Shown here one piece after another: positions 1 through 64,000 of a stretch of DNA of 64,000 nt. The notes below the pieces were generated by a model, which worked only from the letters and a program-made list of their open reading frames with translations, was not told the origin of the DNA and did no database searches. Positions within the stretch are counted from its first letter, which is position 1. Each line of letters opens with the position of its first letter. A program made the translations under genes and the position numbers. Origin of the DNA: an uncultured Acidimicrobiaceae bacterium (GTDB lineage: Bacteria; Actinomycetota; Acidimicrobiia; Spongiisociales; ZC4RG35); assembly GCA_964617995.1 (NCBI GenBank), contig CAZTXD010000001.1, positions 6,383-70,382 of the forward strand, written 5' to 3'.

Positions 1-85
1 TGTTGATCCTCGGGGCCGTTCTCCTTCGACCGGCGGGACGTGGGCACCTGACCGAGGTGGTCTCCCGGTCGGTAACGTCTCGGGG

Positions 86-2812
86 GTGACCGACCTGGAA
101 CGCGACGAGGCCCTCCGCTCCGACATCCGCCGTCTGGGTAGCCAGCTGGGCGAGGCGCTGACGCGCCAGCACGGGCAGCGTCTCCTGGATCTCGTGGAGG
201 AGGTGAGGGCGCTCACCAAGCGCATCCGCAGGGAGGACGACGCCGCTGCCGGCCGCGACCTGGACGCCCTGTTGGGAGACCTCGACCTCGACGAGACCAT
301 CCAGCTCATGCGAGCGTTCACGGCCTACTTCTACCTCGCCAACGTGGCCGAGCAGGTGCACCGGGTGGAGGAGTTGGCCGGAGGCGAGCAGCAACACTCC
401 TTGTCGGCCACAGTCGACCGGATCCAGGCGACCAGTCCCGAGCCCGAGCTCGTCGCAGGGGTGCTGAGACGTCTGGAGCTGCGTCCGGTCTTCACGGCTC
501 ACCCCACTGAGGCGGCCCGCCGGTCGATCCTCACCAAGCTCCGGACCCTCGCCGACCTCATCGACGAGCGGCTCGATCCGAGAGCCACGCCCAAGGTGAG
601 AGACCGCATCGACAGACGGGTGGCGGAGCTGATCGATCAGATCTGGCAGACCGACGAGCTGCGCCTCGATCGACCCGAACCGATGGACGAGGCCCGATCG
701 ATGGTCTTCTACTTCGACCAATTGTTCACCGACGTCCTCCCCACGCTGGGCGAGGAGATATCCCTGGAGCTCGAACGGCTGGGAGCGGACCCGCCCGCCG
801 CACCCATCCGGTTCGGGACGTGGGTCGGGGGCGACCGCGACGGCAACCCGTCGGTCACTCCCGAGGTGACCCTGGCGGTGCTGGAGCTCCAGCACGACCG
901 GGGGTTGCGTGACCTGATAGCGGCAGTCGAGAAGGTCGCCGAAGAGCTGTCGACCTCCAACAGGATCCGCGAGACGACCCCCGAGCTGGCGGATTCCCTG
1001 GTAGCCGACCGCCGCCACCTCCCCGGCGTGTGGGAACGGTTCGGCAAGCTCAACGCCTCCGAGCCCTACCGTCTCAAATGCGCCTACGTCCATCAGCGCC
1101 TCATCAACACCCGAACGAGGGTGCTGGAAGCAACCCGGCATATTCCGGGAATCGACTATGCAGGACCGGCGGAGATGATGACCGACCTCGCCATCATGCG
1201 TCGCAGCCTCCTCGCCCATCAGGGAGCACTGGTGGCCGACGGTGTCCTCATGCGCCTGATGCGCAACCTGGCCGTGTTCGGGTTCCACATCGCCACCATG
1301 GACGTCCGTGAGCACTCCCGCCGCCACGCCGACGCCGTCGGCCGGCTCTTCTCTCGTCTCGATGTCGACTACGACGCCCTCGACGGGAAAGGTCGTCTCC
1401 GGCTCCTCTCCTCCGAGCTCGAGAGTCTCAGGCCCCTGTCTTCCCCCACCACCGCCCTGGAGGAGAACGCCGCTCGCACCGTGGATACCTTCCGGGCGAT
1501 CCGCACTGCTCAGGACCGATACGGCGAGGCGGTCATCGAGTCGTACGTCATCTCGATGACCGAAGGGGCCGACGACGTGCTCGAAGCCGTGGTCCTGGCC
1601 CGGGAGGTGGGCCTCGTCGACCTCGATCAGGCTGTCGCCCGGATCGGCTTCGTTCCGCTCGTGGAGACGATCACCGACCTACGCAACGCCGGCGAGCTCC
1701 TGGATCAGCTCCTGTCGGAGCCTGCGTACCGCCGGATCGTGGAACTGCGAGGGGGCGTGCAGGAGGTGATGCTCGGATACTCGGACTCCAACAAGGTGGG
1801 TGGTATCACCACCTCCCAATGGGAGATCTACAAGGCTCAGAGGACGCTGCGCAACGTCGCCTCCGATCACGACGTCCGGCTTCGCCTCTTTCACGGTCGG
1901 GGAGGCACCATCGGCCGGGGCGGAGGACCGACCCACGAGGCGATCCTCGCCCAGCCGTTCGGAACGGTCGACGGTCCCCTCAAGGTCACCGAGCAGGGTG
2001 AGGTGGTGTCGGACAAGTACGGCCTGCCCCGACTCGCCGCCCGCAACCTCGAGCTGGCGCTGGCTTCGGTCCTGGAGGCTTCTCTCATGCACCGCGTGTC
2101 ACGTCAGCCCAAGCACGTCCTGGATCGTTGGACCGAAGCGATGGAGGCGTTCTCCCAAGCCTCATATGACACCTACCGAGATCTGGTGCAGGACCCGTCG
2201 CTTGTGCCCTACTTCCTGGCTTCGACCCCGGTGGAGGAACTCGGGGAGATGAATATCGGCTCCCGCCCGTCGCGGCGTCCCGGTGGAGGCGGGTCCCTCG
2301 ACGATCTGCGCGCCATTCCGTGGGTGTTCGGCTGGACGCAGTCCCGACAGATCATCCCCGGCTGGTTCGGGGTCGGGGCCGGTTTGGCGGCCGCCAGGGA
2401 AGCCGGATACGGGGAGGTTCTCGACGGCATGCACCGTCAATGGCTGTTCTTGCGGACCTTCCTCTCCAACGTCGAGATGACCCTGTTCAAGACGGACCTG
2501 GAGATCTCCCGGCGATACGTGGAGACCCTGGTGGAACCCGAGAACCGCCACATCCACGACCGTATCAGGGACGAGTACGACAGGACGGTGTCGGAGGTCC
2601 TGAGGCTGACCGGCCAGGACGACCTGCTGTCGACCAACCCTCAGCTCGGCCGCACCCTGCGGGTGAGGGACGCCTACCTCGACCCGATCAACCACCTCCA
2701 GGCTTCCCTGCTGGCCAGGGCCCGAGCCACCGACGAGCCCGATCCTCAACTCCAGCGGGCGCTGCTGCTCACCGTCAACGGCATCGCCGCCGGCATGCGC
2801 AACACGGGATGA
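86..2812 (+). CDS. ppc: Phosphoenolpyruvate carboxylase
   Basis: 908 aa. Carries the PEPC signatures VFTAHPTE, GYSDSNK and FHGRGGTIGRGGGP. Its TGA stop overlaps the ATG of the next gene (ATGA). Confidence 0.9.
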   Translation: MTDLERDEALRSDIRRLGSQLGEALTRQHGQRLLDLVEEVRALTKRIRREDDAAAGRDLDALLGDLDLDETIQLMRAFTAYFYLANVAEQVHRVEELAGGEQQHSLSATVDRIQATSPEPELVAGVLRRLELRPVFTAHPTEAARRSILTKLRTLADLIDERLDPRATPKVRDRIDRRVAELIDQIWQTDELRLDRPEPMDEARSMVFYFDQLFTDVLPTLGEEISLELERLGADPPAAPIRFGTWVGGDRDGNPSVTPEVTLAVLELQHDRGLRDLIAAVEKVAEELSTSNRIRETTPELADSLVADRRHLPGVWERFGKLNASEPYRLKCAYVHQRLINTRTRVLEATRHIPGIDYAGPAEMMTDLAIMRRSLLAHQGALVADGVLMRLMRNLAVFGFHIATMDVREHSRRHADAVGRLFSRLDVDYDALDGKGRLRLLSSELESLRPLSSPTTALEENAARTVDTFRAIRTAQDRYGEAVIESYVISMTEGADDVLEAVVLAREVGLVDLDQAVARIGFVPLVETITDLRNAGELLDQLLSEPAYRRIVELRGGVQEVMLGYSDSNKVGGITTSQWEIYKAQRTLRNVASDHDVRLRLFHGRGGTIGRGGGPTHEAILAQPFGTVDGPLKVTEQGEVVSDKYGLPRLAARNLELALASVLEASLMHRVSRQPKHVLDRWTEAMEAFSQASYDTYRDLVQDPSLVPYFLASTPVEELGEMNIGSRPSRRPGGGGSLDDLRAIPWVFGWTQSRQIIPGWFGVGAGLAAAREAGYGEVLDGMHRQWLFLRTFLSNVEMTLFKTDLEISRRYVETLVEPENRHIHDRIRDEYDRTVSEVLRLTGQDDLLSTNPQLGRTLRVRDAYLDPINHLQASLLARARATDEPDPQLQRALLLTVNGIAAGMRNTG

Positions 2813-3078
2813 GCGAGACATTCGACCGGGCAGTCATGACGGTGCTCATGACCCTCGAGCCCGGTGAGGTGGTGTCCTACGGGGAGGTGGCGGAACAGGC
2901 CGGCCACCCCGGCGCCGCCCGGGCGGTCGGGAGGTTCCTGAGATCGACATCCGCCGACGTGCCGTGGTGGCGGGTCGTGGCCGCCGACGGCACGCTGCGG
3001 GCACCCGACGCTCTCCGCCAGGCCGCTCTGCTGGAGGCGGAGGGGGTGACCGTGAGGAACCGTCGTGTCGGCCGATAG
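2809..3078 (+). CDS. Alkyltransferase-like (ATL) protein, MGMT-family DNA-binding domain with Trp replacing the active-site Cys
   Basis: 89 aa (MSETFDRAV...). Has the MGMT C-terminal DNA-binding fold motif, but PWWRVV replaces the canonical PCHRVV, as in ATL proteins. The ATG at 2809 overlaps the ppc stop. Confidence 0.65.
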   Translation: MSETFDRAVMTVLMTLEPGEVVSYGEVAEQAGHPGAARAVGRFLRSTSADVPWWRVVAADGTLRAPDALRQAALLEAEGVTVRNRRVGR

Positions 3079-3123
3079 GCTGGCGACGGTGACCCACCCA
3101 TTCCCCGCCGGGCGGGCCGGCCC

Positions 3124-4413
3124 GTGAACGCCGTCGATCTCATCGAACGCAAACGCGACGGCGGACACCTCACCGACGAGGAGATCGCCTGGCTCATCGG
3201 CGGATACACGGAGGGTTCGGTACCCGACTATCAGATGGCGGCGATGACGATGGCGGTCTTCATCCGGGGCCTCGACCCCGACGAGTTGGCCGCCTGGACG
3301 GCGGCCATGCTCCACTCAGGAGAGGTGCTGGACCTGTCGGATGTCGCCATGCCCAAGGTCGACAAGCACTCGACCGGCGGGGTGGGGGACAAGGTCTCCG
3401 TTCCCCTGGCCCCGATCGTCGCGGCCTGCGGGGTGGCGGTCCCGATGATGTCGGGTCGCGGCCTGGGCCACACCGGGGGCACCCTCGACAAGCTGGAGTC
3501 CATTCCCGGCTTCACCACCCGGCTCGACACGGTCCGCTTCCACGCCGTTCTCGACCGATGCGGCTTCGTGATGGCCGGACAGACCCCGGCCCTGGTCCCC
3601 GCCGACAGGAAGCTGTACGGACTGCGGGACGCCACCGGAACCGTCCCTTCGATCCCCCTCATCTCGTCGTCGATCATGTCGAAGAAGCTGGCCGAGGATC
3701 TCGACGGGCTGGTGCTCGACGTGAAGGTCGGCTCGGGCGCCTTCATGACCGAGATCGAACGTTCCCGGGAGCTGGCTCGGACCATGATCGGCATCGGAAC
3801 GTCCCACCGAGTCGAAGTGAGAGCCCTGATCACCGACATGAGCCAGCCCCTCGGCAGGATGGTCGGCAACTCCAACGAGATCGCCGAGTCCATCGAGATC
3901 CTGCGGGGAGGGGGACCCGACGATCTCCGGGAGATCACCACCTCGTTGGCGGCGGAGATGCTCGACCTGGCAGGAATCGCCGACGGCCAGCGGCGGGTTG
4001 TCGACGCGATCGACGGCGGCCAGGCTCTGGAGAGGTTCGCCATCATGGTCGAGTCCCAGGGTGGAGACCCCCGCATCGTCGAGGATCAGAGGCTGCTCCC
4101 GGGCGCGCCGGAGTCGACCGTCATATCGGCCCCTCGCAGCGGGCGGGTGCGGCGCTGCGACGCCCGTGCCGTCGGCATGGCCGCCATGCGCCTGGGGGCA
4201 GGACGCCTCCGACAGGAAGACGACGTCGATCACGGGGTGGGGATAGAGGTTCGTGCCAGAGTGGGCGACGAGGTAGCGGCGGGTGATCCTCTGGCTGCCC
4301 TCATACACCGCCCGGGAGACATCTCCGAGGCGATCCGCCTGGCGGAGTCGGCCTGGGAAATCTCCGACGATGCCGTCCCGTCTCCACCGCTCATCCACGA
4401 ACGACTCACCTGA
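3124..4413 (+). CDS. deoA: Thymidine/pyrimidine-nucleoside phosphorylase
   Basis: 429 aa. The motif KHSTGGVGDKVS and the overall architecture match thymidine phosphorylase. GTG start. Confidence 0.85.
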   Translation: MNAVDLIERKRDGGHLTDEEIAWLIGGYTEGSVPDYQMAAMTMAVFIRGLDPDELAAWTAAMLHSGEVLDLSDVAMPKVDKHSTGGVGDKVSVPLAPIVAACGVAVPMMSGRGLGHTGGTLDKLESIPGFTTRLDTVRFHAVLDRCGFVMAGQTPALVPADRKLYGLRDATGTVPSIPLISSSIMSKKLAEDLDGLVLDVKVGSGAFMTEIERSRELARTMIGIGTSHRVEVRALITDMSQPLGRMVGNSNEIAESIEILRGGGPDDLREITTSLAAEMLDLAGIADGQRRVVDAIDGGQALERFAIMVESQGGDPRIVEDQRLLPGAPESTVISAPRSGRVRRCDARAVGMAAMRLGAGRLRQEDDVDHGVGIEVRARVGDEVAAGDPLAALIHRPGDISEAIRLAESAWEISDDAVPSPPLIHERLT

Positions 4414-4497
4414 GGCCCCGACGGTGTTGCCGGCTTCGGGACACGCATGGGTCAGGGGTAGCATCCGCCCGTCCCGATTCCGAAGGAGGATCCCCGT

Positions 4498-5256
4498 ATG
4501 CAGGTGGTCGTCTGCGCCAAGCAGATCCCCGACCCCGCCGGCACCTACAGCCTCGATCCAGACAGCCACCTTCTGGTGCGACCCGCCGAGCAGGTGCTCG
4601 ACGACACCGACCGTTACGGAGTGGAGATGGGCCTCCAGATCGCCCAAGAGCACGACGGCAGCGTGACACTGGTGACGATGGGACCGGCGGGATCGCTGCA
4701 AGGCATACGCCAGGCGCTGGCCATGGGAGCGGACCGGGCCGTCGTCGTCGACGACGACTCACTGAAGGGCGCCGACGCCCTCACCACCGCCCGGATACTC
4801 GCCTCGGTGATATCCCGCCTGGACTACGACCTCGTCATCGCCGGGACCGAGTCGACCGACGGCTACGCCGGGGTGATCCCCCAGATGATCGCCGAGCTCC
4901 TGGACGCTCCGGCTCTCACCTACGCCACCCGGGTCGACGCCGGTGACGGCAAGGTCAGGATTCACCGGCAGACCGCCGCCGGATACGACGTGGTGGAATC
5001 TCCGTTGCCGGCCGTGATCTCCGTCACCGCCGGGGTCGTCGAGCCGCGTTACCCGACCTTCAAGGGGATCATGGACGCCAAGAAGAAGGACGTCGAATCC
5101 CTCACCGTCGCCGACCTCGACGTCGACATCTCCTTCGTTCAGCGTGTGACCGCAGTCGAGCCCGCTCCCGAGCGTCAGGCGGGCGCGAAGATCGAGGACG
5201 AGGGTGAGGCCCACCTGCGAATCGTCGAGCTGCTCGAAGGGAAGAAGGTGATCTGA
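4498..5256 (+). CDS. etfB: Electron transfer flavoprotein beta subunit
   Basis: 252 aa. MQVVVCAKQIPDP... is a typical EtfB/FixA N-terminus. A GAAGGAGG ribosome-binding site lies upstream. Confidence 0.85.
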   Translation: MQVVVCAKQIPDPAGTYSLDPDSHLLVRPAEQVLDDTDRYGVEMGLQIAQEHDGSVTLVTMGPAGSLQGIRQALAMGADRAVVVDDDSLKGADALTTARILASVISRLDYDLVIAGTESTDGYAGVIPQMIAELLDAPALTYATRVDAGDGKVRIHRQTAAGYDVVESPLPAVISVTAGVVEPRYPTFKGIMDAKKKDVESLTVADLDVDISFVQRVTAVEPAPERQAGAKIEDEGEAHLRIVELLEGKKVI

Positions 5257-5257
5257 C

Positions 5258-6208
5258 ATGGCAGACGTGTGGGTATTCGTCGAGGAGGAAGGCGGGGGGC
5301 CGTCGACCATCGGGCTGGAGCTTTTGACGAAGGCCAGGGAGCTCGGGAACGTGACTGCCGTCTACGTGGGTGCCGGCTCCGAGGACGCTTTCGCCACCGT
5401 GGCCAGCCACGGGGCCTCGGTCATTCTCCACGCCGACCCCGGCGAGGCTCTGCCATCGGGGCCGGTGGCGGCGGCCATCGCCGAGCGCGTTTCCCCCCGG
5501 GCACCCGACTTGATCCTGTTCGGCCAGGCATACACCGACCGCGACGTGGCCGGCCGGCTGGCGGCCAGATTGGGGACATCGGTGCTCTCGAACGCCTCCG
5601 ATGTGTCCCTCACCGACGCGGCGGTGACGACCACACACGAGATCTTCGGTGGCACCCAGCTCGCCACCGCCGAGGTCGCCGATGGTCGTCCCTTCATCGT
5701 CATCGTCCGGCCGAAGTCGTTCCCCGCGGAGCCCGGCGGGGCCACCACGCCGCAAGTGGAGCCCCTCGAGCTGGGAGACCCGGCGGCCTCCACCGCCACC
5801 GTCATCGAAAGCCACACCGAGGAGAGAGAGGGTCCCCAGCTCGCAGATGCTTCCGTGATCGTCTCCGGCGGCCGCGGACTGGGCTCTCCGGAGGCCTACG
5901 AGCTCGTGGAGAGACTGGCCAAGCCGCTCCGGGCCGCCACCGGGGCCACCCGGGCGATCGTGGACGCCGGATGGGTTCCGTACGCCAAGCAGGTGGGCCA
6001 GACCGGCAAGACGGTCAAGCCCGACGTCTACATAGCCGCCGGCATCTCCGGAGCCATGCAGCATCTGGTGGGCATGAAGGACTCCAAGACCATCATCGCC
6101 ATCAACAAGGACCCCGACGCCCCGATCTTCTCTGTCGCGGATCTGGGAGTGGTGGGCGACGTCCACCAGGTCCTTCCCCGGCTCATCGAGGCGCTGGAGA
6201 GCCGATAG
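5258..6208 (+). CDS. etfA: Electron transfer flavoprotein alpha subunit
   Basis: 316 aa. Starts 2 nt after etfB. Carries the EtfA FAD-binding C-terminal domain ([34 protein letters not shown]). Confidence 0.85.
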
Positions 6209-6216
6209 GGGGGTCC

Positions 6217-6636
6217 ATGGCGGGCTACAGCACGACCCCGCTGGCGAAGAAGCTGGGTATCGGCCCGGGTACGTCCTTCTGGACGGTGGATGCTCCAGTG
6301 GGCTTCCACGAACTACTGGCCCCGCTGCCGGCTGCCGCCGTGGAGTTGGATGACGACGACCGAGGCGCCGATGTGGTCGTGGTATTCGCCACCACCCGAA
6401 CCGCTGTCGAGAGAGGATTCCACGCTGCCATGTCACGGATCCCTCCGGAGGGGGCGATCTGGGTCGCATGGCCGAAGAGATCCTCCGGCGTTCACACCGA
6501 CCTGTCGGAGGATCTCATGCGGGAGCTGTTCCTCCCGACCGGGATGGTCGACAACAAGGTGGCGGCGATCGACGACACCTGGTCGGGCCTTCGATTCGTC
6601 GTCCGCAGGGAGAACCGCCCCACCTGGCCGCAGTGA
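6217..6636 (+). CDS. DUF3052-family protein
   Basis: 139 aa. The N-terminus [18 protein letters not shown] resembles the mycobacterial DUF3052 family. It is the in-frame tail of a longer shadow ORF; the ATG at 6217 was chosen. Confidence 0.5.
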
Positions 6637-6648
6637 CGGCAAGTACCC

Positions 6649-7041
6649 TCAGAGCGTGAAGGGGTGCGGTAGCAGCTCCTCGAGGGTGTGGGTGCGGACC
6701 TTCGACCCCGATCCGGCGGTCACGTGGATCTCGTCGACCCCGAATTCGGACATGATCTGACGGCAGCGGCCGCACGGGTAGGCGGCCGACAGCCCGGGAG
6801 CGTCGATGCAGGCCACCGCCACGGCGTCGACCTTGCGGACTCCCTGGGAGACGGCATGGGCGATGGCTGTCGCCTCCGCGCAGTTGGAGGATGGATAGGC
6901 GGCGTTCTCCACGTTGGCGCCGGTGTAGGTGAGACCGTCGGAGGAGAGCACGGCCGCACCCACGCGGAACTTCGAGTAGGGCGCATAGGCATTGGCAGCG
7001 GCCTCCCGGGCGAGGGCGACGAGGTCGTTTCGATCACGCAT
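6649..7041 (-). CDS. cdd: Cytidine deaminase
   Basis: 130 aa from an internal ATG (MRDRNDL...). Zinc-binding motifs CAEATAI and PCGRCRQ are present. The start overlaps the ftsY stop by 8 nt. Confidence 0.8.
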   Translation of the reverse strand: MRDRNDLVALAREAAANAYAPYSKFRVGAAVLSSDGLTYTGANVENAAYPSSNCAEATAIAHAVSQGVRKVDAVAVACIDAPGLSAAYPCGRCRQIMSEFGVDEIHVTAGSGSKVRTHTLEELLPHPFTL

Positions 7042-8059
7042 CTGACAGCAGCGCGTCGACGAACTCGACCGGGTCGAACTCCACCAGGTCGTCGACGCCT
7101 TCGCCAACGCCTGCGAACTTGACGGGGACTCCGAGGGTGCGCTCTATCGCCACGACGATCCCACCGCGGGCGGTCCCGTCGAGCTTGGTCAGGACGATCC
7201 CCGTGACGTCGACCGCCTTCGAGAATTCCTCGGCCTGGGCGAGACCGTTCTGACCACCGGTGGCGTCCAGGACCAACAACACCTCGTCGATCCCTCCCGC
7301 CTCCCGCTCCAGCACCCGCCTGATCTTGGTGAGCTCGGCCATCAGATTGTGCTTGGCCTGGAGTCGACCGGCAGTGTCGACGATCACCGCATCCCGGCCG
7401 CGCGCACGGGCAGCCGTGTAGCCGTCGAACGCAACCGAAGCAGGGTCGGAGCCCTCCTGGCCTCCCACCACATCCACATCCAGACGGTCGCCCCAGGCCC
7501 GTAACTGGGCATCGGCTGCAGCCCGAAAGGTGTCGGCGGCGCCGAGGAGCGGGACCCGGCCGTCTTCCTGGAGCCGCTTCGCCAGCTTGGCGATGGTCGT
7601 GGTCTTGCCGGTGCCGTTGACTCCCACCACCAGGATCAATGCCGGCTTTCTCTCCCCGAGAGCCAGCTCCCGATAGCGGCCCGCCAGCTCCGATATCAAC
7701 TGGGCCCGCAGCCCGGCCCGTGCCTCCACCGTGGTGGCGGGTCTCTCCTGTCTCACCCGGGCTACCACCTCAGCGGCGGCCAGGTGGCCCAAGTCGGCCC
7801 CGATCAGAGCCTCCTCCATCGACTCCCAGAAGGCCGCGTCCATCTCGCGTCGTGAGAAAACGCCTCGCAGGGCCCCGCCGAGAGACTGTGACGCCCTCGT
7901 CACATGACCGGCCAGACCCGCCGGGGTGGACTCGGCCTCGGCAGGAGCCGGGACCGTTGCAGCGGGATCGTTCCGACGACGAACGGCCATCCCGACCGCC
8001 GACGCCACGACCAGGAGGATCAGCCCGGCTGAGACAACAAGGAGGATGAGGGGATCCAC
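7034..8059 (-). CDS. ftsY: Signal recognition particle receptor FtsY
   Basis: 341 aa. Has an N-terminal hydrophobic anchor and an SRP GTPase domain (GVNGTGKTTT, DTAGR). Confidence 0.9.
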   Translation of the reverse strand: MDPLILLVVSAGLILLVVASAVGMAVRRRNDPAATVPAPAEAESTPAGLAGHVTRASQSLGGALRGVFSRREMDAAFWESMEEALIGADLGHLAAAEVVARVRQERPATTVEARAGLRAQLISELAGRYRELALGERKPALILVVGVNGTGKTTTIAKLAKRLQEDGRVPLLGAADTFRAAADAQLRAWGDRLDVDVVGGQEGSDPASVAFDGYTAARARGRDAVIVDTAGRLQAKHNLMAELTKIRRVLEREAGGIDEVLLVLDATGGQNGLAQAEEFSKAVDVTGIVLTKLDGTARGGIVVAIERTLGVPVKFAGVGEGVDDLVEFDPVEFVDALLSDA

Positions 8060-8069
8060 GTCCAGGATT

Positions 8070-11000
8070 CTACGCCGACACCGCCCCCCGGCCAGTCCGT
8101 TGGATGGTGTCTTCCACCGCCACTACCTCCTTGCGCACCACCTGAGACGAACCACCCGGCTCCATCGTCACTCCGTAGAGGACGTCGGCTGCCTCCATCG
8201 TCTGCTGTTGGTGGGTCACGATCACGAGCTGGGCGTCGGCACGGAACGCGTCCATCAGTCGGAGGAATCGTCGCAGGTTGGCATCGTCCAGTGCGGCTTC
8301 CACCTCGTCGAGGAGATAGAACGGGCTGGGTCGTGCCTTGAACACGGCGAACAGGAACGCCAACGCAGCCAGCGACCTCTCACCACCCGAGAGCAGGCTC
8401 AGGTCACTCACCTTCTTCCCGAGAGGCTGGGCCTGGATCTCCACTCCGGTCTCGAGCGGATCCGAGGGATCGCTGAGGCGCAAACGTCCGGCTCCGCCCG
8501 GAAAGAGAACCGAGAAATGCTGTTCGTAGGCAGCGGCCACCTCCTCGAATGCCGCCAGGAACCGAGTCTGGATCTCCTCGTCGAGGGCACTCACGACCCG
8601 GCGCAGCTCCTGGCGGGACGTCTCCAGGTCGGCGAGCTGGTCGGTCAGGAACGTGTGCCTCTCGGCCAGCTCGGCGTACTCGTGGGCCGCGAGCGGGTTC
8701 ACCGGGCCCATGCGTCGGAACCTGGCAGTCATGTCGTCCAGCACGGCTTCGAGGTCGTCGTCGTCTTCGACGTCGGGAGCGGGAGCGGCGAGTGCGGTGT
8801 GCTCGTCGCTGTCGGCGTCCCGGCGCAGCGCCTCGGCGACGCCCTCGCGCCGGACCCGAATCTCGGTGGCCTCCACCTCCAGTTCCCCCAGTCGCTTCCG
8901 GGCCTGCTCCAGACGGGCTCGGGAGGCGTCATGCCTGGTCCTCACACCGTCGCGCTGCGACCCCGTGGCTGCGGCCCTCCGCCGCCACTCTGCCTGACGA
9001 TCCCGCAGCTCTCCCAGACGTCGGGAGAGGACATCGCCGGCACGACGGCCCAACTCCTCGATCAACGCCAAGCGCTCCAGCTCGGCGTCGCTCACGGGAG
9101 CCGCCATATCGCCCTCCAGCGAGGTGGCGACGTCCCGGCGTCTCCGCTCGGTGATCTGGAGCCGCTCCCGGGCGGCGCGTAGCTCCGCCGTCGCCTGCTG
9201 CCATGCCTCCCGGGCCCCCTCGCGCTCGGCCTCCAGAGCTGCCCGACGCTCCTCCATCTCATCCCATGCCCGCTGCCGCTCGGCTTCCTCACCCTCGAGG
9301 GCCGTGAGACGAGCCCGCAGCCGATGCAGGGTCACGCGACGATCATCGGAGATTTCTCGCAGAGACCGACGTCGTTCGGCCAGTCGCTGCAGCTCGTCTT
9401 CCAGGTTGGCCCGGCCGCGGGTCAACCGCCCCAGGGCCTCGGATGCGCCCGACAGCCGCGCTTCGACGGCCTCCAACTCCTCGAGAGCCTCCCGTTCCCG
9501 CTGGCGGCTGTGCTCGAAGTCCCTCCGTGCCGACGTGTGCAGCGAGGTGACGCGAGCCAGCTCCGTCTCAGCCTCCTCCAGTGCCCGCCCGGCCGCATCG
9601 ACCATCGTCGGCCCGGCTCCGTCCGGTTGCCCGACTCTCACACCGCTCACGGTCACCAGATCGCCTTCCGGCGTCACCACGCGCAGATGGGGGTGGCGGG
9701 CCGCGATTCGCAGCGCCATCGACCAGCCCTCCACGGCCAGGACATCACCGATCAGGCTCTCCATCAACTCTGCATCGTGGGCGGCTCCCACCAGATCCAC
9801 CAGCGCATCCACGCCCAACTCCGCCGCCGCATCACGGGCCGTTGTCGCCCGCTCACCGGAAGCCGTCACCGCTCCCAGACCCCCGAATCCCCCCGACTTG
9901 AGGAGGCCAACGGCACGCTCGAGGGATTCGTGATCGTCGAAGACGGCCGACCCGGCCCACGGTCCGAGGGCTGCATCCACCGCCGCCACCCACCGGGACG
10001 GAATGTCCATGAGACTCGTGAGCGTCCCCCGGTGGCCGGACGTGGCGGCGAGGGTCTCACGCGCCCGGGGGTCGACCGAACCCGCCGCCGACACGGCGTC
10101 GAGACGGGCCCGGCTCGAGGCAGAAGCCAGACGTGCTTCACCCAGGGCGTCTTCCATGGCTTCCCAGCGCTCCTGGCGGGATCTCCGCTCCGCGAGGGCT
10201 CGCTCGTAGGCGGCCTGACCGACCGTCGCCTGCTCGTCGAGACGGTGGATCTCGTCCTTGACACGCCCGGTCTCCTCCTCGTCGTCTCGGAGCTGGGCCT
10301 CGACGACAGCCATCCTCCTGTCGATTTGCTCCAGCTCACGGCTGTCGCGTCCCTCCGCCCCTTCGATGGAGCGCACCTCGCCGCGCAGCACCGCCAGCGC
10401 CCCCTCGGGGCTCAGGTTGCCCTGATCGAAGAGGGATCGTGCCTCGTCCTCGAGGGAACGAAAACGTTGCTCCCGACGGTGGGCGGCCGCCTCGGCCTCT
10501 GCGACCTCGGCGCCCACTTCGACCACCTGTCGATCCAGCAGCGTCAGCTCCTCGTCGAGGTCCCGTCGTCTCTCGTCGGCGCCCTCCCGACGTGCCTGCG
10601 CCGCCCGGTACCGTTCGTGGGCCACCGAGGAACTGCGCCGGATCCGCTCGAGCGTTGTCTCCAGACGGGCAGCAGCCGCCGTATCCCGGTCCAGCGCCTC
10701 GCCCACGTGGCCGGCCTCCGCCGTCAGGATGTGCAGAGCCGAGGCGAGCTCGCCCACCTCGGCCTCACCGTCGTTGATCCATCCCGTCAGGCGATCATGC
10801 TCAGCCGAGATGGCGGCCGATCGCTCGTCCAGCCGTCGAAGGCGTTGACCTCCCAAATAGAGTCGCAGCTCCTGGATCCTGGTTTCCAGCTCGGCTGCCT
10901 GCTCGGCGGCGTTCGCCTGGCGCTTCAACGGTCGCATCTGCCGGGTGATCTCGCCGGCGATGTCCTGGAGTCTCAGGACATCGGCGTCGGTTCGCTCCAG

Positions 11001-11540
11001 GCGTCGCAGGGCGCGGTCCTTGCGTCCGCGATGCTTGAGCACACCGGCCGCCTCCTCGATCACAGCCCGGTGGTCGGTGGGCCCGGAATTGAGGACGGTC
11101 TCGATCTGTCCTTGCCCGACGATGACATGCTGGTGCCGCCCCACTCCCGAATCCGACAGCAGTTCCTGGATGTCGAGCAACCGACAGGGAACGCCGTTCA
11201 TCTCGTAATCGGAGGACCCGTCCCGATACAGACGCCTGGTCAAGCTCACCTCGTCGATGTCGATGGGCAGGGTCCTGCTTTCGTTGTCGAAGACCAGCGT
11301 CACCTCCGCTCGATTCAGCGCCGGCCTGGTGGCAGTCCCGGCGAAGACGACATCCTCCATCTTCTGCGTTCGGAGGCTCTTGGTCGACTGGGTTCCCATC
11401 ACCCATGAGACGGCGTCCACCAGATTCGACTTCCCGGAGCCGTTGGGGCCGACCACCACCGTGACACCGGGCCGCAGCTCCAGGCGGGTCCGGTCGGCGA
11501 ACGACTTGAAACCGACGACTTTGAGGGACTTCAGGTACAT
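8070..11540 (-). CDS. smc: Chromosome segregation protein SMC
   Basis: 1156 aa. Has the N-terminal Walker A motif GPNGSGKSN, long coiled coils, a hinge, and the C-terminal LSGGE signature with Walker B. Confidence 0.9.
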   Translation of the reverse strand: MYLKSLKVVGFKSFADRTRLELRPGVTVVVGPNGSGKSNLVDAVSWVMGTQSTKSLRTQKMEDVVFAGTATRPALNRAEVTLVFDNESRTLPIDIDEVSLTRRLYRDGSSDYEMNGVPCRLLDIQELLSDSGVGRHQHVIVGQGQIETVLNSGPTDHRAVIEEAAGVLKHRGRKDRALRRLERTDADVLRLQDIAGEITRQMRPLKRQANAAEQAAELETRIQELRLYLGGQRLRRLDERSAAISAEHDRLTGWINDGEAEVGELASALHILTAEAGHVGEALDRDTAAAARLETTLERIRRSSSVAHERYRAAQARREGADERRRDLDEELTLLDRQVVEVGAEVAEAEAAAHRREQRFRSLEDEARSLFDQGNLSPEGALAVLRGEVRSIEGAEGRDSRELEQIDRRMAVVEAQLRDDEEETGRVKDEIHRLDEQATVGQAAYERALAERRSRQERWEAMEDALGEARLASASSRARLDAVSAAGSVDPRARETLAATSGHRGTLTSLMDIPSRWVAAVDAALGPWAGSAVFDDHESLERAVGLLKSGGFGGLGAVTASGERATTARDAAAELGVDALVDLVGAAHDAELMESLIGDVLAVEGWSMALRIAARHPHLRVVTPEGDLVTVSGVRVGQPDGAGPTMVDAAGRALEEAETELARVTSLHTSARRDFEHSRQREREALEELEAVEARLSGASEALGRLTRGRANLEDELQRLAERRRSLREISDDRRVTLHRLRARLTALEGEEAERQRAWDEMEERRAALEAEREGAREAWQQATAELRAARERLQITERRRRDVATSLEGDMAAPVSDAELERLALIEELGRRAGDVLSRRLGELRDRQAEWRRRAAATGSQRDGVRTRHDASRARLEQARKRLGELEVEATEIRVRREGVAEALRRDADSDEHTALAAPAPDVEDDDDLEAVLDDMTARFRRMGPVNPLAAHEYAELAERHTFLTDQLADLETSRQELRRVVSALDEEIQTRFLAAFEEVAAAYEQHFSVLFPGGAGRLRLSDPSDPLETGVEIQAQPLGKKVSDLSLLSGGERSLAALAFLFAVFKARPSPFYLLDEVEAALDDANLRRFLRLMDAFRADAQLVIVTHQQQTMEAADVLYGVTMEPGGSSQVVRKEVVAVEDTIQRTGRGAVSA

Positions 11541-11601
11541 GAATTACACGCGTGTGAGCAGATGCGGGGAGACTAGCAGCGCCGCCTGCCATGGTCCGGT
11601 G

Positions 11602-11883
11602 TCATCTCGGGTCGGGATGGATGAAGAAGTCGCGCAACGTCAGGTCCGGCGCCACGGTGTCGGTCTCCACACCGCTCACGCGGGCGGCCGGCGGCCCCGT
11701 CCACAACCAGTCGGCGAGACGGTCGCAGGCGTCGGCTTCGCCCTGCGCCCACACTTCCACCCGGCCGTCGGTGCGGTTCCGCACCCACCCGACCAGGCCC
11801 AGGCTCCGCCCGACCTGGCGACAGCTCTGCCGGTACGTGACCCCTTGGACACGTCCCGAGACGAAGGCGTTGATGGCTTTCAC
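11602..11883 (-). CDS. acyP: Acylphosphatase
   Basis: 93 aa. VSGRVQGVTYRQ and GWVRNRTDGRVEV are acylphosphatase signatures. Confidence 0.85.
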   Translation of the reverse strand: MKAINAFVSGRVQGVTYRQSCRQVGRSLGLVGWVRNRTDGRVEVWAQGEADACDRLADWLWTGPPAARVSGVETDTVAPDLTLRDFFIHPDPR

Positions 11884-11895
11884 GGCCTCAGTGTG

Positions 11896-12726
11896 TCAGC
11901 TCTGGCAAGAAGGGCAGAAGTGACTGGAGCGCTGCGCCACCACCACCCGCTCGATCGGCGTGCCGCATTCCGGACAGGGTTCTCCCGGCCGCCCGTAGAC
12001 GGCCAGCCGCGTGAGGAAGTCGCCGGCGCGACCGTCGGGGAGGAGATAGGCGAGGTCATCGAGCGAGGTCCCGCCCATCGCGATACCGGCTGTGAGGACG
12101 ATCGGGATCGCCTGGACGAGGGCCTCCACCTCGCCGGTGCTCAGCGAACCCGCCGGACGTTCGGGACGCACTCCCGCCCGGAACAGGACCTCATCGGCGT
12201 AGATGTTGCCCAGGCCCGCCAGGATCCTCTGGTCGAGCAGGATGGCCTTGATCGGGGCCAGCCTGTCTGCCAGGCGCCGGCTCATGTCGGGCGCCGAAGG
12301 TGGCGAATCCCAGGCGTCTGGCCCGAGCCGGGCGAACGGGTCGGCGGACAGCTCGTCGGGGGTGAAGACCGCCACGAACCCGAACGTGCGGGGGTCGATG
12401 AGGCGGACTTCATCCCCCCGGTCGGTGACGACGGTGAAGTGGGTGTGGGCCTCGTCGGGTGCGGCCGCGTCCACGATGCGAATGCGCCCGGACATGCCCA
12501 GGTGGATCACCCACGTGAGGTCGCCGTCGACCTCGATCCGGAGGAACTTTCCCTGCCTCCCGACCCTTCCCACCCTCCGACCTCGGAGACGGTCGACCAC
12601 GTCGAGGGGTCGGATGTTGCGGCGGGCCATCCGGTCCCGGGTCAGCTCGACGCTGGCGATCCTCGCTCCCTCCAGCACGGGGGCGAGATGGCGCCGGGTG
12701 GTTTCGACCTCGGGTAGCTCGGGCAT
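11896..12726 (-). CDS. mutM: Formamidopyrimidine-DNA glycosylase
   Basis: 276 aa. MPELPEVE N-terminus and a C-terminal zinc finger (CPECGTPI...CPSCQ). Confidence 0.9.
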   Translation of the reverse strand: MPELPEVETTRRHLAPVLEGARIASVELTRDRMARRNIRPLDVVDRLRGRRVGRVGRQGKFLRIEVDGDLTWVIHLGMSGRIRIVDAAAPDEAHTHFTVVTDRGDEVRLIDPRTFGFVAVFTPDELSADPFARLGPDAWDSPPSAPDMSRRLADRLAPIKAILLDQRILAGLGNIYADEVLFRAGVRPERPAGSLSTGEVEALVQAIPIVLTAGIAMGGTSLDDLAYLLPDGRAGDFLTRLAVYGRPGEPCPECGTPIERVVVAQRSSHFCPSCQS

Positions 12727-12751
12727 CAGGAAGCGCTACCGTACCCCCGCG

Positions 12752-13738
12752 ATGGACAGCGCCCGACCAGATCTGCGACCCCTGGGGGTGGGCGAGATGG
12801 TCGACGGTGCCATCCGTCTGTTCCGCACCAACTTCGTGACGCTGATCAAGATCTCTGCAGTGGTGCTCGTGCCGATCGGCGTGATCCAGCTCGTCGGGAC
12901 CGTGGCGGTGGGGCCTGTCGACATGTTCACCCTGATCGTGGAGGACCCCGAGGCCACCCCCGGCGAGGTGATCGGTCCCCTGATCCCGCTGTACACGGTC
13001 TTCGGCATAACCGGTCTGCTCTCCTTCCTCGGCTCCATCCTGGTGCAGGGCTCGTCGATCACCGCGCTCGCTCGGGTCTACCAGGGAGAGCAGCCCGACT
13101 GGATCTCTTCGTTGAAGGCGGGCGCCAGGCGCTTCCTGCCTCTCACCATCTCGACGATACTGGTCTCGGTCGGTTCGGCCCTCCCTCCCATCGCCGCGGC
13201 GGTGGTGATGGTTCTCCTGGTGATCGAAATCGGCCCGGTGGGCATACTCGGTGGCCTCGTGGCCATCGCCGGAGGCGTGGCGGCAGCCGTGTTCCTCTTC
13301 ACGAGATGGACCGTCTCCCCGGCGGCTCTGGTGGCCGAGCAGCTGGGACCGGTGTCGGCGCTGGGTCGGTCCTTCGGGCTGGTCAGGGGCCGGTTCTGGC
13401 CCGTGCTCGGCGCCGTGCTGCTCGCCTACCTGCTCTATTTCGTGGTCAGCCAGATCGTTTCGGTGCTCACCACCGTCTTGACGGTGGCGGGAGCGCTCGG
13501 CAGTGAGCAGATCTCGTTCATACCCACGGTGATCGGGACCGTGTTCGTATCCGTGATCGCCACGCCGTTCCTGGCGGCGATGGTCACGATCATCTATTTC
13601 GATCTTCGGGTGCGCACCGAGGGCTACGACCTCGAGTTGATGGCAGCCGACCTCGAGCGTATCGAGGGACAGGGCGCCGCCCCGGCTTCTCCCCCACCCG
13701 ACGATCCGTTCGGTCTGGGGTCTCCCGGCGACCGATGA
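12752..13738 (+). CDS. Polytopic membrane protein, first gene of the MoxR/DUF58 locus; possibly GP-PDE membrane-domain-like
   Basis: 328 aa from an internal ATG (MDSARPD...). At least 6 predicted TM helices, a conserved YFDLRVRTEGYDLEL segment and a Pro-rich tail. Its stop overlaps the next ATG. Confidence 0.5.
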   Translation: MDSARPDLRPLGVGEMVDGAIRLFRTNFVTLIKISAVVLVPIGVIQLVGTVAVGPVDMFTLIVEDPEATPGEVIGPLIPLYTVFGITGLLSFLGSILVQGSSITALARVYQGEQPDWISSLKAGARRFLPLTISTILVSVGSALPPIAAAVVMVLLVIEIGPVGILGGLVAIAGGVAAAVFLFTRWTVSPAALVAEQLGPVSALGRSFGLVRGRFWPVLGAVLLAYLLYFVVSQIVSVLTTVLTVAGALGSEQISFIPTVIGTVFVSVIATPFLAAMVTIIYFDLRVRTEGYDLELMAADLERIEGQGAAPASPPPDDPFGLGSPGDR

Positions 13739-14364
13739 CCACATCGACCTTCGGGACCCTGGCCCAGGCCTCACCCTGGCCCCCCGATGAGATCGAACGG
13801 GCGGTAGCCGAGGAGCTCGCCTTGCCCAAGTATCGCCTCGGTTCGCCCTGGTGGGCGCGCCTGGTGGAGTGGTTGGAGAGAGCCTGGGTTCGCCTGGTCG
13901 AGTGGATGACGGCCGCTTCTGACTATGTGGGAGGGCCGGTGATCATGGCGATCCTGGTCGGGGGCGCCGTGGCGGCGATCGTGGCGATGGTGACCGTCAA
14001 CCTGGGAAGGCGGCGTGCCCGTCGGATCGACGAGCGGATCCGACGCGAGCACCATGAAGCCCGGGGTTTGGATCCGGGCGAGCTCGAGGTCCGCGCCGGG
14101 GCGGCCGAGGACAGAGGCGATCATGCCGAAGCGATGAGGCTCCTCTTCCGCGCCGGGCTCATCCGTCTCGACCGAGCCGGGCTCATCGATCTCCGTCCCG
14201 GAACCACATCGGGAACGGTCGCCGCCTACCTCGGGTCACCGGAGTTCGAGAGGGTCGCCGCCCGCTTCGACGCCGTGGTCTACGGAGAGCGCCCGGCCAC
14301 ACCCGCCGATCCCGACCTGGTTCGTGCCTTGACCACCTCCCTCCTCACCCGAACGCGCCGATGA
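13735..14364 (+). CDS. DUF4129-domain protein
   Basis: 209 aa. A single TM helix is followed by a region resembling the DUF4129 transglutaminase-associated domain (LLFRAGLIRLD...AAYLG). ATGA overlaps on both sides. Confidence 0.5.
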   Translation: MTTSTFGTLAQASPWPPDEIERAVAEELALPKYRLGSPWWARLVEWLERAWVRLVEWMTAASDYVGGPVIMAILVGGAVAAIVAMVTVNLGRRRARRIDERIRREHHEARGLDPGELEVRAGAAEDRGDHAEAMRLLFRAGLIRLDRAGLIDLRPGTTSGTVAAYLGSPEFERVAARFDAVVYGERPATPADPDLVRALTTSLLTRTRR

Positions 14365-15482
14365 TTCCTCCCTCCACCACCATCACCGAGCAGGGCAGAC
14401 GCCTCCGACGGGCATTGCTGTGGTTGGGAGCCGGTGTGGTGGCACTGAACGTGGTGGTGGTGGTCGCCTCGTCGGTGGCGGGGGGAGGGGCAGTGTCGGG
14501 CCCCGGGGGCTCCAGCTTCGTGACCACCCGCTCCGGCTCGGCGGCGCTGGCGGGAACCCTCGACAGGCTGGGCGTCGGCGTCGTGCAGAGCCGCCGGCCT
14601 CTCGACGAGGTCTCACTCGATCCCGGGACGGCTGTCGTCACCGTCGACGTCGGCGGCGCCGACTACACGTCGTCGGAGCTGAACGCCCTGGAGGCCCATC
14701 TGCAGGCCGGAGGACGCCTCATCGTGGCCGGGCAGGCGACGATGGTGGATCGTTTGCTGGCGGACCCGCCCCGCTGGATCTCCCGAGGCTCGGATTCGGC
14801 CTCACCGGCGGCCGGCCTGGGCATCTCCGGGGAGGAGACCGTGCCCCTATCGGGCTTCGGGTCCCTCGACCCTGCGGGGGTGGACCAGGCGGTCGTCATC
14901 GCCGACGATGGAACGGTCGTGGCGGTTTCCCGCCCGGTCGGAGAGGGGCGGTTCGTGTGGATCGCCGACTCGTTCCCGGTCCACAACCAGGGCATCGGCG
15001 TCGATGAGGCGGCGGTGACCGTGATGGCCCTGATCGGCCCGCAGGACCGGGTTCTCTTCGACGAGTACCGGCATGGCTACCGGGAGGAGGGCGGCTTGTG
15101 GGCGCTGCTCCCCGACCGCTGGCGCCTGGCTCTCGGACTCGGCGGGCTGGTGGCGCTGATGGGTCTCGTGGCGTATGGCCGCCGTCTGGGCCCTCCCCAC
15201 GACCTCTGCCGCCGCATGCCGCCGGGACGCGAGCTCTACCTGGAGGCCGTGGCGGGGATGCTGGCCCGGGCGAACGCCAAGGCCGACGCCCTCGAGACGA
15301 TCCGCTCCGAGGTGCGTCGCCGCCTCGAGGAGCGGGCACCCCGGACCGAGCCGGAGGTGGCGACTGGTGCAGGCCCCCTCGACCCAGCTGAGGTCGAAGC
15401 CGTGTTCGGTCCGGGCAGCGACGATGACACACTGGTGGCCGCCGACCGGGCCCTGGCCGCACTGAACAGGGAGAACCAATGA
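14361..15482 (+). CDS. DUF4350-like exported/membrane protein
   Basis: 373 aa. An N-terminal TM helix followed by an extracytoplasmic domain, a context typical of MoxR-locus DUF4350 proteins. ATGA overlaps on both sides. Confidence 0.45.
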   Translation: MIPPSTTITEQGRRLRRALLWLGAGVVALNVVVVVASSVAGGGAVSGPGGSSFVTTRSGSAALAGTLDRLGVGVVQSRRPLDEVSLDPGTAVVTVDVGGADYTSSELNALEAHLQAGGRLIVAGQATMVDRLLADPPRWISRGSDSASPAAGLGISGEETVPLSGFGSLDPAGVDQAVVIADDGTVVAVSRPVGEGRFVWIADSFPVHNQGIGVDEAAVTVMALIGPQDRVLFDEYRHGYREEGGLWALLPDRWRLALGLGGLVALMGLVAYGRRLGPPHDLCRRMPPGRELYLEAVAGMLARANAKADALETIRSEVRRRLEERAPRTEPEVATGAGPLDPAEVEAVFGPGSDDDTLVAADRALAALNRENQ

Positions 15483-16414
15483 GAATGAACGACCTGAGGG
15501 ACCACCTCCATGCCGCTGTGGCGACCGTCGTCCGGGGCCAGACCGCCACCGTCGACGCCCTCTTGATCTCGGCCCTGGTCGGCGGGCACGTCCTGCTCGA
15601 GGGAGTCCCCGGCACGGCCAAGACGCTTCTGGCCCGGGCGGTGGCCCGCGGTCTGGGGATTCACTTCGGTAGGGCTCAGTTCACTCCCGACATGCTTCCC
15701 TCCGACCTGACGGGGACCATGACCCTCCGCGGTGGCGAACTCTCGTTCCGGCAGGGTCCGATATTCACCGGCCTCCTGCTGGCCGACGAGATCAACCGCA
15801 CTCCTCCCAAGACCCAAGCAGCCCTGCTGGAAGCCATGGAGGAGGGGCAGGTGACCGTCGACGGCGTGTCACGTCCCCTGCCGCGGCCCTTCATGGTGGT
15901 GGCCACCCAGAACCCCATCGAGTACGAAGGCACCTATCCCCTTCCGGAGGCGCAGCTGGACCGGTTCCTGATGAAGGTGCCGGTGGGGTATCCCGGTGAG
16001 GACGACGAGCAGGAGATGCTGTCCCTGCGTCGGTCGGGTCTGGCTCCAATGGGCCTCGAGGACATCGAGGCCGTCACGTCCGGGCCCGAGATCCTCGAGA
16101 TGAGGGACGAGGTCGACGACACGATCGTGGGCGATGAGGTGGCGGGATACGTCGTCGCGTTGGTGCGGCACACCCGCCGGCTTCCTTCGGTGGAGCTGGG
16201 AGCGTCACCACGGGCAGCGGTTCATCTCCTTTCGGCGGCCCGCGCTCTCGCCCGTTTGTCGGACCGTGACTTCGTCACCCCCGACGACGTGGTGAGGCTG
16301 GCACCGGGAGTTCTCACCCACCGCATCCTCATCCGCCCTGAAGCCGAGCTGGAGCGCTACCGCCCGGCCGATGCGGTTGCCGCCGCCCTCGACGACGTGG
16401 ACGTTCCCCGATGA
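15479..16414 (+). CDS. moxR: MoxR-family AAA+ ATPase
   Basis: 311 aa. Walker A GVPGTAKT, Walker B LLADEINR and overall MoxR architecture. Confidence 0.9.
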   Translation: MRMNDLRDHLHAAVATVVRGQTATVDALLISALVGGHVLLEGVPGTAKTLLARAVARGLGIHFGRAQFTPDMLPSDLTGTMTLRGGELSFRQGPIFTGLLLADEINRTPPKTQAALLEAMEEGQVTVDGVSRPLPRPFMVVATQNPIEYEGTYPLPEAQLDRFLMKVPVGYPGEDDEQEMLSLRRSGLAPMGLEDIEAVTSGPEILEMRDEVDDTIVGDEVAGYVVALVRHTRRLPSVELGASPRAAVHLLSAARALARLSDRDFVTPDDVVRLAPGVLTHRILIRPEAELERYRPADAVAAALDDVDVPR

Positions 16415-17661
16415 GCGTCACCCGTCGCGGCCTCGCTGTGCTGTCCGCCGCTGCCCTCACCGCACTCATCCTCCCCCCGGGGGCGGCCGTGGTGGTGTTC
16501 GTCATGGTGACGGTGGTGGTCGCGGCCGACGCCTGGTTGGTGCGGTCGCTCCCCGAAGTGCGGGTGGCGGTGCCGCCGATCCTCTCTCGGGGTGTCCCGT
16601 CCACTCTCGCCGTGGATGTTGAGCCGGACGTGGGCGTGATAGTGAAGATGGTGGGCACACCGGACGTCACGATCGAGCCTGAGGAGGGCCCGGGGGGTCT
16701 CGCGGCCACGGTCACCGCCGTCAGGAGGGGCAGCCATGTGCTGGCCCGCCCCGCCACCGTGGCCGATGGTCCGTTGGGCCTGGGCCGGTGGTATCACAGA
16801 CCAGGCAGCGAGACCCCGGTGGTGGTTTATCCCGACATGCCCGCTGCCCGGCGCATCGCCACCGAGGTGCGACTCGGGAAGTTCGGGGAGACCTCCCGGC
16901 GCAGCCGTGGCCCCCTGGGCCTCGGTACCGAGCTCGAGTCCATCCGCGAGTATCTCCCCGACGACGACATCCGCCAGGTGAACTGGCGGGCCACTGCCCG
17001 CACGGGAACGCCCATGTCGAATACCTACCGGATCGAACAGGAACGCGAGGTGCTCGTGCTGCTGGACACCGGGCGGCTCATGGCCGCACCGGTGGGTGAC
17101 GGGACCGAACGCACCCGTCTTGACGTGGCCGTGGACGCGGCGGCGGCGGTTGCCTCCGTTGCCGACGTGGTGGGCGACCGCGTCGGCCTGGTGGCGTTCG
17201 ATGCGAAGCTGCGTCGTCGCCTCCTTCCCCGCCGGGACGGCGGCGACGTCGTGGTGACTGCCATCCATGACCTCGAACCCACGGCCGCGGAGTCGGACTT
17301 CGAGCTGGCCTTCCGCACGATCGCTCACAACAAGCGCGCTTTCGTCCTGATACTCACGGACCTGCTCGAGGAGACCGCCGCCCGTCCCCTCCTCGACGCC
17401 GCCCCGATCCTCGCCCGTCACCACGCCATCGCCGTGGCCGGGGTCGCCGACCCGGCCGTTTCGGCGGCACTGTCGACGCCCGCCTCTTCGGTCGAGGACG
17501 CCTTCCGGACCGCCACGGCGATAGACATCGAGACGTCGCGCCGGCGAGTGGCGACGCGACTCGACGGCTATGGAGCCACGGTGATCGACGTCGCTCCCGA
17601 CCTCCTCCCCTCCCGGTGCGTGGCCGCCTACCTGCGCGCCAAGCGACGGGCACGTCTCTGA
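16411..17661 (+). CDS. DUF58-domain protein, vWA-like partner of MoxR
   Basis: 416 aa. N-terminal TM segment plus the conserved DUF58 core (REYLPDDDIRQVNWRATARTG...). ATGA overlap with moxR. Confidence 0.8.
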   Translation: MSVTRRGLAVLSAAALTALILPPGAAVVVFVMVTVVVAADAWLVRSLPEVRVAVPPILSRGVPSTLAVDVEPDVGVIVKMVGTPDVTIEPEEGPGGLAATVTAVRRGSHVLARPATVADGPLGLGRWYHRPGSETPVVVYPDMPAARRIATEVRLGKFGETSRRSRGPLGLGTELESIREYLPDDDIRQVNWRATARTGTPMSNTYRIEQEREVLVLLDTGRLMAAPVGDGTERTRLDVAVDAAAAVASVADVVGDRVGLVAFDAKLRRRLLPRRDGGDVVVTAIHDLEPTAAESDFELAFRTIAHNKRAFVLILTDLLEETAARPLLDAAPILARHHAIAVAGVADPAVSAALSTPASSVEDAFRTATAIDIETSRRRVATRLDGYGATVIDVAPDLLPSRCVAAYLRAKRRARL

Positions 17662-17669
17662 ACCCTTCT

Positions 17670-17704
17670 GGTTGCCTGCGAACGGATAGCGTTCGCAGGC
17701 AACC
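17670..17704. terminator. Bidirectional hairpin, 15-bp perfect stem
   Basis: GGTTGCCTGCGAACG-gatag-CGTTCGCAGGCAACC lies between the convergent DUF58 and SpoIIM-like genes. Confidence 0.6.
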
Positions 17705-17725
17705 AAAGAAGAGGGAGACCGTTCG

Positions 17726-18688
17726 TCACGGTCCAGAGAAAGCCCCGCCGCGCCACCACAGCAGGATCCAAAAGGTGGCCCCCAGGACCACTCCCACCAC
17801 CGCCGTCGGTGCCAGCGACAACCCCACCCGACTGACGTACCCTTCCACCAGCCCCGCCACCGCCAGCCACGGTGCCGTCCCGCCCGCCAGGAGCAGCGAC
17901 TGGCGCGCCTCATGTGCCATCGACTCGGTCCTCGTGCGGTGGCCGGGACGGAGCATCGCCCGTCCCAGGCTGAGGCCGGCAGCCCCGGCCACGATGATGC
18001 AGGACAGCTCCAGCACGCCGTGGGCCATCGTCGCCTCTCCCAGCAGCGCCAGGTTGCCGGCACCGGCGGCAAGTCCGGTCAACGCACCGAACAGCACACC
18101 GTTGTAGCCGATCAACAGGGCTGTTCCCACCCCCCAGGTGATCCCGGCCACGAAGGCCGTCAGGGCAACACGAATGTTGTTGGTGAGCACGAACGTGCTG
18201 AATCCCGCCAGGCCGACCGCCCCCAGACCCTGATCGGTGGTGTCGGCCTCCATCACCCAGAGGAATTCGACCGGTACCAGCCCCGCCACCGTTTCGGGTG
18301 CGCTAACTGCCCACAGCCCCATGACGACTCCGGGAATGAAGAGGACCACGCCCGCCAGGGCCAGTGCCCGACGTCTCTCCCACAGCAGTACCCAGTAGCG
18401 GTCGGCGAAGAAGTCGATCAGGTTCCCGCGGCGGTTGCTTCGTTCGTAGATCAGGCCCTGACCGGCTCTGACGAGCCGTTCCAATCGATCAACCAGCGGG
18501 TCCCCGGGGAAGTGGCGGCGGGCGGCTACGAGGTCGGCCGCCACCGCCCGGTACAGGGCCGCCAGACGCCGGATCCGTTCGCCTCCCAGGCGCTCCGGCC
18601 GCCGACCCGCCTCCTCCAGGAGCTCTTCCAGCTCCCTCCAGCGGGGCTGGCGGTCGCTTTCGAACCGACGTAGCGTGTCCACATGCAC
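17726..18688 (-). CDS. SpoIIM-like (DUF95) integral membrane protein
   Basis: 320 aa with several TM helices, a family habitually found in MoxR-DUF58 loci. The annotated GTG start overlaps the divergent RDD start; the true start may be the GTG at residue 3. Confidence 0.6.
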   Translation of the reverse strand: MHVDTLRRFESDRQPRWRELEELLEEAGRRPERLGGERIRRLAALYRAVAADLVAARRHFPGDPLVDRLERLVRAGQGLIYERSNRRGNLIDFFADRYWVLLWERRRALALAGVVLFIPGVVMGLWAVSAPETVAGLVPVEFLWVMEADTTDQGLGAVGLAGFSTFVLTNNIRVALTAFVAGITWGVGTALLIGYNGVLFGALTGLAAGAGNLALLGEATMAHGVLELSCIIVAGAAGLSLGRAMLRPGHRTRTESMAHEARQSLLLAGGTAPWLAVAGLVEGYVSRVGLSLAPTAVVGVVLGATFWILLWWRGGAFSGP

Positions 18689-19417
18689 CTCGAGGATCGC
18701 CTAACCATCGAAACCCCGGAAGGAGTGTCGATCGACCTGACGCTAGCGGGGCTCGGTTCCCGTCTCGGTGCCACGGTCATCGACGTCGTCCTGCAGGGGA
18801 TTCTGTTGCTCGCTGTGACGATCGCCATCAGCCTGGCGGGGGCGGTCGTATCCCCCGACCTGGGGGTGTTCCTCCTCGGCGTCGGCACGCTGGTCGTGGT
18901 GGCGATAGTGGTGGGTTATTACATCGTCTTCGAGGCCCTGAACGGTGGTCGAACGCCGGGCAAGGCGGCCTTCGGCATCCGGGTGGTGACCGTCGATGGC
19001 TCTGCGCTGACGCTGACGGCGGTGACCCTGCGCACGCTTATGCGACTCATCGACTTCCTGCCCGCTGCCTACGCAATCGGCGCCATCGCGGTGGTCACCT
19101 CGACACGCAATCAGCGCCTGGGGGATCTGGTTGCCGGCACAGTGGTTGTGCGCGACCGGATACCCGTCGCCGCTGCCCCCGCCCCGACACCCTCGAGCGA
19201 CGTCAGGGGTTGGGATGTGTCGGCGGTGGGGGACCCTGAGATCGGGCTCGTCCGGCGCTGGGCGATGCGCCGACAGGATCTCAAGGTCGAAGCCCGCCAC
19301 AATCTGGCGACCGAGCTGGCGGCACGGCTTCGTCCCCGGGTGGGTGGTGGCCGTGACCTCGACGACGAGGCGTTCCTGCTGCAGCTCCTGGTAGAGAAGG
19401 AAGGACGGGGTGACTAG
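18683..19417 (+). CDS. RDD-family membrane protein
   Basis: 244 aa with the RDD-domain topology (GATVIDVVLQGILLL...). Confidence 0.6.
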   Translation: MHLEDRLTIETPEGVSIDLTLAGLGSRLGATVIDVVLQGILLLAVTIAISLAGAVVSPDLGVFLLGVGTLVVVAIVVGYYIVFEALNGGRTPGKAAFGIRVVTVDGSALTLTAVTLRTLMRLIDFLPAAYAIGAIAVVTSTRNQRLGDLVAGTVVVRDRIPVAAAPAPTPSSDVRGWDVSAVGDPEIGLVRRWAMRRQDLKVEARHNLATELAARLRPRVGGGRDLDDEAFLLQLLVEKEGRGD

Positions 19418-19426
19418 GGGCAGGCC

Positions 19427-20113
19427 TCAGGACCCCGTCCGTCCCCACCGTTCCAGGGCCCGACGGGCCGCGTCCTGCTCCGCCTCCTTCTTCGACCGGC
19501 CGCTGCCCTCCCCCCATTCCTCGTCTCCCACGCGGACAACCGCTCTGAAGACACGGGCATGGTCGGGACCCGAGCCTTGCACCTCGTACTCGGGGCGCCG
19601 CTGATCGCTGGCCAGGAGCTCCTGCAGCCTGGTCTTGTAGTCCCGGCGACCCGGCGAGCTCGCCTTCGCCCGGACCCTCGACTCCCACAGTCGCATGATG
19701 ATGCCCCGGGCGGTCGGGTATCCGGCATCGAGGTAGAGGGCTGCCAGCACAGCCTCCATGGCATCGGCGAGGATCGAGTCCTTGTCCCGGCCGCCGGACG
19801 CCTCCTCACCTCTTCCGAGACGCAGGTACCGGCCCAGATCCAGTGTCCGGGCGACCACCGCCAGTTCGGCACCACTGACCGACGCCGCCCTGATCTTGGC
19901 CAGCTGGCCTTCGGGAAGCTCGGGAAATGCCGCGAAGAGGAACTCGGTGACCGCCATCTGCAAGACGGCATCGCCGAGGAACTCGAAGCGCTCGTTGTGG
20001 CCGACGTCGGAATGCTCAGAGGCGTAAGAGCTGTGGGTCAGCGCCTCGTCGAGGATCCGCCGGTTGGAGAACTCGTGGCCGATGGCCGACTCCAGATCGG
20101 CCACCCCGCTCAT
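19427..20113 (-). CDS. rnc: Ribonuclease III
   Basis: 228 aa. ERFEFLGDAVL catalytic signature plus a C-terminal dsRNA-binding domain. Confidence 0.9.
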   Translation of the reverse strand: MSGVADLESAIGHEFSNRRILDEALTHSSYASEHSDVGHNERFEFLGDAVLQMAVTEFLFAAFPELPEGQLAKIRAASVSGAELAVVARTLDLGRYLRLGRGEEASGGRDKDSILADAMEAVLAALYLDAGYPTARGIIMRLWESRVRAKASSPGRRDYKTRLQELLASDQRRPEYEVQGSGPDHARVFRAVVRVGDEEWGEGSGRSKKEAEQDAARRALERWGRTGS

Positions 20114-21084
20114 CCGGCGGCGACCCGGGCAGTGATCCGCTCCACCAGGTCCGCCTCTGCCCCGTCCCGGGCCATGCGGAGGGCGTTCTCGATCGATCGA
20201 GCGGTGGAGGAGCCATGGGAGACCACCACCACACCCGACACTCCCAGGAGATGGCCTCCGCCGTATGTTTCGGGGTCGAGACGGGTGTGCAGCTCGTGGA
20301 GTATCGAGATCACCTGCTCGCGTGCCGAGGGGTCCAAATGAGAGATGGCGTCGGCGGTCATTCTCGCCACCATACGAGCGGTGCCCTCCACTGCCTTCAG
20401 GAACACGTTGCCGGTGAAGCCGTCGGTCACGATGACGTCGGCCCGGTCCGTTCCGACATCACGACCCTCGACGTTGCCGACGAAGTTCAAGCCCGACTCC
20501 AAGAGCAGCTCGTAGGCCGCTCTCTCCAATGTCCTGCCCTTGCCCTTCTCCTCGCCGTTGGAAAGCAAGCCCACCCGGGGTACCTCCAGCCCCAGGAATA
20601 CCTCGGCCGCAACCGTTCCCATCAGAGCGAACTGAAGGAGATGTTCGGCCTTGACGTCCGGGTTGGCTCCCGAGTCCAGGACGACGGTGGGGCTGGGAGG
20701 CGTCGGCCACAGCGACGCGATGGAGGGACGGGAGACACCGGCGACCCGACCCACCAGGATCGCGGCCGCCGCCAGCGATGCACCAGTCGAACCGGCCGAC
20801 ACGAAACCGGCTGCCTCCCCCGACCGAACCATGCGGGCCGCGACCGACACCGACGACGACGGCTTCTCCCGGAGGGCCCGAGCCGGGTCGTCGCCCATGC
20901 CGACCACGTCGGGGGCGTGGACCACGGGGAGTTCGGCGCCGCGGGCCTCCAGCTCGGCCGACACAGCCGATTCGTCCCCTATCAGCATCACCTCGACCCC
21001 GGCGGCGGCTGCGGCTACTGCTCCGGCCACCGGCTCAGCGGGGGCGTGGTCCCCGCCCATGGCGTCGAGGGCTATCAGTGACAA
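20110..21084 (-). CDS. plsX: Phosphate acyltransferase PlsX
   Basis: 324 aa with full-length PlsX similarity. TTG start. Its stop overlaps the rnc start. Confidence 0.85.
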   Translation of the reverse strand: MSLIALDAMGGDHAPAEPVAGAVAAAAAGVEVMLIGDESAVSAELEARGAELPVVHAPDVVGMGDDPARALREKPSSSVSVAARMVRSGEAAGFVSAGSTGASLAAAAILVGRVAGVSRPSIASLWPTPPSPTVVLDSGANPDVKAEHLLQFALMGTVAAEVFLGLEVPRVGLLSNGEEKGKGRTLERAAYELLLESGLNFVGNVEGRDVGTDRADVIVTDGFTGNVFLKAVEGTARMVARMTADAISHLDPSAREQVISILHELHTRLDPETYGGGHLLGVSGVVVVSHGSSTARSIENALRMARDGAEADLVERITARVAAG

Positions 21085-21087
21085 GGG

Positions 21088-21264
21088 TCAATCGACCTCT
21101 ATGACCTCACGGCCCTTGTAGTGGCCACAGTTGGAGCAAGCCCGGTGGGGCAGCTTCGTGGCCTTGCATTGCGGGCAGGTCGACGTGGTGGGCCGGCCGA
21201 CCTTCCAGGCGGCCTTACGCTGCCGGGTGCGGCTGCGTGACATCTTCTTCTTGGGCACCGCCAT
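21088..21264 (-). CDS. rpmF: 50S ribosomal protein L32
   Basis: 58 aa: MAVPKKKMSRSRTRQRKAAWK...CPQCK...CSNCG. Too short for the supplied ORF track, so it was found by manual translation. Confidence 0.85.
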   Translation of the reverse strand: MAVPKKKMSRSRTRQRKAAWKVGRPTTSTCPQCKATKLPHRACSNCGHYKGREVIEVD

Positions 21265-21282
21265 GGCAGCACTCCTCCGTCG

Positions 21283-21774
21283 TCAGTGGTCGGGGGGATC
21301 GAAAAGGCCCTGCAGGACGGCGAAAGGCGAGCTGGAGGGATCGTCGTGACCGCCGCAGGGATCCTCATTCAAGTCGGTTCCGCACGTCGGACAAAGTCCC
21401 GCGCAGTCCGGTCGACAGAGCGGTCGCACTGGAACCGCCAGGGCGATCTCGTCGCGCACGGGACCGAACAGGTCGACGGTGTCGTCGGAGCCGAGGGCGT
21501 AGCCGTCCTCGTCGGGCTCGTTCTCGTAGACTTGCACCGCCGACGCCTCGATCCGGTCGTGCCATTCCGACAGGCACCGGGTGCACACCAACCGCGCCCT
21601 CACCGTCGCTGTGAAGCGGGCGAGTACCCCCGAGTCGATCCCCTCCAGGACGGCGCTGACCGCCGCCGCGTCGTCGACCCGGGACTCTCCCACGCTCAGC
21701 GCGAGGTCGACCGTCCCCTCCTCCGACCTCCGCTCGCCGGGCTTGTCGATGAGGTCCGCCACCGGGAGCCGCAT
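21283..21774 (-). CDS. yceD: YceD/DUF177 family protein (large ribosomal subunit accumulation)
   Basis: 163 aa from an internal ATG. Carries the C-terminal Cys cluster CPTCGTDLNEDPCG typical of DUF177. It sits in the classic yceD-rpmF-plsX arrangement. Confidence 0.7.
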   Translation of the reverse strand: MRLPVADLIDKPGERRSEEGTVDLALSVGESRVDDAAAVSAVLEGIDSGVLARFTATVRARLVCTRCLSEWHDRIEASAVQVYENEPDEDGYALGSDDTVDLFGPVRDEIALAVPVRPLCRPDCAGLCPTCGTDLNEDPCGGHDDPSSSPFAVLQGLFDPPDH

Positions 21775-21779
21775 GCCGC

Positions 21780-22403
21780 TCACAACGGGACATCCGGCGG
21801 CTTGGGACGGGCGCGATGCAGTTCCTCGCGGGAGAAGTGCACCTTGCCCAGGAGCTCGCTGAGCAGGTTCTCCACCCTCTCGAGGCTCTGCTCGATCTCG
21901 TCCTCTGCTTCCAGCCGGAGACGCCGCGCCTCCCCTTCCGCTCTTCGCACCAGCATGTTCGCCTCCTCTACGGCCTCGGCGACTATGTGTGACTCCGAGA
22001 CGAGTCTCCGCGATTCCACCTTCGCCTTGTCGATGATGTCCTGGGCCTTCTCGTTGGTGCGGGCGATGAATGCCTCCCGCTCCCGCACCATCCAGCGGGC
22101 TGCGCGCAACTCGTCGGGTAGCTCGTCGCGCAGCCGTTCCAGCATCACGAGGAACTGTTCGCGGTCGACGAGAACACTCGACGACAAGGGCATCGTCTTG
22201 GCTTCGTGGAGGTGCGCGATCAGGTCGTCCACCATGTCCTGCAACTCGCCAACCGACGCCCGGGGGCGGGGAGCGTCGATGGCCCCCGCCACCACCTCCT
22301 GAGAGGAGGGTGCGTAGCCGTCGGCGTCCTCCCGATGCTCGTCGGGCTGGTGTTGCGGCTCGTCTTCGACCGTTTCTGTCTGATGATCGTCGTTGTAGGT
22401 CAT
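21780..22403 (-). CDS. Coiled-coil DivIVA-domain-like protein (SepIVA/Rv2927c-like)
   Basis: 207 aa. Acidic N-terminus followed by long coiled coils. It lies between coaD and yceD, as Rv2927c does in mycobacteria. ATGA overlap with the coaD stop. Confidence 0.4.
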   Translation of the reverse strand: MTYNDDHQTETVEDEPQHQPDEHREDADGYAPSSQEVVAGAIDAPRPRASVGELQDMVDDLIAHLHEAKTMPLSSSVLVDREQFLVMLERLRDELPDELRAARWMVREREAFIARTNEKAQDIIDKAKVESRRLVSESHIVAEAVEEANMLVRRAEGEARRLRLEAEDEIEQSLERVENLLSELLGKVHFSREELHRARPKPPDVPL

Positions 22404-22867
22404 CGCAATCGCTCCTCGAGCGCCCGGGCCACGTGCTCGGGCACGAGCCCCTCATATGACCCCCCCAGTCTGGCAACCTCACGCACCAAGGACGAGGACA
22501 GATACGACCATTCGGGATTGGTGGGGAGGAAGACCGTCTCGACCTGCGCCATGGAGCGGTTCATCTGGGCCATCTGCAGCTCGTAGTCGAAGTCGCTAAC
22601 CGCCCGAAGCCCCTTCACGATGACGTCGACGCCCACCTGATGAGCGAAGTCCACCAATAGACCATCGAAGGTCTTCACCTCGACATCCCCGTCGAAGGCG
22701 TCGACGATCATCGCACTGCGTTCCTCCACGGAGAACATCGGCTCCTTGGACGGATTGGCGACCACCGCCACCACCACTCGGTCGAAGATCTGACGAGAGC
22801 GACCTATCACGTCGACATGACCGTTGGTCGGGGGGTCGAAGCTGCCCGGGCACAGTGCTGTCGTCAT
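22400..22867 (-). CDS. coaD: Phosphopantetheine adenylyltransferase
   Basis: 155 aa from an internal ATG (MTTALCPGSFDPPTNGH with the HxGH motif). ATGA overlap with the rsmD stop. Confidence 0.85.
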   Translation of the reverse strand: MTTALCPGSFDPPTNGHVDVIGRSRQIFDRVVVAVVANPSKEPMFSVEERSAMIVDAFDGDVEVKTFDGLLVDFAHQVGVDVIVKGLRAVSDFDYELQMAQMNRSMAQVETVFLPTNPEWSYLSSSLVREVARLGGSYEGLVPEHVARALEERLR

Positions 22868-23415
22868 GTCTCCTCGACTTCCTTGACGTAGCGGTAGATT
22901 CTGGTGTCGCCGTAGCGTCGATCGGCGGCAACCCGCCAACTTTCGGGGGGCGAGGGGGTCCGATCCTTCGCCCGGCGGCTCACTACCACCTCACCGTCCG
23001 GCTCCAGGATCGGGTCGACGAGGCGGAGCTGGCGGTCGATCTGGTCGGTGGCGAGATCCCAGGGTGGGTCGATGAAGACGAGATGGTAGGTATTCCCGCC
23101 AGGTGAGGAGAGGAAACCGTCGACCGTCGAGGAGATGACCGTTCCCCCTATCCCCAGAGCGGCGACGTTCCGGCGGAGAGCATCGATGGCCGAACGTCCC
23201 CGTTCCACGAAGGTGGCGTCGTCGGCGCCGCGACTGAGGGCTTCGAGACCGTAGGACCCCGAGCCGGCGTAGAGGTCGAGGACCCGGGCGCCCTCGACCC
23301 AGGCACCGATCGCCGAGAAGACCGCCTCCCGGACCCGATCGGTCGCCGGCCGGGTCTCGTCGGGATCGGGGACGACGAGACGACGTCCCTTGGCAGAGCC
23401 CGTGATGATCCGCAT
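22864..23415 (-). CDS. rsmD: 16S rRNA (guanine966-N2)-methyltransferase RsmD
   Basis: 183 aa from an internal ATG (MRIITGSAKGRRL...). SAM-binding DLYAGSGSYGLEA motif and the FIDPPW substrate motif. Confidence 0.8.
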   Translation of the reverse strand: MRIITGSAKGRRLVVPDPDETRPATDRVREAVFSAIGAWVEGARVLDLYAGSGSYGLEALSRGADDATFVERGRSAIDALRRNVAALGIGGTVISSTVDGFLSSPGGNTYHLVFIDPPWDLATDQIDRQLRLVDPILEPDGEVVVSRRAKDRTPSPPESWRVAADRRYGDTRIYRYVKEVEET

Positions 23416-23455
23416 ACCTGCCACGCTAGAGGAACACGTCTGCCACCATGACGGC

Positions 23456-23815
23456 ATGGCCAACAACGTGCTCGGGGAACCGCTGATGCCATGTGCTCTC
23501 GACCCGCTGACCGGCTTCTACCGGGACGGGTGCTGCAACACGGGCCCCGAGGACATCGGCCGTCACGTGGTATGCGCCGAGATGACCGCCGAGTTCCTGG
23601 AGTTCTCCAGGTCTGTGGGCAACGACCTGTCGACGCCCATGCCCACCTACGGGTTCGAAGGCTTGAAACCGGGGGATCGCTGGTGCCTGTGTGCCTCTCG
23701 CTGGCAGGAGGCCTACGAGGCGGGACAGGCACCTAAGGTGATTCTCGCTTCCACCCACGAAGGCGCCCTGGAGATATGCGACCTCGACACCCTCCGCTCC
23801 CACGCCCTCCTCTGA
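23456..23815 (+). CDS. DUF2237-family protein
   Basis: 119 aa from an internal ATG (MANNVLGEPL...). Several conserved Cys residues are typical of DUF2237. Confidence 0.5.
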   Translation: MANNVLGEPLMPCALDPLTGFYRDGCCNTGPEDIGRHVVCAEMTAEFLEFSRSVGNDLSTPMPTYGFEGLKPGDRWCLCASRWQEAYEAGQAPKVILASTHEGALEICDLDTLRSHALL

Positions 23816-23817
23816 CA

Positions 23818-25995
23818 TCAGGCGCGGGCTTTGGTGAAGAGGCGCTCGACGTCCTCACCGAGGAGCGCGCGGATCTCCTCGGCCAGCTCGGGATGGCCCT
23901 CCAGGCCCGGGTCGTCATCGACGAGGGCGAACGCCTCCCGACGGGCCACCTCCAGCAGGTCGAAGTCGCGCAGGACGTCGGCGAGGTGCAGGTCGGTCAT
24001 ACCCGACTGGCGCATCCCGAACACGGTTCCTTGTCCCCTGATCCTGAGGTCCTCGCTGGCGAGGACGAATCCGTCGTTGGTGGAGACCATGGCGGCGATT
24101 CGGGCCTCGGCCTCCTCGGTGGACGGGTCGGCGATCAACCAGCACGTCCCCGGCTGGTCGCCCCGTCCCACCCGCCCCCGAAGCTGATGCAGCTGCGACA
24201 GGCCGAAGCGGTCGGCATCTTCGATGACCATGACCGTGGCGTTGGGAACGTCGATCCCCACCTCGATGACCGTGGTGGACACCAGCACGTCGATCTCCCC
24301 GCCCCGGAGAGCCGCCATCACCTCCTCCTTCTCCCGGGGTGGAAGCTGGCCGTGGATGAGACCGAGGCGGAGACCCTCCAGGACGCCCCGCAGCCGCTCG
24401 TACTCGGCAGTGGCGGACGCCGCCTCTACCTTGGGGCTCTCCTCCACCAGCGGACAGACGACGAAAGCCTGACGGCCACCGGCTGCCTCCCGGCGTACCG
24501 CCTCCCACACTCGTTCCTGGTGCTCTCCCCCCACTAGCTGCGTTGCCACAGGCGTCCTGCCCGGTGGCATCTCGTCGATGACCGACACGTCGAGATCGCC
24601 GTACAGGGTCATCGAGAGCGTGCGGGGAATGGGCGTGGCGGTCATGATCAGCAGATCGGGGTCTACACCCGAGGCTTTGTCCCGCAGCTCCACCCGCTGA
24701 GCCACGCCGAAGCGATGCTGCTCGTCCACCACCGCCACACCCAGCCGGTGGAACACGACTCCTTCCTGGATCAGGGCGTGGGTTCCCACCACGAGCTGAG
24801 CCTCTCCCGACCGTATCGCCTCCAGCACCTGGGAGCGGGAGGCGGACGGCCGATGGGACAGCAGCGCCCTGGTCCCGGTGAGGAGGGCGATGCGCACGGC
24901 GGGTGACTCGTGTTCGCCGAACAGCGATTCCATCCCCAAACCAGCTCCTTCGCCTTCGATCTCGGGGTCGAGACCTGCCAGGGTGAGGAGATCGCTCACG
25001 GCCAGGTAGTGCTGCTCGGCGAGCACTTCGGTGGGCGCCATGATCGCTCCTTGCCAATCCCCTTCCACTCCCGAGAGAAGCGTGGCCACCGCCACCACCG
25101 TCTTACCCGAACCCACCTCCCCCTGCAGCAGCCGATGCATGGCGTGGGGACGGCCGAGATCGGCATCGATCTCGGCCAGGACACGGCGTTGGGCGGCCGT
25201 GAGGTCATAGGGAAGGCCGGAGAGGAACCGGTCACGGAGGAACCGATCGCCGCTGTGGGCAACCCCCCGCGATTCGGTCTCCTGACGCTTCTTCTGCAGG
25301 GCCAGAGCAACCTCCAGCCGGAACAGCTCGTCGAACGCCAGCCGGTTCCTGGCCGGCTCGACATCCTCGATGCTGTCCGGGAAGTGGATCGCACCCAGCG
25401 CCCAGTCCCGGTCGACCACGGATGCGGTCTCCACGATCGCTGCCGGTACGACGTCGGGAACGGGCCGGCTGCGCTGCAAGGCGTTGTGGATCGCCCTTCT
25501 GATGACGCCCGGTGTCACCTCCCCGACAGCCGGGTGGATCGGCACGACCCTTCCCGTTGCCAGCGGCTCGCTCGGCGACGAGAGCTTGTCGACGGTGGGG
25601 TTCTTCATCTGCAGCCGCTTCCCGTACCGCTCGACCTTCCCCGACAACGCCACCTCCGAGTCGGTGTCGAGTTCCTGGGCGAGGTACGTCTGGTTGAACC
25701 AGACCGCCTTCATCGCCGAGCTGCCGTCGGTCACCGATGCTTCGACGATGGCCAGGTTGCGACGTGGCTTGCGCACCGACACCGTACGGACCTTCACGAC
25801 GACGGTCACTTCCTCGTCGAGGGGGATCTCCGCTATGGGCACTCTTCGGGAACGGTCGATGTAGGCCCGGGGAACATGCATCAGCAAGTCCCCCACCGTG
25901 TGGATTCCGGCCCGGTGCAGAGCGGCGCCCCGCTTGCCGCGGAGGCTCTTCACCTCGCCGACTGCAACCGACGCCAGACGGCTCAGCGTGGCCAC
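23818..25995 (-). CDS. recG: ATP-dependent DNA helicase RecG
   Basis: 725 aa. N-terminal wedge/OB domain and helicase motifs (GDVGSGKT, DEQHRFG). Confidence 0.9.
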   Translation of the reverse strand: MATLSRLASVAVGEVKSLRGKRGAALHRAGIHTVGDLLMHVPRAYIDRSRRVPIAEIPLDEEVTVVVKVRTVSVRKPRRNLAIVEASVTDGSSAMKAVWFNQTYLAQELDTDSEVALSGKVERYGKRLQMKNPTVDKLSSPSEPLATGRVVPIHPAVGEVTPGVIRRAIHNALQRSRPVPDVVPAAIVETASVVDRDWALGAIHFPDSIEDVEPARNRLAFDELFRLEVALALQKKRQETESRGVAHSGDRFLRDRFLSGLPYDLTAAQRRVLAEIDADLGRPHAMHRLLQGEVGSGKTVVAVATLLSGVEGDWQGAIMAPTEVLAEQHYLAVSDLLTLAGLDPEIEGEGAGLGMESLFGEHESPAVRIALLTGTRALLSHRPSASRSQVLEAIRSGEAQLVVGTHALIQEGVVFHRLGVAVVDEQHRFGVAQRVELRDKASGVDPDLLIMTATPIPRTLSMTLYGDLDVSVIDEMPPGRTPVATQLVGGEHQERVWEAVRREAAGGRQAFVVCPLVEESPKVEAASATAEYERLRGVLEGLRLGLIHGQLPPREKEEVMAALRGGEIDVLVSTTVIEVGIDVPNATVMVIEDADRFGLSQLHQLRGRVGRGDQPGTCWLIADPSTEEAEARIAAMVSTNDGFVLASEDLRIRGQGTVFGMRQSGMTDLHLADVLRDFDLLEVARREAFALVDDDPGLEGHPELAEEIRALLGEDVERLFTKARA

Positions 25996-26002
25996 CGGCC
26001 GG

Positions 26003-27625
26003 TCACTCCACTGAGATCAGATAGGGATACACGGGCTGTCCCCCCTCCACGGCCATCACCTCTATGCCGGGGTGGGTGTCGACGACCCAGGCCTCCAGCG
26101 CCTTGGTGTCGGAACGGGATGCCCCCTCGCCGGTGTAGACGGTGACCAGCTCCGCCTGACGGGGGAGGATCGCCGCCACCAGGCCCCGCAGCGTTGCGAA
26201 ACGATCCTGGTCGGCCACCACCACCCGCCCGTCGGCGACCCCCAGCCAGTCTCCCTCCTTCACGGTCCATCCGTCGACCTTGGCCGGGCGGACGGCCCGG
26301 GTCACTTCCCCGAAGTCGATGGCACCCGCCGCCACGGCCATGTCCTCCAGCAGGGCCTCCACGTCCGTGGCGCCGGGAACGTACCCGAGCATCGCCGCCA
26401 GACCCTGGGTGATACTGCGGGTGGGCACCACCTCCACCGTCTTCGTGGTCAGACCGTTCACCTGCTCGGCGACGGGAACGACGTTCTTGTTGTTGGGCAG
26501 GACCACCACCACCCGGGCGGGCGCATCCTCCACGGCGGCCAGCACGTCTTCCACGCTGGGGTTGGCGGTCTGGCCTCCCAGCACCACCTGCTGGACCCCG
26601 AGCCGGCGGAACCGCTCCACCAGCCCAGCCCCGTACGCCACCACCACCACACCTATCGGGGCCGCCAGCACCTCTGGCAGGGGGCTGAAGCCTCCGGCCG
26701 CCACATCCGCCTCCAGGGCGCCCACCTGGTCACGGAGATCGGTGATGCGGATTCCCCGGGGCCTCCCCGCTTCGACGCCTGCCTCGACGGCGGCACCGAT
26801 GTCGTCGGTGTGGATATGGCAGTTCCACAGTCCATCCCCACCCACCACCACGATCGAGTCGCCCATATCCGCCCAGCGTCGTCGGAACACCGCAACCTGC
26901 TCGTCGGGGGCCTCCAGGAAGTACATCACCTCGTATCGTGGCCCCAGGCGGCCGGCGCCGGTGGTGTCCACGAGAGCTGATTCGGGCTGAGCCGTGAGGA
27001 GCCGGTCGGGCAGCTCAGGCCCGGTGCCGGTCGTCACCTCCACGAACGCGGCCACCAGCAGCAGGTAGCCGGCCCCGCCGGCGTCGACCACCCCTGCCTC
27101 CTTGAGTGCCGGGAGCAGCTCGGGGGTCTCCTCCAGGGCGGAGACAGCGCGGGCATACACGGCATCGAGGAGGATTCCCAGGTCGCCTGCCCGGGTCCCG
27201 ACCTCGCTCGCCGCCTGGGCCGACGCCTCGAGGACGGTGAGAATGGTTCCCTCCACGGGCCGCTCGACAGCCCGATAGGCAGCAGTCGAGGCCGCCGCGA
27301 GAGCTTCGACCATGTCCTCTGCCTCCACCGTCCCTCGCGGACGCAGCGACTCGGCCAGGCCCCGCAGGACCTGAGAGAGTATCACCCCCGAGTTGCCGGC
27401 GGCTCCGACGAGGGACCCGTGCCCGAGAGCGGTCATCACCTCGTCCATGGTGCTGGCCTCCTCCAGGTGGCGAACCACCGAGTCGACCGTGGAAACCAGG
27501 TTGGAGCCGGTGTCACCGTCGGGCACCGGGTACACGTTGAGGTCGTTGAGGGCGTGCCGATAGGTGTTCAACAGCCTCTGATAGACCGAGAACACCTTCT
27601 TCACGTCCAGTGGTGACAAGCTCAC
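26003..27625 (-). CDS. DAK2-domain fusion protein YloV
   Basis: 540 aa. N-terminal Dak2-like domain ([11 protein letters not shown]). Lies immediately downstream of recG, the conserved yloV position. Confidence 0.75.
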
Positions 27626-27729
27626 GGGTTGGGAGGATACCGACCCGGCAGGGTGGCGTCCTCCAACTAGATTCGCTCCCGACTACACCCCGCGGGTATC
27701 CTTCTCCGTTCCCCAGGAGTTCCCCCGAA

Positions 27730-27918
27730 ATGTCATACCACTGTGAAATCTGTGGGAAGGGGCCCAGCTACGGCAAGTCCGTCAGCTTCTCCCACAAGCG
27801 CAACAACCGACGCTGGCTGCCCAACGTCCAGCGGATCCGTGTCCGGCATGGATCCAACACACGCCGGGCCCGGGTCTGCACCTCGTGCATCCGCGCCGGC
27901 AAGGTCGAGAAGGCCTGA
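27730..27918 (+). CDS. rpmB: 50S ribosomal protein L28
   Basis: 62 aa: [38 protein letters not shown]... is a typical L28 sequence. Confidence 0.85.
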
Positions 27919-27925
27919 TCGTCCC

Positions 27926-28144
27926 TTGGCCGTCCAGGGCGTCGTCCAGACCTACGATCCCGCCTCCGGAGTGGGTGTGGTCGTCAGGGACGACGACCAC
28001 CAGGAGGTCTACCTCCGGCCCGGCTCCCTGCGCGGCTCCATATTCCGCACCCTACGTCAGGGGCAACGGATCGTCTTCGACCTGACCGAGGAGGAGGGAT
28101 CCTCCTACGTCTCCAACGTACGGGTCGGCCAGGACTCCTACTGA
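27926..28144 (+). CDS. Cold-shock-domain-like small OB-fold protein
   Basis: About 72 aa with a TTG start 8 nt after rpmB. GVVQTYDPASGVGVVV...EVYLRPGSL...GQRIVFDL follows the cold-shock-domain spacing pattern. The start codon is uncertain. Confidence 0.4.
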   Translation: MAVQGVVQTYDPASGVGVVVRDDDHQEVYLRPGSLRGSIFRTLRQGQRIVFDLTEEEGSSYVSNVRVGQDSY

Positions 28145-28279
28145 CCCCTCACACCGTCGCCCTGAGCTGCCCGCCACCCACAGCTGCCTGCCGGCATTCG
28201 CCGCCGCGTTCGGTCCGGGGAGGCACGCCCGGGCAGCCACCGGTATAGTCCCCCACCACCCGAGACAACAGGAGGGTTA

Positions 28280-28513
28280 GTGGTTCAGGCCTATGTGCTC
28301 ATCCAGACCGAAGTGGGCAAGGCGGCCCTGGTTGCCGAAGAGGTCCGGGAGATTCCCGGAGTGGACACCGCCGACGACGTGACGGGCCCGTACGACGTGA
28401 TAGTCAAGGCCACCGCCGACGATGTGGATGCCCTCGGCAAGCTCGTTGTCGCCAAGATCCAGGCGATCGAGGGAATCACCCGGACCCTCACCTGCCCCGT
28501 GGTGAACCTCTAG
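28280..28513 (+). CDS. Stand-alone Lrp/AsnC ligand-binding (RAM) domain protein
   Basis: 77 aa. GTG start with an AGGAGGG ribosome-binding site 7 nt upstream. Shows a RAM-domain pattern. Confidence 0.5.
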   Translation: MVQAYVLIQTEVGKAALVAEEVREIPGVDTADDVTGPYDVIVKATADDVDALGKLVVAKIQAIEGITRTLTCPVVNL

Positions 28514-28525
28514 CCCACACCAGGG

Positions 28526-29605
28526 TCATCCCAGCTTGGAAGCAATGGTGCCGGCGTTGCGGAGAGCCGTCCCGTCCGAACCGCTGGTCGAGTAGCTGCG
28601 GGCAGGGGCCGCCGCCGCCTCCGCGACCATGTCCTCGAAGAGCCGCCGGCGCGCCAGAGGAGGGTCGATCCACAGGTACGCCGCCATCGAGCCGGGAATG
28701 GTGTTGACCTCGTTCACCCACAGCTCCCCCTCCCTCTCCAGGAAGTCGATCCGGGCGATGCCCCTGATCCCGGCCACCCCAGTTACCTGCCGTGCCAGGT
28801 CCCTCAACGACGCCGACACCTCGTCGTCGACACTCGCCGGGAGCTCTCTTCCCGACGACACCTCACCGCCCCACGCCAGGTATTTCTGGTCGTAGCCGTA
28901 GATGCCGCCCTCAGCCCGGGAGGGGGCCTCTATCGCCGAGAGTTCCACCGCAGGATGGGTGCGGACGGCTACCTGGAGGTCACGGCTACCGGCCAGGAAA
29001 GGCTCGACCACGCCCCCCTGGGCGTAGAAAGGGGAACGTTCGACCAGAGCGACCGCCGTTTCACGGTCCTCGACCACCTCGATGCCGATGGAAGAGCCCC
29101 CGAATCGCGGCTTGACGATGTAGGGCCCGTCGAAGGGAATGAGTGGCTCGGTCCGGGGTGCCAGGAGGATCCGGGAGAGGGTGGGGAGCCCGGCGACGGC
29201 CATCACCGCCCCGAACGCGAACTTGTCCATTCCCAGTGCAGATGCAGCCTGGCCGGGTCCCGTGTACTTGATCCGGGCCAGGTCGAGCGACCCCTGCAGG
29301 GTTCCGTCCTCCCCTGGCCCGCCATGGCAGGCGATAACGGCCACCTCGAAGTCGAGAGCCTTTCTCTTCTCGAGGAACCCGCCTCCCGGGGACGCCACGA
29401 ACGACAGCGAACGCGCTCTCCGGGGCACACCGTCGACGAAGTCCTCCGCCTCCGCGGCGGCGTCGACCCGATACCACTCCCCCGACTTCGCCCAATAGAG
29501 AGCCGCCGGGTCGCCGGGAAGCGCACGGGCGACCTGAAGCCCGGTCAGGATCGAGATGTCGTGCTCATCACTTGGCCCTCCGAAGAGGACGGCGGCCTCT
29601 GTCAT
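28526..29605 (-). CDS. ddl: D-alanine--D-alanine ligase
   Basis: 359 aa with ATP-grasp Ddl similarity along the whole length. Confidence 0.85.
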   Translation of the reverse strand: MTEAAVLFGGPSDEHDISILTGLQVARALPGDPAALYWAKSGEWYRVDAAAEAEDFVDGVPRRARSLSFVASPGGGFLEKRKALDFEVAVIACHGGPGEDGTLQGSLDLARIKYTGPGQAASALGMDKFAFGAVMAVAGLPTLSRILLAPRTEPLIPFDGPYIVKPRFGGSSIGIEVVEDRETAVALVERSPFYAQGGVVEPFLAGSRDLQVAVRTHPAVELSAIEAPSRAEGGIYGYDQKYLAWGGEVSSGRELPASVDDEVSASLRDLARQVTGVAGIRGIARIDFLEREGELWVNEVNTIPGSMAAYLWIDPPLARRRLFEDMVAEAAAAPARSYSTSGSDGTALRNAGTIASKLG

Positions 29606-29675
29606 GGTCGAGATGGTACGGCCCGTCCCGCCGATGATGGTTCATCGGGGCCGCAGGCGTTGTCATACTGGCGAT

Positions 29676-30353
29676 GTGGATGGGCTCATCCTCCTGGTCG
29701 AAGACGATCGATCGATCCGCGAGATCACGCGGATCGGGCTCAGCGACGCCGGCTTCGGGGTCGTGACCGCCGCAGACGGAGACGAGGCACTCGCCTGCTT
29801 CCGCAAGGACCGACCCGACGCCGTGGTCCTGGACGTCATGCTGCCCCGCCGCGACGGCCTGGAGGTCCTGCGTTCGATACGGGAGTCGTCGGCGACGCCG
29901 GTGGTGATGCTGACGGCCCGGGACGGCACCAGCGATGTCGTGGTGGGCCTGGAGCTGGGAGCCGACGACTACGTGACCAAGCCCTTCGAGATGCCGATCC
30001 TGGTGGCCCGGTTGCGGGCCGCGCTGCGCAAGTCGGCCCGCACCGAAGGCCGGGAGTCATTGGCGGTCGGGGATGTCACAGTCGATGTGGGCGGACATCG
30101 TGTCGTCCGTGACGGCCGGGAGATCGACCTGTCGCCCACCGAGTTTCGGCTGCTCGTCGAGTTGGCGTCCCGACCCGGTCGGGTCTTCACCCGCGAGCTG
30201 CTGCTCGAGAACGTGTGGGGTTACCCCGCCGTCGGCGACACCCGCCTCGTCGACGTGGCGATCCAGCGGCTGCGAGCGAAGCTGGAACGAGACCCATCCC
30301 GACCGCAGCTGATCGAGACCGTACGCGGCTTCGGGTACCGCGCCGCCCGATGA
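29676..30353 (+). CDS. mtrA: OmpR-family response regulator, MtrA-like
   Basis: 225 aa from the GTG at 29676. Receiver domain (LLVEDD...D) plus a winged-helix domain. Precedes an HK and an LpqB-like lipoprotein. Confidence 0.7.
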   Translation: MDGLILLVEDDRSIREITRIGLSDAGFGVVTAADGDEALACFRKDRPDAVVLDVMLPRRDGLEVLRSIRESSATPVVMLTARDGTSDVVVGLELGADDYVTKPFEMPILVARLRAALRKSARTEGRESLAVGDVTVDVGGHRVVRDGREIDLSPTEFRLLVELASRPGRVFTRELLLENVWGYPAVGDTRLVDVAIQRLRAKLERDPSRPQLIETVRGFGYRAAR

Positions 30354-31792
30354 GCACGGGGGTAGGGCTTCGCCGCCGCCTCATCTGGTCCCTCATCGGC
30401 GTGATCGCAGTCACAGTCACGATCGTGGGGACGGCCTCCGCCGTCCTCGTCGATCGATCACTCCGCGGCCGTCTGGTGGCCAACGCCGTCGCCTCCGCCG
30501 AGTTCAATCTCACGGTCCTCGCTCCGGCCGCGGGGCTGGGGGCGTCACCGTCCGCGGCCCAGGTGGAGGACTCAGGAGTCCTCGACCGGATCCTGAGCCG
30601 GGAGATCGACGGGGTCTGGGTCGAGATGGACGACGGAGCGAGACTCTCAACCGGTGCCGGCCAGGCCGACGTATCCGACGATCTCCGTGAGATCGCCGAC
30701 GGCGGGGAGATCGGATATGAGTTCACGGGTTCGTTGCGTGGCCCGGTGCTGGTCACGGCGGCACGCCTGCCGCCCTCGGGACCGAACTTCTTCTTCGTCA
30801 CATCGACTGCGGCGATCTCCGACATCATCCGGCAGATCATCTGGGTGATCGCAGGTACAGGTACCGCCGCGGTTCTAATCGGCTCGTTGGTGGCGTCCGG
30901 GCTGGCCCACCGACTGCTCGTTCCGGTTTCGGCGGCACGGGAGGCCGCCGAGAGGATGGCGGACGGCGACCTCGGTGTGCGCCTGCCCGCAGGAGGCGGC
31001 GACGAGTTCGGTCAGCTATCGGACTCCTTCAACCGTATGGCCCGCTCCCTCAGCGAGACGATCGAAGAGCTGGAACAGGCCCGATCACGCGAGCGACGTT
31101 TCGTGGCGGACGTGTCCCATGAGCTGCGCACGCCACTGACCGGCCTGGTCAACGAGGCCCGGATCCTGGCAGACAAGCTGGGATCGGCGACCGAGGTCGA
31201 CGACGACCATCGCGCCATCGCGGCGATGCTCGACGGCGACGTCGCCCGGTTGCGTCATCTGGTCGAAGATCTGCTGGAGATGTCGCGCCTCGACAGCGGG
31301 GAGACGGGCGCCGAGATGACCGACGTGGACGTCACTGCTTTTCTGGAGGCTCTGGCGGGAGGCCGCCACCCGGGTGCGACCGTCGTCTCCGATGTCACCC
31401 ACCCGATCGCGACGGACCCGCGGGCGCTGGAGAGGATCGTGGGCAACCTCCTCGACAACGCCCGGCTGCACGCCCCCGGCGCGGAAACGACCGTCAACGC
31501 CTCCCTCCAGGCCCGCCATCTCGTAGTCGAGGTGGCCGACAGGGGCCCGGGTGTCGATCCCGACCGCCTCGATGGCCTCTTCGAACGTTTCTCCACCGGG
31601 GACCCGGCACGGAGCGCGGGTACGGGTCTGGGACTGGCGATCGCCTCCCAGCACGCCCATCGCCTCGGAGGCGACCTGCGAGCCGACCTCCGGCCGGGGG
31701 GCGGCCTGTCGATGACGCTCCGTGTACCTGTTGGGGAACTGTTACACGACGGTGACGGCTCTGCGATTCCTCTGCCTCACTCTGATGGATGA
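30350..31792 (+). CDS. mtrB: Sensor histidine kinase, MtrB-like
   Basis: 480 aa. Two TM helices, a HAMP domain, an H-box (VSHELRTPLTGL) and HATPase G-boxes. ATGA overlaps with both neighbours. Confidence 0.7.
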   Translation: MSTGVGLRRRLIWSLIGVIAVTVTIVGTASAVLVDRSLRGRLVANAVASAEFNLTVLAPAAGLGASPSAAQVEDSGVLDRILSREIDGVWVEMDDGARLSTGAGQADVSDDLREIADGGEIGYEFTGSLRGPVLVTAARLPPSGPNFFFVTSTAAISDIIRQIIWVIAGTGTAAVLIGSLVASGLAHRLLVPVSAAREAAERMADGDLGVRLPAGGGDEFGQLSDSFNRMARSLSETIEELEQARSRERRFVADVSHELRTPLTGLVNEARILADKLGSATEVDDDHRAIAAMLDGDVARLRHLVEDLLEMSRLDSGETGAEMTDVDVTAFLEALAGGRHPGATVVSDVTHPIATDPRALERIVGNLLDNARLHAPGAETTVNASLQARHLVVEVADRGPGVDPDRLDGLFERFSTGDPARSAGTGLGLAIASQHAHRLGGDLRADLRPGGGLSMTLRVPVGELLHDGDGSAIPLPHSDG

Positions 31793-33267
31793 AACTCGGA
31801 CAAGGAGTGATCTTGCGTAGGTTCATCCCTCTCATCTCCGTTCTGGCTCTCGTGTCGGCCTGCGGTTCATCGGGCGCTCAGAGCGGCGGCCCTCTGACGG
31901 TGCCGACCACGGCAACGACACCCGCCACGTCGCCGGGTCCGGACACGACCACCCCCCCGGTCAGTACCAGCACCGTGGTCACCGACAGCACTCCTACCAC
32001 CACCGTGCCGGGAACACCCACGACCGCCGGGCCCACCCAGCCGCGGGCGGCGACCATTACGGTCTTCTTCCTGAACGATTCGGGTGAGGCGATCCCGACC
32101 ACGCGCCCGACCACGACGAGCGCAGTGGCGAGGGCAGCTCTCGACGCTTTGATAGCCGGCCCCGACGCTCCCGAACACGCCGCCGGTCTTTCAACGGAGT
32201 TCCCCGCCGACAGCCTCGTCCTGGGCGTGGCCGTCTCCTCGGGTCTCGCCCGGGTGGACATGTCGCGGGAGTTCGAGGCGGGAGGTGGTTCGGCTTCGGT
32301 GCTGGGACGGCTTGCCCAGCTCGTCTACACGTTGACGGAGTTCGACAGCATCGATCGGGTCCAGCTGCTGCTAGACGGCGAGAGTATCGAGTACTTCTCC
32401 GGTGAGGGGGTGCTGGTCGGTTCGCCGCTCACCCGGAGCGACTTCACCGGAGCGGTGCCGATCGGGGCCACGCACGAGGGCTCGGGCTCGAGCACCTGGG
32501 ACCAGGACGACCTACCCATCGTGAGGATCGGAGATCCCGCCGTCCACAGGGTGGTCCTGGTCGCCGGCGACGACTTCCTCAACGTCCGTGACGCCGCCGG
32601 CGTGGAGGGAGAGATCATCGGGCGCTTGCTCGGCGGTGTGGCGGTTCGTACCACCGGTGAGTCGGCGACGGTGGGGTCATCGACATGGATGCGGATATCG
32701 ACCCCGGCGGGGCCGGGCTGGGTGAACGGGTTCTATCTCACCCGGTCTGTGGCCGGCGACGACTTCCCCGATGGCACCGACCCGTTGGCCGTGGTCGCGG
32801 AGCTGGCTGATCGGTTCGCCTCGGGTGAGGACTTCACCGACCTGGTGTCGAAGAAGGGCCTGTGGGTGGCTCATCACGACTCACCGATCCGGTTCCAGGT
32901 AGGGGAGATACGCGGACTCCTCGCCGATCCCACCACCTATCGTTGGGGCTCCAACGCCCTCGAACCCGGAAGCCCCGAGATCCAGCCCCGGACCTTCGCG
33001 GAGGCGGTGGCGGAGACATTCGTCGACACCTACGACGATCCCGACCGCCAACTTCACGTCAACCGGGCGGTGGAAGGGCCCAACGGACGTCCCGTCGAGT
33101 TCGCCGTACCCACCGAGTTCGGCGGATTCCCCTTCGTGGTCGTCTACGACCCCGGAGATGAAGCCCGTTATGAGGGTCTCGACTGGATGAGCTGGCTGGT
33201 GTCCCTCTCCTACGAGGATGGCGCGCTGAAGGTGGTGGGACTCACCATCGACCAGTGGGCTCCCTGA
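31789..33267 (+). CDS. lpqB: Lipoprotein LpqB-like (GerMN domain)
   Basis: 492 aa. Signal peptide with lipobox LVSAC, a Thr/Pro-rich linker and a GerMN domain. Completes the mtrA-mtrB-lpqB triad. Confidence 0.65.
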   Translation: MKLGQGVILRRFIPLISVLALVSACGSSGAQSGGPLTVPTTATTPATSPGPDTTTPPVSTSTVVTDSTPTTTVPGTPTTAGPTQPRAATITVFFLNDSGEAIPTTRPTTTSAVARAALDALIAGPDAPEHAAGLSTEFPADSLVLGVAVSSGLARVDMSREFEAGGGSASVLGRLAQLVYTLTEFDSIDRVQLLLDGESIEYFSGEGVLVGSPLTRSDFTGAVPIGATHEGSGSSTWDQDDLPIVRIGDPAVHRVVLVAGDDFLNVRDAAGVEGEIIGRLLGGVAVRTTGESATVGSSTWMRISTPAGPGWVNGFYLTRSVAGDDFPDGTDPLAVVAELADRFASGEDFTDLVSKKGLWVAHHDSPIRFQVGEIRGLLADPTTYRWGSNALEPGSPEIQPRTFAEAVAETFVDTYDDPDRQLHVNRAVEGPNGRPVEFAVPTEFGGFPFVVVYDPGDEARYEGLDWMSWLVSLSYEDGALKVVGLTIDQWAP

Positions 33268-33297
33268 TCCCGGCGGGACCGAGAATGACCTCCCCCA

Positions 33298-34779
33298 TCA
33301 CGGATAGTGATCGGGGAGGTCGTTTTCGTAGAGGACGGTGTCTCCCTGCCCCAGATGCTCGCGCACCCAGGAGACGGCGTGGTCCCGGTCGGCCACCTGA
33401 GTCGTTCGCATCCCGGCCATCGAGGCACCCTCCGAGAGCGCCTCCCGGTTGGTGCTGCCCACCACCACGAGCTCGTCGGCGACGCGTCCCGCCTCGAACG
33501 CGAACGCCCGGTTCTCCTCGTGCTGGCGGGGCCCCAGCTCGACCATCCCCGGGGTGACCACCACCCGCCTCCCCGGCACGGGCATTTCCTCCAGGACCCG
33601 CAGTGCCGTCCGGGCACCCGCCGGGTTGGAGTTGAAGGTGTCGTCGATCACCACCACTCCCCGGGACCCCGTCACGACGGTACGCCTGTGCTCCGGTTCG
33701 GAGAGGCCGGGGAGACGCCGCGAGAGGGCTACCGGTTCGATACCCAATGCCACGGCCACGCCCACGGCGCAGGCGACGTTCCCGGGATGACCAGGGGAGG
33801 GGGCGTCGCCCACTGCCTCTCCACCGACCAACACCCGGCCATCCGCCACGGTGACGTCCAGCCCTTCGGCCGTCCCGACGCGAATCACCCTCCTCCGGGC
33901 CTCGTGGGTTTCGGCCAGGGTGGCCAGCCTCGGGTCGTCGACGTTGAGGACGGCGACGCGGGCTCCTTCCAGGATCTCCGCCTTGGCGGCTACGATTCGC
34001 TCCTCGGTCCGGAATCGCTCGAGGTGCACCGGTCCGATGGCTGTGATGACGGCGATGTCGGGGGGTATCCAGCTACAGAGATCGGCGATCTCCCCGGGGC
34101 CGTAGGTGCCCATCTCGGCCACGAACACGTCGACGTCACCAGCGAGATGCTCGTTCACGGCGCGAGCGAGCCCCATCCGGTTGTTGAACGAGGCCGGGCT
34201 CGCCAGCACACGTCGCTCCGATGCCAGCAGCTGGGCGACATATCCCTTCGTGGTCGTCTTGCCGTAAGACCCTGTGATGGCGACCACCTCGGCGCCCGAT
34301 CGTCGAAGCGCTGCCGCGGCCGTCGCCACCCACGGTCCTCCCAGGCGTCTCTCCAGGGGGGCGAGCACCGCCAGTGCGACATCGAAGAGCACCGGGAGCG
34401 CCGCCACCGTGACCGCCGCCACGACCGGCCGACTCGACCATCCGATCGAGAGCCCGACGGCGGCCATCGCCCCCACGGCAACCGCGAGTCGCCTGAGACG
34501 AGGGGTCCACGCCAGCGGCGAGGTTCGCCCCTTGACACCGAGACCGGGGGGCCCCATCGCCACCGCCACCGCTGCCACCAGCGCTGCCGGCGGCTGCCAG
34601 GTAGATGCGACCACGGCGACGGCGGTCAGGGCGGCCAGGGTCACAGCTCTGGAGTCGGCCGTCCACCAGCGCCGGGCGAACCTGATCACCGAGCCGGCCA
34701 GGTAGTGCTCTCTCTGCGCGACCCGCAGCCACCGCAGAGAAGACAGCACCGCCGAGCCTGCCAGGGCGACGACTATCAC
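33298..34779 (-). CDS. Membrane-anchored Mur-ligase-family protein (MurF-like)
   Basis: About 493 aa from the GTG at 34779, which overlaps the upstream stop (GTGA). About 190 N-terminal residues contain 4-5 TM helices. The Mur ligase P-loop ITGSYGKTTTK and a central/C-terminal domain follow. Confidence 0.6.
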   Translation of the reverse strand: MIVVALAGSAVLSSLRWLRVAQREHYLAGSVIRFARRWWTADSRAVTLAALTAVAVVASTWQPPAALVAAVAVAMGPPGLGVKGRTSPLAWTPRLRRLAVAVGAMAAVGLSIGWSSRPVVAAVTVAALPVLFDVALAVLAPLERRLGGPWVATAAAALRRSGAEVVAITGSYGKTTTKGYVAQLLASERRVLASPASFNNRMGLARAVNEHLAGDVDVFVAEMGTYGPGEIADLCSWIPPDIAVITAIGPVHLERFRTEERIVAAKAEILEGARVAVLNVDDPRLATLAETHEARRRVIRVGTAEGLDVTVADGRVLVGGEAVGDAPSPGHPGNVACAVGVAVALGIEPVALSRRLPGLSEPEHRRTVVTGSRGVVVIDDTFNSNPAGARTALRVLEEMPVPGRRVVVTPGMVELGPRQHEENRAFAFEAGRVADELVVVGSTNREALSEGASMAGMRTTQVADRDHAVSWVREHLGQGDTVLYENDLPDHYP

Positions 34780-35540
34780 GGACCGCAACCGGGGTTCCCT
34801 TCCAGCATCCTGATGACGGCGCTGCGCAGGGCTTCGGCTGCTTGGAGCGGCACATGGTGGCCGATGCCCTCCAGCACCTCGACCTCGACCGGAGACCCCG
34901 ACGACTCGACAATACGGGCGGCCTCGGTGGCGACCCCGACCGGCACCTCGGTGTCGTCGGCTCCCCATAGGAGATGTACGGGCACACCCAGCTTCGACAG
35001 CTCATCCTCGTAGGACTCGTTGACGGTCGCTACGAGGACCTCCCGCATCACCCCCGACGCCGACCGGTAGTCGTTGGAGCCGCGGCGACGCCGCTGTCTC
35101 TCCAGTGCGGCGTCGGAAACCACACCGATACGGTTGCCGAGCCGGATGATCCGGTACGCCAGGGTGGGCCGCCGCCCTGGCGCCGGCCGTACCAGCGGGC
35201 TGGCGGTCACGACCAGGCCTCTGGCCGACCCCGGATGATGAGCCTGACGAGTCACCGCCACCCGCCCCCCGAAGGAGTGACCCACCATCACAGGAGGCGC
35301 GTCGAACAGCTCCCACGCCGCGCCGATCAGCTCGGCGTAGCCGGCGGCGCCCATGGCCGTGGCCGGAGGAGGGGAGGCGCCGAAGCCGGGCAGGTCGATG
35401 GCGAGGGCATCGAGGCCCTCGAGAGCCGCCGCGAAGTCGGCGCCGCGTCTGGCCCAACCGTGGAGGGCCAGGACTCTCGGAGAGCCGCTACCGAACCTCT
35501 CCGCGAAGAGGGAACCGCCGTCGATCGTTATGAGAGGCAT
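34776..35540 (-). CDS. Alpha/beta-hydrolase fold protein
   Basis: 254 aa from an internal ATG (MPLITIDGGSLFAERFGSGSP...). Nucleophile elbow GHSFGG. The upstream part of the listed ORF is antisense shadow. Confidence 0.65.
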   Translation of the reverse strand: MPLITIDGGSLFAERFGSGSPRVLALHGWARRGADFAAALEGLDALAIDLPGFGASPPPATAMGAAGYAELIGAAWELFDAPPVMVGHSFGGRVAVTRQAHHPGSARGLVVTASPLVRPAPGRRPTLAYRIIRLGNRIGVVSDAALERQRRRRGSNDYRSASGVMREVLVATVNESYEDELSKLGVPVHLLWGADDTEVPVGVATEAARIVESSGSPVEVEVLEGIGHHVPLQAAEALRSAVIRMLEGNPGCGP

Positions 35541-35598
35541 CGGGACAGTGAACCTATAGAGACCGGGGAGCCTTTCGAGGATACTGTGGGGCACCCCC

Positions 35599-37410
35599 AT
35601 GACGATCCCTATCAGAGTTCCCGGTTCGCCGGCCGACACCGGCGAGGGTTCGATGACGCGCTTTCGCGCGTCTGTCCAGCGCCGCTCGGTCGCCCTGGGT
35701 TGGATCGCCATAATCGTCCTCGCGGTCCAGGCGGTGAGGACATCGGTCTTCCAGGAGACACGCTTTCTCGTCCCGATAGTGGCGGTGGCCCTGCTGCTGG
35801 TCATATCCGCCCTCGTCGACTGGGATCGCCTCATGGCAAGCCGCCACGCCGGGTGGGCGGCCTGGGGCTGGATCGTCGGCGTGACGTTGTCCACCGGGGT
35901 GATGGCCACGGTGCCCGAGCTGGCATTGATAACCCAGCCCATCTTCTTCGGGCTGGTCGCTTTGTCGGGGTTGGTCCTGGAACGACCGAGACATGCCTTC
36001 GTGACCGTGCTCGCCTCGGCAACCGTCCTGCTGTCAGCCCTCCTCACCGGTTCGACCAACGATGTGACCGAGCTGATCGTCCCCCTCATGTCGTTGGCGA
36101 CCGTGGCGGTGGCCACGTCGATACTCGGTGTCGAGTTCGAGCGGGCAGTCGAGCGCAGCGGTCACCGGTTCGTCCAGCTCCAGCGCCAGCGTATCGACTT
36201 CGAACGGCTGTATGCCGTGATGGCGACACTGTCACAGGGTGATTCGCTGTCAGAGGTCCTTCCTCAGCTCGTGGGCACCATATGTCGCTATCTGGACGGC
36301 CAGGTGGGTGTGGTGCTCCTCTACGTTCCCGAGGATCACGCTCTCGAGGTGATGAGCCCGATCTGGGTGAACGGCTATCCCCTCGACATCGGCCGCACCC
36401 GGGTGCGGGTCGCCGAAGCGGGACTCCTCCCCCAGGTGTTCCGGTCGGGGCGTCCTGTTCTCGTGGATCCCGTCAACCCCGCCTCCGGCTCCCACGGCCT
36501 CCTGGCGGAACTGGGACTGGAACGTGCCCTGGTCGCCCCGCTGCGGGTGGAGCAGTTCTCGGTGGGGGTCATCGCCGTGGGTGACGCCGTCAGCGGTGCC
36601 TTCCGTCCGGAGCAGCTCGAGCAGCTCGCGTTCCTGGCCGGCCCCGCCGCCCTGGTCCTGTCCCAGATCGGTCGCTACGAGGAGCAGACGGAGATGAATC
36701 GCCGCCTCGAGGAGGTAGCTCAGATGAAGACCGATTTCGTGTCGGTGGTCAGCCACGAGCTGCGTACTCCCCTGACGTCGATCATCGGCTCACTCGACAC
36801 GGTCAACCGCCCCGAGCTCGCCCCCGAGGCCAACACCGCCCGGGAGCTGATCGTCACCGCCCGGCGCCAGGCCGGGCGTCTGCAGCGACTCATCGAGGAC
36901 CTTCTGATGGTGTCGCGAATCGACCGGGGAGCCATCCCCGTCAACCACGAGACCCTTCGTCTCACCACGGTGGTCGACCATGTGTCCACCGCCCTCCAGA
37001 TCCCCGAATCGATCTCCACCGAGATCCGACCGGAGGATCTGTCGGTGGTGGCCGACCGCGACCACCTGGAGCGCATCTTGATCAACCTGTTGGAGAACGC
37101 CTCCAAGTACGCCCCGGGTAGCCCCATCGAGCTGATCACCCGGATCCGGGGCGACATGGCCGAGATCCGCGTAGTCGACCACGGACCCGGGATCCCGCCC
37201 GATCAGCGAGAGCGGGTGTTCGAGCGCTTCACCCAGGTGGAGGCATCCCAGACCCGTTCGGTCGGGGGGACGGGGTTGGGCCTGTCGATCGTTCGCAGCC
37301 TCGCAGAGGTCATGGGTGGACGGGCCGACGTGGACGAGACACCGGGCGGCGGAGCCACCTTCATCGTCGACCTCCCTCTGGCTAGGCAGGCGGCTCCGAT
37401 CCCTCGTTGA
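35599..37410 (+). CDS. Orphan membrane sensor histidine kinase with GAF domain
   Basis: 603 aa. A polytopic N-terminus, a GAF-like region, HisKA (VSHELRTPLTS) and HATPase_c. No adjacent response regulator. The 3' end overlaps convergent fabI by 29 nt. Confidence 0.7.
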   Translation: MTIPIRVPGSPADTGEGSMTRFRASVQRRSVALGWIAIIVLAVQAVRTSVFQETRFLVPIVAVALLLVISALVDWDRLMASRHAGWAAWGWIVGVTLSTGVMATVPELALITQPIFFGLVALSGLVLERPRHAFVTVLASATVLLSALLTGSTNDVTELIVPLMSLATVAVATSILGVEFERAVERSGHRFVQLQRQRIDFERLYAVMATLSQGDSLSEVLPQLVGTICRYLDGQVGVVLLYVPEDHALEVMSPIWVNGYPLDIGRTRVRVAEAGLLPQVFRSGRPVLVDPVNPASGSHGLLAELGLERALVAPLRVEQFSVGVIAVGDAVSGAFRPEQLEQLAFLAGPAALVLSQIGRYEEQTEMNRRLEEVAQMKTDFVSVVSHELRTPLTSIIGSLDTVNRPELAPEANTARELIVTARRQAGRLQRLIEDLLMVSRIDRGAIPVNHETLRLTTVVDHVSTALQIPESISTEIRPEDLSVVADRDHLERILINLLENASKYAPGSPIELITRIRGDMAEIRVVDHGPGIPPDQRERVFERFTQVEASQTRSVGGTGLGLSIVRSLAEVMGGRADVDETPGGGATFIVDLPLARQAAPIPR

Positions 37411-38182
37411 TCCCGGCCGCCACGGCGTGGAAGCCGCCGTCCACATGGACGATCTCGCCCGACGTCATCGGGGCCCAGTCAGACAGCAAGACACAGATCA
37501 TCCGTGCCACCGGATCAGGATCTGACGGGTCCCATCCGAGGGGCGCCCGCATGCTCCACACCCGATCGAAGGTGTCGAAGCCCGGTATCGACTTGGCTGC
37601 GACCGTTTCGAGAGGCCCCGCCGAGACGGCGTTGACCCTGATCCCCGAGGGGCCGAGGTCGCGGGCCAGATAGCGCGTGACGGACTGGAGAGCGGACTTG
37701 GCCACCCCCATCCAGTCGTAGGCCGGCCACGCCTGCCGGTTGTCGAAGTCGAGTGTCACCAGTGACCCGCCCCCGGCGGCTTCCATCAGCCCTTTCACGG
37801 CCATCGCCAGCGTCTTGTAGGAGAAGGCCGATGTGACGAACGCGGTCTGGGCCGACTCGGCAGGAGTATGGAGGAAATTCCCGCCCAGAGCGTCGTCGGG
37901 AGCATAGGCGATGGCGTGGAGAGCCCCATCGACCCGACCCCAGCGGGCTTCCAGATCCTCGGTGAGGCCCTCCACCTGGGATGGGTCGTTGATGTCTAGC
38001 TCCACCACGTCCGGGACCCGGGGAAGACGCTGCACGGACCGTGTCGTCAGCCGCAGGCCCCGGCCGAAGCCGGTGCAGACGATGTCCGCGCCCTCCTCCA
38101 GGGCCACCCGGGCGACATGCCAGGCGATGGAATCGTCGGTGAGCACTCCGGTGACGACGAGCTTCTTGTCGGTGAGCAGCAT
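37382..38182 (-). CDS. fabI: Enoyl-[acyl-carrier-protein] reductase (NADH), FabI/InhA-like
   Basis: 266 aa. Short-chain dehydrogenase/reductase fold with an InhA-like N-terminus (KLVVTGVLTDDSIA). Confidence 0.8.
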   Translation of the reverse strand: MLLTDKKLVVTGVLTDDSIAWHVARVALEEGADIVCTGFGRGLRLTTRSVQRLPRVPDVVELDINDPSQVEGLTEDLEARWGRVDGALHAIAYAPDDALGGNFLHTPAESAQTAFVTSAFSYKTLAMAVKGLMEAAGGGSLVTLDFDNRQAWPAYDWMGVAKSALQSVTRYLARDLGPSGIRVNAVSAGPLETVAAKSIPGFDTFDRVWSMRAPLGWDPSDPDPVARMICVLLSDWAPMTSGEIVHVDGGFHAVAAGINEGSEPPA

Positions 38183-38207
38183 GAGTTCCTCCTAGCCCGC
38201 CATGATG

Positions 38208-38573
38208 TCAGAAGTCCAGCCCGACGGTGGCGATCGCCCGCAAGCCGAGGCCCATCACGAACAGGAAGAACACACCGTAGGAGAGAGCGGGGCGCCGTCT
38301 CAACTGGGCGCGATAGATGTAGGCGAAAGCGAAGGCGAAGGCGATCACCAATCCGTAGAAGACGTGCTGGTCGCCGACGCTGAAGTCACCTGATGCGGTC
38401 ATGACGACGCCGAGCGCCACCTGGCCGAGGGTGGTGAAACTGGCGACGCCGACACCGGCCCAGAACCAGCGGGACGGCCGGCGTCCCAGCCAGGCCAACG
38501 CCACCCCCCAGATCCCGGTCATCCCGTCGATTACCACCGCCGACCACCCCCAGAGCTCGTGGAGCGATCGCAT
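38208..38573 (-). CDS. Small integral membrane protein (4 TM)
   Basis: 121 aa from an internal ATG (MRSLHELWGW...). The longer listed ORF has a low-complexity R/P-rich N-terminus that is probably non-coding. Confidence 0.4.
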   Translation of the reverse strand: MRSLHELWGWSAVVIDGMTGIWGVALAWLGRRPSRWFWAGVGVASFTTLGQVALGVVMTASGDFSVGDQHVFYGLVIAFAFAFAYIYRAQLRRRPALSYGVFFLFVMGLGLRAIATVGLDF

Positions 38574-38737
38574 CCCGGACGAGGTTAGGTCGGCAGCTCT
38601 GGGCCTCCCGACACGGTTCGGGAAGGGATCGTGATGCGGTAGATTGGGAGAGTGAGTGGATAGGGACGGTTGAGCCGGTCGACCATCGACCTGACCGGCC
38701 GCCTCCTCCGCTCCGTGAGGCGAGGAGCTGCAAGGGT

Positions 38738-39001
38738 ATGTTCGAGGCTGTCGAGTTCGTTGACCGCAAAGAGGAGCCGACCGCACCACCCGAAGAGCGG
38801 ATCCTGGGAACGTTCGTGGACGAGGCCGAGGCGGTCGAGGCGGCACGGAACGCTCGCCGCGAGTTCGACCATCCCGAGGACTACGCCTGGTGGATCGTGC
38901 GCCAGAGTGGCGCACGCGTGGCGCGCTGGATCGCCGACTCCCGCAGCAGCAAGGAGTTCGTGCTCGACCTCACCTCAGGCGAGCTCGTCGAGGTGGAATG
39001 A
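38738..39001 (+). CDS. Small acidic hypothetical protein
   Basis: 87 aa ORF, not overlapped on either strand, with reasonable codon usage. Followed immediately by a heptamer microsatellite. Confidence 0.3.
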   Translation: MFEAVEFVDRKEEPTAPPEERILGTFVDEAEAVEAARNARREFDHPEDYAWWIVRQSGARVARWIADSRSSKEFVLDLTSGELVEVE

Positions 39002-39064
39002 GTCGGAAGTCGGAAGTCGGAAGTCGGAAGTCGGAAGTCGGAAGTCGGTTTTCGGTGGTCGGTT
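39001..39064. repeat. Tandem heptanucleotide repeat (AGTCGGA)x5 followed by two degenerate 14-mers (GTCGGTTTTCGGTR)
   Basis: Perfect 7-nt units seen directly in the sequence. They are non-coding because 7 is not a multiple of 3. An inverted AACCGA partner lies at about 39068-39096. Confidence 0.8.
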
Positions 39065-39116
39065 TTCGGTAGGCAAGAACCGATGACTGACAACCGACAA
39101 CGGGGTCTCCCCTAGG

Positions 39117-40724
39117 TCACAGCAGCAGATCCGAGTACTGATCTCTCAGGACCTTCTTGTCGAACTTGCCGGTGCCGGTCTTGGGAATCTCGTCGACGAA
39201 GATCACCTTGTCGGGGAGCCACCAGGAGGCGACTCTCCCGGCCAGGAAGTCGACCAATGCCTCCTCTGTCACCTCCGAACCGGGGGCTCGGACCACGAAC
39301 GCCCCCGGTCGCTCCTGCCATTTGGCGTGTTTGAGCCCCACGACCGTTGCTTCGGCGACCCCGGGATGCGCCATCAGCGTGTTCTCCAGATCGAGCGAGG
39401 AGATCCACTCACCGCCCGATTTGATGACGTCCTTGGCCCGATCGGTGATGTGTATATAGCCCTCGGGATCGATCTTGCAGACGTCCCCCGTTCGCAGCCA
39501 GCCATCGACGAACGATCGAGGTGAACGCGGGTCCTGGTAGTACTCCGCCGCGATCCAGGGGCCCCGTATCAGCAGCTCACCGAAGGCCTCGCCGTCGTGG
39601 GGCAGGGATTCTCCGGCGTCGTCGACGATCCTCACCTGCAGCCCCGGTATCGGCAGGCCGGCCGTCTCCAGGTAGTCGAGCTTGCGCTCCCAGTCCCAGT
39701 CGGCCATGTGGGGCTTCAGTGTCGCCACCGATGCGACCGGGTTCGTCTCGGTCATACCCCACCCCTGCTGGACGAGGATTCCCCGGTTCCTCCAGTACCA
39801 GTCGATCATCGCCCGTGGCACCGCCGACCCACCACAGAGGAACGCCCGCATCGACGACAGGTCCGCCTCGGGATGGTCGGTGAGATACTGCTGAACGCCC
39901 AGCCATACCGTGGGCACACCGGCGGAGAAGGTGACCTTCTCCTCCGAGAAGAGGCGCACCAACCCCTCCGGGCTCAGGTCGGGACCGGGATAGGTGAGCT
40001 TGGCGCCTTGGGTGGTGGCCATGAATGGATAACCCCACGCCGCGGCGTGGAACATCGGTACCACCGGTAGGACGTTGTCGTCCGAACCGATGGGGAAGTT
40101 GGCCAGGTTGGAGACAGTGTGCATGTAGGTGGAGCGTTGGGTGTAGGCAACGCCCTTGGGATTGCCGGTGGTACCCGACGTGTAGCACAGCATCATCGGA
40201 GAGCCCTCGTCCAGCTCGGGCCATTCGTCGACCCCGTCGGCACCTTCGATGAGCTCCTCGTAGGCGACGGACCCGGGGAGGCGCTCGTCCGCCTCGTCGC
40301 CCATCACCACGAAATGCTCCACCGTGGGCAACTCGGGAACGAGCGGAGCGAGGAGTGACACGAGATCGGGATCGACGAAGAGTGCCTTGTCGCCCGCATG
40401 ACCCACCACATAGGCGATCTGGTCGGAGAAGAGGCGGATGTTGACGGTGTGGCAGATCCGCCCGGTGTTGGCCAGGGCCCAGTAGAGCTCGTGATGGCGG
40501 ATGTTGTTCCAGGCAAAGGTCCCCACCGCCTCTCCCGTCTCGACTCCGAGCCTGCTCTCCAGGGCGGAGGCCAGGCGGCGGATCCGCTGATCGGTATCCC
40601 GGTAGGTGGTGTGAGACACGGTCAGGTCGTGCTCGACCGACACGATCTCGCGATCGGGATGGAGCCGCACCGCCCGGTCGTAGAGGGTGGACAGGAGCAG
40701 CGGGAAGTCCTGCATGTGGGACAT
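39117..40724 (-). CDS. fadD: Long-chain fatty-acid--CoA ligase (AMP-dependent synthetase)
   Basis: 535 aa with the AMP-binding motif YTSGTTGNPKGV. Confidence 0.85.
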   Translation of the reverse strand: MSHMQDFPLLLSTLYDRAVRLHPDREIVSVEHDLTVSHTTYRDTDQRIRRLASALESRLGVETGEAVGTFAWNNIRHHELYWALANTGRICHTVNIRLFSDQIAYVVGHAGDKALFVDPDLVSLLAPLVPELPTVEHFVVMGDEADERLPGSVAYEELIEGADGVDEWPELDEGSPMMLCYTSGTTGNPKGVAYTQRSTYMHTVSNLANFPIGSDDNVLPVVPMFHAAAWGYPFMATTQGAKLTYPGPDLSPEGLVRLFSEEKVTFSAGVPTVWLGVQQYLTDHPEADLSSMRAFLCGGSAVPRAMIDWYWRNRGILVQQGWGMTETNPVASVATLKPHMADWDWERKLDYLETAGLPIPGLQVRIVDDAGESLPHDGEAFGELLIRGPWIAAEYYQDPRSPRSFVDGWLRTGDVCKIDPEGYIHITDRAKDVIKSGGEWISSLDLENTLMAHPGVAEATVVGLKHAKWQERPGAFVVRAPGSEVTEEALVDFLAGRVASWWLPDKVIFVDEIPKTGTGKFDKKVLRDQYSDLLL

Positions 40725-41359
40725 CAGGTCACCTCGTTGCCGAGAGCGCGCTTCTCCGCCTCGAACTCCTCATCCGTCAGCTTCCCTTCGTCGTGCAAGC
40801 GGGCCAGTATCTCGAGCTGTTGTGCCTTGGAGATCGTGCCGGCGTCGCCCCGTTCCAGTTGCATCATCCGCTCCTCCCGTACCCGATAGATGACCGTCTG
40901 CATGTCCTCCGGCTTGGGGACGTCGCGGTAATGGCTTTGGCCCATCTCCCCCGCCGACTCGATGAGGAGGTCACCGGATCGGATCATCCTCTCCCAGAGA
41001 GACTGCTGGAACGACACATCGTTGATGACCTCCAACGGGATCTCCTTGCCTTCCCGCGACAGGATCCCGGCGCGATAGATGACCCTCTCGTTGGTGATGA
41101 CGTGTTGGGTGAACCACCAGGCCAGCAGGCCCCGGATGACGAGCAGCACCCAGATCACCCCCAATCCGAGCATCACCCAGCCGCGGTACTCGAAGTCGAA
41201 TAGCGTGGCGAGGAGCACGAGGATGACCACCACGGCAACGCTGAGGACGATCTCCTTGATGATCCGGCTCCAGTGGGGCCGGAAGTCCATCACGACTTCC
41301 TCGTCGGGGCTCAGTAGACGTTCCGGGTAGGCCATGGGGGCAGCATACTCAGCGACCAC
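40724..41359 (-). CDS. Membrane bPH_2 (YdbT-like PH) domain protein with C-terminal SHOCT domain
   Basis: 211 aa. Two TM helices, a PH-like region, and C-terminal SKAQQLEILARLHDEGKLTDEEFEAEKRAL (SHOCT). Its stop overlaps the fadD ATG (TGATG). Confidence 0.5.
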   Translation of the reverse strand: MVAEYAAPMAYPERLLSPDEEVVMDFRPHWSRIIKEIVLSVAVVVILVLLATLFDFEYRGWVMLGLGVIWVLLVIRGLLAWWFTQHVITNERVIYRAGILSREGKEIPLEVINDVSFQQSLWERMIRSGDLLIESAGEMGQSHYRDVPKPEDMQTVIYRVREERMMQLERGDAGTISKAQQLEILARLHDEGKLTDEEFEAEKRALGNEVT

Positions 41360-41407
41360 CCCGCGCCCGGGGTGGGGTCATAGACCCCGATGCGCCTGGT
41401 TTGCCTG

Positions 41408-41776
41408 CTACATGCGGACTACCGAGTGATTGTTACCGGCGGGATCGGTGAACCAGGCGATGTCGCGTTCGGGCCGCCGGACGATGCCCTTGTCGTCTGC
41501 GCCGTACTCGTCGTATCGGAGGAAGCGCACACCTCGAGCGGAGAGCCCGTCCACGGCCTCGTCGATGTCTTCGACGACGAAGTTGAGGACGGTGAAGGTG
41601 GCGGGAACATGATCGGGCTTGGGGTATAACAGCACGTCGTTCCCGCCGGCCAGATGCAGCCACAGGACCCCCGCCTCGCCGGAGACCTCGAGGCCGAGGG
41701 TCCCGCCGTAGAACTCCTCGGCGCGGTCCACGTCGTCGACCGAGAAACTGGTCCTCACCGTGGATTCTTCGAGCAT
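41408..41776 (-). CDS. VOC/glyoxalase-family protein
   Basis: 122 aa from an internal ATG (MLEESTV...). Shows a glyoxalase/bleomycin-resistance fold pattern. Confidence 0.55.
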   Translation of the reverse strand: MLEESTVRTSFSVDDVDRAEEFYGGTLGLEVSGEAGVLWLHLAGGNDVLLYPKPDHVPATFTVLNFVVEDIDEAVDGLSARGVRFLRYDEYGADDKGIVRRPERDIAWFTDPAGNNHSVVRM

Positions 41777-41912
41777 CGTCGTTGACTCCTCCTGTCGTGC
41801 TGGGAAGCAAGGTACGGGCTCAGACCCTCTCTGTCGTCGTGGAAACAACCCATTTCTGCCTGCGGGCCGTAGGTGATTCTGCTGACACGGCTGATCGGCC
41901 CCGCCGTCCCTC

Positions 41913-43628
41913 TCACACCAGGGAGTGCCGGTGGGCGAAGGCGGTGGCGGCAGTACGCGTGGTCACCCCTACCTTGGTCAAGATGCTGCTCACATGGGAG
42001 TCCACGGTCCTCACCGAGACAACCAACTCATCGGCCATCTCCTTGTTGGTGAGACCCGAGGCGAGCAATTCCAGCACCTGCAGCTCTCGCGGGGTGAGCC
42101 CCTGGGGAGCAGCCGGAGAGGCCTCGCGGGCATCGACCTGGTAGGAGGCGACTTCCGGATCCGCCCCCAGGGCGACGAGGACTCGGTTTGCAGAATCGGA
42201 TTCGAGTCGAGCGGTGTCCTCGTCGTCGAGCATCTGGCAGCACTGCGCGATGAGCGATCGGGTCCGTGCCTCCTCGTATCGGAGGCCGAGGTGCCGCCAT
42301 ACCCGGCTCGCCTCGCGCAGCGGGGTCAACGCCTCCAATGGGTCGGCCTGAGCGAGCGAGAGGGCGCCCCGGGCATGTCGTGCCGCCGCCTCCAGGGCGG
42401 GCAAGCCGCACTGACCCGCTGTCTCGCAGAGCTCCTCAGACGCCGCCGATGCCCCGCTCGTATCTCCCGAACGGAGCTGTATCTCGATGCGGGCAGGGAG
42501 CAGCCGGGCCTGTTGCCACCAGCCGTTGGCCTCGGCCAAGGCCCGATCGATCGACGCCCCGGCGGTGCCGATGTCGCCTTCGGCCATGCGGAGGAGAGCG
42601 AGGCCGGGCTGGGGGTCGAGACCGCGTCGGCTCACCTCCTCATAGGCAACCCCGGCGGCAGCCATGTCACCCCGCAGGCGGGAGATCTCAGCCCGGCGAT
42701 AGTGTGCCCTCGCCGCGGCGATCGGGTCTGTCTCGGCGAGGGACTCCTCGCACGCTGCCAGTGCCGACTCCAGTGCCTCGTCCCATCGTCCCTGGAGCTG
42801 GTCGAGCGTTGCCCGGTGAGCGCAGGCCCGAGCCCGGAAGCCCCTCAGTCCGTGCTGGCGCCGACACCAAGCGAGAAGATCCCGAGTCCAGTCATCGAAA
42901 CGTCGCATATCGAAGACCTCCTCGCTCGCCTCGACCGCCGAGCACAGGACGATCCCGGCAATCGGGGCAGAGACCCCGCCGGTGAGGACCATCGTCACCG
43001 ACTCGTCGATGGAGGCCATCCCCTCGGGGATCCTCCCCGATCTCAAACCGACGCGACCGTGAATCGTCGACGCCAGCGCCAGCACCTCCCGGTCGTCGAA
43101 CCGACGGCCGATCTCGACTGCGCGCGCCGCCATGGTGGCGGCTCCGTCGAGATCGGCCCCCATCGCCAGACGCTCGAATGCCCCCGGTATGAGGAGGAAG
43201 CCGCGCTCGGCGCATTCGCCTTCGTTCTCCAACAGCTCGGAAGCCTGGCCAACCCACGCCGAGCAGGCGCTCACCGATGATGGGAGACATCCGGTGGCTT
43301 CGACGATGTCACCAGCGTCGAGCCGGTCCAGGCCGAACATGAGGGCACAGCGCGCCGCCTGCCGAACGTGACGTTGGCCGACATGGAGCTGGTATGCCCG
43401 TAGACGGGCATGACGAGACTCATCGGCGCGGCCCACCAGGAATGCCGAGGTGGCCAGAAGCTCGAGATGCTCGGCTCTCAGCGTGGACTCGCCGTCGAGC
43501 CGGGTCAGCCCCTCGTAGACGTCGAGCCAGCGGCCCCGTGCCGCGGCCTCCACGGCGTCTGCCGGCGATTCGACACCGACCTCTCCGGCGCTCGGTGTCG
43601 GGATGTCCGCACCCGACCGCACAGCCAT
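41913..43628 (-). CDS. LuxR-family transcriptional regulator with large TPR-like N-terminal domain
   Basis: 571 aa with a C-terminal LuxR HTH (LTPRELQVLELLASGLTNKEMADEL...VRTV). No Walker motifs were seen. Confidence 0.7.
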   Translation of the reverse strand: MAVRSGADIPTPSAGEVGVESPADAVEAAARGRWLDVYEGLTRLDGESTLRAEHLELLATSAFLVGRADESRHARLRAYQLHVGQRHVRQAARCALMFGLDRLDAGDIVEATGCLPSSVSACSAWVGQASELLENEGECAERGFLLIPGAFERLAMGADLDGAATMAARAVEIGRRFDDREVLALASTIHGRVGLRSGRIPEGMASIDESVTMVLTGGVSAPIAGIVLCSAVEASEEVFDMRRFDDWTRDLLAWCRRQHGLRGFRARACAHRATLDQLQGRWDEALESALAACEESLAETDPIAAARAHYRRAEISRLRGDMAAAGVAYEEVSRRGLDPQPGLALLRMAEGDIGTAGASIDRALAEANGWWQQARLLPARIEIQLRSGDTSGASAASEELCETAGQCGLPALEAAARHARGALSLAQADPLEALTPLREASRVWRHLGLRYEEARTRSLIAQCCQMLDDEDTARLESDSANRVLVALGADPEVASYQVDAREASPAAPQGLTPRELQVLELLASGLTNKEMADELVVSVRTVDSHVSSILTKVGVTTRTAATAFAHRHSLV

Positions 43629-43677
43629 GCCACAACCCTACCGATCCACGTGGGGTCGGGCACAGGACCGGTTCCGC

Positions 43678-44223
43678 TCACTCGGTCAGGCGATGGACGA
43701 TGAACATCCCTCCGAATCCGGGATTTCCCCGATCCCGTCGTTCGGCGTCCGCGGCGGCGTACTCGTTGACGAGCGCCTTGAACCGTTCGATGAACCCCGC
43801 CAGCATCTCGTCGTCGAGATGGAGATGGAACCTGGTCATCTCGGCCACGGAGTCATGACCGGACTCGTGGAGCTCCCGGCGAAACGCGTTGAGCATGGCC
43901 GGCTCGCCAGCGTCCTCTTCGTCGGCGACGATCTCGTCGAAGCTCAACCTCCACGACAGACCGGTGGAGCGATACGGCTTCTCGTAGGCTCCACTGGGTC
44001 CCTGGCGCACTCCGACCGACTCCAACAGCCCCGCCGCCAGCAGGAGGCGTACGTGATGCAACACGGTGGAGGGATCCAGCTCGAGACGATCGGCCAGTTC
44101 CTTGTTGGTCCTGGCACGGTCGTTGCACAGCCGCAGGATCCGCAACCGGGTCGAGCTGGCAACTGCCTTGACCTGGGTCTCGGTGGGTGGAAGCTGCCAA
44201 TCCTCCCGTCGACGTTCTTGCAT
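43678..44223 (-). CDS. ArsR-family (winged-HTH) transcriptional regulator with C-terminal extension
   Basis: 181 aa from an internal ATG (MQERRRED...) with the HTH ELADRLELDPSTVLHHVRLL. Divergent from the MFS gene. Confidence 0.6.
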   Translation of the reverse strand: MQERRREDWQLPPTETQVKAVASSTRLRILRLCNDRARTNKELADRLELDPSTVLHHVRLLLAAGLLESVGVRQGPSGAYEKPYRSTGLSWRLSFDEIVADEEDAGEPAMLNAFRRELHESGHDSVAEMTRFHLHLDDEMLAGFIERFKALVNEYAAADAERRDRGNPGFGGMFIVHRLTE

Positions 44224-44257
44224 GGACCAGCAGAATAGCCTCGGCTTGGGAACCTTT

Positions 44258-44289
44258 CCAATCAATTGGTAGATTATCCAATTGATTGG
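44258..44289. promoter_or_regulatory. Two 12-bp palindromic operator-like sites (CCAATCAATTGG and CCAATTGATTGG), centres 20 bp apart, flanking TANNNT -10-like hexamers
   Basis: AT-rich island in the 72-bp divergent arsR-like/MFS intergenic region, seen directly. Confidence 0.55.
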
Positions 44290-44295
44290 TAGGTT

Positions 44296-45549
44296 ATGCA
44301 AGTGCCGGTCGAACCTCCTCAACCCGCTCCACCGGACGGACCTTTCCTCCGTCTCGTTGCCTCCTCGGGTCTTTCCAATCTGGCCGACGGGATATTCAAG
44401 ATCGGTCTCCCGCTGGTAGCGGTCGCCTTCACCCGCTCGCCGCCGCTCGTAGCCGGGCTCGAGCTGGTGCGCACGCTGCCGTGGCTGCTGGGGGCCCTGC
44501 CCGTTGGTGCCCTGGTCGATCGTCTCGACCGTCGCCACACGATGCTGGTGTCCAATCTGGTCCGGACCGCGGCGGTCGCCGCCCCCGCGGTGGCCATCGG
44601 CGCCGATCAGGGATCGATCGGGCTGCTGTACCTCGCCGCCCTCGCCACGGGGCTGGCAGAGGTGTTCTATGACACCGCGGCTCAATCCCTCGTGCCGAGC
44701 ATCGTTGCCCGTTCGGATCTCGACCGCGCCAACGGTCGACTCTATGCCGTCGAGCTCGGCGCCCAGGAGTTCCTCGGCCCACCCCTATCCGGCCTCCTGA
44801 TCGCCGTTGCGCTGTCCCTGTCCTTTGCCGCGTCCGGTGCTCTCTGGATCGTCGCCATCGTCGTCCTTCTATCGATACGCGGCCCGTTCCGACCGGTCAG
44901 GACCGGCGAACCCGCGACGCTGCGGGCAGACATCCGGGAAGGCGCTCGGTTCTTGCTGGGCCGGCCCCTCCTCCGGACCATGGCCCTGATGGTCGGCATG
45001 ACCAACCTGGCAACCAGCGCCGTGTTCGCGGTTTTCGTTCTCTTCGCCGTGGGACCGGACTCGGCCATGCAACTCTCCGAGCCACAGTTCGGACTTCTGT
45101 TCGCGACTCTCGCCGCCGGCGCCCTGCTCGGTGGCTTCCTCGCCGAGCATGCCCAACGCCGCTTCGGTCGGGCCCGCACCCTCACCCTGTCGGTGGCGGG
45201 CATCACCGCCTACGTCGTCGCTCCCGCCTTGACCGCCAACATCGTCGCCATCGCCGTCACGATGTTCCTGAGCGGGGTCACCACGATGATGTGGAACGTC
45301 ACCACCGTGTCCTTCCGCCAGCGGGTGACCCCGGATCACCTCCTCGGTCGGTTGAACAGCGTCTACCGCCTGGTGGCGTGGGGAACCCGCCCACTCGGCG
45401 CCGTCCTCGGCGGAGCACTCGGTCAGTGGCTCGGCGTCCGTGGTGTCTTCGCCGTCATGAGCGTCCTGGCTGCGGCGACACTCGTTCCCAACCGCAGCAT
45501 CACCGAGGAGGCGCTCGTCACCGCCGAGAGCGATCCCGAATTGGAATAG
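44296..45549 (+). CDS. MFS transporter
   Basis: 417 aa with 12 predicted TM helices and an MFS-like loop motif. Confidence 0.8.
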   Translation: MQVPVEPPQPAPPDGPFLRLVASSGLSNLADGIFKIGLPLVAVAFTRSPPLVAGLELVRTLPWLLGALPVGALVDRLDRRHTMLVSNLVRTAAVAAPAVAIGADQGSIGLLYLAALATGLAEVFYDTAAQSLVPSIVARSDLDRANGRLYAVELGAQEFLGPPLSGLLIAVALSLSFAASGALWIVAIVVLLSIRGPFRPVRTGEPATLRADIREGARFLLGRPLLRTMALMVGMTNLATSAVFAVFVLFAVGPDSAMQLSEPQFGLLFATLAAGALLGGFLAEHAQRRFGRARTLTLSVAGITAYVVAPALTANIVAIAVTMFLSGVTTMMWNVTTVSFRQRVTPDHLLGRLNSVYRLVAWGTRPLGAVLGGALGQWLGVRGVFAVMSVLAAATLVPNRSITEEALVTAESDPELE

Positions 45550-46104
45550 CCCTTCTCAGAAGGAACTCCCTCGGGCGTCGTATCCGTGGCCGGCCCCTGA
45601 TTGCTACCGAGACAGAAGAAACCCCGAGGGAGCCGGACCGAAGCCTCAACCCTCTCGGGGTTCTCCACCCACTCGTCAGCCGGGTCGAAACCCTGCTCCC
45701 GGTGGGAGCGGCTGCCGCCTCTCGGTAGCAGCCTGACGCGGTCTTTCGACCGCTCGGACCCCCGTCTCCGAGGACCCCAGGACCGTCCGGCGAATCGTGG
45801 CCAATGGCCGCCGATCCGACGCTTCCGGGGCCTGAGCCCCGGATCCGCTCCGGCCGTGAAGCCGGTCCGGGCCGGACCCTCCGCACCCACCGTCTCAGGT
45901 GGGCCCGGACCCAGTCGGGAGTTGCCTCCCGATCCGGGCGCTGAGGGGTCTCCCCCAACAGCGACGATGGCAAGGTAGATCCTCACCGTCATCGAATGCA
46001 AGCCAGCAGCCTGATTGTTTTTCGCGAATAGCAGCCTGTTTTTCGCGTTCGTTTCTGCAATAACCCTCCGTTTCGAGAGCGCGAAAAGAAACCGTGTGTT
46101 CAGC

Positions 46105-46134
46105 TTGACGACACCTCCCGGAGCGCCCTAACTT
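46105..46134 (+). promoter_or_regulatory. Sigma-A-like promoter candidate (TTGACG -N18- TAACTT)
   Basis: Good -35 and TANNNT -10 hexamers in the AT-richer part of the 820-bp non-coding region. Preceded by TTTTCGCG motif repeats. Confidence 0.35.
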
Positions 46135-46140
46135 TCCAGT

Positions 46141-46299
46141 CACCGGATCGGGGGCGACCCCGGACCGGCACCACAGTCGCCGAGAGGCGGCAGTGGGAGG
46201 TCTCTCGGAGACCGGGCTTTCGGGTCCGGAGTGCGGGAGATCGGGAGGCCCCGAGAGGGTAGGTGCTTACGCACAGACTTTCTCGGGGCCTTTTCTTTC
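46141..46299 (+). ncRNA. Candidate small RNA, or 5' attenuator/riboswitch leader of the downstream nuclease gene
   Basis: Runs from the predicted transcription start to a 13-bp GC stem (GGCCCCGAGAGGG...CTTTCTCGGGGCC) plus a CTTTTCTTTC T-tract at about 46247-46299. Contains internal hairpins, including one with a GCGA tetraloop. No protein ORF is present. Confidence 0.3.
46247..46299 (+). terminator. Rho-independent terminator-like hairpin plus T-tract
   Basis: 13-bp stem (2 G-U pairs), an 18-nt loop, then TTTTCTTTC. Lies 70 nt upstream of the ATG at 46369. Confidence 0.5.
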
Positions 46300-46368
46300 A
46301 TACCGGTCACCGTCACCGCGGCCCGGAGAACTACATCTGTGTCACTCTCACCGGGTAGGGTGCCGCCC

Positions 46369-47139
46369 ATGACGTTGGCGACAGAACCCCTGGAGACACT
46401 GTCACCGAGCAGGGCCGGAGACTTCAAGACCTGCCCTCGACTGTTCAAGTTCCGTGCCATCGAACGTCTCCCAGAGCCCACCACCGTGCATCAGGCACGT
46501 GGCACGACGGCTCACGTCGCCCTCCAGCGTCTCTTCGACCTGCCGGCAGGCGACCGCTCCCCCACCCGGCTCTTCGATCTGTTCCGGGAGGCCTGGGCCG
46601 AGCTTCGAGTCGAAGCCGAGTACCGGGACCTGTTCCCGTCGGTCGACGAGGAGCGTCGATGGGGCGTCGAGTCCCTCCAGCGGCTCGCCAACTACTTCGA
46701 GGTCGAGGATCCCGCGGTCATCGAGCCCATGGAACGGGAGAAGGAGATGTTCGAGGATCTGGACGGCATCGTCATCCGGGGGATCCTCGACCGTCTCGAC
46801 CGTGACTCCGAGGGACGGTTGGTCATAACCGACTACAAGACCGGGCGGGCCCCACCCGAGAGATACGCCCTGGGCTCGTTCTTCGCCCTCAAGATCTATG
46901 CCCTCCTCATCCGGCAGATCGAAGGCGAGACACCGGTCGAGGTTCGCCTCCTGTACCTCGACGGCCCGACCCTCTATCGCTGTCCGGTGGACGACAACGG
47001 CCTCGATGCCATGGACCGCCAGCTCCGGGCGTTGTGGCAGCGCATCGAGTGTGCGATCGTCGATGACCGCTTTCCGCCGCGGCCGGGTCGTCTGTGTGAT
47101 TGGTGTGCGTTCCGGGACCGGTGCCCTGCCTTCGAGTAG
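46369..47139 (+). CDS. PD-(D/E)XK nuclease, Cas4/AddB-type with 4-Cys cluster
   Basis: 256 aa from an internal ATG. N-terminal Cys (TCPRLFK) plus C-terminal CDWCAFRDRCP, the Cas4/AddB nuclease Fe-S arrangement. Predicted RecB-like nuclease core. Confidence 0.6.
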   Translation: MTLATEPLETLSPSRAGDFKTCPRLFKFRAIERLPEPTTVHQARGTTAHVALQRLFDLPAGDRSPTRLFDLFREAWAELRVEAEYRDLFPSVDEERRWGVESLQRLANYFEVEDPAVIEPMEREKEMFEDLDGIVIRGILDRLDRDSEGRLVITDYKTGRAPPERYALGSFFALKIYALLIRQIEGETPVEVRLLYLDGPTLYRCPVDDNGLDAMDRQLRALWQRIECAIVDDRFPPRPGRLCDWCAFRDRCPAFE

Positions 47140-47158
47140 GGCCCTATCTCGAGCCGCA

Positions 47159-48436
47159 TCAGGGGAAAATGCCCCGTACCAGTTTGGCGTCTGCCACCCG
47201 TCGGATCCCCTTGATCAGTGCAGCCGTGCGCATGTCGACGTTCTCGGCGTTGGCGATCGATAGAACATCGTCGAAGGCCCTGGTCATGATCTCGCGTAAG
47301 CGGCCGACGATCTCGTTCTCCGACCAGAAGTATTTCTGGACGTCCTGAACCCATTCGAAGTAGCTGACGGTGACGCCGCCGGCGTTGGCGAGGATGTCGG
47401 GAACGATGAACACCTCCCGATCGCGGAGTAAGTCGTCGGCGTCCAGGTTGGTGGGGTTGTTGGCGCCTTCGATCACGATCCTGGCCTGGATCTCCTTGGC
47501 GTTCTTGTCGTTGATCACACCCTGGAGAGCAGCGGGCACCAACACATCGCAGGGAACCGTGAACAGCTCCGACCCGTCGATGTGCTGGGCGTCGGGATAA
47601 CCCTCGAGCACACGGTGTTCATCCACCCACTTGCCGGCCCCGGCGATGTCGAGACCGTTCTCGTCGTAGACGGCGCCGGAGACATCGGAGACGGCCACGA
47701 CCTTGCATCCCATCTCCACCGCCGACACGGCGGCGTAGCGACCGACGTTACCGAACCCGTGGATGGCCACCCGGGCACCCTCCGGGCTCATACCGATGTG
47801 GTGGGCTGCCTGGGGCAGGAGGAACATCAGTCCCCTCCCGGTGGCCTCCCGGCGGGCGACGCTCCCTCCCAGGGCCGGGGGCTTGCCGGTGACGATGGCG
47901 GGCACGGCATGACCGACGTGCTGGGAGTACGTGTCCATGAGCCACGCCATCACCTGCTCGTTCGTTCCCATATCGGGAGCCGGGATGTCGGTGTTGGGTC
48001 CGATCACGTTGATGATCTCCATCGTGAAACGACGGGTCACCCGCTGCAGCTCTGCCCTGGACAGAGCCATGGGATCGACGCGCACCCCTCCCTTGGCACC
48101 CCCGAAAGGGACCCCGACTATGGCGCACTTCCACGTCATGAGCATCGCCAGAGCCGCCACCTCGCCCAGGTTGACGTCCCCGGCGAAACGGATACCGCCC
48201 TTGGTGGGGCCCATGGTGGTCAGATGCTGGACGCGATACCCGAAGAGCGTGTCCACATCCTCATAGGTGTCGTGACGAAACGGGAAGGTGACGACCGTTG
48301 CCTTTTGAGGAAAACGCAGCCGTTCCGCGACGTTGTCGTCGAGACCTATGAGAGTCGCCACCCGGTCGAATTGGCCCACCGCCTCCCGATACATGGGAGA
48401 CTCCCACTCCAGCATGTTGCCGTCGAAGGACGTCAT
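47159..48436 (-). CDS. gdhA: NADP-specific glutamate dehydrogenase
   Basis: 425 aa. Glu/Leu/Phe/Val dehydrogenase family with the GGAKGG motif and a Rossmann domain. Confidence 0.85.
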   Translation of the reverse strand: MTSFDGNMLEWESPMYREAVGQFDRVATLIGLDDNVAERLRFPQKATVVTFPFRHDTYEDVDTLFGYRVQHLTTMGPTKGGIRFAGDVNLGEVAALAMLMTWKCAIVGVPFGGAKGGVRVDPMALSRAELQRVTRRFTMEIINVIGPNTDIPAPDMGTNEQVMAWLMDTYSQHVGHAVPAIVTGKPPALGGSVARREATGRGLMFLLPQAAHHIGMSPEGARVAIHGFGNVGRYAAVSAVEMGCKVVAVSDVSGAVYDENGLDIAGAGKWVDEHRVLEGYPDAQHIDGSELFTVPCDVLVPAALQGVINDKNAKEIQARIVIEGANNPTNLDADDLLRDREVFIVPDILANAGGVTVSYFEWVQDVQKYFWSENEIVGRLREIMTRAFDDVLSIANAENVDMRTAALIKGIRRVADAKLVRGIFP

Positions 48437-48609
48437 CGCCTCCTACCTTTGGGTCGCTCGGTCCCCACGCTAACGGAGTGCCGGAGACGATGCCGATCGC
48501 GAATTCGGGGAGAATCCGCCACGGGTTATCCATAGCGTGGCTGCGGTGATTCCGCACTCGGGCAACACGGTGGCCCACCCGATCACCCACCCCTCTAACA
48601 TCGCCTCAC

Positions 48610-51582
48610 GTGGTGGTCACCGACCGTATCCGAACGCTGACGGGTGCTTCCGAGTGGGACGAGGCGGTAGCCGACACGTCCGGCCCCCAGCTCGTGCTGG
48701 CCGGGCCCGGAACCGGCAAGACCGAGTTCCTCGCTCGCAGGGTGGCGCACCTCATCTCCGAAGGAACCCCGGCTCGGGCGATCCTCGTCCTCACATTCTC
48801 TCGCCGCGCCGCAGCGGAGCTGGAGGATCGGATCGATGCGCTGCTTCCTCGACCGGTGAGCGGCGCCTCCGCCTCCACCTTCCACTCCTTCGCACATCGT
48901 CTACTCGAGAGGTACCGCCACCGGGCCGGACAGGAGCCCCCGTCCCTTCTCACCGGGCCCGAACAGGTGAGGCTCGTCTCTGAGTTACTGGCCGACGAGC
49001 GTCCTCGCGACTGGCCCGTTCATTTCCGCCCGCTGCTGACGTCGGCCACCTTCGCCGACGAGGTGGCCGACTTCCTGATGCGGATCCATGAGCGACTCCT
49101 GGAACCCGACGCCCTCGCCCGGCTCGCCTCCGAGCGATCGGACTGGAGAAGCCTTCCCCGATTCCAGGCGCGCTACCGCGAAGAGCTGACCCGGAGGGGG
49201 AAGGTCGATTACGGCACCCTCCTGGCCGAAGCGGTGCAACTCGCCGAAACCGATGAGGTGGACGGCCAGTTCAGCCATATCGTCGTCGACGAGTACCAGG
49301 ACACGTCCCCGGCTCAGGCCCGGCTCGTCGAGCTGATAGCGGGCGACATGGCGAACCTGACCGTGGCCGCCGACCCCCACCAGTCCATCTACTCCTTTCG
49401 GGGAGCCGACGTGACCAACGTGGAGAGGTTCCCCGACAGGATGGCAGCCATGGGCAAACCCACCACGACCGTCGTGCTGGCGAGGTCCTACCGGGTCCCT
49501 TCCGAGATCCTCGCCTCGGCGACACGCCTCGTCGCTCCCAACCGTCTCCACCGGCTGCCCTCCGTGGAGGTAGCCCCCGCCGACCATCGTGGAACCGTCG
49601 AAGCCCTGACGTTCGACCAGCGATCGGCCGAAGCCGAGTGGATCGCCGCCGAGGTCGAGCGTCTCGCCGTATCCGAGAGGGTCCCGCTCCGATCGATGGC
49701 CGTGCTGGTGCGCTCGACCCGGCACCTGCTTCCCGAGCTGTCGCGTGCGCTCGACCGTCGCAAGCTGCCCCACGACCGCCCCGACGCCCGCCTCGTCGAC
49801 CATCCCGCTATCCGGATCATCTCCGACACTGTCCGCTCAGCCCTCTCCCCTCCCGACTCGCCGGAAAGAGCCCAGGCGACGCGGCGTCTGCTGCTGGGCC
49901 CTCTCATCGGCCTTTCCCTCTCCCGGGAGCGTCACATCGCCCGGCTCGCTGGGGGCGCTGCCGCCTCGTGGCCGGATCTGCTTCGCGTCGAGGTCCCCGA
50001 GGCGGCTCCCCTCGCCGAACTGATCTCTGATCCGTCGTGGGCGACGGATCTGGCTGCGGTCGATGGCTTCTGGCATCTCTGGGATCGCCTTCCCGGCATC
50101 GAGGCGCTGGTCTCCGATCCCCGACGCGCCGACTATCGCTCCGCATGGAGCGCCTTCGCCCGGATGCTGGAAGGGCAAGCCGAACGCGACCCCACCATCG
50201 GTCTCTCCGAAACGCTCGACGCCACCAGCACCGGCGACTTCGAAGCTACCCCGCTGTTGAGCTTCACCCGACCCGAAGAGGACCGGCTGGTCGTCACGAC
50301 CCTGCATCAAGCGAAGGGCCTCGAATTCGAGGTGGTGTTCATCGCCGACGCCATCGAAGGGGTGTTCCCCGACACCCGTAGGGCACGCGCCCTGCTCCAG
50401 ACCCACCATCTTGTTTCCCCCGGTCATCACGACGCCGCCTCCCTCGCTGCCTCACGGCTGGAGGAGGAGCGGCGCCTCGCCTACACCGCCTCCACCCGGG
50501 CGCGGCGGCGCGTGGTGTGGACGGCCACAACCGCCGGTATCGACGAGGGTGAGCGCCGACCCTCACGGTTCATGCTCGCAGCCGTCGGTGTCGACACGTT
50601 CGACGACTTGGGCGGGCCCACACCGGCGGAGCCGTCCGGATTCGAACCGCTCACCCTCTCCGAAGCAGAGTCCCGACTCCGAAGACTGACCATGGACCCG
50701 ACCGCTCCCCCGGTCGACCGTCTCGCCGCCCTCTATGTCCTGACAGCGGAGTCGAGATGGAATCCCCTCTCCTTCGCGGGGGTCCCAGACCCCGGACCCG
50801 ACCATGGGGTCCTCCGGGGCCCGGTGCGGCTCTCCCCCAGCCAGGCGGTGCTCTATGACGAGTGCCCGCGACGTTACGCGCTGGAGCGACGCCTCCATGC
50901 CGTCGACGCCGAGTCGCCCTACCTGGGGTTCGGCTCCATCGTTCACGAGGTGCTGGAGCTCACAGAGAGGGACGCCGTCGCTTCGGGCTCGCCCAGGGGC
51001 GATCTCACAGTGGCACTCGCCCACCTGGATGACGTCTGGGCCCGATATCCTCCTTTCGGGCCGCCGGCTCTCGACGACGCCTGGCGACAGAGAGCGGTGG
51101 AGTTCCTCGAGGGGCTCTACCGCGACTGGCCCGGTGGCGACGAACCCCCGCTCGCCTTGGAGGTGGAGCTGGACACCACGATCGAGGGCGTCCAGTGGGT
51201 CGGTCGCGCCGACCGTGTCGACGCCACCCCTACAGGCGTGAAGATCGTCGACTACAAGACGTCGAGGAATCCGCCCACCCTCAAGGAGGCGGCCCGGTCC
51301 CTCCAGCTCGGCTACTACCTGATTGCGGCCGCCGACCATCCCGAGCTCCGCGGCCACGGTGCCCCGGAGGGCGCCGAGCTGTGGTTCCCTCTCGCCCGCG
51401 GTAAACGAAAGGTCTACCCCTTCGACCTCGCCAACCTCGATGGGGTGCGGGACACGCTCGTCGGCGTCGGCAGGGCAATCCTGGCCGAGGAATGGTCTCC
51501 AACAGTGGGCCGCCACTGTGAGCGCTGCCCGTTCCGACGTGTCTGCCCGGCCTGGCCCGACGGCCGGGAGGCCTACCGATGA
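48610..51582 (+). CDS. adnA: Helicase-nuclease subunit, UvrD-like motor plus C-terminal RecB-type nuclease (AdnA-like)
   Basis: 990 aa. Walker A AGPGTGKTE and UvrD helicase motifs, with a C-terminal nuclease containing the Cys cluster CERCPFRRVC. The first of two paralogous coupled genes. Confidence 0.7.
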   Translation: MVVTDRIRTLTGASEWDEAVADTSGPQLVLAGPGTGKTEFLARRVAHLISEGTPARAILVLTFSRRAAAELEDRIDALLPRPVSGASASTFHSFAHRLLERYRHRAGQEPPSLLTGPEQVRLVSELLADERPRDWPVHFRPLLTSATFADEVADFLMRIHERLLEPDALARLASERSDWRSLPRFQARYREELTRRGKVDYGTLLAEAVQLAETDEVDGQFSHIVVDEYQDTSPAQARLVELIAGDMANLTVAADPHQSIYSFRGADVTNVERFPDRMAAMGKPTTTVVLARSYRVPSEILASATRLVAPNRLHRLPSVEVAPADHRGTVEALTFDQRSAEAEWIAAEVERLAVSERVPLRSMAVLVRSTRHLLPELSRALDRRKLPHDRPDARLVDHPAIRIISDTVRSALSPPDSPERAQATRRLLLGPLIGLSLSRERHIARLAGGAAASWPDLLRVEVPEAAPLAELISDPSWATDLAAVDGFWHLWDRLPGIEALVSDPRRADYRSAWSAFARMLEGQAERDPTIGLSETLDATSTGDFEATPLLSFTRPEEDRLVVTTLHQAKGLEFEVVFIADAIEGVFPDTRRARALLQTHHLVSPGHHDAASLAASRLEEERRLAYTASTRARRRVVWTATTAGIDEGERRPSRFMLAAVGVDTFDDLGGPTPAEPSGFEPLTLSEAESRLRRLTMDPTAPPVDRLAALYVLTAESRWNPLSFAGVPDPGPDHGVLRGPVRLSPSQAVLYDECPRRYALERRLHAVDAESPYLGFGSIVHEVLELTERDAVASGSPRGDLTVALAHLDDVWARYPPFGPPALDDAWRQRAVEFLEGLYRDWPGGDEPPLALEVELDTTIEGVQWVGRADRVDATPTGVKIVDYKTSRNPPTLKEAARSLQLGYYLIAAADHPELRGHGAPEGAELWFPLARGKRKVYPFDLANLDGVRDTLVGVGRAILAEEWSPTVGRHCERCPFRRVCPAWPDGREAYR

Positions 51583-54500
51583 TCGTTCCCTCCCCGGAGC
51601 AACGGGCGGTTCTGGAAGCCGGACCGGGGCCGATGCGGATCGCCGCCGGCGCAGGGACGGGCAAGACCACGACCATCGCCCTGCTCGTCGGTCATCTCGT
51701 GGAGCACAACGGAGTCGAGCCGGAGGCGATCCTGGGCTTGACTTTCACGACCAAGGCTGCCGGCGAGCTGGCCGATCGCATCCGCGCAGTCACAGCACCC
51801 CTCGCCGGGCAGGGGCGGGAGGCCGAGGTACACACCTATCACGGATTCGCCGCCCAGGTGATCCGCGAGTTCGGAGCTTTGGTGGGCATCGAACGCGACT
51901 CCGGAGTGATAACACCTACGTTCTCACGCCAGCTCCTCTTCGACGTCGTGCGACATCGTCCCTTCCGGCACTTCGACGCCACCTGGATCGGCTCGGTCGA
52001 GAAGATCCAGCGCCTCGGGGCAGCTCTCGGGGATCATCTCGCCGACGCCGCCGACGTTGCCGCCGGGGCCACCGACGAGGAGCCGTGGCCTGAGCGGCTG
52101 GAGCTGCTGGCCGCCTGGGACGACTATCAGATCGAGAAGCGCAGGCTCGGAGTCGTGGACTACGCCGATCTCATCTCCTCCGCCGTTCGTCTTCTGCACC
52201 AGCACCCCGATGTGGCGGACCGGCTACGGTCCCGATATCGGGTGGTCCTCCTCGACGAGTACCAGGACACCAACCCCGCTCAGAGAATCCTGCTCCAGGA
52301 GCTGTTCGCCGGCGGATTCCCGGTGGTGGCGGTGGGTGACACGGACCAGACCATATACGAGTGGAGGGGAGCGACACCCGACAACTTCACCTCGTTCGAC
52401 CGTCACTTCCCGCGGGCAGGCGGCGAGGCAGGCGAGTATCGCCGTCTCACGATCAACCGGCGCTCCGACGAGCGGATCCTCACGGTCGCCAACGAGGTTC
52501 GCCGCCTGATCGACCCCGAGGCCGCTTCCCTGACTCCTTCTCCCGACGCAGGGGTCGGCTCGGTAGGTGTCCGCTGGGCGGGCGATGCCGTGGTCGAGGC
52601 CGACTGGATCGCCGACCGCGCTATCCGGCTCCACGAGGAAGGCATCCCCTGGAGTGAGATGGCGGTGCTCTTCCGTAAGAACCGTCACATGGCCCTGGTC
52701 CACGACGCCCTCACCGAACGTGAGATCCCCGTCGAGGTGGCCAACCTGGGCGGCCTGCTGTCCGTGCCGGAAGTCGCCGACGTCCGTGCCTGGCTGCGCA
52801 TCCTCGACACCCCCGAAGATGGGCCTTCCCTGCTGAGGATCCTGATGGGACCCCACCATGCGCTGGGACTGGGGGATATCGCCCACCTCTCCCGCTGGGC
52901 AGGAGGGCGAGGCGCTGCCCTCCCCGACGAGGCTGCCGTCGACCACGAGCGACTGGTCGAGCACACCATGCTGGAGGCCATCGACCGGCTGGAGGACATC
53001 ACCGACCTGCCGGAGCGGGCCCGGACCAGGCTGGAGCGTTTCCGCGCCGACTACCGGCGCCTGCTGGAGATCGCGCAGGGCGCGAGTCTCGCCGAGCTGA
53101 CACGCAGCATCCTCGACGTCACCGGGGTATGGCGCGACGTCGAGGCGATGGGGTCGGCAGGTCGGCTGTCGGCCCGGCTCAACCTCTACCGCTTCCTGGA
53201 CCTAACCGAGGAATGGAGCCCCCTGGAGGGACGACCGTCGTTGCCGGCCTTCCTTGCGTATCTGGCAGCCATGGAGGACAACCCTGCCGACGAGCTCGAC
53301 GCTGCCCGCCTTTCGGGAGAGGAGGCGATGGCGTTGATGACCGTTCACAGAGCAAAGGGGCTGGAATGGGACGTCGTGTTCCTTCCCGCGGTGACCAAAG
53401 GGACGTTTCCCGCCACCTCCTCGGGGTTCGAGAATCCCTACCAGAGGCCGCAATGGCTGCCTCACGAGTGGCGCCGCGACGACCCTCCCCCCATCGACTC
53501 GACCACCCCCACCGACGTCGCAACCGACCTCCTCCGTCAGCGCCATCTCCGCCAGGAGTGGAGGACCGCCTACGTGGCCGTCACCAGAGCCCGACACCGG
53601 CTGTTCGTGAGCGGTGCCTACTGGTACGGGGCACCCACTCCCACAGTCCGCCCGACCCAGCCGAGCGAGCTGTTCACCGCGGTGGCGGAGCTGGCCGTCA
53701 CCGACGACCTGGGCCACGACCCCGAGCCGCCCCGTCCGGAGGTGCTGCGAGCGCCAGACCGCACCCCCGCTCCGGACCCGCTCTTCGCCGGGGGTTGGGC
53801 CCGGGCCGTTCGTTCGGCCGTGGACGACCCCCGAACGGTTCTCCAGAAGGCGAACTCCATCGGCCTGGGTTCGGCCGTGACCGGGACCATCGAGGAGTTC
53901 AGGCGGCGACTGTTCGACATCGACCAGATCCCGCTGTCGACATCGCCCTCCCCACCTGCCACGTCGGTCACCGGCCTCGTTGCGTATGCCGCCTGCCCCC
54001 AACGCTATTTCTGGCTGGAGGTCGACCGGCTCCCTCGCCGTCCCTCCCCCGCCGCCAGACGGGGAGTGGACGTCCATCGCCGCATCGAGCTCCACGGACT
54101 GGGTCATGTTCCCATGAGCGAGGTCGACCCTGACTCCTACGACGTCGTCGAAGGGGACGCCTCCGACACGCCCGCACCCGGCGACCCCTATGACGTCTAC
54201 CGCCGATCGGAGTATGCCCGCCTCCAGCCGCTGAGAGTCGAGGTGCCGTTTCGCTTCGGGACCGACGCCGGATTGGCTGTTCGCGGTCGGATCGACGCGG
54301 TCTATCCCCGCGACGACGGCTGGGAGGTCGTCGACTTCAAGAGCGGGCGCCGGAGGGACGATCCGTGGCTGCTGGTCCAGCTGCAGGCATACGCCCTCGC
54401 CGCCCGCCGCGTCGACCTCGGTCTTCCGTCGCCGGCACACCTGCAGGTGTCCTTCGTTCATCTGGCGGGCGACCTGGATGTGATCCGCCACTCCGTCGAC

Positions 54501-54659
54501 GACGATTGGCTGGACCGGGCCAACGACAAGGTGGAGTCTCTGTCGGCCGGCATCGTCGCCGAGGACTACGACCCCGAGCCGTCGGTGGCATGCCGGAGCT
54601 GCGAGTTCTCCCGCTTCTGCCAACCGGGAAGCCGGTGGCTGGAGGAGAACGGCACGTGA
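51579..54659 (+). CDS. adnB: Helicase-nuclease subunit, UvrD-like motor plus C-terminal RecB-type nuclease (AdnB-like)
   Basis: 1026 aa. Walker A GAGTGKTTT and DEYQDT motifs, with a C-terminal nuclease carrying CRSCEFSRFC. ATGA overlap with the preceding gene. Confidence 0.7.
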   Translation: MIVPSPEQRAVLEAGPGPMRIAAGAGTGKTTTIALLVGHLVEHNGVEPEAILGLTFTTKAAGELADRIRAVTAPLAGQGREAEVHTYHGFAAQVIREFGALVGIERDSGVITPTFSRQLLFDVVRHRPFRHFDATWIGSVEKIQRLGAALGDHLADAADVAAGATDEEPWPERLELLAAWDDYQIEKRRLGVVDYADLISSAVRLLHQHPDVADRLRSRYRVVLLDEYQDTNPAQRILLQELFAGGFPVVAVGDTDQTIYEWRGATPDNFTSFDRHFPRAGGEAGEYRRLTINRRSDERILTVANEVRRLIDPEAASLTPSPDAGVGSVGVRWAGDAVVEADWIADRAIRLHEEGIPWSEMAVLFRKNRHMALVHDALTEREIPVEVANLGGLLSVPEVADVRAWLRILDTPEDGPSLLRILMGPHHALGLGDIAHLSRWAGGRGAALPDEAAVDHERLVEHTMLEAIDRLEDITDLPERARTRLERFRADYRRLLEIAQGASLAELTRSILDVTGVWRDVEAMGSAGRLSARLNLYRFLDLTEEWSPLEGRPSLPAFLAYLAAMEDNPADELDAARLSGEEAMALMTVHRAKGLEWDVVFLPAVTKGTFPATSSGFENPYQRPQWLPHEWRRDDPPPIDSTTPTDVATDLLRQRHLRQEWRTAYVAVTRARHRLFVSGAYWYGAPTPTVRPTQPSELFTAVAELAVTDDLGHDPEPPRPEVLRAPDRTPAPDPLFAGGWARAVRSAVDDPRTVLQKANSIGLGSAVTGTIEEFRRRLFDIDQIPLSTSPSPPATSVTGLVAYAACPQRYFWLEVDRLPRRPSPAARRGVDVHRRIELHGLGHVPMSEVDPDSYDVVEGDASDTPAPGDPYDVYRRSEYARLQPLRVEVPFRFGTDAGLAVRGRIDAVYPRDDGWEVVDFKSGRRRDDPWLLVQLQAYALAARRVDLGLPSPAHLQVSFVHLAGDLDVIRHSVDDDWLDRANDKVESLSAGIVAEDYDPEPSVACRSCEFSRFCQPGSRWLEENGT

Positions 54660-54761
54660 CCCTTCCCGCTCGGTGCTCGAGGGAGGCGGGAAGGCTCGTG
54701 CCGCCAAACTCGTCGGCCCGAGGATCGGTTTCGACCCGAGCAGGAGCGGAAACGTCGACGA

Positions 54762-55214
54762 TCACACCAGCCGACCGTTCGACGTCTCCAGGACCAGCGT
54801 GACGGGGCCGTCGTTGACCAGCTCGACGGACATCGACGCACCGAAACGGCCCTCTGCCACCGGGACCACCTTCGACAACCGCTCGACGACCTCCCCCACC
54901 AGCGACTCAGCATGCTGGGGGCGGGCGGCGGCCGTGAAGGACGGTCGACGGCCTCGGCGGGCATCGCCATAGAGCGTGAACTGGCTCACCACGAGCACCT
55001 CCCCGCCGAGATCCGCTACCGACAGGTTCATCGCCCCGGCGTCGTCGGCGAAGACCCGCAGGCCGATCAGCTTGTCAGCGATGGCCCGGGCATCTGCCCG
55101 TCCGTCGTCGTGTGCCACCCCCACCAGCACCAGCAGACCCCTGCCGATCGCCCCCACCACCTGTGACTCGACGGTGACGGCTGCCCGACTCACCCGCTGG
55201 ACGACGGCCCGCAT
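54762..55214 (-). CDS. dtd: D-aminoacyl-tRNA deacylase
   Basis: 150 aa from an internal ATG (MRAVVQRV...) with the SQFTLYGD motif. Confidence 0.8.
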
Positions 55215-55282
55215 GGAGGACATCGTAGGGAGACCGATCACCAGGGCACGCCTTCCGGTCGGACCCGGTACGATCGACCTCG

Positions 55283-57592
55283 ATGCCACTTCCCGGCCTG
55301 GCCGACATGGCCCGAGTCTCAGACATCCGGCTGCCCGCTCAGCCGCCCTGTCCGGAGGTGCCGCCCGGCCATCGGCTGGTCTTCGTTCTCGACGCCTCCA
55401 CCGGCCTGGAGGACAGGCTGCTCAGATCGTGGGCGGATCGTTGCCCGCAGGTCCATGACGTCCTGAACCTGGCCCCGTCCCGGATCCGACGACGCGGCCG
55501 CCGCACCGATCCCGGTGTCGGTGAGACGGTCACAGCGGCTACGCCGACGTGGGTGGTGCCGCTCCGGGTCGTCTGGATGCCGTCGAAGCGGTTCGGACGG
55601 AGAACCGTTTCCTGGCTGGATGTCCTCAAGCTCGGCGATCCCCGCGACCCCCGTTGGTTCCGTGACTACCTGATCCTCGCCCGGCATCCCGACCGCGTAC
55701 GGATCGTCGTGGGCGAAGGCGCCTCGGGGACGGACCTGGAGAAGGCGCACGGAGAGTCCGTGGAGCAGATCGGGTTGGCCGAGTTCGTCAACCGGCGGGC
55801 CCGCCGCGCCCTCGACCGGGCGGAGCGAACGGAAAGGGGCAACCGCTACAAGATCCCCCGTTTCGTGGCCGAGGACATACTGAACCGGCCATCGTTTCGC
55901 CAGCAGGCCGTCACCCTGGGACGGCAGCGCGGCCTGCCCGAGATGGTGGCCCTCTCCCGGGCACGCCATTACCTGGGGGAGATCGCCGCTTCCCACAGTC
56001 CCTTCCTGATCGATCTCATCGCCAATCTCATCCACTGGATCATCCGTCAGGGCTACGGGGCGATCCACTACGACCGCTCCTCCATCGAAGAAGTGGCGAG
56101 GCTGGGCAACGACCATCCCCTGGTGTTCCTACCGTCCCACAAGTCGAACCTCGATCGCCTCTCGCTCCAATTCGTGCTGTGGGAGAACGACCTCCCTCCC
56201 AATCACACGGCCGGCGGGATCAACATGAACTTCTTCCCCGTCGGCCCGCTCGTGCGCCGCACCGGAGTCTTCTACATCCGACGGACCTTCAAGGGGAACG
56301 ATCTGTACAAGTTCGTCCTCCGTACGTACCTCGACTATCTGGTGGAGAAGCGCTTCCCGCTCGAGTGGTACATGGAGGGCGGCAGGTCCCGCTCCGGAAA
56401 GCTGCGGCCACCCCGCTACGGGATGCTCTCGTGGGTCGTGGACAGCTACGCCCGGGGAAACGCCGACGACCTCTACCTGCTGCCCATCTCCATCGCCTAC
56501 GACCAGATCCAGGAGGTGGCCGCATACGTCCGGGAGGCGACGGGCGGCACCAAGGAGGAGGAGACGTTCTCATGGGCACTGCGGTTCGCCCGCAGCCTGC
56601 GACGCAGATACGGAGACATCCACATCCGCTTTGCGGAGCCGATCTCCGTCGCGGCCGAGATGGAAGGCGCCGACATCGCCGACGACGACCCGATCGAGAT
56701 CCAGAAACTGGCCTTCGAGGTGATGTACCGGATCGGCTCTGTAACGCCCGTGACTCCCACTGCCATCGTCTCCACCGTGCTGTTGGCGGCGAAGGGTCGC
56801 GCCCTCGATATCGACACAATCGCCGACCGGTGCGGGGAACTGGCCTCCTACATCCGACGACGGGGGCTGCCCACCACCGTTCCCGACCTCCCCGCCGACC
56901 CGGCTGACGCAGCCCACACGGTCGGGCTCATGTCCGAGCACGGGCTGGTGTCTACCCGCACCTCCGGGGAGAGGACCGTCTACTGGATGGACTCCTCCCA
57001 GAAGCTCCGGTCGGCCTACTACGCCAACACGGTGGTTCATTTCTTCGTCCCCCGTGGGCTGGCGGAGATCGCCATGGCCACCGCCTCCGACCTGGAGGGG
57101 TTCTGGGATGACCTGCTCGCCCTCCGGGACCTGCTGAAGTTCGAGTTCTTCTTCGCCGACAAGGAGGAGTTCCGCCGGTCCGTCGGCGACGAGCTCAGTA
57201 GCGAGGTGACCGACTGGGGATCGCGGGTGGCGGCAGGAGGAGGAAGGGAGCTCAGCCTTTCGCCCTCGACCGTGTCGTGGGCGGTGCTGCCCCTGCTGGA
57301 GGCGTATCTGGTCGTCGCCGACGAGCTGGCGGCCACGGCGGGGGAGGCCGACGAGAAGGCCCTCATGGCAGCGTGTCTGGATCGCGGCGCCGTATACCGC
57401 CTGGAGGGGCGCATCGGATCCGATGAGAGCGTCTCCCAGGCGATGTTCGGAGGGGCGTTCCTCCTGGCCCGCAACCGCCGCCTGGTCGAGGACACCCCCG
57501 ACGTGGCCCGGCGTCGCGCCGAGTTCGCCGCCGAGATCTCCCGGTTCGTATCGACCGCCACTTCCTTTTCGCGCATCGATAGCGCGCTATAG
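55283..57592 (+). CDS. plsB: Glycerol-3-phosphate acyltransferase PlsB-like
   Basis: 769 aa. Acyltransferase HX4D motif (PSHKSNLD) and overall PlsB architecture. Confidence 0.75.
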
Positions 57593-57614
57593 CGCGCTAT
57601 TGATGCGCGAAAAG
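57565..57614. repeat. 50-bp near-perfect palindrome (24-bp arms) containing a tandem 10-bp self-palindromic unit ATAGCGCGCT x2
   Basis: CTTTTCGCGCATCGATAGCGCGCTAT|AGCGCGCTATTGATGCGCGAAAAG. It overlaps the plsB stop codon and lies between convergent genes. Confidence 0.8.
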
Positions 57615-57650
57615 GGGATCCTCCTGGGCGGGCTTCGTCGACTCAACGGC

Positions 57651-58175
57651 TCAGTCCGGGTCGCGGAAGTCGGAAATGCGCTTCTTCGCCCGGGCGATCA
57701 TCTCCTCCGACGACAGCATGCGACCCGGCTCCCCTGGACCCGGCATGTCCTCGACGTTGTCCGCCAGGTCAGCCACGGCGTCTGCCAGCTTCTTCTTGAA
57801 GGCCTTCGAGTCGGGATCCTCGGGTTCCGTGGACAGATCCCTCGCCCCGCTCCGTACCTCCCGTGAGGTGCGCTCGGGGGGAGGAGGCGCCGGGGTGTAG
57901 GACACGGGTCGGGGGGGAGAGACCGGGCGGGGATGGGTGGTCGGGACGGGTCCGCCGTCGGCGGCGTCGTCGTCGGCCTCTGCTCGCTGACGTCGGCGCA
58001 TCGCCGCACCGAACAAGGCCAGGAGCAAGAACACGGCCAGACCCCCGGCCAGCAGCCCCGACGGCAGCGATTGACCGGCGACGTCCTCCAACGCGGCGAA
58101 CAGCAACGAAGCCGCGAAGAAGATGGCGAGCAGCGGGAGACACCCACAACCGATGCGTCTGGTCTCGTCTGCCAC
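57651..58175 (-). CDS. Small membrane protein with Pro-rich linker and charged C-terminal domain
   Basis: 174 aa. Two N-terminal TM helices. It is the last gene of the minus-strand rSAM/ABC operon (23-bp gap). Confidence 0.4.
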   Translation of the reverse strand: MADETRRIGCGCLPLLAIFFAASLLFAALEDVAGQSLPSGLLAGGLAVFLLLALFGAAMRRRQRAEADDDAADGGPVPTTHPRPVSPPRPVSYTPAPPPPERTSREVRSGARDLSTEPEDPDSKAFKKKLADAVADLADNVEDMPGPGEPGRMLSSEEMIARAKKRISDFRDPD

Positions 58176-58198
58176 GCCGACATCCTAGAGCGGGCCGG

Positions 58199-59350
58199 TC
58201 AGGGTGTGGTGATGACACGTCGCAGCCGCCACCCCGCCAGAACCAGCAGGACGGCTGCATACACGGTGAGAACAGCCAACTCTTCGGTGATATCGCTGAT
58301 CGAGCCGCCGCGGTAGACCAGTTCGGCGTACCCGTCCATCGCCCAGGCGTGGGGCGTGATGTGAGCGATCCGGTTCATGGTCGGCGAGAACAGCTCCAGG
58401 GGAAGCATGCATCCACCCAGCGCCGCCAAAGCCAACCCCCCCATGACCGAGATCCCCCCGGCCTGCTGGTCGTTGCGGAACGACGACCCGATCAGCATCG
58501 CTGCCCCCGCCCCCGTCGCCGCCAGCGCCACCAACAGACCGAGGCCTCCCACGAGATCGCCCCAGTCGACCCCGAACGCCACCAGGGTCACCACGATGAT
58601 GTAGAGCCCCTGGAACGCCCCAACCAGCAGGCGCGCCACGCCTTCGCCCATCACCACCGTCCGGGCACCGGTGGGGGTGGACAGCATCCGCTCGGTCACC
58701 CCGAGCTGGCGGCTCTGGATGAGGGCGGCAGATCCTGTCAGGGTCGTCAGGAACACGAACAGAACCAGCTGCTGGGGAGCACCCACCGAGAAGCGCCCCA
58801 GATCGGCGGGGAACAACTCCTCGCCCGTCGAGCGGCTGATGATCTCGACTCCGGGGACGTCCACCCCGACGACGGCCTCCAGCGACGAGGCCATGCTCAG
58901 TCCCGTCTCCGCCGCCACCACCCTCGCCACACGGTGGTCACCGGTGGCCTCGGCGACTATTGCCGTGACGATGGGTTGCAGGCTCCCGGGACTGTCGGGA
59001 CGGGCCACGAATCCGATCTCGGGAGCCTGTCCTGAGGCGATGGCCTCGTCGAGGTCGGGAGGGAGCACCAGGCCGGCCGGAGCGATGGCTCGTTCCACCT
59101 CTTCCACCACCCGGCCCTCGTCGGCGACCGGGGCGACCGACAGCCCGGCCTCCCCCAGTCCCGCGACTATGGCGTCGGTGATGGGCCCCTCCCCGTGGCT
59201 GACCGTGATCCGCGTGCCCCCACCTCCGGACCCGAACTGGGCGCCCACGAGCAGGATGATGGCGAGGGGGAGGACGAAGACGAAGAATATGTTGGAGCGA
59301 TCCCTCAGCATCCGCCTGAGACCCATGACTCCGATGGTCCAGACCCTCAT
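58199..59350 (-). CDS. ABC-2-type transporter permease
   Basis: 383 aa from an internal ATG (MRVWTIGVMGLRRML...) with 6 TM helices. ATGA overlap with the upstream permease stop. Confidence 0.7.
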   Translation of the reverse strand: MRVWTIGVMGLRRMLRDRSNIFFVFVLPLAIILLVGAQFGSGGGGTRITVSHGEGPITDAIVAGLGEAGLSVAPVADEGRVVEEVERAIAPAGLVLPPDLDEAIASGQAPEIGFVARPDSPGSLQPIVTAIVAEATGDHRVARVVAAETGLSMASSLEAVVGVDVPGVEIISRSTGEELFPADLGRFSVGAPQQLVLFVFLTTLTGSAALIQSRQLGVTERMLSTPTGARTVVMGEGVARLLVGAFQGLYIIVVTLVAFGVDWGDLVGGLGLLVALAATGAGAAMLIGSSFRNDQQAGGISVMGGLALAALGGCMLPLELFSPTMNRIAHITPHAWAMDGYAELVYRGGSISDITEELAVLTVYAAVLLVLAGWRLRRVITTP

Positions 59351-60525
59351 CCGAACCGCCTCGGCAAGAGGATCGCCGCCACCGCGCCGACAACGACAGC
59401 GAACAGGGCGAGAGCTCCGATCGCGGGCAGTGCCGGGCCCAGCCCATCTCCCGCCTGGAGAGCGCCCAGGCCCCGCAGGAACCACGAATGGGGGGTGGCC
59501 AGGGATATGGCCTCCAGGAGACGGTTCGCCCCGCCGACCGGGAAGAACGTGCCTCCCACCATCCCCAGCGCTACCGCGATGACGGACGTGAGGTTCCCGG
59601 CCCCCTCCGGGGTCCTGGCGAGGGCGGCCACCACTCCGACGATCGAGGTCGCGGCCACAGAAAGCCCAACGATCAACACCCCCACCCCCAGAGGATCACC
59701 CCACGAGGCACCCATCAGTGCGGTGGAGGCGACCGCCAGCACTGCCAGCGCGGCAACACCGAGGATCACACTGGTCATCCCCTTGGCCACCACTACCGCC
59801 CACCGCTGGATCGGGGCGGCTTCGAGGCGAAGAAGGGTCCCATCTCTCTCCTCTTCGAGCAGGCCGGCCACGCCGTACTGGACCAGGAAGAAGACGAAGA
59901 ACGCGGCCATGCCCGCGGCGAAGAAGGTGGGAGGGTCGAGAACACGGTCCGCAGACTCGACCCTGCCGATGGTGGCAACGGGGCGAGCCTGAGAGGCCGC
60001 TGCGGCGACTCGCTCCAGCGTTTCCTGATCGGGCTGGCCCGGCCCTCGAGCCGCCACCGCCGTGACGGCTCGCTGCGCATCCGAGATGGCGGACGCGAAG
60101 CCCTGGGCGATGCCCCTGGCGATCGCTCCCGACGTGGGAGCGTCGACGGCCGCCACCACCGCCACGTCGGTGCTGCGGCCGCCCAGGACCGCCTCGCTGA
60201 AGCCGGCCGCCAATACGATCCCCGCCGCCACGTCACCCCCTTCGACTGCGCCTTCCAGGTCCGGCTCGTCGTTCAGCCTGACCAGGTCGATGACACCCGA
60301 GCGCTCCAGGTCAGACAGTGCCTCGTCGAATCGGGAAGCCACCTCGCCTCCATCGAGGTCGACGAAACCGAGAGTGACGAGGGATCCGTTCCCGAAGGCG
60401 CCCCCGAACACGAGATTGAAGACGAAGGCGAGGACGAGAGGCACCACCAACCCGACCATGATCGCCGACCGGTCGCGTAGTCGCAGGGTCAGGTCCTTGA
60501 GGGAGATCCTCCAGGCAGCACCCAT
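59347..60525 (-). CDS. ABC-2-type transporter permease
   Basis: 392 aa with 6 TM helices and an extracytoplasmic loop between TM1 and TM2. Its start overlaps the ATPase stop. Confidence 0.7.
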   Translation of the reverse strand: MGAAWRISLKDLTLRLRDRSAIMVGLVVPLVLAFVFNLVFGGAFGNGSLVTLGFVDLDGGEVASRFDEALSDLERSGVIDLVRLNDEPDLEGAVEGGDVAAGIVLAAGFSEAVLGGRSTDVAVVAAVDAPTSGAIARGIAQGFASAISDAQRAVTAVAARGPGQPDQETLERVAAAASQARPVATIGRVESADRVLDPPTFFAAGMAAFFVFFLVQYGVAGLLEEERDGTLLRLEAAPIQRWAVVVAKGMTSVILGVAALAVLAVASTALMGASWGDPLGVGVLIVGLSVAATSIVGVVAALARTPEGAGNLTSVIAVALGMVGGTFFPVGGANRLLEAISLATPHSWFLRGLGALQAGDGLGPALPAIGALALFAVVVGAVAAILLPRRFG

Positions 60526-61463
60526 CAGTCGCGTAGAGCCTTGCCGGTGAGATGGAGGAAGACCGCCTCCAGATCCGGCTCCTGCACTTCGACGCCGCTG
60601 ACGCTCATCTCCGCTTTGACTGTGGCGGACATGAGGAGCGGGAGCAACGTCGCCGCCTCTGTGGTCAGGACCGACACCGACTCGTCACCGACTCCCACCT
60701 CGGCAACGCCGTCGAGGGCCTCGATGATCCGTGCCGCTGCTTTCAGGTCACCTCGCCCTCTCAGCTCCACCCGGTCCAGCTCACCGATCTGAGCTACCAG
60801 CTCCCGTCGGGTTCCCTCCGCCACCAGCCGACCCTCGTCGATGATGCCCACCCGATCGCACAGCCGCTCGGCTTCCTCCATGTAATGGGTGGTGTAGAGC
60901 ACCGAAATCCCTTCCCGGGATAGGGATTCGACCGACTCCAGGATCGAGTTGCGCGACTGCGGATCGACCCCGACCGTTGGCTCGTCGAGTATCAGCAGTG
61001 CCGGTCGATGCAGGAGACCGATGGCGATGTTGAGCCTCCGCTTCATACCGCCGGAGTACTCCGATGCTCTGTCTCGTCGCCGGCCGTCGAGCCCGACCAG
61101 CTCCAGCACCTCGCCCATCCGGCCGCTGAGCTCCGATCCCCTCATCCCGTAGAGGCGACCGAAGAACGCCAGGTTCTCCTCTCCGGTCAGGTCCGGGTAG
61201 AGCGCCAGCTCCTGGGGTACGAGACCGACCAGCGCCTTGGCAGCCGTGCTGCGGGTCGAGACCGAACGACCCCCCACCGTGATCCGTCCGGCGTGGGGAG
61301 TCAGGAGCCCGGCGACCATCGAGATAGTGGTGGTCTTGCCGGCACCATTGGGTCCCAACAGCCCGTAGGTCTCTCCCTCGGCCACGGTGAAACTCACGCC
61401 GTTGACGGCGACCAGATCATCGAACCTGCGCACGAGAGCGTCCACCACCAGCATCGTGCTCAT
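60525..61463 (-). CDS. ABC transporter ATP-binding protein
   Basis: 312 aa. Walker A GPNGAGKTT, the signature LSGGMKRR and Walker B LILDEPT. Confidence 0.85.
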   Translation of the reverse strand: MSTMLVVDALVRRFDDLVAVNGVSFTVAEGETYGLLGPNGAGKTTTISMVAGLLTPHAGRITVGGRSVSTRSTAAKALVGLVPQELALYPDLTGEENLAFFGRLYGMRGSELSGRMGEVLELVGLDGRRRDRASEYSGGMKRRLNIAIGLLHRPALLILDEPTVGVDPQSRNSILESVESLSREGISVLYTTHYMEEAERLCDRVGIIDEGRLVAEGTRRELVAQIGELDRVELRGRGDLKAAARIIEALDGVAEVGVGDESVSVLTTEAATLLPLLMSATVKAEMSVSGVEVQEPDLEAVFLHLTGKALRD

Positions 61464-61588
61464 GCTCGGGGAGAGTGCCGCTCCCCGTGAGTCGACACGA
61501 AGTCGGGATCCATCATCGGCGCCAGCTTAGACCCCGCCGCCCCCCGATCTCACTGGAAGGCACCCAACTGGGCGCCGGTGGGCTCGCT

Positions 61589-62938
61589 TCAACAGAACCA
61601 GGGCTCGGTCAGCCGGGGAGGATCGGCCGCTCCGGCCGGGGCCCCGGCGGGAATCACCACACCCGCCTCCTCCCCGATCATCTCCGTCATGCGGGCCAGG
61701 GTCTCCAGTTGATCCACGCCGGGGGCGGATCCCGACTCGGCCGTGGCCGCCAGACGCCTCTGGAGCTCGTCCATGGCCGGATCGGCCGATCGCCACGAGT
61801 ATCCCAGTGCCGCCGGGTCGTAGCCGGTGAGATGAGGGGTCAGCTCGTCCAGTCCCAGCATCAGGGACCCGTCCGGGATGAGGAGACGTATCGAGAGCTG
61901 GACCGGGTCGGTCACCGCAGCCAGACCCTCGCCCCAGACGAAACGAGCGATTTCGGCGACGGTGCCGGCGGTGGTCCAAGGAGTGAAGGGGAGCCACGTG
62001 GGGTGGACCTCCATTCCCGCCCGACGCACCAGATCCACGGCGACGGCTGCGTCGGCTCCGGTATGGCCCTTGTCGAGCAGCTCCAGGATCCGATCGTCGA
62101 GCGTCTCGACCGCGGTCGTTATGAAGATCACCCCGGCGTCGCTCATGCGGTCGAGCAGGTGGCGATGACCGAGGAGGTGCTCCACCTTCACCGTGACGTC
62201 GAAGCCGAGTTCGGGAAACCGGTCGTGGGCCGCCTCCAGGACCTTGAGGGAGTAAGCGGGGGCGTTGAGGAAATCGGGGTCGCCGAAGGTGATGTGGCCG
62301 GCGCCGGCGTCAACGAGCTGGGCGATGTCGGCCATCACGGTCTCGGCTCCGGTGACACGATATCTACCGTCGTACACCGCCGGGATGGGGCAATGGGTGC
62401 AACGATGACGGCAGCCGTGGCTGGCCTCGACGTAGCCCACCATTCGATGACCTTCCGGCGTGGCGAGATGCGCATAGGCTCCGAGCTCGGGGAGGCCACC
62501 ACGAGAAGGGGTTCGAAAGGGCCTGCGTCCGATGTGAACGGTCACTCCCGGCTCCCGACGGCCGCCGTTCACCGTCTGGACCCACTCGACCAGAGCGTCC
62601 TCGTGCTCACCGGTTATCAAGCGATCCGCCACCTCCGGGTGAGTGGCCTCCGAGCCCACTGAGGCGTACAACCCGAAGAAGGCGACAGGGAGGTCAGGGT
62701 CGACCGTCCGGATCCGCTTCCCTACCTCGATGGCGAGCCTCAGACCGGTGTGCATCGGGACCGACACCGCCACGGCCCCCACGCCGACCAGGCGGGCCGG
62801 GTCCCACTTCTCCACAGCCAGGTCCAGAGTCACCACCTCGTGACCGGCCGCGCTCAGCTCCGCCGCCGCACTGGCCACCTGCAGCGGCTGATGTCCCAGC
62901 TCGTAGGTCCCGACGAGGAGAACTCGCATCCTCCGCAT
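61589..62938 (-). CDS. Radical SAM protein with an N-terminal B12-binding-like domain
   Basis: About 449 aa from the ATG at 62938. CX3CX2C motif ([10 protein letters not shown]). The N-terminus ([13 protein letters not shown]...) resembles the cobalamin-binding domain of class B radical-SAM enzymes. Confidence 0.6.
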
Positions 62939-62986
62939 CGTACGGCCGGATACCGTCGAATCGTCAACGTGGGTAGGCTCAGATAC

Positions 62987-64000
62987 ATGGCCCTTCCACC
63001 AGATCTGGCTCGCACCCTGGCCGATGAGTTCGTCCACCAGCTACCCGATCTCGACCCGGTGGAGACCCGGGAGTGGCTCGAGTCACTCGACGCTGTCGTT
63101 TCCGAGTACGGCCCGGTGCGGGCCCGGTTCCTGCTCGCCCGACTCCTCGAGAGAGCGCACGAGAGCGACCTGGGCGTACCGGCCCCGATCACCACGCCGT
63201 ATGTCAACACGATCCCCCTCGAGGAACAGCCCGACTATCCCGGAGACGGCGACCTCGAGCGCAAGATCCGACGCCTGATCCGCTGGAACGCAGCCGTCAT
63301 GGTCGTGAAGGCGAACCATCGCGAAAAGGGGATCGGGGGACACCTCTCGACGTTCGCCTCTTCCGCCACGCTCTACGAGGTTGGGTTCAATCACTTCTTC
63401 CGGGGCAAGTCCGACGACCATCCCGGCGACCACATCTACTTCCAGGGCCACGCTGCCCCTGGCATCTACGCCCGGGCGTTTCTGGAGGGTCGGCTCGACG
63501 AGACCCATCTCGACCGGTTCCGCTTCGAGGTGGGAGGAGGCGGCCTGTCCTCGTATCCGCATCCCCGCCTCATGCCGGAGTTTTGGGAGTACCCGACCGT
63601 CTCGATGGGACTGGGGCCCATCAACTCGATCTACCACGCTCGGTTCAACAAGTACCTCGAGAACCGCGGCCTCGACGAGACCTCGGACTCGTGGGTGTGG
63701 TGCTTCGTTGGGGACGGCGAGGTCGACGAGCCGGAGACGCTGGGAGCCATATCCCTCGCCGCCCGCGAGAAGCTGGGCAATCTCATCTGGGTGATCAACT
63801 GCAACCTCCAGCGCCTCGACGGACCGGTGCGGGGAAACGGGAAGATCATCCAGGAGCTGGAAGCGGTCTTTCGCGGTGCCGGGTGGAACGTCGTCAAGGT
63901 CATCTGGGGTAGCGGCTGGGACCAGCTCCTGGCCGATGACGTCGACGGTGCCCTCGTCACGGTCATGAACGAGACCGTCGACGGGGAGTATCAGCGCTAC
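62987..64000 (+). CDS. aceE: Pyruvate dehydrogenase E1 component (partial; continues past the window end)
   Basis: Manual translation gives [35 protein letters not shown]...[22 protein letters not shown], an AceE N-terminus. There is no stop within the window, so it is absent from the ORF track. Confidence 0.75.

Follow-up and report, generated by a model that had tools for sequence, protein, structure and literature searches.

A 52-bp palindrome that contains the stop codon of plsB in the 64-kb window analyzed here (the whole stretch of 64,000 nucleotides from an uncultured Acidimicrobiaceae bacterium) is shown by sequence comparison to be a member of a small clade-specific hairpin family, H, of uncultured Acidimicrobiia, with a 46-nt core, a predicted stem of 22–26 bp, and a 4-nt loop. 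Our best overall explanation, to which we give a probability of about 50%, is that this copy was relocated from the 5′ to the 3′ side of plsB, where it would act as an RNA 3′-end hairpin. A small palindromic insert would then have un-overlapped two convergent genes and given PlsB, a central enzyme of phospholipid synthesis, a new C-terminal tail and stop codon. The family, which Rfam does not contain and which is linked to plsB in these uncultured bacteria, is a candidate structured element with a possible regulatory or RNA-stabilizing role.

The palindrome and its alleles

The features of the plsB 3′ junction are as follows.

55283–57592, + strand: plsB, encoding glycerol-3-phosphate acyltransferase (769 aa; PF01553 and PF19277)
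57564–57592, + strand: left arm and stop codon, encoding the last nine PlsB residues, SFSRIDSAL, with TAG in the hairpin loop
57564–57615, no strand assigned: element H, a palindrome with 26-nt arms, no spacer, and one mismatch
57567–57612, + strand: 46-nt family core, TTTCGCG-CATCGATA-GCGCGC-TATA-GCGCGC-TATTGATG-CGCGAAA, which fits the pattern of the relatives L002, L011, and L012
57601, no strand assigned: polymorphic base in the non-coding arm, T in the window (G·U) and C in contigs from SRR12687320 and SRR34348078
57616–57650, no strand assigned: 35 nt separating H from the stop of the convergent gene, starting with GGGGATCC, similar to the GGGATC found after the upstream copies of L002 and L011
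57651–58175, − strand: convergent gene of 174 aa with no Pfam match, its C-terminus conserved among orthologues

PlsB ends in ...SFSRIDSAL*, and its TAG stop codon (57590–57592) lies at the center of the palindrome. Beyond the 174-aa gene are two ABC-2 permeases, an ABC ATPase, and a radical-SAM gene. The inverted repeat is formed by 57564–57589 and 57590–57615, with zero spacer and arms that are complementary at 25 of 26 positions, and it exceeds all other inverted repeats of the window in length. The sole non-Watson–Crick position is G57578/T57601, a G·U pair in + strand RNA. The first-pass annotation had described a 50-bp structure with arms of about 24 bp and a single G-T position, encoding the PlsB end IDSAL* and lying between convergent transcription units. 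The structure, the G/T position, the encoded residues, and the convergent setting (gene ends at 57592 for plsB and 57651 for its 174-aa neighbor) are borne out, and the size is corrected to 52 bp with 26-nt arms. That annotation also placed two tandem palindromic copies in the core. A tandem self-complementary unit does exist, as TAGCGCGCTA at 57580–57589 and 57590–57599, but the 10-mer in the register given there, ATAGCGCGCT, is not a palindrome on its own.

The 52-mer has a folding energy of −45.3 kcal/mol on the + strand and −41.4 kcal/mol on the − strand, and its 111-nt context folds with z = −6.3 and −6.7 relative to shuffled sequences. No U-tract lies 3′ of the stem on either strand, where the sequence continues as GGGAUCCUCC (+) and AAGUGGCGGU (−), and a terminator scan is blank at the site. 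The polarity of the tracts is the reverse of that in a bidirectional terminator: whichever strand is read, TTTT comes 5′ and AAAA 3′, and both tracts lie within the stem. The earlier description of a very stable hairpin without a U-tract thus holds, as does its conclusion that this is not a classic intrinsic terminator, since the U-tract is missing and the element covers the plsB stop at a convergent junction. Other gene ends in the window also carry long hairpins (16–23 bp), one of which lacks a U-tract at a convergent junction.

Logan contigs of the same strain, assembled from SRR12687320 and SRR34348078, match the window at 99.8–100% identity. Contigs from both read sets have CATCGAT in both arms; the palindrome is therefore perfect in these samples. 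On the plsB side, contigs end at 57593 (in SRR12687320 only); on the opposite side they end at 57586, and a contig from SRR12687321 terminates at 57602. In a k=31 simulation, the perfect allele breaks the unitigs exactly at 57593 and 57586, whereas the window allele causes no break. The palindrome is polymorphic, being either perfect or one mismatch short of perfect among samples of the same strain. Because the perfect allele breaks k=31 assemblies at the palindrome, genes beside such elements are expected to lie at the ends of contigs in large public collections of assemblies.

A covarying hairpin family upstream of plsB

A homologous 46-nt hairpin core with the pattern TYTCGCG-N8-GCGCRY-N4-RYGCGC-N8-CGCGARA is found in three relatives (L012, 2893–2947; L011, 2893–2940; L002, 3563–3613), which share the architecture and blocks of the window copy; the pattern matches L002, L011, and L012/13. 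A fifth copy is visible as its right half at the end of Logan contig L018, which begins at the center of the element. In all four relatives, H lies upstream of plsB, within the divergent promoter region of dtd (−) and plsB (+). The PlsB proteins of H-bearing genomes are 68–78% identical to that of the window, and the H site is orthologous among them. The 46-nt length and block structure are constant across copies, while the adjoining intergenic sequence has diverged.

The 8-nt middle of each arm varies between genomes yet remains complementary to its partner arm. Across the four full sequences on which the family rests, 9 of 22 stem pairs are altered on both sides and 97.7% of cells are paired; none of 500 shuffles was as good, and slid controls collapse. 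This variable but complementary N8, as judged from the alignment, speaks for hairpin formation, or for mutation driven by a hairpin, more than for a simple dimeric operator. G·U pairs number 4 in the plsB-sense orientation, as against 1 in the opposite one, which is weak evidence as to strand. A covariance model (R1) run over 168 kb, comprising the window and relatives, returned 4 sites only, and the window copy, which is one of the model’s four seeds, scores 83.5 bits (E = 1.6e-20). Because relatives carry a homologous hairpin 5′ of plsB, and one that has undergone compensatory changes, the palindrome is not a chance occurrence. Five relatives (L006, L008, L014, L016/17, and L009/L010) carry no H at either end of plsB, indicating that the element is dispensable.

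Broader searches gave no further copies. The 20-nt core, TAGCGCGCTATAGCGCGCTA, has 0 exact matches in GTDB representative genomes, JGI metagenome contigs, and IMG/VR, and the arm, CGCGCATCGATAGCGCGCTA, has 0 in GTDB representative genomes and JGI metagenome contigs. Neither recurs exactly elsewhere in the window, where a single copy is found even with up to 3 mismatches. The degenerate family pattern has 0 matches in IMG/VR, and blastn against plasmids and phages gave no match. Rfam returned sub-threshold hits only, to miRNA-precursor models and one antisense-RNA model (AsdA), the best scoring 24–35 bits against thresholds of 70–100. A half-site at 63320–63334 that matches GCGCGAAAAGGGGAT at 15 of 15 positions (E = 0.014) was treated as chance; it lies in a PDH-E1-like coding region and has no partner arm.

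Proposed relocation into the plsB tail

The orthologous plsB 3′ junction lacks a palindrome in all eight relatives that have the same downstream gene. The spacing between the two genes there is −14 nt (L006 and L009–L012), −12 nt (L007), +3 nt (L008 and L018), or +7 nt (L014), as compared to +58 nt in the window; in 6 of the 8, the convergent genes overlap by 12–14 nt at this position. DNA homology of plsB ends at about 57484. Sequence comparison thus indicates that the palindrome is an insertion that created the IDSAL* tail of PlsB by supplying the last nine codons and the stop, rather than an overlap with a pre-existing tail. The first-pass annotation was right that the palindrome overlaps the plsB stop, but it missed this origin of the tail, which is evident from the 58-nt gap in place of an overlap or a 3–7-nt gap in relatives. 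It had also proposed that absence from orthologous loci and from everywhere else would mark the palindrome as chance. The orthologous junctions do lack it and the exact core and arm occur nowhere else, but a covarying homologue lies upstream of plsB. As for the ancestral PlsB tail, the in-frame sequence ...STQRLSPGR to the right of the palindrome aligns weakly with orthologue tails ending ...RKLSPVRTR, and the left arm aligns weakly with RSRSPIRSR. The two alignments conflict, so the exact boundaries of the insertion are not secure.

A possible source of the insert lies at the 5′ end of the same gene, and the features that bear on it are as follows.

55215–55282, no strand assigned: dtd/plsB divergent intergenic region, an “empty site” of 68 nt without H, as compared to 115–140 nt in H-bearing relatives
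55264–55293, + strand: source-like segment, CCCGGTACGATCGACCTCGATGCCACTTCC, comprising the plsB core promoter element TACGAT (55269–55274), the ATG (55283), and codons 2–4
57540–57565, + strand: left flank of the palindrome, CCCGGTTCGTATCGACCGCCACTTCC, apparently a decayed copy of the plsB −10/start region that now codes for ...RFVSTATS
57634–57642, + strand: TTCGTCGAC, a direct repeat of TTCGTATCGAC (57545–57555) at an offset of 87–89 nt and a weak candidate for junction microhomology bounding the insert

In the window, H is absent upstream of plsB and present at its 3′ end instead. The left flank, 57540–57565, matches 55264–55293 at 24 of 25 aligned positions, and its best match anywhere in the window, on either strand, is 55251–55310. 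The similarity has p ~0.001–0.006, a value uncorrected for about 30 comparisons, and is not secure. In alignments of the flanking sequence of the 3′ copy, minus H, to the intergenic regions of relatives, run in both orientations, the reverse one to L002 gave p = 0.001 and competes with the direct match to the promoter of the window itself. Since the divergent promoter region is quasi-palindromic in its own right, these alignments do not fix the orientation.

These data are best read as a lineage-specific relocation of about 70–90 nt, from which the end of the PlsB coding sequence, stop codon included, now derives. Illegitimate recombination, or template switching during replication, would have placed in the plsB tail a copy of a segment of this size taken from a plsB 5′ region that bore H. 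The segment would have consisted of H, a copy of the −10/start sequence of plsB itself, and a small number of adjoining bases. Upstream of plsB, H may have been lost later, or may never have been present in the immediate ancestor of this lineage.

Function, alternatives, and known systems

In plsB-sense RNA, the element would fold into a 24–26-bp hairpin that would set and shield the 3′ ends of transcripts and reduce read-through from one convergent unit into the other, much like REP-type 3′-UTR hairpins. In E. coli, REP325 is a partial terminator and an mRNA stabilizer, and REP hairpins also act in this way between convergent genes (bioRxiv 10.64898/2026.03.23.713779). We infer that H functions as an RNA 3′-end hairpin or insulator and not as a canonical terminator; nor would it act as a simple operator. 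As expected of a canonical intrinsic terminator, the hairpin is GC-rich and lies just 3′ of a gene, but the 7–9-nt U-rich tract is absent. The convergent placement likewise suits a bidirectional intrinsic terminator, but an A-tract on the 5′ side and a U-tract on the 3′ side are lacking. Mycobacterial RNA polymerase fails to terminate in vitro at U-less hairpins, even with NusA and NusG (PMC3993855), so terminator function cannot be assumed. Counting against hairpin action, the plsB stop codon lies in the loop, so that a terminating ribosome would keep the left arm from pairing. Both −10 boxes in relatives, which serve two apparently leaderless genes, are downstream of H, so H may not be transcribed there, barring read-through from the upstream plsY operon.

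The element could also be a neutral structural mutation, a young and functionless by-product of template switching or fold-back synthesis whose perfection and covariation are kept by quasipalindrome correction and not by selection. Correction of inverted repeats by template switching is a well-established source of mutation, and hairpin-templated correction could produce the observed covariation (PMC7202029). The orthologous junction without a palindrome, the dispensability of H in five relatives, and the lack of a U-tract or known RNA family are all consistent with this explanation, and arms that are perfect in some samples and differ by a single SNP in others suggest youth. However, H is kept at one orthologous position, with length and blocks preserved, at 68–78% PlsB identity to the window. 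Long perfect palindromes are normally prone to deletion, so this persistence suggests some constraint. We regard a purely neutral origin as plausible but, on balance, not the probable one.

H might instead be a dedicated and so far undescribed cis-regulatory hairpin of the plsB/dtd locus within an Acidimicrobiia clade, read as RNA or as extruded DNA by a specific factor and independent of its position relative to plsB. Such a role, which we consider unlikely, would account for the sole known window copy having stayed attached to plsB after its move from 5′ to 3′.

That H is a duplex-DNA operator, bound by a dimeric or tetrameric protein that regulates the divergent dtd and plsB promoters, with the 3′ copy a displaced roadblock, decoy, or relic, seems distinctly unlikely. 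Its dyad symmetry includes the conserved blocks TTTCGCG and GCGCGC, with two GCGCGC blocks about 10 bp apart center to center, and in relatives it abuts the dtd −10 box and lies about 30–60 nt upstream of the plsB −10 box. Yet the symmetry extends throughout 46–52 bp, much beyond the usual operator length, and N8 segments that are wholly different between genomes but still complementary are predicted by a hairpin and not by protein contacts. No regulator gene is consistently adjacent, and the window copy, unlike those of L002, L011, and L012, lies outside a promoter region.

Transposition of a low-copy mobile palindrome of REPIN-like or MITE-like type to the 3′ end of plsB would explain the presence/absence polymorphism at one site, an indel of about palindrome size (about 50 nt between L002 and the window), and the different position in the window; the internal CGCG...GCGCG self-complementarity of each arm recalls a REP doublet, and TTCGTATCGAC/TTCGTCGAC could be a short direct repeat around the insert. 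We judge this improbable. There is one copy in 64 kb and none extra in the 168 kb of window and relatives, every known copy adjoins plsB, and GTDB representatives, JGI metagenomes, IMG/VR, plasmids, and phages gave no matches. The flank looks like duplicated local promoter, a sign of segmental copying and not of transposition, and no transposase lies near the element in loci with Pfam-annotated gene tables.

Chance or an assembly artefact, which the uniqueness of the sequence and the palindrome-free orthologous junctions might suggest, can be dismissed as vanishingly improbable, since 0 of 100 shuffles gave a match (about 2e-8 chance palindromes are expected per window, by our own estimate), homologues occur in relatives, and contigs from two other read sets recover the palindrome with breakpoints as predicted by the k=31 simulation.

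Protelomerase targets are perfect palindromes of about 40–56 bp at replicon-end junctions beside a resolvase gene. A telomere-resolvase site fits in size, but it was rejected because chromosomal synteny is conserved across the site and no phage or plasmid matches. This synteny also rejects a dif-like site, for which the 28-bp XerCD-type architecture was compared by eye only.

H shares with bidirectional intrinsic terminators a single symmetric hairpin common to two convergent units; theirs, however, has an A-tract 5′ and a U-tract 3′, whereas H has UUUU 5′ and AAAA 3′, inside the stem. Like the U-tract-less “I-shaped” hairpins proposed as actinobacterial terminators, it is GC-rich, stable, and directly 3′ of a gene in a high-GC actinobacterial genome, but its 24–26-bp stem far exceeds the typical one and holds a stop codon in its loop. 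Quasipalindromes produced by template switching in E. coli and yeast (PMC7202029) are similar in their near-perfect or perfect arms, with one mismatch toggling between samples, and the flanks of H look copied from about 2.3 kb away; such products, however, are usually short corrections of imperfect repeats, whereas H is 52 bp long and has homologues in other genomes.

REP/REPIN elements of gamma-proteobacteria (Bertels & Rainey 2011, PMC3116915; PMC3337134) differ from H in being tied to a RAYT transposase and present in tens to hundreds of copies per genome, as compared to one per 64 kb, with all known copies beside plsB. H has no GTAG head, and its host belongs to the Actinomycetota, class Acidimicrobiia. 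REPs are extragenic, whereas the left arm of the window copy codes for SFSRIDSAL. In common with REP/REPIN elements, H is a palindromic hairpin of tens of nucleotides found at gene ends, including between convergent genes, is variably present between related genomes, and has internal self-complementarity in each arm. Its proposed action matches that of E. coli REP325 (bioRxiv 10.64898/2026.03.23.713779).

A palindrome over the plsB stop codon

The nested palindrome that the first-pass annotation placed over the stop codon of plsB, the glycerol-3-phosphate acyltransferase gene, is real. It spans 52 bp, with 26-nt arms, no spacer and a single mismatch (G57578/T57601); no other inverted repeat in the 64-kb window is as long. 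Its centre consists of two tandem copies of the self-complementary 10-mer TAGCGCGCTA.

Features at the plsB 3' end
55283-57592, + strand: plsB (PF01553 and PF19277; best matches in Acidimicrobiia MAGs)
57564-57615: palindrome
57590-57592, + strand: TAG stop of plsB, in the would-be hairpin loop
ending at 57651, convergent to plsB: 174-aa gene without a Pfam match

PlsB ends in ...SFSRIDSAL*. Beyond the 174-aa gene lie two ABC-2 permeases, an ABC ATPase and a radical-SAM gene. The predicted fold of the 52-mer is -45.3 kcal/mol on the + strand and -41.4 on the - strand; in a 111-nt context, z = -6.3 and -6.7. A U-tract 3' of the stem is absent on both strands, and a terminator scan of the window returned nothing at the site. 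The core 22-mer, with up to three mismatches, matched only itself within the window (0 of 100 shuffles matched).

Three further read sets provide four same-strain Logan contigs (k=31 assemblies; 99.8-100% identity) that run into the site. In SRR12687320 the contig on the plsB side terminates at 57593, and the two opposite-side contigs (SRR34348078 and SRR12687320) terminate at the mirror position, 57586. The sequence on either side is ...CGCGCATCGATAGCGCGCTATAGC, which indicates a C at 57601 in the right arm and a perfect palindrome in these read sets. In a k=31 simulation, the perfect allele has 22 k-mers inside the palindrome common to both arms, forcing unitigs to stop at exactly 57593 and 57586; the window allele has none. 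The SRR12687321 contig matches the window at 100% identity and ends at 57602, one base short of the variable position, which lies in the non-coding arm. Because contigs from other read sets break where the simulation predicts, an assembly artefact is ruled out. Logan k=31 contigs break precisely within these perfect palindromes (L001 end, L003/L004 ends, L018 start; L-numbers denote fetched loci and contigs), so that plsB is left at the end of a contig. The effect is systematic and could serve to locate long perfect palindromes in Logan.

Related hairpins upstream of plsB in relatives

The first-pass annotation proposed judging chance by copies elsewhere and by orthologous loci. The exact 20-nt core has no match in GTDB representative genomes, JGI metagenome contigs or IMG/VR, an exact 20-nt arm sequence has none in the first two, and the palindrome has none in plasmid and phage collections. 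In the window, 63320-63334 (GCGCGAAAAGGGGAT) is identical at 15/15 positions to the right end of the palindrome and its flank (57606-57620); it lies within a PDH-E1-like coding region, lacks the partner arm and is probably a chance match, given E = 0.014. The plsB loci of relatives (PlsB 65-78% identical to that of the window) carry the same downstream gene in eight genomes.

Distance from plsB to the downstream gene
L006, L009-L012: -14 nt (overlap)
L007: -12 nt (overlap)
L008, L018: +3 nt
L014: +7 nt
window: +58 nt

The downstream protein keeps its C-terminus through ...KKRISDF, and plsB DNA homology fades at about 57484. Together with the +58 spacing, these data indicate that the window holds some 70-90 extra nt at the junction. 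The left arm encodes a lineage-specific PlsB tail. Farther downstream, operon content differs among relatives: small ORFs replace the ABC-2 genes in L006 (7117-10235), a radical-SAM gene directly follows a 173-aa gene in L014 (12297-14284), and L016 (12273-16375) is without the small gene, with an HTH gene following the ABC genes.

Exact searches and the orthologous 3' junction thus both gave the look of a one-off. Short-word BLAST of the palindrome region against all fetched loci, however, turned up related sequence ahead of plsB in relatives, in the intergenic region between plsB (+) and its divergent neighbour dtd (-). We call this hairpin family H.

Copies of H in relatives
L012/L013: CCCTTTTCGCGACAGAATTGCGCGC-TATG-GCGCGCAATTCTGTCGCGAAAACGGG
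L011: TTCTCGCGACAGAATTGCGCAC-CCTG-GTGCGCAATTCTGGCGCGAGAA
L002: TTCTCGCGCATCAGATGCGCGT-CATA-GTGCGCATCTGATGCGCGAAAG

These copies and that of the window (four sequences) have in common the 46-nt architecture TYTCGCG-N8-GCGCRY-N4-RYGCGC-N8-CGCGARA; a fifth copy is cut at its centre by the start of Logan contig L018, as expected of a k=31 break. In the four-sequence alignment, the 22 stem pairs are 97.7% paired and 9 of them changed on both sides, a count reached by 0 of 500 shuffles. Sliding the partner columns abolishes the signal. Both N8 segments differ completely between genomes and retain complementarity. Across 168 kb of window and loci, a covariance model built from the alignment found these four sites and no more. 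The homologous hairpins rule out a chance palindrome: the window element is a relocated member of H, and the first reading holds in part.

The dtd-plsB region of the window is 68 nt long and lacks H, as compared to 115-140 nt in H-bearing relatives. H is also absent from the short regions (57-86 nt) of L006, L008, L014 and L016/17, and from L009/L010, where the region holds an extra DUF1622 gene. In most genomes a TACGAT or TAGGAT box, read by eye, lies 7-9 nt ahead of the ATG of both genes, suggesting that both are leaderless. From end to end the region forms a quasi-palindrome, CAT-N7-ATCGTA ... TACGAT-N8-ATG (window 55222-55285; L002 3551-3661; L012 2870-3003); the relatives examined all keep the plsB-side box GGTACGATC, and most also keep the dtd-side box. 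Nine relative genomes carry plsY (PF02660, G3P acyltransferase) between the second UvrD-like helicase gene and dtd (e.g. L002 2517-3122, L006 3731-4333). It is missing at 54660-54762, where just ~100 nt separate the helicase and dtd stops, and tblastn found no plsY anywhere in the window; its absence beside dtd is another lineage-specific change.

How the 3' copy may have arisen

The left flank (57540-57565, CCCGGTTCGTATCGACCGCCACTTCC) matches the plsB -10/start region (55264-55293, CCCGGTACGATCGACCTCGATGCCACTTCC) at 24 of 25 aligned positions with two gaps (shuffle p ~0.006, uncorrected). This is its top match in the window on either strand, by a small margin (score 33 versus 29 for the runner-up). 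The right flank begins GGGGATCC, resembling the GGGATC that follows upstream H copies in L002 and L011. A short direct repeat (TTCGTATCGAC at 57545-55, TTCGTCGAC at 57634-42) brackets ~87 nt, in agreement with the extra length from the orthologue comparison. Illegitimate recombination or template switching probably copied part of a plsB 5' region bearing H into the tail of plsB; that the bare palindrome transposed seems less likely. The quasi-palindromic make-up of the divergent promoter region and competing alternative alignments leave the exact boundaries and orientation of the copied segment ambiguous. We place the structural and evolutionary account at a probability of about 0.85.

Candidate mode of action and known kinds of element

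The first-pass annotation offered a roadblock, a terminator or a dimeric protein site. Because symmetry survives complete N8 turnover, a plain dimeric operator is less likely than either a hairpin, be it RNA or extruded DNA, or a mutational process driven by one. G.U wobble pairs stand 4:1 in favour of the plsB-sense strand, weakly suggesting RNA on that strand. H might act at transcript 3' ends in a REP-like manner. In a recent study REP hairpins acted both as partial terminators and as mRNA stabilisers and, between convergent genes, were associated with higher expression of both (bioRxiv 10.64898/2026.03.23.713779). A 3'-end role would fit the style of this genome, since other gene ends in the window bear long hairpins.

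Other hairpins and repeats in the window
17669-17705: perfect 16-nt-arm hairpin TGGTTGCCTGCGAACG-GATAG-CGTTCGCAGGCAACCA in the 64-nt gap of convergent ORFs (16411-17661, +; 17726-18688, -); flanks CCCTTCT/AGAAGAGGG lengthen the stem; U-tract absent on both strands
33280-33328: 22-nt-arm hairpin just 3' of ORF 31789-33267, CGAGAAT before and GTTTTCG after; has the look of a canonical terminator, with paired A- and U-tracts; its GGATAG loop is similar to that at 17669
54651-54702: hairpin CGGCACG..CCTTCCCGC-loop-GCGGGAAGG..CGTGCCG over the UvrD-like helicase stop (TGA 54657-59), at the convergent junction with dtd; in a 121-nt context, stability not significantly above shuffles (z = -1.3)
39001-39070: perfect tandem AGTCGGA heptamer, 6.9 copies, from the stop of a small ORF (38738-39001), between convergent genes; then a 14-nt unit GTCGGTTTTCGGTG, 1.9 copies
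44245-44302: inverted repeat CTTGGGAACCTTTCCAATCAATTGG/CCAATTGATTGGTAGGTTATGCAAG, unusually rich in A and T, directly 5' of ORF 44296-45549 and extending over its start; may be an operator

Hairpin-templated correction, a known mutational process (PMC7202029), could mimic the covariation without selection. A terminator proper fares worse: H lacks a U-tract, which mycobacterial RNAP requires for termination in vitro (PMC3993855); the plsB stop codon falls in the hairpin loop; and H in relatives sits 5' of both -10 boxes, where it may not even be transcribed. Because of these objections and possible templated correction, we hold the REP-like role tentatively, at somewhat under even odds; the structural, evolutionary and functional accounts taken together stand at an even chance.

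Among known kinds, a telomere-resolution site is ruled out by chromosomal synteny running across the palindrome, and H scores below every Rfam threshold. Unlike a canonical intrinsic terminator, it has no U-tract, and unlike a bidirectional one, its tract polarity is reversed. It differs from REP and REPIN elements in copy number (one in the window) and in their extragenic position, and from MITEs in copy number; the short direct repeat at its flanks may or may not be a target-site duplication. The REP-type 3'-UTR hairpin comes closest in proposed working, yet H falls outside that family. H is best described as a low-copy, plsB-associated, structurally conserved hairpin that has changed position.
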